A stretch of 63,782 nucleotides of DNA, filler included, from Reticulomyxa filosa (taxonomy: Eukaryota > Protista > Foraminifera), in NCBI GenBank assembly GCA_000512085.1. It is 19 parts of 19 records of this genome, joined end to end, with 100 filler letters (N's around TTAATTAATTAA, not from the genome) between each part and the next. Parts side by side here need not be neighbours in the genome. Positions count along the whole stretch, not along the records: positions 27,567 to 37,008 come from ASPP01004499.1; 18 more parts are not named here. One strand, given 5' to 3'. Position 1 is the stretch's first letter; every line of letters begins with the position of its first letter. Shown one piece after another: positions 1 to 63,782 of this stretch. Under the pieces are notes generated by a model that saw only the letters and a program-made list of their open reading frames with translations, made no database searches and was not told the DNA's origin. Both the position numbers and the translations under genes were made by a program.

Positions 1-1464
1 GATATGGCGACTCCAAGACGCGCACATCTTATGGACAGCCATGTGGCTTGTGCCATTTGATGTTTGCGCGCATTAGGGATGCTTTGCATCCCCACGTAAA
101 GTGGTCTCAGTAGGATTGTGGCAAGCAAGCACATGAGATTGTGTCGTTGCTTTGCTTACAATTCTCACAACAACAAGTGGCCAGTGCGACACTGGAGGAA
201 CACGACCGTCAAAGCGTGTTTCTACGCGTTTCCAAGTTTAGTATCGACTTGTATTGATTATACATATTATCTGCATATACTTTGATATCATCATATACCA
301 TACTTTGCAATGCTATGTTTGCTTGTTAATAGTTTCGGTCAATTGATACCTGCGAGATGCCCTGTTATCGTTATATTTTATTTTGGTTGTTTTTTTTTAT
401 TTATTTATTTAAATATTTTAATTAATTTTAATTTAATTTTAGTTTTTAATTTAATAAATAATTTTTTTAGTAATGAATATATATATATTTATATATATTA
501 CATTCAGTATCTTTTTTCAAATTAAATTGTTCGATGTTGCCGTTATAATCCAATAATCTTTCTCCAAAAGTCTAACATATTATATATTGATTTCTATATA
601 TGATATTTTCATTAAAATAAAACATTTTACTTAAACCAATAAAAAAATATACACAACAAAGTCTCAAAGCTATACCTTGGCCATTCAAAAGTAATACGAT
701 TTGTATAATTGCTGTGATTGTCATGCCGATGATATAGACATTGAGTCCGACACTACAAAGTCCATCTATTGGCACACACCCTTGCTCAGTTGCAGTGTCA
801 TGGCCGGATTGACGAAGGGTAAGTGTTGCTGGTTTCTCTCTTGCGATTATGCCTTCCGCAGCCACAAAAGCGTACATATACTATATCATTGTCATTGTTG
901 CTCCACACGTTCACAGCGAATGGTTTCAGAACGTGGTACTCTTTTTTTTTTTGCACACTCAATGTGACGTCAATCGCTATCTTTTTTTTTTTATTCGTGT
1001 TTTCTAAATGTGAACGAAATAAATAAATAAATTGTATATGTACATATATATGTATATGTATACAAAAATCCTTTGCAAAATAATATACTTAAAAAAAAAA
1101 AAAAAAGTGATAATATGCATATGACAATGATCTACATGTCCTACTGACTTGAAAAGTGAAAGTAACTTATGATTGAGTTAAATTGCTTGTGCCAAGTGCT
1201 ATATCTCTTTGACGAGAAAGTCGTCCAAGTTATAATTGATCTTTGTCTTTGAAGCATTATTCCATTCTCAACGATGATGGAAATATCTTCTTCGCCTTTT
1301 TCGTCGCTCGTTGTTATCCTTATTTCATTGTTGGAAATGCGGTTATTATGATAGTTGGTATTGTTACTATTATTTGTTTTGTTATTGCCCATTGTCGTGG
1401 TCAAAGTGCACTTGAGTTGTCCATTCAATGAAAGGAGTTTGCAAATTTGTAACTCGACTCTCAT
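1..1464 (-). CDS. Probable multi-exon gene of unknown function (partial, includes a hydrophobic segment)
   Basis: Higher-GC minus-strand ORF blocks (1464-1141, 877-572, ~235-1) separated by AT/TA-microsatellite intron-like tracts; no recognisable motif. Confidence 0.3.
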
Positions 1465-2357
1465 CCGTTCTATTCACTCTGCTCTTGTTCGTTGTCAATG
1501 CTCGCTTGTTCCTTGTTCTATCATCATTTGTCATTATTAGTCTTTTTCTTTACCCTGTTCGTTGTTTTTGTGGTCCAGTTTATGTCCAGTATTTTTTTTA
1601 GCAGAAACAGAGAAAAACAAAGTTACAAATAGTATCCAATTATGAACGAAATGAAGCAATTTCGACTATTGCAAAAAGATCGTTTTCAAAATTTTTCCCT
1701 TTTTTATTGCGAAACAAAGGAAACAAAACTTCTTTCAATTTGGAAAAAAAAAAGGACTAATATTTATGAGGTATTAACAATATTCAATGATATTTTTTAA
1801 ATAGTTTATTGAAGGAGAAATTGCAAATGATCAGTAACAGTTGAACGAATCCCTTTTTCTCAAAAACAAAGTACACGAAATTCACATGTCAATTTCCTTT
1901 TCCTTTTTTTCTGTCTCCTTCAGACAGTCCTTCTCAGCCTCATTTGTTGTTCTCATAGGTCATCTCTTGGATGAAGCAAACAACTTTCTACGCGTTTTCA
2001 GTCAGTCACACTAACAACTGGACATAAACAATATAAAAAGTTTGATCGCAGAAACTTTTTGATAGATTCATACGCATATTATACTGCGTATGCTTTCAAA
2101 TGTGTGTGCAGATGACCAAAAAGAAAGATAAGTTTTTAAAAATAAAACAAACAACAATTAATAATCCTTTGATCATTTAATTCAAGCCTAACAGCCGCTA
2201 TAGTCCTTGTTTGTTTATTGTTTTTTTTTTTTTGAAAAATGTAATTGATGATTTTTGTTTGATTTTATTCTCACAACTATGCAACACATTTTTTAAAATT
2301 CCTGTTTGGCTCAATACACAAGAAATAATGAATTAAAAAAATAAAAATACAGAATTT

Positions 2358-2457
2358 NNNNNNNNNNNNNNNNNNNNNNNNNNNNNNNNNNNNNNNNNNN
2401 NTTAATTAATTAANNNNNNNNNNNNNNNNNNNNNNNNNNNNNNNNNNNNNNNNNNNN
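2358..2457. other. Artificial contig linker N44-TTAATTAATTAA-N44, first of 18 (others start at 6462, 9608, 12972, 15393, 16639, 27467, 37009, 38603, 43037, 44364, 46964, 48306, 51210, 54974, 57913, 60697, 62376)
   Basis: Identical 100-bp unit each time; TTAATTAATTAA puts stops in all six frames; flanking sequences are unrelated in content and GC. Confidence 0.98.
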
Positions 2458-2462
2458 ATATA

Positions 2463-2495
<33 letters not shown>

Positions 2496-2598
2496 GTTGT
2501 TATTGTGTTATATATTTACATCACTGGTTTTTTTTTAATATCTAATTTTTATTTTTTTGGTGGCCCCCTTTTTTTTTTTTTTTTTCTCTTTTGAGCAG

Positions 2599-3090
2599 AT
2601 CTTTGGATCAGGTGTAATCCACTCCAAAATATTGGAAAATTGCAAGTTGGGAGATAGCATTGGATGGGCGTTTGGGCTAGGGTTGGAACGATTGGCAATG
2701 CCGTTATTTAAAATCGATGACATTCGACAGTTTTGGAGTTTAGATGAACGGTTCTTGTCGCAATACTCGGATGGAAAGATAAGAGAGTTTGCTCCATATA
2801 GCAAGTACCCTGTTTGCTATAAAGATATTTCATTTTGGGTGAAAAATGAAAGTACTTTCCATGAACATGACTGGATGGAAATGGTGCGGTTCGTTGCTCA
2901 AGATCTAGTGGAACAGGTTCAATTGGTCGATGAGTTCCGAAGTCGCAAAAGCGACCATTTATTGTCCAAGTGCTTTCGAATCTCTTATCGACACCCTGAT
3001 CGCACTTTGACCAATGACGAAGTCAACCGCGTGCAACAAGCCATTATCGAAAACTCAAAAAATCTTTTCGATCTGGCTGTTCGAGGCTGA
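2599..3090 (+). CDS. FARS2: Mitochondrial-type phenylalanyl-tRNA synthetase, last exon (class II motif 3 + FDX-ACB anticodon-binding domain)
   Basis: GWAFGLGLERLAM motif 3, then DIRQFWS..RFLSQ, YSKYP..KDISFW, DLVEQVQLVDEF, CFRISYR..RTLTNDEVN; exon starts after a pyrimidine tract + CAG at 2596-2598. Confidence 0.93.
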   Translation: MFGSGVIHSKILENCKLGDSIGWAFGLGLERLAMPLFKIDDIRQFWSLDERFLSQYSDGKIREFAPYSKYPVCYKDISFWVKNESTFHEHDWMEMVRFVAQDLVEQVQLVDEFRSRKSDHLLSKCFRISYRHPDRTLTNDEVNRVQQAIIENSKNLFDLAVRG

Positions 3091-3690
3091 TCTTTTTTTT
3101 TTGATTTGCATTTTTGTCTCAAAAAACTTTTCAAATTACCAATTGCCAATCTCTTTTTTTATCGCTCCAACTTATTGCTTACAAAATTTGATGTTTTGAA
3201 TTACACGCATATTCTTTTTGCACTTGTTCTCTTTTCTCAAGAAAACAAATGCTTTTAACCATCTTCAACTATAGAAAAAATTGGATTTCAAAGTTTTTAT
3301 AAAATCCCTTTCAAATAGACAATAAGGATACGAAAAACAAAAGTTCAATTGCTCGACGGTTCTTCCAAAAAGGGACAATATTCAATGAGGGCGTGTGTAA
3401 AATGATTAGCAATGTGGAAGGGGGGAAGGGGCTAATGTCATTTTTGTACTTACAAAAATTTGCAAAAAAGTTGTCAAAGTTACTTTCACTTTAACATTCT
3501 TTTATCCTCGTAATTAATGTTTTTTTGTTGGTTTTTGGGAAAAAAGTCAAGCTGATCAATTTCCCATTGACACGCTTACATCTAAATTCTTTGTTACTCC
3601 TTTTTTTAAAAAAATCATGACCTATCGTTTGAATTGAAACAAAACAAATGGATCGATTTTGTGGCATCACCAAAAAAAATGGGATGAGAA

Positions 3691-4116
3691 TTAGTCGCTG
3701 GAAAAGTTGCGGGCAAGTCTCCAGACGAGTGCGGAAGCAAAAATCAAAATGGTCGAAATCAATTGCAAAACGCCATAAGTGGCATCTTTGCTGGCCCATT
3801 TGGTTGCTAATAAAATCCCACTTCCAACTAACGAGCCGAAACTAATCATAATCACAAAGAACAATACAATCCTTGCCCACACGGCGATATTTGTACATCT
3901 CGTATTGTACTCTTCATCCAATGCATCTAAATATGACCAATGGAAAGTTACCAACAATATGAATCCTATTGTCACTCCCGTCATTGGCAACGCATCGACG
4001 AATTCGAGAGTATACTTACTGCCATTGTTCACTTCCACACATGCACTTATAAACATCCACCATCCTATTCCAAATAATATGCCTGCTATCGATGCGCCCA
4101 AGTATCCCAATTTCAT
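3691..4116 (-). CDS. Vps68/TMEM50 (UPF0220) family 4-TM membrane protein
   Basis: 141 aa, four hydrophobic segments; N-terminal AGILFGIGWWMFI, later WARIVLFF..ISFGSLVGS and LIFASALVW match the UPF0220 pattern. Confidence 0.8.
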   Translation of the reverse strand: MKLGYLGASIAGILFGIGWWMFISACVEVNNGSKYTLEFVDALPMTGVTIGFILLVTFHWSYLDALDEEYNTRCTNIAVWARIVLFFVIMISFGSLVGSGILLATKWASKDATYGVLQLISTILIFASALVWRLARNFSSD

Positions 4117-4549
4117 TTTTGAGTTAAAGCCTTTGTTTTTGTTGTTCAGTAAAGCAATATATTATCGTATTCTTTTTAAAACAAATATTTTTTCAATGCA
4201 AAAGCTCTCAAACCTGAGTCTTCAAAGATAAAGATGTTTTTACTATTTATTATCAAGCGCACTTATGGGACGGGTTTCCTTGGAAGGGTAAACTAAAGGG
4301 ACTGTTTTTTCTTTAATTTGTCTTTATTTTCTGTTGAACACTTACCAAATAATTTTAATATTTAATGATACAATCATCTTTTGTTACTCTTGATAATTAT
4401 ACAACAAATAAGCATTTGTTTAAATTTTTTTTTGAATAGCATATTTGTTATACACATGAATGTAACAACGGTTGATACTGTATTCGAATGTGAATAAAAA
4501 ACTGTCAAATTTAAGCTATTGTATGTTTGCTGTAATTGAAAAATGATAG

Positions 4550-4768
4550 TATAGGGTAAAGCCCTATTGTACAAGTTCAAACAAAGGAACTGTGGGACCC
4601 CCTGTGGTTAAACCTTCTTAACAACACAGCTCACTTTGTTTAGTTCTTTAGTTGTTTTCTTTCATTGTGTTGCAATTATTCTCGTTAATTTACTTTCCTT
4701 TTCCTAAAATTACTTTTCGGAACTAAGTTTCCTTTCGTATTACACCTAGTCTCCTCACTATTCCTACA
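4550..4768 (+). mobile_element. Solo-LTR-like element, copy 1 (219 bp, TSD ATAG)
   Basis: TATAGGG...TTCCTACA termini, ATAG on both sides, internal GTGGTTAAACC and TTCGTATTACAC shared with the copies at 40471, 41478 and 42820. Confidence 0.8.
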
Positions 4769-5387
4769 ATAGAGGTTGTATTAAAGGAATAAAAATGATA
4801 CGATGGACAATTCCACAAGAAAAAAATGCAAAGATTGATGCTGAATTTGATTTTATCTTCATGGCGGAAAAAACAGAGAGTGCGTATAACACATTACACT
4901 CTAAGTGAAAGTAATAAAGACCTTCGAAAAAGAAGATAAAATTCTTTGTATGTTTTGTCAATGTTGTGGTAGAAGTGCGATAACTGCAACATTCAATGCA
5001 ATTTAGAGATGATCGTATAAGTTCTAAATAATTATCAGTTCAAATAAAAAATATCTTTCAACAAAAGGCATTGCAAAAAAAGTTTGAAACAAAGAATTTT
5101 CAAAAAAAAAAATATAAAAAGCAGACCATTTCAGTAATGATAATCTCGCAGACTAATATCAACGTATGTTGATAATGTAATATAGATTTTATTATTTCTT
5201 TCTTGCACAAGACAAGATGTGTACCCTAAAACGAACATGAACAGAAAAAAAACTAAGACCAAAACAAAGCATCAAACCACCCAAGATATGAAAGGATGAA
5301 GTTTACACGGAGAAAAACTCAAAAAAAAAAAAAAAAAAAAAAAGAATAAAGGCCACTTTAGATTTGGATACTAAAAAAAAGATTCCT

Positions 5388-6400
5388 GTTTAAGACGTAT
5401 TTTCTCCTTGATCATCCTCCGTGTCAAACGCATCATCAAGATCGTTTGTGTCCAATAATGCCTCTACCACCAATAATTGCTATTATACAACAAGGAACAG
5501 AGAGATTTCAACACATACACACACACACGCACATACGAGTACGCCACATTGAAATAAATAAACAAAAAAAAGATTAACTTGAGTCAAACTATGTATTTTT
5601 TCTTCATGCATTTCTTTCATGTATTGCAACTTCATATTTTCTTTTTGTAAATCGACAATTAATTGATCCGTCTTTGGAATCTCGAGAGATAATGAATCGG
5701 ACGGATGAATGGCCATACTCATGTTTGTGCTTCTTGCTCCAATGAGATCGGCGTTGTCATCTTTCATTTCCATTTCATTTCTGGCACTTGGGGAAGGGGG
5801 TCGGTCTGATGTTCGCGATTCACTGGTGTCAAGTTTCAAATGCGTAAATATACGCTCTAATTTGTCCACCTTTTCTTGCGCATCACGTAATTTCCCTTGC
5901 AACGCCTCCACCTCACGTTCCAATTGAATATTCTTGCGTGCATATTCCTTTCACATTTTATATATACAAACAAACAAATAAATAAATAAATAAATGATTA
6001 TATATACATATATAATCATTTATTTATTTTATTTGTTTATTTGTTTATTTACATATTTGTAATGTTACCTCGTTGTCATCTTTTTCTCGTTTCAACAGCC
6101 ACGCGAGTTTTTCAACTTCTTCACGGAGCACTTTCATTCCCAATATTGCCCTTGCTTCCTTTGATTGAATAAACAAATCAAATCACAATAAAACCATTTA
6201 TTTATCAATGTATTCGCGTAGGATATGTGAAAGTGTATATAACAACAAAAAAAATAGGTATAACAGGTTGAATGACAGCCAGTCCAGTGGTCAGACTTGT
6301 ATGACGCATTAAGCCGATACTGGAAATGAAGGGCGCTTTAGGAGCTTTGGTCTCATCTTCTTCTTTCTTAAACGTAGGCACTGACACTAACAAGCATGCA
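5388..6400 (-). CDS. Multi-exon coiled-coil protein, 3' part, function unknown
   Basis: ORF blocks 6393-6205 and 5923-5483 with heptad-rich sequence (EREVEALQGKLRDAQEKVDKLE), separated by GT..AG AT-rich introns. Confidence 0.5.
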
Positions 6401-6418
6401 ATTGTGGTTCTTTTCTCT

Positions 6419-6459
<41 letters not shown>

Positions 6460-6561
6460 AANNNNNNNNNNNNNNNNNNNNNNNNNNNNNNNNNNNNNNN
6501 NNNNNTTAATTAATTAANNNNNNNNNNNNNNNNNNNNNNNNNNNNNNNNNNNNNNNNNNNN

Positions 6562-6592
<31 letters not shown>

Positions 6593-8000
6593 GACGTTGG
6601 ATCATCATGATGGAGTTGAGTGTCGACCTTGTCCGTGTCAGTAGCAGTAGGTTTCGTATCGGCGGCGTCATTGACTCCTTCGGTTAGATTGGCCACGTCT
6701 TGTTTGGGAACCCATATTTTCTTTTCATTTTTGGATGGACTGATAACTTTGTCATCTTTCGTCGCGCTGCCTCGGACGCGGTATTTGGGCAATCGACTTT
6801 CCCTCGGTCTGTTTTTTTCTCGCTCTCGCTCTCGATTTTGATCTCTGTCTCTGTCTCTGTCTCTATCTCTATCTCGACCTCGACCACGGCCGCGTTCACT
6901 CGACCAGCCGCGGTCATAGCCGGCGTAGTGAGACGAATGATATCTGCGATCGTCATTGCCGAACCGATCTCGATTTGGATAGGCAAAGCCTCGATCTCTT
7001 TCTTTGGGTCTGTCTCTGGGCTTCTCTTTTCCATACTTCCGATCTCGCGTGCTATAGGAGTACGCGCCGCGGTGTTGCTGTTGCAGCTCCTCGTACTTGT
7101 CATGGCTTTTCCATTCCAATGAGTCCCCAAAGTTTTCTTCCACATTGTCGTCATTGTTTTCGTTATCGTCGTCATCGCCGTCATGTCTTTGGGGGTCGCC
7201 TCTGGATTAATTTTTTTTTTTTTTTTTTTTTTGAAGCCCCTTTTTATAGATATTCTGCCAATCAAAACAAATACAACAATGCAATGTCCTCTACACACCT
7301 GATATCGTGTTGGAAATATCTCTTGGACGCCTTGTCATGAGGGAATACTTTCTCGTCTTCGTCGTTTTCATAGTCATTGTCGTTGTCGTCATTATTCACA
7401 TGGGCATACTCAATGTCATTGTCATCATACTCATTATCCAACCCCTCTTCGTTGTCTTCTTCTTCTTCTTCTTCTTCTTCTTCTTCTTCTTTTTCTTCTC
7501 TTTGCTCTTCCAGTCCTGAACCGTTGTGTGTTCCCTTTGTTCTCTTCTTGTTGCCTTTCTTTCGATCTTCATTGGCGTCGAGTGTGTCAGAATACATCCC
7601 CTTTATTTATTTATTTTTATTTTTTTTTTGCCTCCCTCCCCCGTTTTTTTTTTTTTTTTTTTTTTTTTGAGGGAAAAACTCTTTGTTTGTCGGTAATTCC
7701 ACGGCCTTTGGCAAATGGCTTTTTTTCAATGTTGCCTGGTGTCTTGGTTATTGTGTCCGTGCCCTGATTGGCCTCGGGATGCTGCGGATTGTTATTTTTG
7801 TTCGTATTGTTATTGCCGCCACCTCCACTTGCTACTTCTGGCAGATTGTCCTTTGCTGCGTCTCCATGGACGCTGTCATCCGATGGTGTGGGGCTTCTGT
7901 CACGATTAAAATGACCGTCGTCTTCACTTTCGTCTCCACGTCGTACTTGCATTAGTGCCTCATTCCCTGAGTCACTTCCAGATTCTTTTGTTTTCAGATT
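6562..8000 (-). CDS. Btz-domain (CASC3/Barentsz-like) low-complexity RNA-binding protein, multi-exon, partial
   Basis: Splicing 7300->7203 gives YFQHDIRG...EWKSHDKYEELQQ, resembling the two Btz/SELOR motifs (FFEHDLRG and WxHDKF); acidic N-terminal region, RD/RG repeats and poly-Q downstream. Confidence 0.6.
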
Positions 8001-8422
8001 TATTTTTTATTTTTTTGGCCAAAAGATCACACAACATGCAACATTAAAAGAAGGAAAACAAAAAAAGACCATCATTTGGTTCCATATTTATGATGAATTT
8101 AATAATGTGTTTTTCACAATTTTTTTTTTTTAATGCTTTCCCAACAAACGTGCACTTGTTGATTCCAAGGAAAAGCATCTTGTTTTGTTGTGATTTATGA
8201 TAAAATATATTCAACAGTTAACTTACTAACATTAATAAAAGTTAACCCACACATGGGCCAGAATATTACTTTTTAAAAAATGTAATGAGCATTGAAATAA
8301 AAGAAATTGAACAAATAACATTATAACATAACTACAATTTACTGAAACATTTCCAGAAAAGTTTTAAAAAAATTTTAATTAGCTATGTTCTGCGTAACAC
8401 AATATAAGTTATGTTCAATATA

Positions 8423-8500
8423 CAGTATATTACAAAAAAGAACACATAAAATGCCACATTATGAAGATTATCGATTTTTTTTTTCTAAAAAAATTTATTT
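8423..8500 (+). repeat. Degenerate Tc1-like terminal repeat
   Basis: TA|CAGTATATTACAAAAAAG..ATAAAATGCCAC..ATGAAGATTATCGATTTT resembles the ends at 8905 and 60513. Confidence 0.55.
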
Positions 8501-8904
8501 AATTACTTATATTACATTTTCACACATAATTGCTTCAATTAAAAAACGCAGCACTAATCAATATCAACAAGAAACTAATCAAACAATATAATGCTTGTTA
8601 ACATATAATATTATGTATCCATCAATCTTGTTTTGTGCTGAAAAAAAACAAAAACTTATATTACAATGCTGCTCACTAATGACATGATGAAATAAACATA
8701 TAAATATAATTTTTGTTTCATAGTCTTTTTTTTAAAAGGATTAATTTTTTTCATATCATTTTCACTTTTAAAAAATATAAACATTTATAATATGAACAAC
8801 TAGATTTTTCAAACTTTGAATGAGCTACCAGACTAATTTGTACAGCATCAATGTGTCATATTTAAACAAGAAATACTTATTTGTGCAAGTTATGAATAAA
8901 TATA

Positions 8905-9607
8905 CAGTAAGATAAAAAAGAAAGTTTACATATAAAATGCCACCTTATATAGATGATTGCGTTTCTCAATGAAAAAACAACATTTAATCGAAATTTTTTA
9001 AAAAAATATCTATAAATCGTGTAGTTTTTAAATATCATTTTGGTTTTTTATTAAATCTTTCCAATTTTTTCAAAAATTTTAATATTTCGTTTACTTTAAA
9101 AAAATTTTTTGTAATTGCCTGAATATGATAAAATTTGTTTTTTAAAATTTAATTCAAATTTACCAATTGTTAAATCTCCTTTTTTAACTGCCTGTATTCT
9201 CTTTGGTATCGACTTTATTAAGTTTTTTATTTTTTCATATTCTGTTTCGAATTAGTTCCATAGTTCTTCTGTGGTAATAAATGGTCCTTTTTTGTGAATC
9301 CTTGTCTTTACTATCCACCAAATATTCAATTGGATTTAAATCAGGTGAATTTGTAGGAAAATTCATTATTTTCTTTTTTTTTTGTTTTAACAATTTCATA
9401 ATTTTTTCCGACTTATGGTATGTTGCATTATCTTGATGGAAAATCCAATCTTCTTTATTTTCTAAGCAGAAATTGACACTCTTTAGATAAAAATTATATA
9501 TACATCAGTATTTACTCAATCTTGCAAGCGTAACCTGTTTCTAATGTTCCAAAACTTGTCCGGACTAAAATGCTTCCACCACCAAATTTTGCTATTTTTT
9601 ATATGAA
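8905..9607 (-). mobile_element. Tc1-family (DD34E) DNA transposon relic: transposase C-half plus terminal repeat
   Basis: Minus-strand translation gives KFGGGSILV and WIFHQDNATYHKS...FPTNSPDLNPIEYLW with 34 residues between D and E; in-frame stop after EELWN; the end has TA|CAGTAAGATAAAAAAG at 8903-8920. Confidence 0.88.
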
Positions 9608-9789
9608 NNNNNNNNNNNNNNNNNNNNNNNNNNNNNNNNNNNNNNNNNNNNTTAATTAATTAANNNNNNNNNNNNNNNNNNNNNNNNNNNNNNNNNNNNN
9701 NNNNNNNCCCCCCCCCCTTCCTTCTACCCTTTTTTTTTGAGTGAAATTGTTGGCACTTATCTCATATCCCTGGCATTAAATACTTAACA

Positions 9790-12246
9790 GCGTTGGTATC
9801 GTTGCAAAGGAGGCAACGTGAGTTGGAGATGAAAAAGGCAAGCGCCAGTCGTGAAAAAAGCTCTGTGAACTTAAATACCGCTAAAAGCAAACTTCACAAA
9901 CTGCTCAAACAACTTTATGCCAGAAAGTTGAGGAGGAAAAAAAAAAAAAAGGAAGAGGGAAACAATAAAAAGTTCAGCTTCGGACTTTTGTGTAGTTTCA
10001 GTAACATTAACAATATAAATAAAGTGAATGTATTCAAAAGTATCAACAACTGCAAAAAGAATACAAAGATTTGGACAATGAAAAGCGCGAATACGAAAGA
10101 CTATTGAAAGAGACTAAGATAATATTGCAACAGTTGCAAAATGAAAATAACACGGATCAAAGCGAGCAAAGTCGTTTGGAGGCACAGAAGTTGAATTACG
10201 AGCAACAGATTGACAATGTATTGTCTTGCATTCGTTATATCCAAAAACAATTATATGAAGTAATAGCGCCGCTAAAGAGTATTGATCCCAACATTTATCA
10301 TCAATTGAAATTGGAACAAGTGCACAATACTGCCAATGATATGAAAAGTTGTGAGGGAATGAAGCTCTGCCATGCCGAAGATGTGAACTGCTTGGGTATT
10401 CAATCACTCCCGCTCTCCAAATCGTTGATCCAGTACATGATCAACGAACAAATTAACTTAAAGACAATGCTAAGCGAATTTCAAAAGGCCACGCAACACT
10501 TTGAAAGAACAAAAAAACAAATGAAAGAAGAGTTTGATAATGAAATTCGACAAAAAAATGTGTTGATCGAAAATTTACAAAAAACGCTTCAACTACAGCA
10601 ACAACAACAACAACAAGAGCAACAACAGGGACAAGAACAACAAGACGAGACTACCTCCACCACTGCACACCAGTTGCGAGAGTCTAAAACTCTTTTGTCG
10701 TTATATTGTAGTCCCAATGTTAAAAAGCGCCGTTCTTTGACCAGTTTCGATTTCAAATGTCTTTTTTGCATTCTTATATCACAAACCACAAAACAATAAT
10801 GAACTTGTGTGTCCCCTCTTTTTTTTTTTTTTTAAGATGAACTCAAGCCATCACAAGATTATCATCCCGACTTGACTGTCCAAACGAGGCCACAAATTGA
10901 TTTGTTTGCTTCAATACTTGGCACGACGCGAAATGGCCGGTTGAACAATGAGGAAAATGGCAAAGCAACTCAAGAAGACGGCAGGACTAACCCCTTGCTT
11001 GGTGTTCGCCAGGAAAACGAAGACGAAGCATTGTTCCACAAAGTAACTGACATGGACGAAGAGGAAATTGCTTCCAAGTTGTATTATCAAGCCGCGCGAA
11101 TCAGTCAAATGACCTGTTTTGGAGCGAACAAAAAGAAAAAGTCCATTGTTACAAGTGACAAGCTGCTTCACAAACAAGAAAATGACTATTTCAATAAAAC
11201 CAACAAGGCCGAAATCTCTGATACTTGCCATCAAAGTTCTATTTCCATTCCGGAAGAAAACAAAAGTGGTTTGTATATATGTACATATGTGCATGTGTTT
11301 AAATCTGTTCTCCCTATTTCAATTCTTTGTTTGGAACAACACAACTTGAGAATGAAAAGAAGATGTGTATATGATTCTGTTAGATGTAGAGATGGTGGAT
11401 ACATTTTCATCTCCCAGCCCTCCAGCTCTGAAGAATCATCTGAATAGTCTTGCACGTAGTGCCCAGAACAGACACTTTTCTCACATCAGATCGGATAGTC
11501 GAAGTCACAACAGCGGGGATGAACCAACAAGTAAACATGGTCTTTTTTCGTTGAAAGAATATTCCTCAACGACTCACATGGAAAGTACCAATGCCAATTA
11601 TTTACACATGTCTCTGAATGCCACCAATGGAACTAGTCATCCTTCTTCAGATGTGTTTAGCCGATTGACGAGTCCTTCGAGTTGGGTCGGATCGAGTCGA
11701 ACTCGAATTAATGATCTCGACATTCGCAGACAGCGCATTGCACAGCAACGAGAAAAAGACCGTCAAAAACAACTCAAGATTAAAGCCGGACTACTCACGA
11801 GCGCAAACAGTCTGTCCCCGTCTCGTCCACACTCGAGTGGACATGCCACGAATAGCGCCTATTTGCAAAGCAATACAAATGGACATATAGAACGGCCTCA
11901 ATCTGCGCTAACAACAACGATCGACAATGTTGAATATTTTAATGAAAATGTTTTTCAACGATTACACGCCACTTCCATACGACATCAAAGATTGAATAAC
12001 AATTTCAACTCAAATGTGGAGGCCAATGGCAATTCTTCCAATGGAAGTACATTTACTGCTACTATGGGCATGCCTTTGAGTTCCAATCATTCCGTTAATA
12101 ATGTCAGTTTCTCCGAGAGCAGACCAGAGAGAGCAAGTGATAATGACAATACAGGTGATACCTTTTTGAAGGCTCCTGAACGATTTCCCTCAACTAGTCA
12201 GTCACATTTATCCAATCCTGTTCGATTTGTTTCATCAAATCGATAA
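9790..12246 (+). CDS. Large multi-exon coiled-coil protein, C-terminal part (possibly a kinesin-4-like tail or MAP)
   Basis: Successive ORFs 9793-, 10071-, 10872- and 11365-12246 separated by intron-like tracts; long coiled coil, then a Ser/Asn-rich tail with two VFxRL motifs. Confidence 0.55.
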
Positions 12247-12944
12247 CTTCTTAGTTACTTGAACTTTCTCCTCAATTGTACTTTTTGCATGGACTGCAAT
12301 ATAACTCCAAAATTGTACAAGAACAAAAATAAAAAATAAAAATAGGGTATTGGTGGTCGGGTTTTTGTGTACTTTTTGACAAAATTGCTTAATTTGTTTA
12401 TTCTATTTAATTTTTTTTTCCTCATTTCTGGATTTTCATTTCTATCATTATTGCATAAATCTCAGACCTGTCTACCATATGCATTGCTTGTTCTTTGGAT
12501 TCGAGTGCCGGCATTTACATTCACTAAGGTACAAAAAAAAAGGAGAAAATGCTGTTGACTTTAAAAATATTTTTTATGTCAACAAAGTAATGTATTCGAA
12601 ATTGTTAATTTTGGAAATATTTGAAAGACTTGAACAACAAAGTAAAATTGTTAAAGACTTTTTTTGTCAAATATTGTCATAAGAAAACTGCAGTGGTGTC
12701 CACTTTTGAATAAACTTTTTTTTGGAAAAAGTATTGCAGATTGGTCTGTATCGGGGGGCTGCAACCAGTTTGTTGTAGCTACCACTCACTGTTGCAATAT
12801 ACCCTGCCACCGGTATGGTCACATGACCTTTTGTATATAATTTGCTCTAATATATACTTTAGCTCGTGCTATATATTGTGGGGCTGCACAAGCAATAGTC
12901 TCATATGTGATGTGGTTTCGAATCATGCTGCCATCTTTCATATA

Positions 12945-12971
12945 CAGTAAGATAAAAAAGAAAGTTGACAC
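12945..12971 (+). repeat. Tc1-like terminal repeat start at a contig end
   Basis: TATA|CAGTAAGATAAAAAAGAAAGTT is identical to 8901-8926. Confidence 0.7.
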
Positions 12972-13085
12972 NNNNNNNNNNNNNNNNNNNNNNNNNNNNN
13001 NNNNNNNNNNNNNNNTTAATTAATTAANNNNNNNNNNNNNNNNNNNNNNNNNNNNNNNNNNNNNNNNNNNNAAAAAAAAAAAAAA

Positions 13086-14404
13086 ATGTTTGTGGTTCGT
13101 TTAGAGAGTGGCTCAGCATCAACCTCTCGTCCATCCAAATATAGCTGTGAATTATGTAACAATGTATTTAAAAATGCAACATTGACGCAATGTTGCAAAA
13201 CAACGTATTGCCAAGATTGCATTTTAAACTATTTGCGCAAGCATTTTTTCAAATGTCCAAAATGTGACAACCCATGTGATCCAGAGTTGTTATATCCCAA
13301 TGATGTCTTGCAAGAAAAAGTGGATGCGTACATACAAACCTCTTCATTTAGTAATATGTCCAAGCACGCGGATGTGCACAGCAGCGTTTCTTTGCCAACA
13401 GTGACAAATGCAGCAAGCGGATTGCCCACGTCCGCGTCTGCGTCTGCATCTGTATCTGCGTCCAACTCGACGTCGAATTCTGCATTGCTGTCTATGTCAA
13501 CATCAACAGCAGCTGTGACGTCTGTGTCTGGTCCCAACTCTGCAGCAGGGTCTGCACTTTGTTTGCCTCCACACATCCAAGTCAAAGTTCAACTGCAGCC
13601 CGTCCCATCCAACTCCAATCTCAATCCTCTTAATACTCTGAATAATCCTAATGCCTCCGATATGACCAATGCATTGTCACATGTGTCGACCAATGGCGTC
13701 CTCGGAGCCTCTGTCTCGACGGTGTCAATGTCAACGCCAATGACAACCTCGGGAGTGACGACCGGCCCCCCCTCTGCCTCGATCCCGTTGCATAGACAAG
13801 CCACTCCTGCGGGACAACTGCAATTGCGACAGTACGAACAAGCGCCTGTTGTGAACATCACCGTCGTGAAAAAAGAAAAAATAAAAGATCCGACCAAAAC
13901 GATTGAAATCAAAAAAGAGGACGCGGAACATCCACATACAATTCCGTCGTGGATTAATAAACCGCTGATCCCTGATCCGACTGCACAAACCGATTATTGC
14001 AATGATACTTGCATGTTTTGCCACGAAAAGGGACATTTGTGGAAAAACTGCGAAAAGCGAAAACGAGATACTGAAGCGAAGAAAGCCAGTGTCAGTTATT
14101 TGATCAAGACTGAAGAAACGAATGCAAATCAAAATCAAAATCAAAAAAAAATCTAAATCCAAATCCAATTGCCAACACTACCAGCCACTATATTCATAAT
14201 GGTAATAACAACAATAGCAATAACAATAACGACAGCAATAACAATATTTCTATTACCACTACAATTGATGACAATAATAACAACGATAATAATACCAATG
14301 GTGACAATGTGAACAGCAATATTGATACTAATATCAATAATGACGACAATAATAATAACAACACAAATAATATAACGAATGGCATTGGTAACAATAACAA
14401 TAAC

Positions 14405-14438
<34 letters not shown>

Positions 14439-15241
14439 GCAATGCCAATGTTAGTGAAGGCAACAATGCAGTGATTATTGGCGATATGAATGGCATTTCG
14501 TCAATGCAAACTCACAAAACCAAAGTGCAGACTCTGATTCCTCCGGAAGGTCTTGGCTTGCCATCGACGGAACCCATTTTGGCAGAACACAATGACACAC
14601 TCGCGATGAAAACACAGTCAACCGTCAAAAGCAATTCGACAGTTATGGCGAGACCTCGATTGATCTCTGGTCCGCCGAATATGAATTCCTTTCTGGTTAG
14701 ACAGCAACATCCATTTGTGAATAACAATTTATGCTATGGTGTGTGCTTTCGATTTATATACATATATATGTTTTGTGTATTTAACAAAGCTTTAAAAAAA
14801 AAAAAAAATAATAATAATAAATAAGAACTCTTCAGTGTGACTAATTTGGCTTGTTTGTGGAAATAGCAATGAAACCAACTCCCACACTCATTCATACATC
14901 AATGTCAGGTGTAGGGTCTCATCCATTTGGACATGTCACACATTCACTGTCTTCCGTGTCTACACATATCTCGCATCCGTCTCCCTCACTGTCGTACTAT
15001 AACCATAATGCAATGGATGATCGCAATAGCCTCACACATAACAGGAGTGAGATGATGGCAGCAAGCAATGCGTCGGGCATAATGTCATTTCCTCCATCTG
15101 GCTATGGCGGCCCCTCAACGGCCACGAATATGGACAATATCAACAAAGTGAATGACAACAATGGCAATGACAACAATAGTAACAATGCCGCTAACAGCAA
15201 CAATAACGGTAACATGAACAATGGTAATGGTAATGGTAATG

Positions 15242-15273
<32 letters not shown>

Positions 15274-15350
15274 GACAATAATAACAATATCAATCTAAAT
15301 CGAAACATTCCAAACTCTACCAACATTCTGGAACTTCTGTACATGTTACA
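13086..15350 (+). CDS. RBBP6/Mpe1-type RING finger + CCHC zinc-knuckle protein with Ser- and Asn-rich low-complexity regions (partial)
   Basis: CELC..FKNATLTQCCKTTYCQDCI...FKCPKC...LLYPNDVLQEKVDAY matches the RBBP6/Mpe1 RING pattern; CMFCHEKGHLWKNC is CX2CX4HX4C; probable homopolymer frameshift near 14145 and an intron at ~14740-14867. Confidence 0.7.
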
Positions 15351-15354
15351 AGAG

Positions 15355-15392
<38 letters not shown>

Positions 15393-16156
15393 NNNNNNNN
15401 NNNNNNNNNNNNNNNNNNNNNNNNNNNNNNNNNNNNTTAATTAATTAANNNNNNNNNNNNNNNNNNNNNNNNNNNNNNNNNNNNNNNNNNNNTAATTCTC
15501 AGCCATTTCTATTCAGAGAAGCAAAAACTCTTTTTTTTTTCACCTTGAGTTTTAGAGTTGTTTTTTTTTTGAAATAAAGTTCACTGTTGTGGGACGAAAA
15601 AGATTCACAATGTCACAAATAATGATGATTCGATTTTTGTTGAAAAAATATCATTATACAAAAATGTCAATCACACAAAATCAAATTTTCTTTTTGAAAG
15701 GAGATATAACAAAAATAGTATCAAGTGGATTTATACAACAAACGTGTTTGACTGTTTCAGTGCTTTGACAAACATTATTTTTCAGACTGCTGGTAATAAT
15801 CTGACTGCACAAAAATCATTTCTGCTTTTGTACTCTTCAACAATGTTGTCGTTTTTGTGACATATCAAGATTTAATTTCTAAAATTTTTTATATTGAAAA
15901 AGTGGGTGAAAAGTTGCATTTTTAATTGTCTCATGTTGAACCCTGGCCTCAATGCGCAAACTTTTAGGATTCATTTACCACAAAAAAAAAACAAAAGTTG
16001 GATACATAAAAAGAATAAAAACATACGTACAGACAATCAGCAACCAAAAGCAAAAAAAAAGGTTTCAATCACATAAAATTTAAATGTGAAAAATGACAAC
16101 AAAAAAAAAGAAAGAAAACTCAAGCACCTTTGACAAGATCAGCGAATTATACCTGA

Positions 16157-16600
16157 TTACAATTGAACCCGTCCAACCTTCCGAAGCAAATCACGCAGCG
16201 AGTTGATTTCTTCAGAAGTGGATACAATGAGTGTCATTTTAGATTCCGTTAATAGTTTGTTTCGTGTTTCCGCACTTTTCAAATCCTTTTTTATGTGTTG
16301 TATATTTGTGGATTAAATATAAGAATGAGGGAAAAAAAAACAACTGAATCAATCAAACCTGTTGCAATTGATTGATAATTCCTTCCAATCGTAATGTTTG
16401 CATTTTGAAACTGGCCTCTTCTCTGAATATTCTGTCCTCGTAATGTTGTTTCATCTCCTGTTCGACTTTCTTTTTGATTTCAACAAACAAAGCTTTTTCA
16501 ATGTCTGTTTTTAATTCTTTAATCAGCTGCGCTTTTATTTTCTTCTTTTCCTCTCCCCTTTCTCCAAATTCATTTCTGTTTTTTATCTTGCTCTGGAGTC
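16157..16600 (-). CDS. Short coiled-coil protein, last two exons, unknown function
   Basis: Manual translation ...IKELKTDIEKALFVEIKKKVEQEMKQ...LQQ | DLKSAETRNKLLTESK...GRVQL*, with a GT..AG intron. Confidence 0.4.
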
Positions 16601-16964
16601 TCTTTGATCAGTAAAGCGTGTTCCTTGTTTATTTCCCCNNNNNNNNNNNNNNNNNNNNNNNNNNNNNNNNNNNNNNNNNNNNTTAATTAATTAANNNNNN
16701 NNNNNNNNNNNNNNNNNNNNNNNNNNNNNNNNNNNNNNAAAATGTAAACAAAAAAATTTGAAAATTTCTTAATTTTAATAAATATGTTTTAGGCGTTCAG
16801 TTTTCTTTGCAACCTATTGTACTTGATCAAGTAAAAACAAAATGACGACCAGTGACATGGACACAACTGTAAAAAGTTACAAAATGCAAAGCCATATTTA
16901 AGCACAACATGATTTATACATATTTCAGTTTTGCTTCTTCAAACTTTAGTTCTTTCAATTGTAT

Positions 16965-17960
16965 TTAAAAATAATTTTATCAAAACCATCGATCCATCCT
17001 AATTTTATCTCCAAAGTCCGAATTCAATGTTGAATAACAAATGTTGTTTCATTTTTTGACTGGTCATTATTTATTATTTGTTAACCAGTTTTATGCAATC
17101 AAATTTGTTTGCACTTAATTACAAAAAAACAAACAAATAATTACCAATTGTAGACAGTCCCATCACGCACTTTTGTCTTCATGTGAGTTGATAATTGTTT
17201 ATTTTTATCATTTTGCCCTCCAATGATGTGTATGTGATTGTCGTCTTCACTCAGTACAATAGAACAATGTAATGGACTGGGTAAAGTGCTTTCAAATGTC
17301 ATCCACTTATTTTTTGAATTAAATATTTGTGCACTGTTTTTGAAAACGTGCTTGCTATCTTTATAACTAAATCCACCAAAGAACAAGATGATATTATTGA
17401 TACACACATATGCATAAGAATTTAATGATGAAATATTATCACAAGCAAACAATTGATGAATTGAAAATTGTTGTTATCTTCGTCATATTCAATTGATAAT
17501 CTCTTTTCATAAAACAACAGCATTTGATAATTTTGTTTTTTTTTCTTCATTTGTTTCAATCACTTATTGTTTATTTTTTGGTTTTGATACAAAACAATTA
17601 TAAGATACTGAAGCGGCAATTGAAATTAGTAAAGTAAAGCATTTAATAAATTGAAATGTATTTAAATCAAACACTAATGTTTGAACTACAAATTATTGCT
17701 GTTTCCACCAATCACTACACGCACTCCCAATAACTGTCTTGATTTCTTCCAATTATAATTGGATGATTGTGATTGTCCGTGAAAGGAACCAAGTGATTGT
17801 TATTGTTTGATTTATTCACTTCATTGTCATTACTCGAAACACTTAATATTTCATTACTAATGCATGTTTTTTTATATACGAAGACCTAAAAGACAACAAA
17901 GTTATTTCATTGCTGTCTTTGTTGTTATCTACAGTTTCACTACACAGTGTCCCCATAATT
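16965..17960 (-). pseudogene. Kelch-like beta-propeller family pseudogene
   Basis: Fragments GHCVVK, ITLLSF, YAYVCINNIILFFGG, WMTFESTLPSPLH, HIHIIGG with stops/frameshifts; homologous to 29534-30660 and 37109-37483; last exon SKNETTFVIQH*IRTLEIKLGWIDGFDKII. Confidence 0.75.
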
Positions 17961-18837
17961 TAATGTATAAAATCAAGTTTTGGTAAATGCAATATTATGA
18001 CTTAAGCCTGTCTTGGTTCAAAGGTTAAGCATGCTTGGAGATAAATAATAAATCAATTATAAAATTTATAAAATATTAAAAGACGATATTCTGAACAGTG
18101 CAAATTTTGAAAATAGCAGTTGGTTTTTGTGATAGTATTGATGTATTGGAATCAAGACATAATAAAAATTAAAAAAACTGAATATAATACAAATAATTTA
18201 TTAACATGGATTGTATTCAATAAACTATGCGTATTAGTAAAATGTGTAATCATTCCATTGACTTAAATCTCGCCAATGTGATTTTATAGAACGTCCAAGG
18301 GGACAATTAAGTTTTATTTGAATTTGAAAAATGGAGAAAGCAGCCAGATAACAAGAAAATATGAAGAAAAAAAGAAAAATTTATGGAATAACGTTGTTGT
18401 AATAATCATATTTATTTTTATTTTTTTTACAGAAATTGGATACCCTTTCATTGAACTTGCAGCAACAGCTACCGTTAGATTTAATTTACCATTTGTTGAA
18501 AAAGATAAAGAGAGATAGGCAAAAAACAAAAAAAAATGAATTTATATATTTGTCAAATATGTTATTTCTTGAATTACAATGTATGTATTAAAGATAATGA
18601 GAGAAATGAATATTTAACAATTTATAAAAAGAACAAACTATTGCAATTTTTTAGTCAATATAAGGAAGTGTGAATACAAAAATTCAAGATAAAATTAGAT
18701 ATATTTGTCCAGTTCTATTTTTCGTCTTGTCAAAGTATTTTTGGCACCCCTTTCATTGATCTTAAAAGTACGACAGTTATTCATCTTACATCATCTAAGG
18801 CAATTTTAAGAGAAAGAGTGAAAAAACTACGAAAAAA

Positions 18838-19440
18838 TGACTAATCTTAAAAATGAAGTCTCAGCTCAAGTCTCACTAGTAAGCCTTGTTTTAAGTTTTA
18901 AAAAGTTAGTTGAATATGATTTTCAGTGTATTTATTTGTATATATTTGCATTGTCCAATCAGCCAAAAGAAGAAACCCAGATAATTATCCAACACTGGAT
19001 TAGAATATTGAATGTTAAATTAGGATGGATTAACGATTTTGACAAACTTGTTTTCAACTATGTTAAGTTTTTTGTTTTTGCTTCATTAAATATTTATTTG
19101 TTGCTATTGTTTATTATAACTATTTAACACAGTCAACAATTGGCAGTTGTGGTCTCATAATCATGAAATTTGCTAAAACTATTTTCAAGAATTTTATTTA
19201 ATTGCATCAACATGACCATTTTTTGCATTCTCTGTATTTAATCAAATACTTTGTACCTTCTGATGATAAATTTTTCAATTGTTTTTTTTGTTGGACATTA
19301 AACTTTTTTGTAATAGTTCGTGGACATCGAGGCGAACGTCATATGTTGAATATTCACCATTTGTATTTAATAATATTGAAGCTGGCAGAAGTTCAAATGT
19401 TATATATTTGGATCATTGATAATACAATTCATTCTTGTTA
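18838..19440 (+). pseudogene. WD40-family pseudogene (N-terminal exons plus a WD remnant)
   Basis: Exon 1 MTNLKNEVSAQVSL|gtaag; exon 2 PKEETQIIIQHWIRILNVKLGWINDFDKLVFNY; remnant VEYSPFV..SNVI similar to 45117-45200. Confidence 0.7.
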
Positions 19441-19559
19441 TGTGTAATAAGATTTAACATTACATCGTTTGTGCATTGAAAGACTTGAAAAGACTATTAA
19501 GTATCGAAAGCGAAATCAAGATTTTTATTTGATAATAGATAAGACTTGAAGTTGAATGG

Positions 19560-20380
19560 ATCATCTATGATTACAAAAAAGATAATAAAATTAACTGAAA
19601 ACATAAAGCAAAGACATTAATTTTATTGACGAACACAAAATTGTACTGTACATGATTGGAAAAAAGTTATATTTTCAGATGAAATAAAACTTAACTTATA
19701 TGAAAATGATTTACTATATGTTGAAAAAAGAAGGACAAAATACTGGTGCAAAGAATTATAGAAAAGTTAATGTTTAAGTTGGTAATATCATAGTATTGAC
19801 TTGTTTTGGTGTTAAATGCGTTGGATATGCTTGCAAAATTGAAGTAGGCACTAATGAGATAATTTACAAAAAAATATTATTTGATGAAATACTAAAAAGC
19901 ATTCCATATTACTTATGCAATAACAGAAACTGTTGGTTTTTACAAGATAACGCAAAATGCCACAAATGCAAAGCAGTAATTAATTAGCTTTAATAAAACA
20001 AAATAACGTAATTAAATTCACTCCAAATTCACCTGATCCTAAGCCGATCGAAAACCTTAGTCAATAATCAAAGCAAGACTTTACAAATGAGTTCAAATAA
20101 AAACACCAAAACAACTATGTGAAAAATTTGAACAATAATGGAAAAAAGTAAAAAGATAATATGCAAAAGCTTAATTGAATCAATGCCAAAACGAATACAA
20201 TCCATTATCGACATCAAATGGAGGTCAACAAGTGGTAAAAAATTTGTTAAAATTTTTTTAATTGTAAAAGGAAAAAATTGTTTAACCTAGAACGACTTTA
20301 TTTAAAAGATATTATCATATTTAAAAACTTCAACATTTGTAGATTTTTTTAAAAAATTAGGTCTAAATATTGTTTATATT
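19560..20380 (+). mobile_element. Tc1-family transposase relic
   Basis: DWKKVIFSDEIKLNL (~19654), WFLQDNAKCHK (~19934), PNSPDPKPIENL (~20023), LIESMPKRIQSII; many stops/frameshifts; the 3' flank resembles the reverse complement of 8980-9030. Confidence 0.85.
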
Positions 20381-20588
20381 TTGTTTTTCTTGTCTTTTAT
20401 TTTGAATATTTGACATTCGAAAGAATGATTTAAACCATCCCATCAATAGACAATAAACTTTTGAAAAGACACTAATGACGTGTTTTTGTTTTACATCATA
20501 ATTTTTTTTCATTACTTTAAATACTGTCATCAATCGTACTAATATTTTAATTTGAGGAATTCCTTCTTGTCACAGCCGCATTTTTGTA

Positions 20589-23500
20589 TTATACAAAGTT
20601 TGTGATATTTTTTTTGCTTTTATCTTTTGAAATAGTTTTGCGCGCAGAACTATTAGGATTAGATATATTTTGATTGGGAAGTGTGCTTAAAACGCCTATT
20701 TTGGGCGAACGTCCAAACACTTTGTTGTAGCTTTCCTCTCGGTTGAGCATATCTCTCCGAAATTGCTCAAGAACTTTTTCTTTTTCAGTCAACATTTTTT
20801 GAAGACTAAATGTCTGCATCTTTAGTTCTTCAATTTGTTGAACGTCCTCAGGCAAGGATGAACGATTGTCATACTTTTCTTTCCATGAATCACATCTATA
20901 TTACATTATTGACCTGAGTTTTTTTTTACTTATTTTTTTGTGAACAACAAAACTGATTTTGAAGTTGTTTTAGTTTAAATTGCAGTACGTTCACATCCTC
21001 ATTTTTTTTCTTTGTGAGATCTTCGACGTCTTGCTTAAATTTTGTTGTAATCTGTTGCTTTTCTTTCTCGAAATCTTCGACCAGTATCTTTTTTTGTTGT
21101 TCGTTTTGTGCCCTTTCTTGTCCAAAAAGAGCGAGAAGCTGTCCTTTTTCGGCTTCATTGGTCTCATTTTGTTCAGTTAGTTCTTTTTTGAGAGCGGCTA
21201 ATTGATCTGACAGTTGTTCTTTAATTGTTTCATAATTTTGCACTGCAACTTTGTGCGCGTTTTCGAGTGCTTCTAACTTATGGTTCATTTCTTCTCGCTA
21301 ATTTACACATGTTTTGTTTCACGAAGGAATACCAATTACAACAACCAAAAAACGTTTTTATTTGAATGTGAAAATTTCTTTTTTTTTCTTCATAAATAGA
21401 GAAATTATTTACAAACTAGTATTTGCTTTTCTTGTGATAAAATCAATTTTTCTTTTTCATGAATTTGAGTAAGCGCTTGTTTTTGCTTTTTTAATTCATT
21501 TTCGGTTTCTGTTTTTATTCTTAATCTTTCTTTTTCAAGATCTGAATTAAAGATAGTTTTCAACATGTTTACATGTTGTTCATTGGCTTGTTTAATTTTG
21601 CCTATTTCTTGTTCATATTTACGAGTAGTTATGCCCAAATCATCACCATATTTTTTCTTGTCTTGCGCGATTTGTTTTTCAGATTGCTTGGTCATCTCGT
21701 TCATTTCATCTTTCAATTTCTTTTTTTTAAAAAAAGGCTCCAGTTTAAATATAATAAATAGAGCGTTGGCAACAAACCTTTTGGCTTTGCTCAAGAGCAG
21801 CTGCAAACTGGTCTTTTAGCTTTTGCATTTCTTGCTCATGTTTGTTTTTTTGCATCGTAATGTTATTTTCATGTTCACTGGCGTACTGTGTCAACTGATT
21901 CTCTTTTTGTTGGATCTGGTCTTTGAGCTGGGCTATCATTTTTTGGAATGAGTTCTGCTCAGCTCCGTTTTGGACCTGCAAAGCCTTTGCTTCGGTCTGA
22001 CATGCCAATAAGCGGTTTTCAGAGTCTTTTAATCGTCTGCTAGTGTCGCTACACGTTTGATCTAATAAGGATAAATTGGTTTTTAATTGCGTGATTTCGA
22101 CTTTATTGTGAGTAATCTCTTCCATATACGTTTTTATCTGATCGTCGAGCGTGGCTTTCAGAAGAGCGGCTTTGTGTAATTCGTCTTGATAACTTTGTTT
22201 GGAAAGTTCAGAGTCAGTTGAGGATTGAGAGAGCTGTGACTCCAATGTTTTGATGTGCTCTTTGTGCGACAAAAGTTGTGCTTCTAGTTGGGATTCCTCC
22301 AACGCATGTTGTGCTTTTTTTTTGAGTTCATCACTTTGGAGTTGGAGTATTTCCTTTTCATATTTTTGTGTCAAAGAGCCAATCCTTTCCAATTGAGTTG
22401 CTTTGAAAGAATTTATCTTTTGCTCAATTTTGGCTTTGCAAATTTTAAATTCTTCGTCAAAGTTTTGAAACGCTATTTTCCACGCTTTTTTTTCATTAGA
22501 TAGTTCTGAACTCAGTGCATGGCATCTTTTTTTTTGTTCTTTTAGCTCTTTTGCTATCAACTCTATTGTTCGTACATATATATGTATATATACGTATGTA
22601 TGTACGTTTATGTATACGTGCCTCCAATTTATTGTTATCGGTTATTATAAAAGAAGTAAGATGTCCATTATCACTTTCAAGACTTTGTTTTTAGTATAAG
22701 GGAATCTTAACCGCGCGAGTTTGTAAGCGAGTTGTTGTCTTCCTTCAAATTGTCGTAAAGCTGTTGTAACTCTTTCAATTTGCGTTGCTGTGAGGACATT
22801 GTGGACTCGAGCAAAGTCATTTTTGTTGTGTGTTCTGTTTGCATGGCTTGAAAGCGAATTTCTAATTTTTTTTTTTCATCGAGTAACGTTGAAAACTCGG
22901 ATTGCCTTGTCCTCAGAGTCTCCTATGCATACGTATCGCAAAACACGTACACGTAACGATAGAGTTTACGTTATAAGGATACCTTAGGAGAAAAAAAAAG
23001 AGAAGGAAAAATAAATAAATAAAATCGTTTACCGTCAAGGCTTCAATACTTGACTTCAAAGCTGCAGATTTACTATCGAACTCGGTATTTTGATGAGACT
23101 GCTTATTTTTTAGTTCATTTAACAGACAAGTCAACTCGGCGTTTTTTGCTTTGTGGCGATCACAAGTTTCTTTTGTAGTAGTTAATTCGTTCATCACTAA
23201 TTGATATGCGCTATTTTTATTTTTTATTTCGTCCTTGCACGTTGCAAGGCTTGTCTTTAATTCAGCATTTTGCTGCCTCCAAAGTTCAGCTTGTGAATTA
23301 TATTGCCCAATTTTGTCGTTTAAACTTTTGTTTTGAGCTGTATGTCCCCCCCCACAATATGTATACATAATGTTATGAAATGGAGCCACCCCTAGACTTT
23401 TCCTTTAAAAGGAAGGAGAGAAGGAAATGATAATAATAATAATACCTTTTTGTTCTTCAATTTTGTCCTCAACAGTTTTTATCTTGCACTTCAGTACTGA

Positions 23501-24437
23501 GATAATTTCGGAGTCTGATTGCACTTGCTTTTTATGTTTTTCATTGAGTTCTTTGAGCTCTTTTTCGTGTTTCGAAATAAGCTGCGCTTTTTCTTCAATT
23601 ATGCTTTGCATTGTTGTAACTTTTTTTCTTTCTGACTGTCATAACGAATACGTTGCCCGTCTTCTTTATATTGCAAAAAAAAAAGAGGTAACAAAAGGTT
23701 TTGCTGTACCTGCGATAATGCATTTTTGAGTTCATTTTGGTAATTCTTTGCCAAATCTTCAATTTCGAGTTCGTGCTTTCGTTTGGAGTCACTCATTTCG
23801 ACTTCGAGTTGGTTTATTCGAAGTGTTGTTTGCTGGTAGAGACACTCGGCCTTTGCCTTCAATTGTTGCACTTCCTTGTTGTACTCATTGCGCATCTGTT
23901 TAATTACATTACAAATTCAGAGTGCTCTTTACTGGAGTATATTGTAAAACGACACTTTTTTTAAATTAAAAAAAACTTACATTTTGGCTCTGTTGTTGCC
24001 ATTCTTTTTTTAATGCCTCCATCTCGGCACACGTTTTTTCTTTTTCAAGTCTATATTGCTCTTTAAAATTAACAAACAACTCATTTGAAACTGCCTTGTT
24101 TTCCCAAAGTTGGGCAATTTTTTTTGCTTGATTTATCTTTTCATAAGTTTCACTTATTATCTACAGAGTTTTTTTTGTAAGAAATTTTTTAGTTCGTTAG
24201 TATATATAAATTTCGATGAACATTTTATTGGACCTGATCAATTTCTGTTTCATGTGTTTGTTTCAAATGAATTAATTCCTGGTTATGCTCTTCTACTTGG
24301 GTATTCAAGTGTTGAATTACTTTGGTGAGTTGAACAATTTTTTTGTGCTTTGTTTCGTCGCAGTCTTGGAACGACTTGCGGCGTTGTAGAAGTGCACTTC
24401 TACCATTCTCAGGAATACTGTACGTTTTCGAGGTCAT
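20589..24437 (-). CDS. FAM184A: FAM184A/B-like long coiled-coil protein, multi-exon
   Basis: N-terminal KKIVQLTKVIQHLNTQVEEHNQELIHLKQTHETEIDQ and C-terminal PEDVQQIEEL...MLNREESYNKVFGRSPKIGVL match both conserved ends of FAM184; coiled-coil exons in between. Confidence 0.82.
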
Positions 24438-24765
24438 TTAAAATGTATATGTTGTATACGTATGAAGGTTTCACAAGCTGCACCTGCAGAAAGAGCAAAA
24501 AAAAGTGTTTTGCTCTTCACTATTTGTGATTATGACGAATCCAACGTCAAAAATGGGTATGTTTTCCAATGACATTTTAAACCAGCCACAAAGACAAAAA
24601 AAAGACCACTTCTTTTTTTGAACAAAGGGACATATACATCGGATGTTTGAAAGTTTTTTGTTTTGTATGTTTTAATGAATTGTAACTTTGAAATTCAAAT
24701 GTTGGATCGATTTTTTTTTTTTTTGAGGGGGAACAAAAAAAAAATTATATATATTTTATTAAAAT

Positions 24766-25656
24766 CTATCTAAAAAGTTGTTTGACTTTTTCAACATTGG
24801 CAGAGACAGTGCCACTGTCTTCGGCAATCCAAAGTGCGATTTTGTCAGCCAAGACTTTGGGTCCGTCTTCAGAGTTAGTGAGATGTTTGAAGTCACCATT
24901 TTTATCGGTGAAGTACATGTAAGCAGAATGTTCCAAAATGTAGTCCTCTTCCAGTTCAGGTGGTCTGCTGAAGTATGTTTTCATGACTTTGGCAAAGTGT
25001 TCAATTTGTTCACGGGTGCCACAAAGTCCCAAAATTTTGGTCGAATAGTCTTCCAAGTATTTTTGAACCACTTTGGGAGAGTCCCTTCGGTAGTCCACAC
25101 TTACAAAGACTGGCATGACTTGGCTGAGCATCCCCCGCTCTTCCAATATGTCCGCCAATTCCGCCATTTTTTTCATTTCCACCGGGCACACGTCCGGACA
25201 AAACGTGAACCCAAAGTATATCAATGTGTATTTCCCTAAAAAGTCTTCTTTGTGTACCAATCTGTTGTTATGGTCAAACATCGACCATGTTTCTTTGTTA
25301 ACATCTCCACCTTTTTTTTTTTGAAGTTTAAGTCCCTTTTTTTTGTTAAAAAAAAAACATTTGATAACTCCCCCTTTTTTTTTTATGAAGCAAAAGTTCT
25401 TGGTCTTACCTTCGCCCGGTACCTGGTTGTACGAAAACCCTTCCGTGTCCACGGACTTTTTCAAAAGGTACAACCCTGCGAACAAAATAGAAACACTCCA
25501 ACCAGCAAACACCAAACGCGGAAGAAATGATACTACCAGCCAACGATGACTGATATTATATTTTCCAATACTTATCCATCGTTGGCTAAAACGATTGATT
25601 GGAAGCGCACGCAACCGAACGAATCGTGATGCCAAAACTGGCCCAAATGTTATCAT
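24766..25656 (-). CDS. SCO1: SCO1/SenC cytochrome c oxidase copper chaperone
   Basis: YFGFTFCPDVCP (CxxxC), PVFVSVD..RD, YILEHS copper-ligand His, single TM, basic targeting-like N-terminus from ATG at 25656; one in-frame intron at ~25408-25337. Confidence 0.93.
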   Translation of the reverse strand: MITFGPVLASRFVRLRALPINRFSQRWISIGKYNISHRWLVVSFLPRLVFAGWSVSILFAGLYLLKKSVDTEGFSYNQVPGEGKTKNFCFIKKKGGVIKCFFFNKKKGLKLQKKKGGDVNKETWSMFDHNNRLVHKEDFLGKYTLIYFGFTFCPDVCPVEMKKMAELADILEERGMLSQVMPVFVSVDYRRDSPKVVQKYLEDYSTKILGLCGTREQIEHFAKVMKTYFSRPPELEEDYILEHSAYMYFTDKNGDFKHLTNSEDGPKVLADKIALWIAEDSGTVSANVEKVKQLFR

Positions 25657-26225
25657 TATAACTTTTTGTGGTTCTTCTGCATTTTTTTGTACCTCCCCCT
25701 TTGTCAACCCCTCCTCAAGTTCTCTGGCTTTCGTTGGCTGGCATCCTTTGAGTAATGTGGTGAAATTAATACGAAAAGGTCAATTTTTTACTATCAGATT
25801 ATCTCTTTTTATGTCAGTCAACGATCTATTTTCAGAAACATTCAAATTGTCGATAATCGTTTTTACAGATGTGATAACTTGATTTTGAGGGTAAAAATTG
25901 ATAAAGCAAAAAAATGTAAGCGTTTAAACACAATTTATTGAAGTTTATTGTAGTAACAACTGGCTTGTCGTCCATGTACACAACTTAAATCGATTTTCTT
26001 TTTATTTCACAAAACCTTCTCGACACACTAGTAAGTTCCAACAAAAGAAAAAGATGAAAGTTAAAGTAAATCAAATAGTGAAAGTAATCTATGTTTACAA
26101 AAAAAAAAAAAAGACAAAAGGCCCACATGAATGACCCTCGTAATTACTTGAAAATGTGAAATCGACAACAAAATAATGCTATCGCAGAAGAAAAAAGGTT
26201 GAAAAAAAAAAACGAGGTACCCTGA

Positions 26226-27186
26226 TCACTCCTGAAGTTGGCACTTCAACTTGAAAAAGCAAAAGGTAGCGATAAGTTCAAAGAGCATGGAAGTAGCAGC
26301 TAAGGCGGCAAGTCCTCCAGTCTTCCACAGAAACGGGCCCAAATAGATGGCAATGGAGCTGGTCAGCTGACAAAAGAAGAAATACAGTTGAGTGTGCGTA
26401 TGCATCACTTCAGATGACTCAGTCTCGGGGATGGTCTGCTGCAGCAGCTGCGCGTTCATCACAAAGGTTTGTTCCCAAAACACAAACGTCAAATATAAAT
26501 ACGCCATCGCAAAGACAGGGCCAAGCAAGTAGTCGCCCGTCCAAAACACTGCCATCGCCATTATCACACCATTGATTACCGCCCAAAGTGCCTGATTCCA
26601 AACCACATTCACCGCTGCTTTTTGAGATTTCAAAAACCACACATTCAATACGACAGCTGTTAATTCACCTGCGCACAATACCTATGTGTACAAATATATA
26701 TACATATATGTACATATATATATATGTATATATATGTATACATATATGTATATACACATATATACCAATGAAGTCCAACCAACGCTACGAATAGAATAAT
26801 TGTATTGTTCACTGAACCAAAGAGGGATAACAGTTTGCACGAGGAAGGGGACCATTCGAGGAAAGCAGGAGGAAACGTAGAGCAACACGCAGTTGCTATC
26901 GGACAGCAAATGTCGCATAATGGACCAATCGGTGCGCACTTCAATGTTGGAAAGCGACTTGATGACGTCGAACAAACTCTTGCTCAGCGAGGTCGAGTTG
27001 TCCTCCGAGTCGTTGGCCTGATGATGATGATGATGATGCGAGGCAGGCAAAAAGTAGGCATTATTATCATCCCCATTATTCTTTTCATCTTTTGTATTAG
27101 ATTCAGAAAACGTTGCATAAGCCGCATCAGAGGAAGCGCCGATAAGCGTATTTGTGAGCATATCATTATCATCATCATTATCATCG

Positions 27187-27220
<34 letters not shown>

Positions 27221-27430
27221 CATTATTATTATTCTTACTATTATTTGGTGTGCGTTGTTCTTGTTGCAAACTTGGATACAAAAAAAACAAGACAAATGCA
27301 AGGACTGAATAACACACTGCCGAAAATAGATATATGAATTCCCATCCAAATGTTGCCAAGACATATGCACAAGGAACAAAAAATACTGTCGACAATGGCC
27401 AGCTGCTTCCCAATATGCTCACCATTCGTC
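26226..27430 (-). CDS. MFS-like multi-pass membrane transporter (partial, spliced)
   Basis: Several TM segments (FGWEFIYLFSAVCYSVLAFVLFF; VIPLWFSEQYNYSIRSVG; YLGPFLWKTGG), a central N/D-rich loop and a TA-repeat intron at ~26680-26765. Confidence 0.6.
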
Positions 27431-27566
27431 CTCTTTTTGTGTTTTTGCTTTTTTTTTTAAATTTTTNNNNNNNNNNNNNNNNNNNNNNNNNNNNNNNNNN
27501 NNNNNNNNNNTTAATTAATTAANNNNNNNNNNNNNNNNNNNNNNNNNNNNNNNNNNNNNNNNNNNN

Positions 27567-27598
<32 letters not shown>

Positions 27599-27610
27599 AA
27601 AAATAAAAAA

Positions 27611-28323
27611 TTAAAAAAAAAAAAATATATGTTTTTGTTTTTTGGTTTGGTTTGTTCGTGGGGAGGAAGTGAACTTTGTAAGCTTTTGTGTGATAAAGTC
27701 TTTGAAGTTCTTTTCGGTCTGTTGGATGAACTGTGGAGCGTCGGCCTCCAGCCTGGAAATCTTAGTAGACGCTTCCTGCTGCTGACTGCTGTCGACGCAA
27801 CCTTTGAGCGTGTCTCTCCAAAACGCCAGCGTCATATCAAAATGCTTTTGCGCAAAGTGCGAGCAGTATTCGCTTGCATTGTCCTTGTATTGTTGAAATA
27901 AATTCTTTTCGAACTGCAGCAGCTCCTCTCCGATCACCTTCTTTTCTTCTCGCTCGCGCTTCTTAAAAAACGGTGAACCCGTCATGAACTCTAGCGCTAT
28001 CTTCCTCGCTTCGTGAGGTACCGTATTTCCTTTCGTCTGAGGGGTTTTTTGACCTGTTTGTGTCGTTGGTGCATCTCGTCCCAATGACATTATTTTATAT
28101 AAATAAAAAGGGGGAGTGTTTTTCAACGTTTTTTCGCATTATTGAAAACGGGTCCCTTCCCCCTTGGATGAAGTTTTAAGTTTGTCCAACTTTTTCTGAT
28201 ATTTTTGCTTTTTTTTTTTTCTCAGGTGAAAAATAAGCTAAATTTTGTAAGGAGAAGACTTTTACAAGTTTTTTGTTGTTTGAATAAAGAACAGTTTCAT
28301 TTTCAGTGGTGAATGCTGACATG
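27611..28323 (-). CDS. Hypothetical protein, 5' part
   Basis: Elevated-GC ORF 28126-27611 and a possible short first exon MSAFTTENETVLYSNNKKL|gt; no motif recognised. Confidence 0.4.
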
Positions 28324-28416
28324 TTATCAACAAAGAGGAAATATTTGCATTGGCAAACCAACACAAAAAAAACTTTGCCATTTAAAATTCCTTTGAAGAA
28401 ACAACAAAAAAAAGGT

Positions 28417-29200
28417 TTACGAGTAATGGGTATTGAGTTGTTTCTGTCTGACTTTATTTTCAATATCAGTTAAAACACGATCCCAAGCCAAGAATTTCTG
28501 AGAGACCAAATAAACCTATTATACATACACATAGAACACATAGAAATAGATTTTGTTTGTTTGAAAAAAAAAAATAAATAACATAACATAATCATTATAA
28601 TTGGTTAAAAAATCATCCAATTGTTGTTTAAAATGGAGAGTATCCAATAAAAGAGATTGTGTATCAAGTTCAGCTTTGACGAGAATGGAATCAGTTTTGG
28701 TGAGATCTCGAATGGGATTGTGATCAAGAGCGACACTTTTAAGTTGTTCAACTTCAGCCAATTGAACTGCCATATGTTTAAATTCAGAAAATGCTGATAA
28801 TAATATTGCTGTTTTTTCTGTGGTGCTTACAAATGGTTTATCTTTAAATTCTTTATCCAAAAATGATTCAAATTCTTCATATTTCGCTACAACATCTTTT
28901 ATATCTTCATTTTCTTTTTCTACTTCCTCATATCGTTTTACTAATTCATCCAATTGTTTTGCTAAATTCGTTGTTCCTTCTTTTCTTATGCAAATACAAA
29001 AAATACAATATCAATATCAATATATAAATATATGCATATCATTTTATTTTAATAAAAAAAAAAAAACTTGTTTGTTCCAAAAATTCTTCTCTGTTCACTG
29101 CATCACATAAATGTCTCTCCACAGATTCTACACGCTTCTCCAAATTTTGTATATCTTCTTCTCTTTTTTCTACACTGGGCTCTGAAGAAATTGTTGTCAT
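28417..29200 (-). CDS. DCTN3: Dynactin subunit 3 (p22/p24)-like, 3 exons
   Basis: Spliced product: IQNLEKRVESVERHL ... FLDKEF...TEKTAILLSA ... LTNYNDY|VYLVSQKFLAWDRVLTDIE, matching the DCTN3 pattern YNxxxxxxSxxFxxWDxxL; ~200 aa. Confidence 0.75.
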
Positions 29201-29533
29201 TTTTTTTTTTTATAGCTTTATTATTACTCAAAGTTTTTTTTTTTGCAAAGAGAGGAGGCTTTACAAAAAAAAATGGTACAAATAAAAAATCAAAAAATCA
29301 ATACTCTAAACACATTCTTTGTGTTCATGAAATGTTTTAATTAATTTGGTGATGAAGATATTAAATAGTTATAATCAAATAAATATGTAATTATTCTGTT
29401 TACAATTGAATATTTTTTCATTATCAAAGTTAATCAACTTTCGTCAGTGTAATCATTAACCTTTAAAAGAATGAGTTTTTCCATGTACTTCCATTTTTAA
29501 ATAATCTAAACTACTTGATTTTTTCGTTAACAA

Positions 29534-30660
29534 CGTGAGCAACAAAACCTTTCAAACTTTGAAAGAGTTGCCCACTCCACTTAGTCAAGCTCAATGTGTA
29601 CCACACAAACACGAAATCCTTATTTGTGGAGGTTGGGAGAAAATAGCGTTATTCTTATCATACAATCAAAAACGAATACAAGCTTGTCTGTGAGTATCGG
29701 AGTGATGTTATATTACAAGGACACTGTGTAGTGAAATTAATAAATGACAACAATAACAAAAACAGCAATAATCACTTTGTTGTCTTTTGGATCTTATATG
29801 TTTGGAAAAAATAAACATACATTGGTGATGAAATATGTAAATGCTTGGAATAATATATCAAACAAATCAAATAAATTAAACAATTACAATCAATGGATAC
29901 CTTTCACAAACAATTACAATCACCCAATTATCATTGGAACAGATGATTATAATTATTGGGGAGTGTGTGCAGTGATTGGTGGAGGTAATAATCATTTGTT
30001 ATTTATTACTTATCTTGATAATCATATTGTGTGTTTGATTTAAATATATTTCAATTCATTAAACATGATTATTTACCAGTCCAATTATATTCAATTATCA
30101 TTGCTTTGTATTAAATTCAGTCAATGAACAAGGACGAGGAACAATGAAAATACATGAAGAAAAAAGTAAACACAAACATAAAATAGTGTTGTTTTGTAAA
30201 CGTACATGATTATCAATTGAATGTGATGAAGATAACAACACTTTTCAATTTAGAAAACTATTTTTAGAATGTATGAAATCATTATATGCATATGCTTGTA
30301 TCAATGATGTTATTATAATCAGGCTTGTTCAAAATTAGTGCACAACATTCAATTCGAGAAGCCAAATTGACGATATTTGAAAACACTATACACAGTCCAT
30401 TGAAAGATTGTGTTGCAACATTGAGTGAAGAAGACAATCATATACACATCATTGGAGGAGAAGATGATAAAGAAACAATAGATCAACTCAAGTAAAGACT
30501 AAAGTGATGTATTGGATTCTTCACTGTTGGTAATGATTTGTCTATTTATTGTGTCGATGAAACACAACATTGTATTGATTGATAATAATAAATAATGAAT
30601 AGTCAAAAATGAAATAAAATTGATTGTTGAATATTAGATTCGAATTAAATGATTTTGAAC
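29534..30660 (+). pseudogene. Kelch-like beta-propeller family pseudogene
   Basis: FQTLKELPTPLSQAQCVPHKHEILICGG, GHCVVKL, TLLSFG, HTLVMKY, AVIGG, HIHIIGG with frameshifts and stops; terminal exon SKNEIKLIVEY*IRI. Confidence 0.8.
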
Positions 30661-31452
30661 TGCATAAAACAACAAGTTTATTATAGTATATGCTTATTGG
30701 AATCATTGATATTATATTGCTTATACTAATCGAATTAAATAGATATATTAATGTGATTAACTTGCATTCAGCATCATTAAATTACTTTTCTGAAAATTTA
30801 TACCTCTTTTGACTCAATACCAACTGTACACAACAAAAGATTAAAATCATTTTAAAGATAGCAATGTTTTTGTTTGTGATATAGTGAAACTACTGCCATC
30901 AATTGCATAGTCAAAGATCTTGCTATCTGAGCCGTAGTGGCAGAAAGTCACATTATGCTCTCGCAAAAGATTTTCAGGTTATCTTGGAACAAAATTTTTT
31001 TGCCATTTGTTTCATGATCTTCTATTGTTGACATAATGCGTACAGGTATATTGTAGTAAAATTATTTAAAGAACAGTGATTTTGTAACTAGTGATAAAAA
31101 AAATGTAATTATTGAATTAGTTTGGACAGTAGAATATTAATCGCAATCATGTTAATTAAGAAAAATGTATTTTTTGTGTAATCGCAAATAAAAAATTTTT
31201 AATTTTTATGTGTAATTGCAGATGAAATAAATGTGGATTAAATTTTTTAGATGCATGAGTTTGCTTCTTTAACAAGGTAGGTTCATTTTTTTTTTATAAC
31301 AAGATGCCAAAGCACGTAACGTCTTAATATAATGTTCATGATGGTAATTTTAAGTCTAAAATCTTGTCATAAAAGATCATTACAGCGAAAAAAGGCGAAA
31401 ATCAATATTTTACAGCATAAAAGACTTTTAAAAATCATTTTTCAATAAAAAC

Positions 31453-34400
31453 TCAAAAAGTTCCACCATATTGTTCAACAACAGACATCTGCAACAAAGT
31501 TAAACCTTTTGCATCTTTCCAAGTACTGTCCCTTAACGATAAACCACTTCTTTGAACACCACCTTGCCAAATGCATTTCCACAAAGAGATTCTTTCGTTT
31601 TGAGAACATACAGATTTTTTGTCATCTGATGTAAAATGAATCAAATTTGAACTATTACTGTACAATCGAATAGTACTATCACCTGAGGCAGACAAAATTC
31701 TGTTACCATCAGGCGAAAATTGAACAGAAGTAACATGATCTGAATGGCCTTCAATAGATTGAATTTGTTGCCCAGATTGTATATCCCACAATCGAATGGT
31801 TTTATCCTTTGAACTAGATACAATTCTGTTGCGATCAGGCGAAAATCTCACAGAAGTAACATCTTTTGTATGACCTTCAAAGCATTGAATTTGCTTTCCA
31901 GATGATGTATCCCATAATCTAATCGTTTTATCATCTGAACCCGATACAATTCTGTTGCTATCATGTGAAAATTGCACAAAAGTAATAGTATTTGTATGGC
32001 CTTCGAAAGATTGAATCCGTTTTCCAGATATATCCCACAAGTGGATAATTTTATCATGTGAACCAGATACAATTCTGCCACCATCAGGTGAAAAGTTAAC
32101 AGATGTAATGCCTTTTGTATGGCCTTCAAAACATTGAATTTGTTTACCAGACGATAAATCCAACAATCGAATTATTCCATCGAATGAGCCAAATACAATT
32201 CTGTCACCATTAGGTGAGAATTGAAAAGAACGAACAAAAAATGACTCAATGTCAAAAAACTGAATTTGTTTTCCTGACGTCACATCCCACAATCGAATGC
32301 TATGATCAACTGAAACAGATAAAATTTTGCCACCATCTGGTGAAAATTGAGCAGAAGTAACACAATCTGAATGACCTTCCAAAGATTGAATCTGTAGTCC
32401 TGATGATGCATTCCACAATCGAATAGTTTTGTCATCTGAGCCAGAAACAATCTTGCTGCCATCTGGTGAAAATTGCACTGAATTGACTATCCGTGAATGA
32501 ACTTCTAAAGACTGAGTTTGTATTTTTAATGATACATCCCATAGTCGAATTGTTTCATCATATGAACCAGATACAAGTTTATTACCATCAGGTGAAAATT
32601 GAACAGAAAGGACATGACCTGAATGGCCTTCGAAAGACTGAACTTGTTTTCCAGATGATACATCCCACAATCGAATGGTTTTATCAAATGAGCCTGATAC
32701 AATCCTGTTACCATCAGGTGAAAATTGAACAGAAAGGACATGACCTGAATGACCTTCAATAGATTGAATTTGTTTTCCAGATGATACATCCCACAATCGA
32801 ATGGTTTTATCAGATGAACCAGATACAATTCTGTTGCAATCAGGCGAAAATGTCACAGAAGTAACATTTCCATTATGACCTTCAAAGCATTGAATTTGTT
32901 TTCCAGATGATGTACTCCACAATCTAATAGTTTGATCATCTGAACCAGATACGATTTGGTTACCATCATGTGAAAAGTGTACAGAAGTAACAATATTTGT
33001 ATGGCCTTCTAATGATTGAATTTGTTTTCCTGATAATGGGTCCCACAAGCGGATTGTGTTATCGAATGAACCAGATATAATTTTGTCACCACTTGGTGAA
33101 AATTGAACAGAAACAACACAGTCTGTATGACCTTCAAAACATTGAATTTGCTGTCCAGATGACACATCCCACAGTCGAACTGTGTTATCATATGAACCAG
33201 AGACAATCCTTTTACCATCAGGTGAAAATTGAACAGAAGTAACTTCTCCTGTATGATCTTCAAAACATTGAATTTGTTTTCCCGATAATGCATCCCACAA
33301 TCGAATGGTATTATCCTCTGATCCAGATACAATTCTGTTGCCATCAGGTGAAAATTGAACAGAAGTGACACAATCTGAATGACCTTTGAGATAACCATAT
33401 TCACCAAAGTTAACTTGATTTACTGATGCATTTGTAAAATTAGTATAACTGAGACAAGCCCTGAAGAAGCTAACATTATCTAAAACAGCACCTTTGAAAC
33501 TCGTTCCTTCGAGGAAACCATAATCTAGAATGGCGTGTGATATATTTATCTTATCCCAATTTTGGTGACTCATGCTAACTCTTGCCATGTTGAGTATTGT
33601 TGCTGCATTTGCTGCTGCAATAGACACATTTGAATTAGTTTTAGAAGATTCAATAAGTCGAAATAATCGTGACTTTAAATTAACAAATAGCAAGTTGTCA
33701 TCATAAATTCTATTTGCAATAAAGAGAATAATTCCCATTTCTTCATTTAATAATTTTCGATTGATAAGAAATTGTTGAGCGTGCATTTCAAATTGTTGCT
33801 GAAACTGTTGATTATTAATATTAACAGCACTCGGCTTCCATGAAATAATATCAAATATGATTTTTTGTGCGGCAAAATACTCTTGACATGATTTATGTAA
33901 AAATTGATATTTATTGCCGCTAACTTTTCTCAACACATATTTTGCAATACTATCACCATTAAAATATTGTTTCCAAATATCTTGTGTCTTTTCAACAGAT
34001 ATTTTAGTGTTATTTACTTTTGGTTCTAATTTTTCATCCGTATGTTTAGTTTCTATTTCTATTATCGGATCCAATTTACTTGAAATGTTATCATTTTCAT
34101 TTTCTTTATAGTCATTTTCTGTTGCAACTTGATTTCCTTGAATAAACATTTCAAATGCTAAATCTTGACAGTATTGTTGAAATGCTGCTTTAATTTTTTT
34201 GAGGTTTGTTTGAATCCTTAATTCTGATAATTTATTTACAATATTTTTTACGTAAATATCAATCCATTGTTCATTGAATGCTTCATAAATTTGTGCTTTT
34301 GATATTTTAGTTCCAATTGGATGTTGTTTCATTAACGACGGTAATACAGTTAATATCATTCGAAGTAAAAATGGCTCTTCCATCATTTTATTCAAATTTG

Positions 34401-36810
34401 GAAAATGTTTCAATGTTTCTTCATATTTTTGTACTGTCCAATCCAAATTGTCGTTTATTTTATTTTTTTTATTCATTTTCACAAATTTATCTATATATCC
34501 ATTCATTTGTCCTTTTGAAAAAGGCCACAAATATATCATTGATGTTGTTGTTATGTTCTTTGAACCAATTAAAACATGTTGAATATCTTCGTCATTTAAT
34601 ACGTGACTTCGACATGTTACTATTATTTTTGCATTCCATTCACATAAATTGAATCGATCATAAAAATATCTTTCATTATTTTTATTTCTATTATATTTGT
34701 CAAATATTTCATCAAATCCATCCAATATAAATACAAATGAAATATTTTCACAAATAACATCAATTATCTCTTTATTGATTTGTTTCATTTGTAAAGCTTG
34801 AGAAATGATTTGTTTTTCATTTAATTCACTATAACATTTTGGTAATGAGATACAAATAGGAATGAATGTTGTTAAGCCGTTTACATATGATTCCCATAAT
34901 ACTCCTTCTAAATGACGACAGAATAAACTTTTTCCTGATCCTGATTTTCCTTGTAATACTGCCACTTGTTCACTTTTTTTTTCTTTCTTTTCTTCTTCCA
35001 AAAAATCAATTATATGTTGATGGCAATCATATGAGTTATTGTTTTTATCATCATTGTCAGTATATGGATAATTATTTGCCTGTAATGGAATATACATTTC
35101 AAGTGCTTGTAACACGGTTGTATCCTCTTCTAATTCTTGTTTTCTTGATTCTTTTAATATCGATATAACATCAACACAGCTTGCAGGATTCATTTCACCC
35201 ATAATGTGTTTCTTAAAATATTCAAATGAAAGTACATAAACAGCTTGTCCTTTCATTTCCTTTGGATTGAATTTACAAAGTTGATCATAAACAAATTTAA
35301 TCAATTTTAATGGGATATCATTTTTGGCGTTGACTTCTTCTTCATTTATTCCTTTTAATTGTGGAGGCTTCAATATCCGAATTTCTGAGTGTGGCTTGTA
35401 ACGATTTGCAATTTTTTTGATTTCTTTTGCATCAATCCATTCACAAATAACATCATTAATTTTAGTCAATGTTTCATCACTTGCTTGTTTTAATTCCTCT
35501 TCTAACGGATTATTAGGTTTCCATGCTCGAATATGTTCATAAAATAAATGACTTAAGTTTGGATTTTCGATCACAGTGTATCCTTCCAACGTTGTAAAAT
35601 TCTTTAATGTCGCTTGCATTTCAATATATACATCATGTTTTGGAACATATAATCTAATATTGTGAAATCGATGATGTGTCTTTGATTTTTTTTCAAAGAA
35701 ATCTTTATCTTCAGACACAATCAAATTGAATTGTTCAGCTTTTTTCATTACTGCAACTGCAGTTTGTAATTTGGTCGAATTATCACATAAAATTGTAAAT
35801 CTTCCAATGTCAAACACTTGATTAAAATCACCACCATAATCTGCTTGAATCTTTTCCAATAATCTTTCATTTCCTTTTAAACTTGGTGGTTTCACAACTG
35901 TGATCTCGTATTTCTGCAGTTCTGTCACTAAATTGTTTATTTCAATACTATCCATTGCATGTTCACTTCTTTCTCTCAAATCTTCAATATTTTTTGCATG
36001 TTGTCTTACTTTGTTTGCCGTTAATTTATAAGACAACCCTGGTTTGATTGTATACAAAGATTGATAATTGTTATCTTTCACAGGTATTGAGCCATTTGCG
36101 CAAATCGAATGTTCGGAATTGTAGAACATTGCTTTGGCAATTAAATTGACCGTTGATTTTTTACAATCAGGACAACTAAAAGATGTCTTGTCTGATACGA
36201 AAGTAATGTTATAAAATCCAATATTAATCCATACTGGTAATTTGGCTTTTGATGCCAAACAGTTTTCATTGATGCAATATCCTTGTAAGTTAATTCCGGG
36301 CTTTGTTTCTCCAATTTCTGTTATTTCCATTTCCTTTTGAACGCTTTTGTTATTGTTATTGATTTCATTCATTGTATTTCCTTGTTCTTGTTTCTATTCA
36401 TTGTTTCAAACAACCAAAAAAAAAAAAAAAAGACAAAATATGTAATACAAAAACAAATGAAATGATTTTTATATATTACCTGTTCTGTTTTCTCCTCTAA
36501 TTCATTGGTTTTGGGTTCTGCTTCTAATTTGTGCTTTATATGCATATATAAATAAATATTCATAATTACTGATAAAACAGAAAGACTTACCTCCTTTTCA
36601 ACAAATTTGTTGCACAAGTTCTTTAATCACCAATTCAATATTCCCACTATGATATTCTATTTTCTGCCGCAATTCTTCTTCATTGATCGAATCTCCGAAT
36701 AAGCGGACCAATGTCTTTATTTCTTTGGCATATGTTCGATCTTTTTCATTTATATCACTGCGATTATTCTTGTTGTTGTCTTGCATACCTCCCTTACATT
36801 TCATACTATC
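31453..36810 (-). CDS. NLR-like STAND protein: CUE/UBA-like + Zn-binding domain + RelA/SpoT-like nucleotidyltransferase + NACHT + pentapeptide repeats + 14 WD40
   Basis: 1639-aa ORF with Walker A GKSGSGKS, Walker B FILDGFDE, IIVTCR, PFLL and YQFLHKSCQEYFAA (NACHT signatures); RelA/SpoT-like motifs at aa ~160-285; 14 WD40 repeats of ~42 aa; upstream exons 36533-36480 and ~36810-36591 splice to an acceptor at 36393. Confidence 0.9.
31660..33390 (-). repeat. 14 tandem ~126-bp WD40-coding repeats
   Basis: Consensus GHxxxVxSVQFSPDGxRIVSGSxDxTIRLWDxSSGKQIQxFE, counted 14 times. Confidence 0.95.
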
Positions 36811-37108
36811 TGTTAAAACACAATTTGACATTATCTTTTTTTTCCCATGCAATATATTCATATTTGTATATAATAACATTTTGGGATCATACCTGTATTT
36901 TGAAAATCGACAGGAATTACTCCAAGTACGTCAATACTTCCGTGATACCTCATCAGATTCACCGTTGACAATGTTGCAAAGGGATGAACGCTAGTTATTA
37001 CCTTTTTCNNNNNNNNNNNNNNNNNNNNNNNNNNNNNNNNNNNNNNNNNNNNTTAATTAATTAANNNNNNNNNNNNNNNNNNNNNNNNNNNNNNNNNNNN
37101 NNNNNNNN

Positions 37109-37483
37109 ATCATTATCATTATTATTATCATTATCATTGTCATCATCCCAAACGCTCACATACTTCATTACCAATGCATGTTTGGCTCCTCCACCAAAAG
37201 ATAACAAGGTGATATCGCTTACATTGTCGTTATTTACACGCTTCACCACACAATGTCCCTTTAATTGTGAATCACTTGGATACGAACAGATCTTTTTGAA
37301 CTGGTTTTTGATTGTATGGTAGGAATAACAATGTCTCTTCAAATAGCCACCACAAATGAGAATTTCTTGGTTATGGATCATACATTGGCTTTGCGGAAGT
37401 GAAGTAGGTGCACAATCTAGGCTTACAAATGGAATTATATTGTCCCCATTTTCATTTTCTTCGAATATGGCAGTTGGTTTCAT
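37109..37483 (-). CDS. Kelch-like family protein, N-terminal part (truncated by contig end)
   Basis: PTSLPQSQCMIHNQEILICGG..CYSYHTIKNQFKKICSYPSD..LKGHCVVK..ITLLSFGG..HALVMKYVSVW; same family as 29534-30660. Confidence 0.75.
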
Positions 37484-37594
37484 TTAGGCTTGACGAAGAG
37501 TTTTTTTATAAGGATTGATCTTAAAAAGAAGGGCGACACTTTGAACTAAAAGATTCGTTTGCCTCCAAACCTCAAAAAAATTTTAATGAAATGC

Positions 37595-37775
37595 TACACG
37601 TAGCAAATTTATTCTCGAAAAATTTTTCAATTTTCAAGTGATGATGGTATAGTTGTTTCTTGTTCATCAGATAAAACAATTCGAATATGGAATGTAAGTC
37701 TGGAATTGAAACACAAAAGTTAAAATAACATTTAAAAAGTGTAACAGAAGTAATTATTTCACCAGATGGTAGCGC
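37595..37775 (+). pseudogene. WD40 repeat remnant
   Basis: FSSDDG..VSCSSDKTIRIWNV and FSPDGS with frameshifts. Confidence 0.55.
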
Positions 37776-39269
37776 AACTGTTTTAACTGTGTTTTTATAA
37801 TTCCAATGAGATAAAAAACTTAATGAGGAAAAATTCCTTTATGACAAGTGATGATTTCATTTCATTTATTACTCAAAAGCATTGATAAAGAGGATCAACA
37901 GGAATGTTTCATATTTGATTGTTGGACATTATAGACACAGATGAATTGTTTATTTTCAATTAAATATGTGTCAGCAATAAATGATACATTTTTTGTTTGG
38001 TCTAAAATATTTCTCTAAACATTTGCAGATTTCAATACAACTTCCTTGCCCACTCCCGAGAAATGCATCATTTTAATGCTCCAAAACACTTTTTTTTTTT
38101 CAATGACTTCTTTCATATCATACTTTATATTAAAATTTGGAAGAGTAAAAAAAAAAAGAGTCTATTATTTTTTGTTTGATGTATCCCGGGAAATGATGGA
38201 TCAAGTCAATCTTCGGGAGAAATTTGTTATTGTATTTCAGCGTAATAACCTGAAGCCACAGGTGCCATGGCGTCTGTTTAGTGAGTCTTGGAAGAAGACG
38301 TTTCATGAAGAAATAGATGTGGGAGTAATAGCGAAAGTGAACTTTGCCAAAGTGTGGGTGAGTTAGTTGAACTTTGTGTGTAATTATAATGTTATTTCTT
38401 TGAGCGATTAAAAAAAAAAAAAAAAAAAGTAAGTATATATGTACATGTACATACATATACATATACATATATAAAACAATGACAGCATAATCGAGTGGAA
38501 ATGGGATTAGATGTGAGTGCGATAATAATTCTTTGTTGATAATTTCTTTGAAGAGAGGATTGTAAACAAATAAACAAAAAAAAAAAAAAAAAAAAAAAAA
38601 AANNNNNNNNNNNNNNNNNNNNNNNNNNNNNNNNNNNNNNNNNNNNTTAATTAATTAANNNNNNNNNNNNNNNNNNNNNNNNNNNNNNNNNNNNNNNNNN
38701 NNAAAAAAAATCCTTTTTTTTTTAAGGCTAAAAAAGCCTGCTGAAGAAACCAAGAGAGTGGTTTACTTTCAAAATCCTGTCCAATTCCTTGCAATATAAA
38801 ATATTCATCAATAAATATATCATCAAATATAACAGAGATAATGATTGAAAGCGGTTGATCATGGACAAAAAAAAATGATAATGATATCCCAAGAAATATT
38901 TCAAATTTGGAGTTATAATCGGATTGGAAATACATCCATATATGAACGTAGAAGTTCATGCATTGTACAGGACGGACAATCCTAAATTATATTCAATGGA
39001 AGTGATGAAATTGGGTCATTAAAGTGATTTGCGAACATATTCATTCAACAAATTTTTGGAATGTAGATAAAGCAATTTAATTTCTAGTCTTTGAGAATTT
39101 GAATAATTTCATTTCCATGTCCACTTATTGAAACCACTGAAAGGAAGTTGAGATATTTATAATACACAATTGGGACAATAATACAAAGACAGCCACATAA
39201 AAATAACCAGGAAGAAACAACAAATAACCAGAATGCAAATGTATCCACAGGAAAAAAGATGTACAAATA

Positions 39270-39660
39270 AGAGAGCCACATGGAAAAAGAGCCAGGAACA
39301 CCTATACAAAGAGCCACAGGAACACCCATAAAAAGAGTCTCAGGAACAACAACGACGACGCGACGACGACGACGACGACGACGACGGCGATACGACGACA
39401 ACAACGGTAACGACGACGAGCCACAGAAACGACGGCGTCGACGGGCCACAGAAATGACGACGACGAGTCAAATGGACGATGGCGACGAACCAAAGGGATG
39501 ATGAGCCAAAGGGACAATGAGCCAAAGGGACGACGAGCAGCAAGAGCGAGTCGCATGGACAACGAGAAGCAATAACGAGCCCGCATGGAACGAGCAGCAA
39601 GAGCGAGCCACCACAAACGAGCCAGTAAAAATAGCCACACAAAACGAACAATAACCAAAG
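39270..39660 (+). repeat. Low-complexity array of GAGCCA/ACGAGC units and a (GAC)n microsatellite
   Basis: More than 10 GAGCC/GAGCA units interspersed with (CGA)n; GC-rich island in an AT-rich contig. Confidence 0.6.
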
Positions 39661-40102
39661 ATTAGCATGGAGCAAATCTATGTTAAAAATTATCACATAA
39701 AAAACAAATTAACAATCTATTTTTATTTCAATGCATTTTTTTTTTTTAATACCGTCGCTTTTTTTTTTTTTTGGATCAAAAAATAATCCATCATCGGCCA
39801 AACATAGATAAATATAACACGATCCCAAAAAAATAACATTGCAGGATACCATAACTATTCATTTATTTTATATCAATTTTTTGTAATAAATACAGTACTC
39901 CTTCTTTTTTTCAGCACAAATACACACTTTCTTCTTTTTTTACCTTACACAAAGTTGTAAATAGTAGGACAAATGCAAGAAGAATAAAAACTTAATAATT
40001 AGATAGAACAGTTAACAAAGTTTGTAATTACAAATAAAAAAGTCACTCCTAAAAAGTTTCCTTTTTTGTCGTCAGTACTTTTTTGTACCATTAAAAAAAA
40101 AA

Positions 40103-40398
40103 AAATCAAAATATCTTCATAATTAAGAGACCAAAGAAGAATATACTACTACTGGGCTTTTCTTTTTTTTCACTTTCTAATTTTTCCAAATCATGCAAAT
40201 TCATATTTTCGAAAATAAGTACAATCTTGTTTTGATTTTATTTTAGGATTCAAGTAAACGTTTCAGAACGCACACTCAGTTTAATTGATAGAACTTGCAA
40301 ATATTCTTCTTTGGTCTCTTAATTATGAAGATATTTTGATTTACACTCATCAAGTTTTTGTTTTGGATTGTATCAGTTTAATTGATAGAACTTGCAAA
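40103..40398. repeat. 42-bp perfect inverted repeat (40103-40144 / 40301-40342) interleaved with a 26-bp direct repeat (40276-40301 / 40373-40398)
   Basis: AAATCAAAATATCTTCATAATTAAGAGACCAAAGAAGAATAT and its exact reverse complement; TCAGTTTAATTGATAGAACTTGCAAA occurs twice. Confidence 0.85.
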
Positions 40399-40470
40399 AA
40401 ATATATTACTACAATAGTTTCATAAATAAATGAATATTCTAGTTTGATGTTGAATAATTCGTATACAAAT

Positions 40471-40709
40471 TGTAGGGCAAGACCCTAATAGTATAAAGGG
40501 AAGTTCTGCATAACTCAGGAAACTTCTTTTTTACAACAACTTACTTAATTACCTTTTCTTCCAACATCTTTTATTCTCTTTATTGTCGTTGTTGTTTATA
40601 TTCTTCTTTTATTTAAACTAATTTGTTTTTGAAAGATTGCTCAAAGAGCAACTAACTATTCGTATTACACTTAACATTTCAATCTAGACAAGCTAGTTAA
40701 ATTTCTACA
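40471..40709 (+). mobile_element. Solo-LTR-like element, copy 2 (239 bp, TSD AAAT)
   Basis: TGTAGGGCAAGACCCT...TTCGTATTACAC...TTTCTACA, with AAAT on both sides. Confidence 0.75.
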
Positions 40710-41477
40710 AAATATTAATTTAACATGAGACTTTCAAGGGAAAAATTTCTCTATTTTTTCATATACTCGAAACAATGATAAAAAAATTTCTCAAAAGTAA
40801 AGTATATCTTTGCACTTCGCGAAATAGAAAATGTCTTATTAAAAAAAAGCGGATGAAAATACATTGAAATAAATAAATGTTTTAAAATAAAGTTTTGATG
40901 AATGAAAAAGTTTCTTAAAAACGATCCAGTTCAATATTTTTCTGTCATCAATTTTTTGATTTACTATTTTCAAAGTTTAGCTAAATAATTTTTTTAATTT
41001 CCAGATTGCTAAAGAAGTCAGCTGCACAAAAGTAGTTGAAAATCTTTATAAAGACTATAATGTTATTAATTGATAAAATAGTTATTTGATCAAATGTGAT
41101 TTTGCATTTTTCTTAATGTATTAGTTTTTGTTCTTTGTTAATTGTCTTCTTTTAAGTAATCGATAATTCAGCAGCATGGATATCTTCTTTTTCATCACTT
41201 GGCATGAAGAATTTAGATTCTTTATTTGTACCTCTTGGGTTAATGTCAATATTGTCAGTGCTTTTTAGAAGAATTACATCACTTTTTTTTTTTTAATTTT
41301 ATGTGTTTGACATAAACAACACCGTTCAAGCTTATACATTTTTGCGTCCGCAAAAATAACTCTGAAAAACAATATTTTTGTTTTAATAATAAAATTAGCA
41401 TTTGAAAAAGAATCATAAACACATATTCATAGAATAATATGAAAAAAAAAAGCAAAAAACAATTCATCAAAATACAG

Positions 41478-41700
41478 TGTAGGGAAAGTCCCTATTATAA
41501 ATCCCCAACTACTAACGGAACGGTAGGACCTCCAGTGGGTTAAAACCCTCTTCTCAACACAACTCACTTTTCTCTCGTTGTACTTGTTTCTTTCATTTTA
41601 GTTGTTATTATTCTTTTTTAATTTACTTTCTTTTACTGAAGTTGTTCTTTTGGAACTAAGTTCCTTTCGTATTACACTTAGTCTTCTCACAAATCCCACA
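41478..41700 (+). mobile_element. Solo-LTR-like element, copy 3 (223 bp, TSD ACAG)
   Basis: TGTAGGGAAAGTCCCT-ATTATAAAT...GTGGGTTAAAACCC...TTCGTATTACAC...TCCCACA, with ACAG on both sides; collinear with 4550-4768. Confidence 0.82.
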
Positions 41701-42819
41701 ACAGTAATTATAAAAAAAAAAAATTGTCTGTGTTTATATATAAATTGCTATCTTGTAATTTGTTATTTGTTTTGACTTTTAGAAAATTTATTTTACAAAT
41801 ATATTTTTCGAAAACACAAAAATTAATCGTTATTTCTTTTAAAAATACTAACAGTTTTTTAACTTCAAACCAAAATTAAAGTTTACCAACGGTACATTTA
41901 AAACAAGAGACAAACTTAGCATTCCTAAAAAGACGCAATCACTAAAATTAATTCAGCAAAAAAAAGAAAATTTTACGTTAATACAGTACATTCACATACT
42001 TGTTCATGCTGGCAACTGGGTGACTCTTATCAAAATTCTTGATTTTGTGGACAAAGGAGAAGAACAAGTAATGCAATTCAAACTCTGGTTTTTTGATCCA
42101 AACTTGTTAATGCCGTCAAAAAAAAAAAGTGAGATTGGAGCAAGAGTCGATCATTTCCGCAAATATTTACTGTGATATGATATCACTTTGTCTAACGTCC
42201 ATATTTGCAATAATATAACTTCGTACATTTCTTCATTCAGCGCTCGCAAAGATTGATGTTTATGATTTGTGATTGTATTTCGAGAATTTATAGTAATGTC
42301 AATTCTCTCTTTGTTTCGATCGAGTCAATCATCCATCATTCAATGCTCCATTTAAAAAAAAAAAATATACACATTGCATATGCAGACTATTTGTCAGTTG
42401 ATGCTTCGCCAAGTCACGGATTGATTGGCATGCGGATTTTGTATATGTAGATATATCTTGCACAATTTTGATCTGCGACGAACTGGAGTCGATGATTATT
42501 TACATTTCGGCCACACACATACATACGTTTCATCGCCTTCATTTGTGCTTGCAGTTTCATTAAGCGCAACAACGCTTGTAAGTATATACTTGTCTCTTTC
42601 ATTGTTGTCAACTGCGTGCACTTTGAACGGATATCATACAACGGATGACAAAAGTCGCCCCTCACTCGGGTTATATATCATTGTAAGATTAATATTCGTT
42701 CGCGTACTCCTTTCAAACTCTCTTTCAAATGCATATTCTCATCAATTTTCTTCACTGTGTTTTCCAATATCTTCAATGACTTCAACTCTGCTATTATTAT
42801 ACCAATCCTTGTTCGCTAG

Positions 42820-43036
42820 TGTGGGAGTATGCTGCCGATGAAATATTACACTAAATGTAATACGAAAGGTTAATTAGCTCTATCAACGAAAAAAAGATTA
42901 AATAAAGAAAAGTAAAAACAAATGTGTAGAAATGATTACATCAAAACATCAGATTAAAAACGAGAAACAGAAAACACTGGTGAGTGAAAAAGGTTAGGAA
43001 AAGTTTAACCCACCGGGAGCTCATCGGCCCCTTTAA
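42820..43036 (-). mobile_element. Solo-LTR-like element, copy 4 (other end lost at contig break)
   Basis: Reverse complement contains GGTGGGTTAAAC and CCTTTCGTATTACA and ends ..CTCCCACA. Confidence 0.65.
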
Positions 43037-43469
43037 NNNNNNNNNNNNNNNNNNNNNNNNNNNNNNNNNNNNNNNNNNNNTTAATTAATTAANNNNNNNN
43101 NNNNNNNNNNNNNNNNNNNNNNNNNNNNNNNNNNNNAAAAGAAATACTGTTGTCTCAGAACTATATATTTTCTGTATCCCAATACAAATAGGAATTTAAA
43201 TACAATTTTTAATAAACACAAAAAAAAAAAAAACTTGTCAAATCCAAAAAAGATATTTCAAGTATTTTTTTTAGAAAAAAATTCAATGTACAAAATTTAA
43301 ACTTAGAAATATATTTTAGTCCAATGGTTCTTCTTTCCAAAACGCTAGTTGGTAGGGTTGTGTGAAGTTTGGTATTGGAGTAATGTAAGAAATGATGATA
43401 ATATTGGTAGAAATTTAACGGGAACTTTGAATGAAATTGCCAGAAGATATTATAAAAATTTTCAGAAAA

Positions 43470-43820
43470 AAAATTGAATTAAATTGAATTAAAATTAATA
43501 TTGCTTGAAATTAAATTGCTTGAAATTAGATTGCTGTAATTGAATTGCTTGAAATTAAATTGCTGTGATTAAGATAATGTAATTGAACTGCTTTGATTGG
43601 ATTGCTGTGATTGAATTGCTATAATTAAGTTGCTGTAATTAAGTTATTGTCATCCAATTGCTGTAATTAAAATGCTGTGATCAAGCCTGTAATTAAGTTG
43701 CTGTAATTAAGTTGATGTAATTTGATGTAATCAAGTTGCTATAATCAAACTGCTATGATCAAGTTGCTGTTTTGAATTGCTGTAATTGGATGCTAAAGTT
43801 GTTGCTATAGTCAAACTGTT
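43470..43820 (+). repeat. Degenerate 14-15 bp minisatellite (AATTAAGTTGCTGT-like)
   Basis: Roughly 20 imperfect tandem copies of TTGCTGTAATTAAG / TTGCTTGAAATTAAA. Confidence 0.85.
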
Positions 43821-44463
43821 TAAAGTTGAATTTTTTATTTGTTGAATTATATGTGTTAGGTTATTTAACTAGGGTTGCAGTGGTTATTGTGTGAGATGAC
43901 TGGATCGGTGGCAATACTACTAAGGGCATTAATAACATAAGAAATTAGAGGAATCGAATGATATTTTATAATTCCAACAGCAGCATTTCCATAACTTTCT
44001 ATTTTTGAGGCCTATTTAATCATATTTAGAACGAACACAAATATATACACAAGTACAAATACAAAACACAAATACATACAAATAAATAGACAAAACAAAC
44101 AAATCTTGTTTAATTTGAGTTATTATATTTAAAAATAAAATAGAAATATAAAAAAAAACAAACACTTAAATGGTTTTATCTTATGATTTCCACAATTCAA
44201 TATACCATAATCCATGAAAATACCATTCTATCCTCTATTTCTTTGTTATAATGCCCCTTTCATAATTTTTTCACCAGAATTTCACAAATGTGTTTGCAAT
44301 ATATTGGTCTATCATCCCAAATTGGTTTGGTCATTTTACGTTTTCTTACTTATTTTAATGTTGNNNNNNNNNNNNNNNNNNNNNNNNNNNNNNNNNNNNN
44401 NNNNNNNTTAATTAATTAANNNNNNNNNNNNNNNNNNNNNNNNNNNNNNNNNNNNNNNNNNNN

Positions 44464-45371
44464 GTGTATGGGATGTTGATAATAACAAACAAATTCAATC
44501 ATTCAATAGACATTCAAATTCTGTGAATTGTGTAAAATTTTCATCATATTATTATCATAATCATCATCGACATGTCATTTGTTCTTCATCAGATGACAAA
44601 ACCATTCGTTTTTGGGATTTCAAACATAATAAACAATTACGAATATTCCATGGACACACTAATGGTGTTTATGGAATTGAATTTTCACAATTTAATGGTG
44701 GTAGATATTTGTCTGGATCTGTTAACAAAACTATTCGTTTATGGGATGTTGAAACATCAAAATCATTACATGTTTTCAATGGACATGAAAGTTATGTTTC
44801 GTGTGTTGATATTTCACCATTACAAAACAATATTAATAATAATAAAATGAATAATATTGGTGTGATTGGTGGAAATGGATATACAATTTGTTCTGGATCA
44901 GATGATAATACAATTCGATTATGGGATATTGAAACAACAAAACAATTGAATGTATTTGAAGGACATGACAGTTATTTGTCGAGCGTAAAATATGGATCAA
45001 ATGAATTAATGAATACAATATTATCTGGATCAGATGATGACAGTATTCGTTTATGGGATATTCGATCTGGTAAACAGATTCAAGTATTCAATGGACATGA
45101 AAATACTGTGAATGCTGTTGAATATTCACCATTTGTAATAAAGAATAGTATTGGTAATTCAAATGTGATATGTTCTGGATCATTTGATAATACAATTCAA
45201 TTTTGGGATATTCGATCAAATAAGAATCAATTGTATATAATTGAAGAAGATGATGGAACATTATGTCTTAAATTTATTATATTGAAAAAGAAAAAGAAGA
45301 CAAATAATGTTACATATGATTTAAATTTGTGTTATGGTTCATACAAAGGTCCCATTCATATTTGGGGATAA
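44464..45371 (+). CDS. WD40-repeat protein of the expanded family, 3' part
   Basis: Repeated GH...ICSGSxDxTIRLWD(I/V)ET/RS units, GGNGYTICSGS, C-terminal LNLCYGSYKGPIHIWG*. Confidence 0.9.
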
Positions 45372-46814
45372 TTTACTTTTTGTCGAATAATAAATGAAGT
45401 TATTTTTTTTTGAAATGTTTAATTAAAAGAAAAGTAAGATGATATTAAACTTGTTTGATTTGATTGAATGCAAGCATTGAAAAATTTGTTTTATCTTACT
45501 TTGTGTTTAAAAAATTCCAAATACGAAAAAACTAGTAATAATTTTGTCGCAATTTGGTGAGCAATAAAGAAAATGTACTGCTATGTTTCTTACTTTTCTT
45601 TGTCAGTCAAACGTATGAAAGAAACTAATTTTTGATTTATTTGTATTTACAACAAGTATTCAAGGTATATTACAAAATTTTATTTATAAATGTAATACAC
45701 TGAAATTTTTTAAATCTTTCCGAAGAATGCATCCACCAATTGTGTTTTTTTTTCCTAAAAGAAAATTCTACATGACTGTTTTTGGCGTAACATGTTATAT
45801 ATTGATTTCATTCAGATAAAATGATAAATATAACATAATTTCATTTTTACAAACAAATGAATTGTGCAAAGGTCAATTTGCATAATTCTAATAGGTTTGA
45901 ACATTTTCAATTTTTCAAAAAAAATTGTGTTTAGAAAATAAAATCATGAACTCGATATTATTCAGGCAAAAATATTTTCCAACAATAACAAAAATCTCAT
46001 ACAGTCTGCTTCCTTAAAGAGAAAAAAAATGAAAAGATTTGAATTACAACAAATCTCAATCGATCAAAAAAAGCCACAGATGCAATGTGGTATAAAAAAA
46101 GTTATTTTTTGTCTTGGGGTTTTGAGAAGACAAATGAATATTGCAAAAAAAAGTTTTTTTTAAATTGAAAAAGCTATCAAGAATTTTTTTATATATTAAA
46201 AAAACTTAATTTCGGATTTGTATGCGTTTCTACAATTTCTCGAAGCTATTTTAAGTATTATTTACTTATTTTTGATGAAACATGATATTATTCGTGTTTT
46301 TTGTGTATCTATTTGGGCTAGACGCATTAAAATTATTTAAATAAAGAAATATATATGTATATATGTATTGTGAGACTTCTGAAAATGGACTACTTGACAT
46401 ATTATAGTTGATCTTTTTTTTTGTAATGATGTTTATTAGTTTGTAATGTACAATCAATGCATATTTGTGTGGTTATTTCAATTTCTCTTCTCTCTATTAG
46501 ATTCTCTTGTATCACTATTTCCATACGGCATACTCCTTAAAGATGATTTGGTTTGTAAACTGTTCTTCGTTTTGAAGAAAGACAGTGGGAAAGATAAAGA
46601 GAGATTTCCAATTCTTCTTCCATAGTCTGAAGGAGCTAATTATTTTTATAACGTTCTAATAACTTTTTTTTATTTTCAAATTTTTTTTTTTCATAAAATC
46701 CATTGTTCATGTTGCCAAAATATTTTTGAAAACCACTTTCATTACCCCTCGAAAAAAAAAGTTAAATATAATCCATTTTACATTATCAAAAGCGGTCTTA
46801 AGCAAAAAAGCAAA

Positions 46815-46963
46815 ATGACAACTCTTAACAATGAGAAGCAAACTTCAATACAACTAGTTTTGGTAAGCTTTAGTACAAGTCTATTGTCTTTTTCATTCTT
46901 TTATTTATTGTATATAATTTGTAATTCAAATAGTCTGAAGAAAAAAATATTTAAATAATCATA
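46815..46963 (+). pseudogene. 5' exons of another WD40-family copy
   Basis: MTTLNNEKQTSIQLVL|gtaag followed by ag|SEEKNI*II; same layout as 18838-19060, with a stop. Confidence 0.5.
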
Positions 46964-47063
46964 NNNNNNNNNNNNNNNNNNNNNNNNNNNNNNNNNNNNN
47001 NNNNNNNTTAATTAATTAANNNNNNNNNNNNNNNNNNNNNNNNNNNNNNNNNNNNNNNNNNNN

Positions 47064-48300
47064 CCAAGAAAAGAGGTGGAAGATAAGATATGCTTTGGTT
47101 TTCAATGCAAATATCGCAATTGGCTCAAAGTGAAGGTGAAACTATTGCAAAATATACACGCAAATGCAAATGCAAATACAATAATAACAAATGTATCAAA
47201 CGACAATAATTTGACAATGAGCGGCGGCGACAAATTGTTTATCAATTTTTTGAAAAGCACTTATACTAAACCACTATATGTCAAAGATAAAATAATGGAG
47301 CCTGTTAATGTCCAAGTTTTGTTGCAATCTCTGACACCTATGTGATTGTGAATAGATTTTCGTTGTTCCAAAAATTGGTGACTTTACTCACTCTAAATAA
47401 ACAAATTTTTTTTTTAAAAAAATTTGTTTATTTAAACTTTTTTTGTTCTTTTTTTTTCTTTTTTGCTATGTTGTTATTACAACGTATACATCTTTTGTTT
47501 TGCTTGGAAATGACCAAGATGTGATAGAGACCAACACAATATACAAATACGAAAAATGTTCAGTATTATTTATATTGAGCAGAAAAACGTCGTCGAATTG
47601 GATAAGTGTAATTGATATTAGAACACACACACACAAATATCTCATTTCAACGTTCGAGCGTATGCCGACCCATGTAATACACTACCATGTCGTCGATCGC
47701 ATTTGGACCATTGTGGAGGGAAACTAAAAAAAGAAACACCTCTGACAAGTATATGGGAAATGAATGGTCCAGATAGACGGCAATGGAAAATCAAGAGAAA
47801 CATATGGATCGAGTTGTTGGCGACTGAAACACGCCCTTTGCATGGTGTTGGTGCACTTGGCAAAGATAATACCAAAAAAATAAATTGACATAGCCGTCGA
47901 GAGGACAGATTGAAAAGAAATCAAAGCGCTTGTCACCAGAACTGTACGGACAACTTACACAATAATATGGACATCTCTGTTCCTCACAATGTTGATATGA
48001 AACTTTGGTCAATGCGTTGAAACAATGCCTTTCCGTATGGATCGTTAAGTGAGCAGACTGATGATATTTGGTAAATCTCGGCACACGACAATAGCATGCG
48101 TAGGGAGTGTCTTATTCACTGTCATAGCTCCTTCACACCATTGCAATACACCGATAGAGTCCGCTATACTTTGATGCAATCAGGCATGCTTCTCGCTAAC
48201 AACGTGTCCCACTTACATTACCAACAAATATTGGTGATGATGAGTTTGATTAATTGCGCATTGAATTAGGTCAATATCGATCAGTTGTCCATAATATTTT
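47064..48300 (+). pseudogene. Decayed coding-like sequence, family not recognised
   Basis: Short consecutive plus-strand ORFs broken by stops, with moderately raised GC. Confidence 0.3.
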
Positions 48301-48405
48301 TTTTTNNNNNNNNNNNNNNNNNNNNNNNNNNNNNNNNNNNNNNNNNNNNTTAATTAATTAANNNNNNNNNNNNNNNNNNNNNNNNNNNNNNNNNNNNNNN
48401 NNNNN

Positions 48406-49152
48406 CAGACCGAAGCGACCGAACGCATCAGCACGGCCACCGAACAGTTCAGCCAGCAGGTAGGTGCTGCGGCAGGCCAGGCACGACAAGCACGCAAGCA
48501 AAGTGATGAGGCCACCATCAGTGCAGCGAGCGGCCAGCAAGTGATTGCCGATGCCGTGGCCAGACTGGACGAAATCGGCACCCTGGTTGGCGACACGCAA
48601 GCCAGTATCGACGAGCTGGTCACACGGCTGGACAGCATCAGCGCCGTGATCGGAGTGATCCGTGATGTAGCCGACCAGACCAACCTGCTGGCGCTGAATG
48701 CGGCTATCGAGGCGGCGCGTGCTGGCGAGCAAGGGCGTGGCTTTGCCGTGGTGGCCGACGAAGTACGCAAGCTCGCCGAGCGGACCAGCCAGGCCACCGG
48801 TGAAATCACCCACACCATCGGCAGCATTCAGGTTAACAGCCAGCAGGCCAAGCAGCGCATGGACGAAATGGTACTGCAGCTGCACGGTGGCATTGCCCAG
48901 GCGCAAGATGGTGGCCAGGCGGTCAGCGTCATCCGGCAGGGCACCGAGTCGGTTTGCCGCGGCATGCAGACAGTCGAGCAGCTGTTGCAACAGCAGGCGG
49001 ATAACAGCCAGGCCATCCGTCACGATCTGCGCGAGGTGGCCAGCATTGCGGTATCTACCCGCGCTGCGTCGGAACAGACCGTGCAGATGGCGCATGCCAT
49101 CAGCGACGCGGCTGATGAGTTGGCGGAGCTATCTGGTCGCTTCCGCTTATAA
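48406..49152 (+). CDS. Bacterial methyl-accepting chemotaxis protein, C-terminal signalling domain (5' truncated)
   Basis: [43 protein letters not shown] hairpin signature; ends GRFRL*. Confidence 0.96.
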
Positions 49153-49248
49153 GTGTGCCGCAGCGCTAGCATGCGGCCTTGGTTTGATCTGACACAGCAT
49201 ACCGGGTAGTCGGCTATTTACGTATCAGCCATCTCTATTGATACTGCT

Positions 49249-50016
49249 ATGGATCCGATTCTGATGCTGGAGATGCCCGTGCCGCGATGCCTGTTCGCCC
49301 TGTTGTGCTGCTGCCTGAGTTTGCCACTGCTGGCGAGCGAGCAGCTCACTTTGGTGGCAGAAGACGACTGGGCGCCGTACGCATCGGTACAGCATGGTCA
49401 AGCCTACGGCATGGCGGTGGATATCGTTCGGGCCGCCTACCTGGCGGTGGGGGTGACAGTCCGCTTTCGCAGCATGCCCTACGCCCGCTGCATGAAGCTG
49501 GTGGAGGTTGGCCGCGAAGTGGGCTGTTTCAACAGCCTGAAAGACAGCACCACGCTGCAGCACTTCGCGTTTGGCAAACAGCCGCTCTTTACCGCTACCA
49601 TCGCCATTTACAGCCACCAGCCCGAGAGCGGGATAACCGTGGCCGGGCTGGCCGGCAAGCGCGTGGGTTTGACCAACGGTTACACCTACGGCAGCGAGGT
49701 AGAGCAGGACAGCCGCATGCTGAAAGACAAGGCGGTGTCCGATCTGGCCAGCTTGCGCAAACTGGTGGCCGGCAGGTTGGACTACGCGCTGGTGTATACC
49801 CGCGTTGCCGACCAGTTACAGCGCGAGTACGGCCACGAGTTGTCCGGTCGCTTGTTCCGGGTGGGTACCGTCATCGAAAACCCGCTGTTTGTCAGTTTTT
49901 CCCGCCACAACCTGCGCAGTGAATCGGCTCGGTTCCAACTGGACCGTGGCTTGCAGCGCTTGCAGCAAAGTGGTCAATACCAGCAGATCCTGCAGCAATG
50001 GCACGCCGCGCCGTAA
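49249..50016 (+). CDS. Bacterial periplasmic substrate-binding protein (family 3 / ABC amino-acid type)
   Basis: Signal peptide, EDDWAPY, GMAVDIVRAAY, MPYARC, GYTYG, KLVAGRLD, SGQYQQILQQW; start may be 49273. Confidence 0.88.
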   Translation: MDPILMLEMPVPRCLFALLCCCLSLPLLASEQLTLVAEDDWAPYASVQHGQAYGMAVDIVRAAYLAVGVTVRFRSMPYARCMKLVEVGREVGCFNSLKDSTTLQHFAFGKQPLFTATIAIYSHQPESGITVAGLAGKRVGLTNGYTYGSEVEQDSRMLKDKAVSDLASLRKLVAGRLDYALVYTRVADQLQREYGHELSGRLFRVGTVIENPLFVSFSRHNLRSESARFQLDRGLQRLQQSGQYQQILQQWHAAP

Positions 50017-50156
50017 GGCGCTAGCGACGTAACACGCGTCGCTTAAGCTTTTGCCAGATCCAGCGTGCCGCCACGCCGGCAACCATCAACAGCAGCCGTT
50101 TGCGCACAGACATCAACGGCCTCCTGGCATGCTGGCGTAGACGTACTGCTAGCCCG

Positions 50157-50546
50157 TCAGCCCGGAAACGCCACCACCTGATAGGGTTGGCTGACCGGTG
50201 CCTCCATACCCGGGCTGCCGGCCGGCATGCCGGCGACGGCCAGGCCGCGAATGGCCGGCTTCTCTTTCAGCAGCCGTTTCACCACCTTTGCCGGCACGTG
50301 TCCTTCGATCACGTATCCGCCCACCCGCGCCGTATGGCAGCTTTGCAATGTGCCCGGTACCCCCCATTGCTGCTTCACCCGCGCCATGTCTTGCTGCTCG
50401 GTGGTTTGCAGTGTGATGCCATTGGCTTGCATGTGGGCGGCCCACTTGTGGCAGCAGCCGCAGGACGGGTTATGGAACATTTGGCCACTCGTGGCCGCCA
50501 GGGCCGGGCCGCTGAGGCTGGCAAGCAATAACACAAGGGAACGCAT
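50157..50546 (-). CDS. Bacterial DUF411 (CopG-like) periplasmic metal-binding protein; 3' end probably frameshifted
   Basis: Signal peptide, PSCGCCHKWAAHM, SCHTA..GGYVIEGHVPA, GLAVAGMPAGSPGME. Confidence 0.9.
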   Translation of the reverse strand: MRSLVLLLASLSGPALAATSGQMFHNPSCGCCHKWAAHMQANGITLQTTEQQDMARVKQQWGVPGTLQSCHTARVGGYVIEGHVPAKVVKRLLKEKPAIRGLAVAGMPAGSPGMEAPVSQPYQVVAFPG

Positions 50547-50657
50547 GGTCGGGGCTCCGGAACGGTGATGGCGATGTGAGTGCCCGCCATGCCGCGAGTT
50601 CCCGCCCGATTCATGCGATACTTGCTGTTTTTTGCTGAGTTCGGCAGGCAAGGACGC

Positions 50658-63782: not shown

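What the first reader, a model, noticed from the sequence alone, without database searches (positions are those of the whole stretch)
31453..36810. Protist NLR-like receptor with a RelA/SpoT (alarmone-synthetase-like) effector domain
Seen: one gene joins an N-terminal enzyme-like domain to a NACHT NTPase (GKSGSGKS, FILDGFDE) and 14 WD40 repeats. Residues ~160-285 (nt ~35895-35518) read SLKGNERLLEKIQADYGGDFNQVFDIGRFTI...KDFFEKKSKTHHRFHNIRL...YIEMQAT...SHLFYEHIR. This is the order and spacing of the RelA/SpoT synthetase motifs (K..S/R..K, catalytic D, KD, GYRxxH loop, ExQ, H..Y). Established: NACHT-WD40 proteins such as Podospora HET-E are non-self sensors that switch on an N-terminal effector; bacterial toxSAS enzymes, including the phage-triggered CapRel, kill cells by making (pp)pApp or pyrophosphorylating tRNA; RelA_SpoT has been listed among N-terminal domains of some fungal NLRs. 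Inference: this is a ligand-gated nucleotide-messenger or toxin-producing immune/allorecognition receptor in a rhizarian protist. I know of no functional description of such a system there.
Basis: partly seen in the sequence, partly recalled or inferred. Interest (0 to 1): 0.88.

Follow-up and report, generated by a model that had tools for sequence, protein, structure and literature searches.

The report
Amoeba immune receptor carrying alarmone-toxin enzyme
A giant amoeba has dozens of copies of an immune-receptor-like protein whose front end has the fold and catalytic residues of bacterial alarmone-making toxins, so it would likely make a toxic or signalling nucleotide when the receptor senses an intruder; no activity has been tested.

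Summary
The gene (Reticulomyxa filosa, identical to a named record) encodes a Cys4 beta domain, a RelA/SpoT synthetase domain, NACHT, pentapeptide repeats and 14 WD40 repeats. The synthetase call rests on a weak Pfam hit, an AlphaFold model whose best solved match is Tas1, and conservation: 71 of 88 spanning family domains keep ten core residues.

It is not a RelA-, RelP/Q- or CapRel-type enzyme. It carries the signatures of the Tas1/Apk/exported-synthetase toxin clade, but its G-loop reads HHRF instead of GYRD, so activity and product are uncertain. WD40 top-face positions matching HET-E's selected sites have dN/dS about 1.8. One paralogue puts the same enzyme behind a transmembrane receptor. 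An unnamed ankyrin protein shares the synthetase-NACHT module end to end.

Alarmone synthetase-NACHT fusions are already listed computationally for fungi and bacteria, so the design is known. The toxin-clade enzyme, the rebuilt acceptor loop and the large expansion in a foraminiferan were not found in print. Verdict: a new variant of a known kind, untested.

The parts
36591..36786 (-). Exon 1: CUE/UBA-like small helical domain; one extra base in the A run at 36606-36608 puts it out of frame with exon 2 (assembly error or lesion)
   Evidence: Sequence and GT..AG sites. 22 stored proteins carry this segment and most read on as LVQQ-[SF]-[VI]-EKE. Pfam CUE is weak in paralogue P0106 (E 0.005) and absent for this copy.
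36480..36533 (-). Exon 2: short charged linker
   Evidence: AG/GT borders; several paralogues continue with a like KLE stretch. Splicing is inferred.
36019..36303 (-). Cys4 beta-rich domain, aa 24-118 (GxNLxGxCxxxxC ... CPxC), likely zinc-binding; function unknown
   Evidence: Motif in 88 of 159 stored family proteins; confidently modelled as strands. Leads only: giant-virus ubiquitin/RING proteins (aligned ranges not given) and rotifer clusters (low recognition score).
35368..36018 (-). RelA/SpoT-type synthetase domain, aa 119-335 (core 156-285), Tas1/Apk/EAS-like: K166 R170 K174, D188 R191, altered G-loop H233-N238, E251 Q253, H275 Y278
35083..35367 (-). Helical connector, aa 336-430
   Evidence: Helices in the model; less conserved, 5% invariant
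33523..34965 (-). NACHT STAND NTPase module (Pfam aa 470-628, plus helical/winged-helix part to about aa 950)
   Evidence: Walker A GKSGSGKS in 73 of 81 and DGFDE in 72 of 81 family proteins with a P-loop.
33403..33513 (-). Pentapeptide repeats, aa 954-990
31657..33399 (-). 14 WD40 repeats (likely a double propeller) with hypervariable top-face positions

Best explanation
This is an NLR-like protein of Reticulomyxa filosa (NACHT plus 14 WD40 repeats) fused to a synthetase domain of the Tas1/Apk/exported-alarmone-synthetase type, which would likely be switched on when the WD40 repeats bind a non-self ligand and then likely make a pyrophosphorylated purine nucleotide, most probably (p)ppApp. Shown: architecture, fold, subfamily signatures, conservation of donor-ATP and catalytic residues across about 70 copies, an intact NACHT Walker A/B, and variable sensor positions. 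Inferred by analogy with HET-E and bacterial NACHT proteins: ligand binding, nucleotide exchange and oligomerisation relieve inhibition of the enzyme. Inferred from Tas1/Apk: the product drains ATP or blocks purine synthesis, shutting down the affected part of the cell, or acts on bacteria inside it. My odds for the domain's output: (p)ppApp 0.40, (p)ppGpp 0.15, another or new acceptor including tRNA 0.25, inactive 0.20.
For: Fold: Tas1 is top in Foldseek for both models and the only PDB hit of the family profile (E 0.002). Subfamily: in 401 Pseudomonadota genomes the profile matched 6 genes, namely four signal-peptide exported synthetases, one Tas1-like effector (PAAR-type by eye) and one phage-like gene; a long RSH scored 1 bit. 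Of 71 distant HMMER hits, 69 have KxxxRxxxK, 67 have the short DxxR spacing and none has the canonical spacing. Selection on the enzyme: the core is the most conserved part of the protein (35% invariant columns against 24% for the NACHT P-loop); 71 of 88 spanning domains keep all ten core residues. The HHRFHN loop is kept in unnamed relatives at 43-64% identity (P0154, P0060). Sensor: six positions spaced like HET-E's selected sites (PMC12222747 passage) have dN/dS 1.78 (bootstrap 1.3-2.6) against 0.31 for the other 30. Modularity: P0051 joins the same module to a signal peptide, extracellular repeats and a transmembrane helix without NACHT; unnamed hits join this enzyme type to TPR, LRR, DUF285, ankyrin and WD40 repeats.
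Against: The G-loop Tyr is His in this gene and in 72 of 88 domains (Tyr in 13), and the Asp of GYRD is Phe; Tyr-to-Ala abolishes toxicity of four toxSAS enzymes, though FaRel Y175A keeps some activity (PMC7229694 passages). The Pfam score is under the cut-off. VIA Z does not separate Tas1 from SaEAS or RelQ (within 1). The clade is not product-specific: VpEAS and AaEAS make (p)ppGpp and SaEAS makes both (PMC12691689 passages, section 6). 17 of 88 domain rows lack a core residue, some from gene-model gaps and two from alignment fragments. Top-face WD40 positions vary in many WD40 proteins, the repeat pairs are not independent, and I looked at per-position variability before fixing the site list. 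Repeat identity (64-90%) is moderate, not the near-identity described for het-e. No ligand or partner was identified.
Confidence: 0.55

Rival explanations
1. The receptor makes a second messenger, not a toxin: a low-rate enzyme with a rebuilt acceptor site produces a nucleotide signal ((p)ppGpp-like or new) read by host proteins, as cGAS- or TIR-type systems do.
For: The HHRFHN loop is fixed across the family and distant relatives, which suggests a changed acceptor or rate. The same module sits behind a transmembrane receptor (P0051). Dozens of copies of a Tas1-strength toxin would be risky without an immunity gene, and none was seen on the 9.4 kb contig.
Against: No reader protein or hydrolase could be searched for, because no whole genome is held. 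The closest characterised relatives are toxins.
Confidence: 0.22
2. The domain is a catalytically dead or crippled nucleotide-binding module, acting as a decoy, sensor or scaffold within the receptor.
For: Loss of the G-loop Tyr and Gly; degenerate copies exist (first module of P0003, P0163, P0166).
Against: Catalytic D188, E251, Q253 and the basic donor-site residues are near-invariant, and the core is more conserved than NACHT. Tyr occurs at position 234 in 13 of 88, so an aromatic residue is kept.
Confidence: 0.15
3. The enzyme pyrophosphorylates tRNA 3' ends like CapRel or FaRel2 and blocks translation.
For: CapRel is among the structural matches (Z 10.5); N-terminal helices precede the core; the acceptor loop is altered.
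Against: Signatures and best hits are of the Apk/EAS type. FaRel2 has S70 and a longer D90-R95 spacing (PMC11782079 passage) where this domain has R170 and D188-R191. No tRNA-targeting toxSAS sequence was in my trees, so this is not excluded phylogenetically.
Confidence: 0.08

Closest known systems
Tas1/Apk1, Apk2 and exported alarmone synthetases (SaEAS, VpEAS, AaEAS); PMC10083569 and PMC12691689 (passages; section 6 of the latter)
   Same: Fold (top hit), KxxxRxxxK, DxxR spacing, short helix-to-Asp linker, ExQ, H..Y..R.
   Different: Those are bacterial or phage proteins delivered by PAAR, MuF, Sec or T7SS and often paired with immunity genes. Here the domain is cytosolic, fused to NACHT-WD40 in a eukaryote, and GYRD has become HHRF.
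Fungal RelA_SpoT-NACHT-WD40 NLRs (PMC4986451, passages)
   Same: Same three-part domain order, listed for Gaeumannomyces graminis; also untested there as far as the passages show.
   Different: Rare in fungi (under 1% of annotations). No fungal sequence was identifiable among my hits, so whether the fungal enzyme is the same subfamily was not tested. Here there are about 70 intact copies, with extra Cys4, CUE-like and pentapeptide parts.
Bacterial NACHT proteins with alarmone synthetase effectors (bioRxiv 2022.07.19.500537, section 12 read)
   Same: Alarmone synthetases are listed among enzymatic effectors of bacterial NACHT proteins. The unnamed P0192 aligns with this protein from synthetase through NACHT (27% over 803 columns, E 4e-68).
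   Different: A single mention with no subfamily; no Reticulomyxa or Rhizaria in the main text.
Podospora HET-D/HET-E (HNWD) incompatibility receptors (PMC12222747, passages)
   Same: NACHT plus WD40 double propeller; variable positions at the same spacing.
   Different: The effector is a HET domain there; repeats there are described as of unusually high identity, here 64-90%; no partner like HET-C is known here.
CapRel (fused toxSAS, phage-triggered; PMC11782079 passages)
   Same: Sensor and RSH toxin in one chain.
   Different: Gated by a pseudo-zinc-finger rather than a STAND NTPase; targets tRNA; different motif spacing.

Membership tests
RelA/SpoT synthetase domain (PF04607) | Pfam gathering score 27 bits | tested here: not met
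   24.6 bits, E 3.3e-5; relatives P0060 and P0003 reach it
RelA/SpoT synthetase domain (PF04607) | RSH synthetase fold | tested here: met
   Foldseek E 7e-7; VIA Z 11.9, rmsd 3.6 over 168 residues to Tas1; pol-beta/cGAS near Z 6
RelA/SpoT synthetase domain (PF04607) | Catalytic Asp, ExQ and basic donor-site residues | tested here: met
   K166 85/88, K174 83/88, D188 85/88, R191 85/88, E251 81/88, Q253 81/88
RelA/SpoT synthetase domain (PF04607) | G-loop tyrosine | tested here: not met
   His234 here; His in 72 and Tyr in 13 of 88
RelA/SpoT synthetase domain (PF04607) | Pyrophosphotransferase activity | not testable with these tools
   Needs an assay
Tas1/Apk/EAS clade | KxxxRxxxK, DxxR spacing and H..Y..R (signatures read off my own alignments) | tested here: met
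   69 and 67 of 71 distant hits share the first two
Tas1/Apk/EAS clade | GYRD/GYS G-loop | tested here: not met
   Reads HHRF; HYRD intermediates in 2 of 71 distant hits, including P0192
Tas1/Apk/EAS clade | Groups with Apk/EAS to the exclusion of long RSH and RelP/Q-type SAS | tested here: inconclusive
   Split 100/100 and SH-aLRT 99, but the Apk/EAS rows were picked by similarity to the query, branches are long, and FaRel, CapRel, PhRel and fungal rows were absent
Tas1/Apk/EAS clade | Export domain or signal, adjacent immunity gene | tested here: not met
   No hydrophobic signal or TM segment in P0001/P0004; neighbours are dynactin p22 and kelch-like fragments
NACHT-WD40 (NWD/HET-E-like) NLR | N-terminal effector, NACHT with intact Walker A/B, C-terminal WD40 array | tested here: met
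NACHT-WD40 (NWD/HET-E-like) NLR | Diversifying top-face repeat positions | tested here: met
   dN/dS 1.78 against 0.31, with the caveats given
HNWD incompatibility genes | HET effector domain and near-identical repeats | tested here: not met
   No HET hit; repeats 64-90% identical
NACHT-WD40 (NWD/HET-E-like) NLR | Ligand-gated cell death or incompatibility | not testable with these tools
   Needs experiments
tRNA-targeting toxSAS (CapRel, FaRel2, PhRel) | Phylogenetic placement and tRNA-binding N-terminal residues | not tested
   No such sequences were fetched; only a structural match

The most novel reading that the evidence does not exclude
A foraminiferan took a ready-made synthetase-NACHT module from an intracellular bacterium, rebuilt its acceptor loop (GYRD to HHRF), and expanded it into an immune repertoire of 70 or more intracellular WD40 receptors plus a surface receptor, all signalling through an adenosine alarmone or a new pyrophosphorylated messenger. 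Similar fusions to TPR, LRR and WD40 sensors suggest an unrecognised alarmone-based immune output in other eukaryotes.
Probability: 0.3. Interest if true: 0.87.

Novelty: new variant of a known kind. Interest (0 to 1): 0.64.

Why it matters
I know of no alarmone synthesis shown as the output of a eukaryotic immune receptor (recalled, and none turned up). Fungal and bacterial fusions are only listed. This family gives a concrete test case: a toxin-clade enzyme that expresses as a 217-residue domain, with defined catalytic mutants and known hydrolases (Aph1, SpoT) to type the product. A positive result would add (p)ppNpp to NAD cleavage and cyclic nucleotides as a shared bacterial-eukaryotic immune chemistry, and would give foraminifera a first candidate immune or self-recognition system. 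The altered G-loop also tests what sets acceptor choice in these enzymes.

Tried and rejected
No whole genome is held, so there is no genome-wide count and no hydrolase search; family size comes from protein clusters at 90% identity. No RNA holder was listed, which is no evidence on expression. Pattern scans found no related locus in metagenome, genome or viral contigs; plasmid tblastn gave nothing. NCBIfam and PADLOC gave no meaningful hit; nucleosome-assembly-protein hits are treated as chance. The dimer prediction of the domain gave no answer. The wide VIA search was never accepted, so the Cys4 and helical domains have no solved-fold assignment; locus L010 (18 aa match) is treated as chance. 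Source names for P0060, P0154 and P0051 could not be looked up. Neighbouring contigs in the window are unlinked and were not used as context. Rejected: contamination by bacterial DNA (spliceosomal-type introns, dozens of paralogues in the same named species); a cGAS/OAS or pol-beta assignment (Z about 6 against 10-12). Earlier scan findings: none returned. Rows dropped: the second tree left out L003-L005, L009, L019, L022, L023, P0027, P0047, 19 fragmentary or degenerate family-like hits, and distant hits lacking the anchor motifs; L029 gave no extractable domain. The R. filosa genome paper (recalled) was not seen, and bioRxiv supplements are closed; either could mention this family.
Full report
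Gene and setting. The window is a chain of contigs joined by N linkers; the gene lies on the piece 27567-37008, which matches the 9442-base contig of the named record P0004, a Reticulomyxa filosa 'WD-40 repeat protein'. The long exon is one open frame of 1646 codons; from ATG 36372 it gives 1639 aa, identical to P0004 aa 145-1783. Two short upstream exons, with inferred GT-AG introns, add a CUE-like helical domain seen in 22 stored proteins. In this copy exon 1 carries one extra base in an A run, which may be an assembly error. Neighbours on the contig are a dynactin p22 gene and kelch-like fragments (kelch by eye) and say nothing about function.

Is the enzyme domain real? Pfam RelA_SpoT hits aa 166-253 at E 3.3e-5 but under its cut-off. 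Independent support comes from structure: the model of aa 119-335 (pLDDT 76) matches Tas1 first (E 7e-7), then RelP, SaEAS and other RSH synthetases. VIA gives Z 11.9 for Tas1, 9.3-11.2 for small synthetases and CapRel, 6.7-9.1 for most long RSH and about 6 for pol-beta and cGAS. A second model (aa 20-441, pLDDT 86) again ranks Tas1 first. The language-model search points to bacterial clusters at 0.94-0.96, one with RelA_SpoT on 34% of members.

Family. Three word-based searches returned 56, 59 and 99 proteins (overlapping), all named R. filosa except two unnamed metagenome proteins, P0060 (64%) and P0154 (43%). Of 159 stored proteins, 88 domain rows span the core and 71 keep all ten core residues; these include this gene and P0154, and two of the 88 rows are alignment fragments. 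Core identities among intact copies run 48-98%, with one pair above 97%, so they are mostly distinct loci. The enzyme core is the most conserved region of the protein (35% invariant columns, NACHT P-loop 24%, Cys4 domain 11%). Of the 88 rows, 36 lie in proteins with a P-loop and at least three WD40 repeats; many others are fragments.

Which kind of RSH? Not the housekeeping kind. The family profile matched 6 of 401 Pseudomonadota genomes and 3 of 401 genomes from the class of G002, one gene each. The six are exported-synthetase-like, Tas1-like or phage-like, while a long RSH scored 1 bit. The best phage hit follows a portal gene and lies two genes before a (p)ppGpp hydrolase-like gene, the arrangement described for Apk2 loci (PMC10083569 passages). 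An exhaustive HMMER search gave 126 hits. Among 71 distant ones, 69 have KxxxRxxxK, 67 the short DxxR spacing, 39 GYRD and none the canonical spacing; several carry PAAR, MuF or eCIS delivery domains. Trees separate this set plus the amoebal domains from long RSH and RelP/Q-type rows, but the comparison set was chosen by similarity and lacks FaRel, CapRel and fungal rows.

The catch. The acceptor loop is rebuilt: GYRDLN in exported synthetases aligns with HHRFHN here. The tyrosine position is His in 72 and Tyr in 13 of 88. That tyrosine is needed for toxicity in toxSAS enzymes (PMC7229694 passages). Donor-site residues equivalent to those described for FaRel2 (PMC11782079 passages; mapping by motif order) are kept. 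The clade also makes different products: Apk1 and Apk2 (p)ppApp, VpEAS and AaEAS (p)ppGpp, SaEAS both (PMC12691689, PMC10083569). So activity is likely but unproven, and the product cannot be read from sequence.

Sensor and switch. Walker A and B are intact in most family members (73 and 72 of 81). In the 14 repeats, positions GH+1, +2, +3, +5 and SGS+1, +3 have the same spacing as HET-E positions 10, 11, 12, 14, 30, 32 (PMC12222747 passage). Pooled pairwise dN/dS is 1.78 (bootstrap over repeats 1.3-2.6) against 0.31 elsewhere, and GH+3 and SGS+1 are the most variable of all positions in 386 family repeats. This fits ligand-binding diversification but is a rough test.

Wider pattern. P0051 places the same Cys4-synthetase module after a signal peptide, extracellular repeats and a transmembrane helix, without NACHT. 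Unnamed distant hits fuse this enzyme type to TPR (5), DUF285 (3), LRR (2), P-loop/WD40 (1) and ankyrin-NACHT (1), among 43 scanned. The last, P0192, aligns with this protein from synthetase through NACHT (E 4e-68), has an intermediate HYRD loop, and falls in the same clade as the amoebal domains (SH-aLRT 95, quick tree). Its signal peptide and ankyrin layout recall proteins of intracellular bacteria (my recollection; its origin is not known here). A transfer of the module as a unit is therefore possible but not shown.

What is known. Fungal RelA_SpoT-NACHT-WD40 proteins are listed in PMC4986451 (passages), alarmone synthetases as bacterial NACHT effectors in bioRxiv 2022.07.19.500537 (section 12), and stray eukaryotic synthetases in fungi, Dictyostelium and diatoms in PMC3153485 (passages). 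A later fungal survey found no well-covered RelA_SpoT cluster (bioRxiv 2022.03.16.484565, passage). Searches for Reticulomyxa with NACHT or ppGpp found 0 papers; alarmone with NACHT found 16, none about protists by title (listing only); the Apk1 homologue supplements of PMC12691689 do not name Reticulomyxa. The library lacks most subscription papers.

Verdict. A real, selected, expanded NLR-like family with a toxin-clade alarmone synthetase effector. The design is known on paper; this enzyme subtype, the altered loop, the scale and the host lineage were not found in print. New variant of a known kind; interest 0.64.

Noticed in passing
P0051 (R. filosa, 1017 aa): Signal peptide, extracellular repeats, transmembrane helix at about aa 426-444, coiled coil, then the Cys4-synthetase module with intact motifs and no NACHT: a surface-receptor version.
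   Followed up: partly
P0192, P0177, P0176 (unnamed): Proteins with signal-peptide-like starts and ankyrin or TPR repeats whose synthetase groups with the amoebal domains; P0192 shares the whole synthetase-NACHT module.
   Followed up: partly
P0182, P0194, P0197, P0204, P0226, P0230, P0235, P0237, P0240, P0244 (unnamed): Apk/EAS-type synthetase fused to TPR, LRR, DUF285, kinase or P-loop/WD40; possibly a wider set of sensor-coupled alarmone synthetases, origin unknown.
   Followed up: partly
P0003 and P0118 (R. filosa): Tandem Cys4-synthetase modules; in P0003 the first copy is degenerate and the second intact.
   Followed up: partly
BFVD hits A0A7D3R1N1, S4W648, A0A3G4ZQ93: A Fadolivirus RelA/SpoT-type protein matches the model, and giant-virus ubiquitin/RING proteins match it too, probably through the Cys4 domain.
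   Followed up: no
L001:2071-4336 (Bordetella phage PHB04): An unannotated Apk-type synthetase gene directly after the portal gene, followed by a small gene and a hydrolase-like gene.
   Followed up: partly
window 44412-45371 (+): A separate contig with WD40 repeats 37-41% identical to this gene's, probably the end of another family member.
   Followed up: partly
window 27611-29297 (-): Intron-split dynactin p22 gene on the same contig (Pfam E 2e-12 for 28519-29007).
   Followed up: partly
window 48001-52000 and 60001-62000: Contigs with 44-55% GC against about 30% elsewhere; possibly foreign DNA in the assembly.
   Followed up: no
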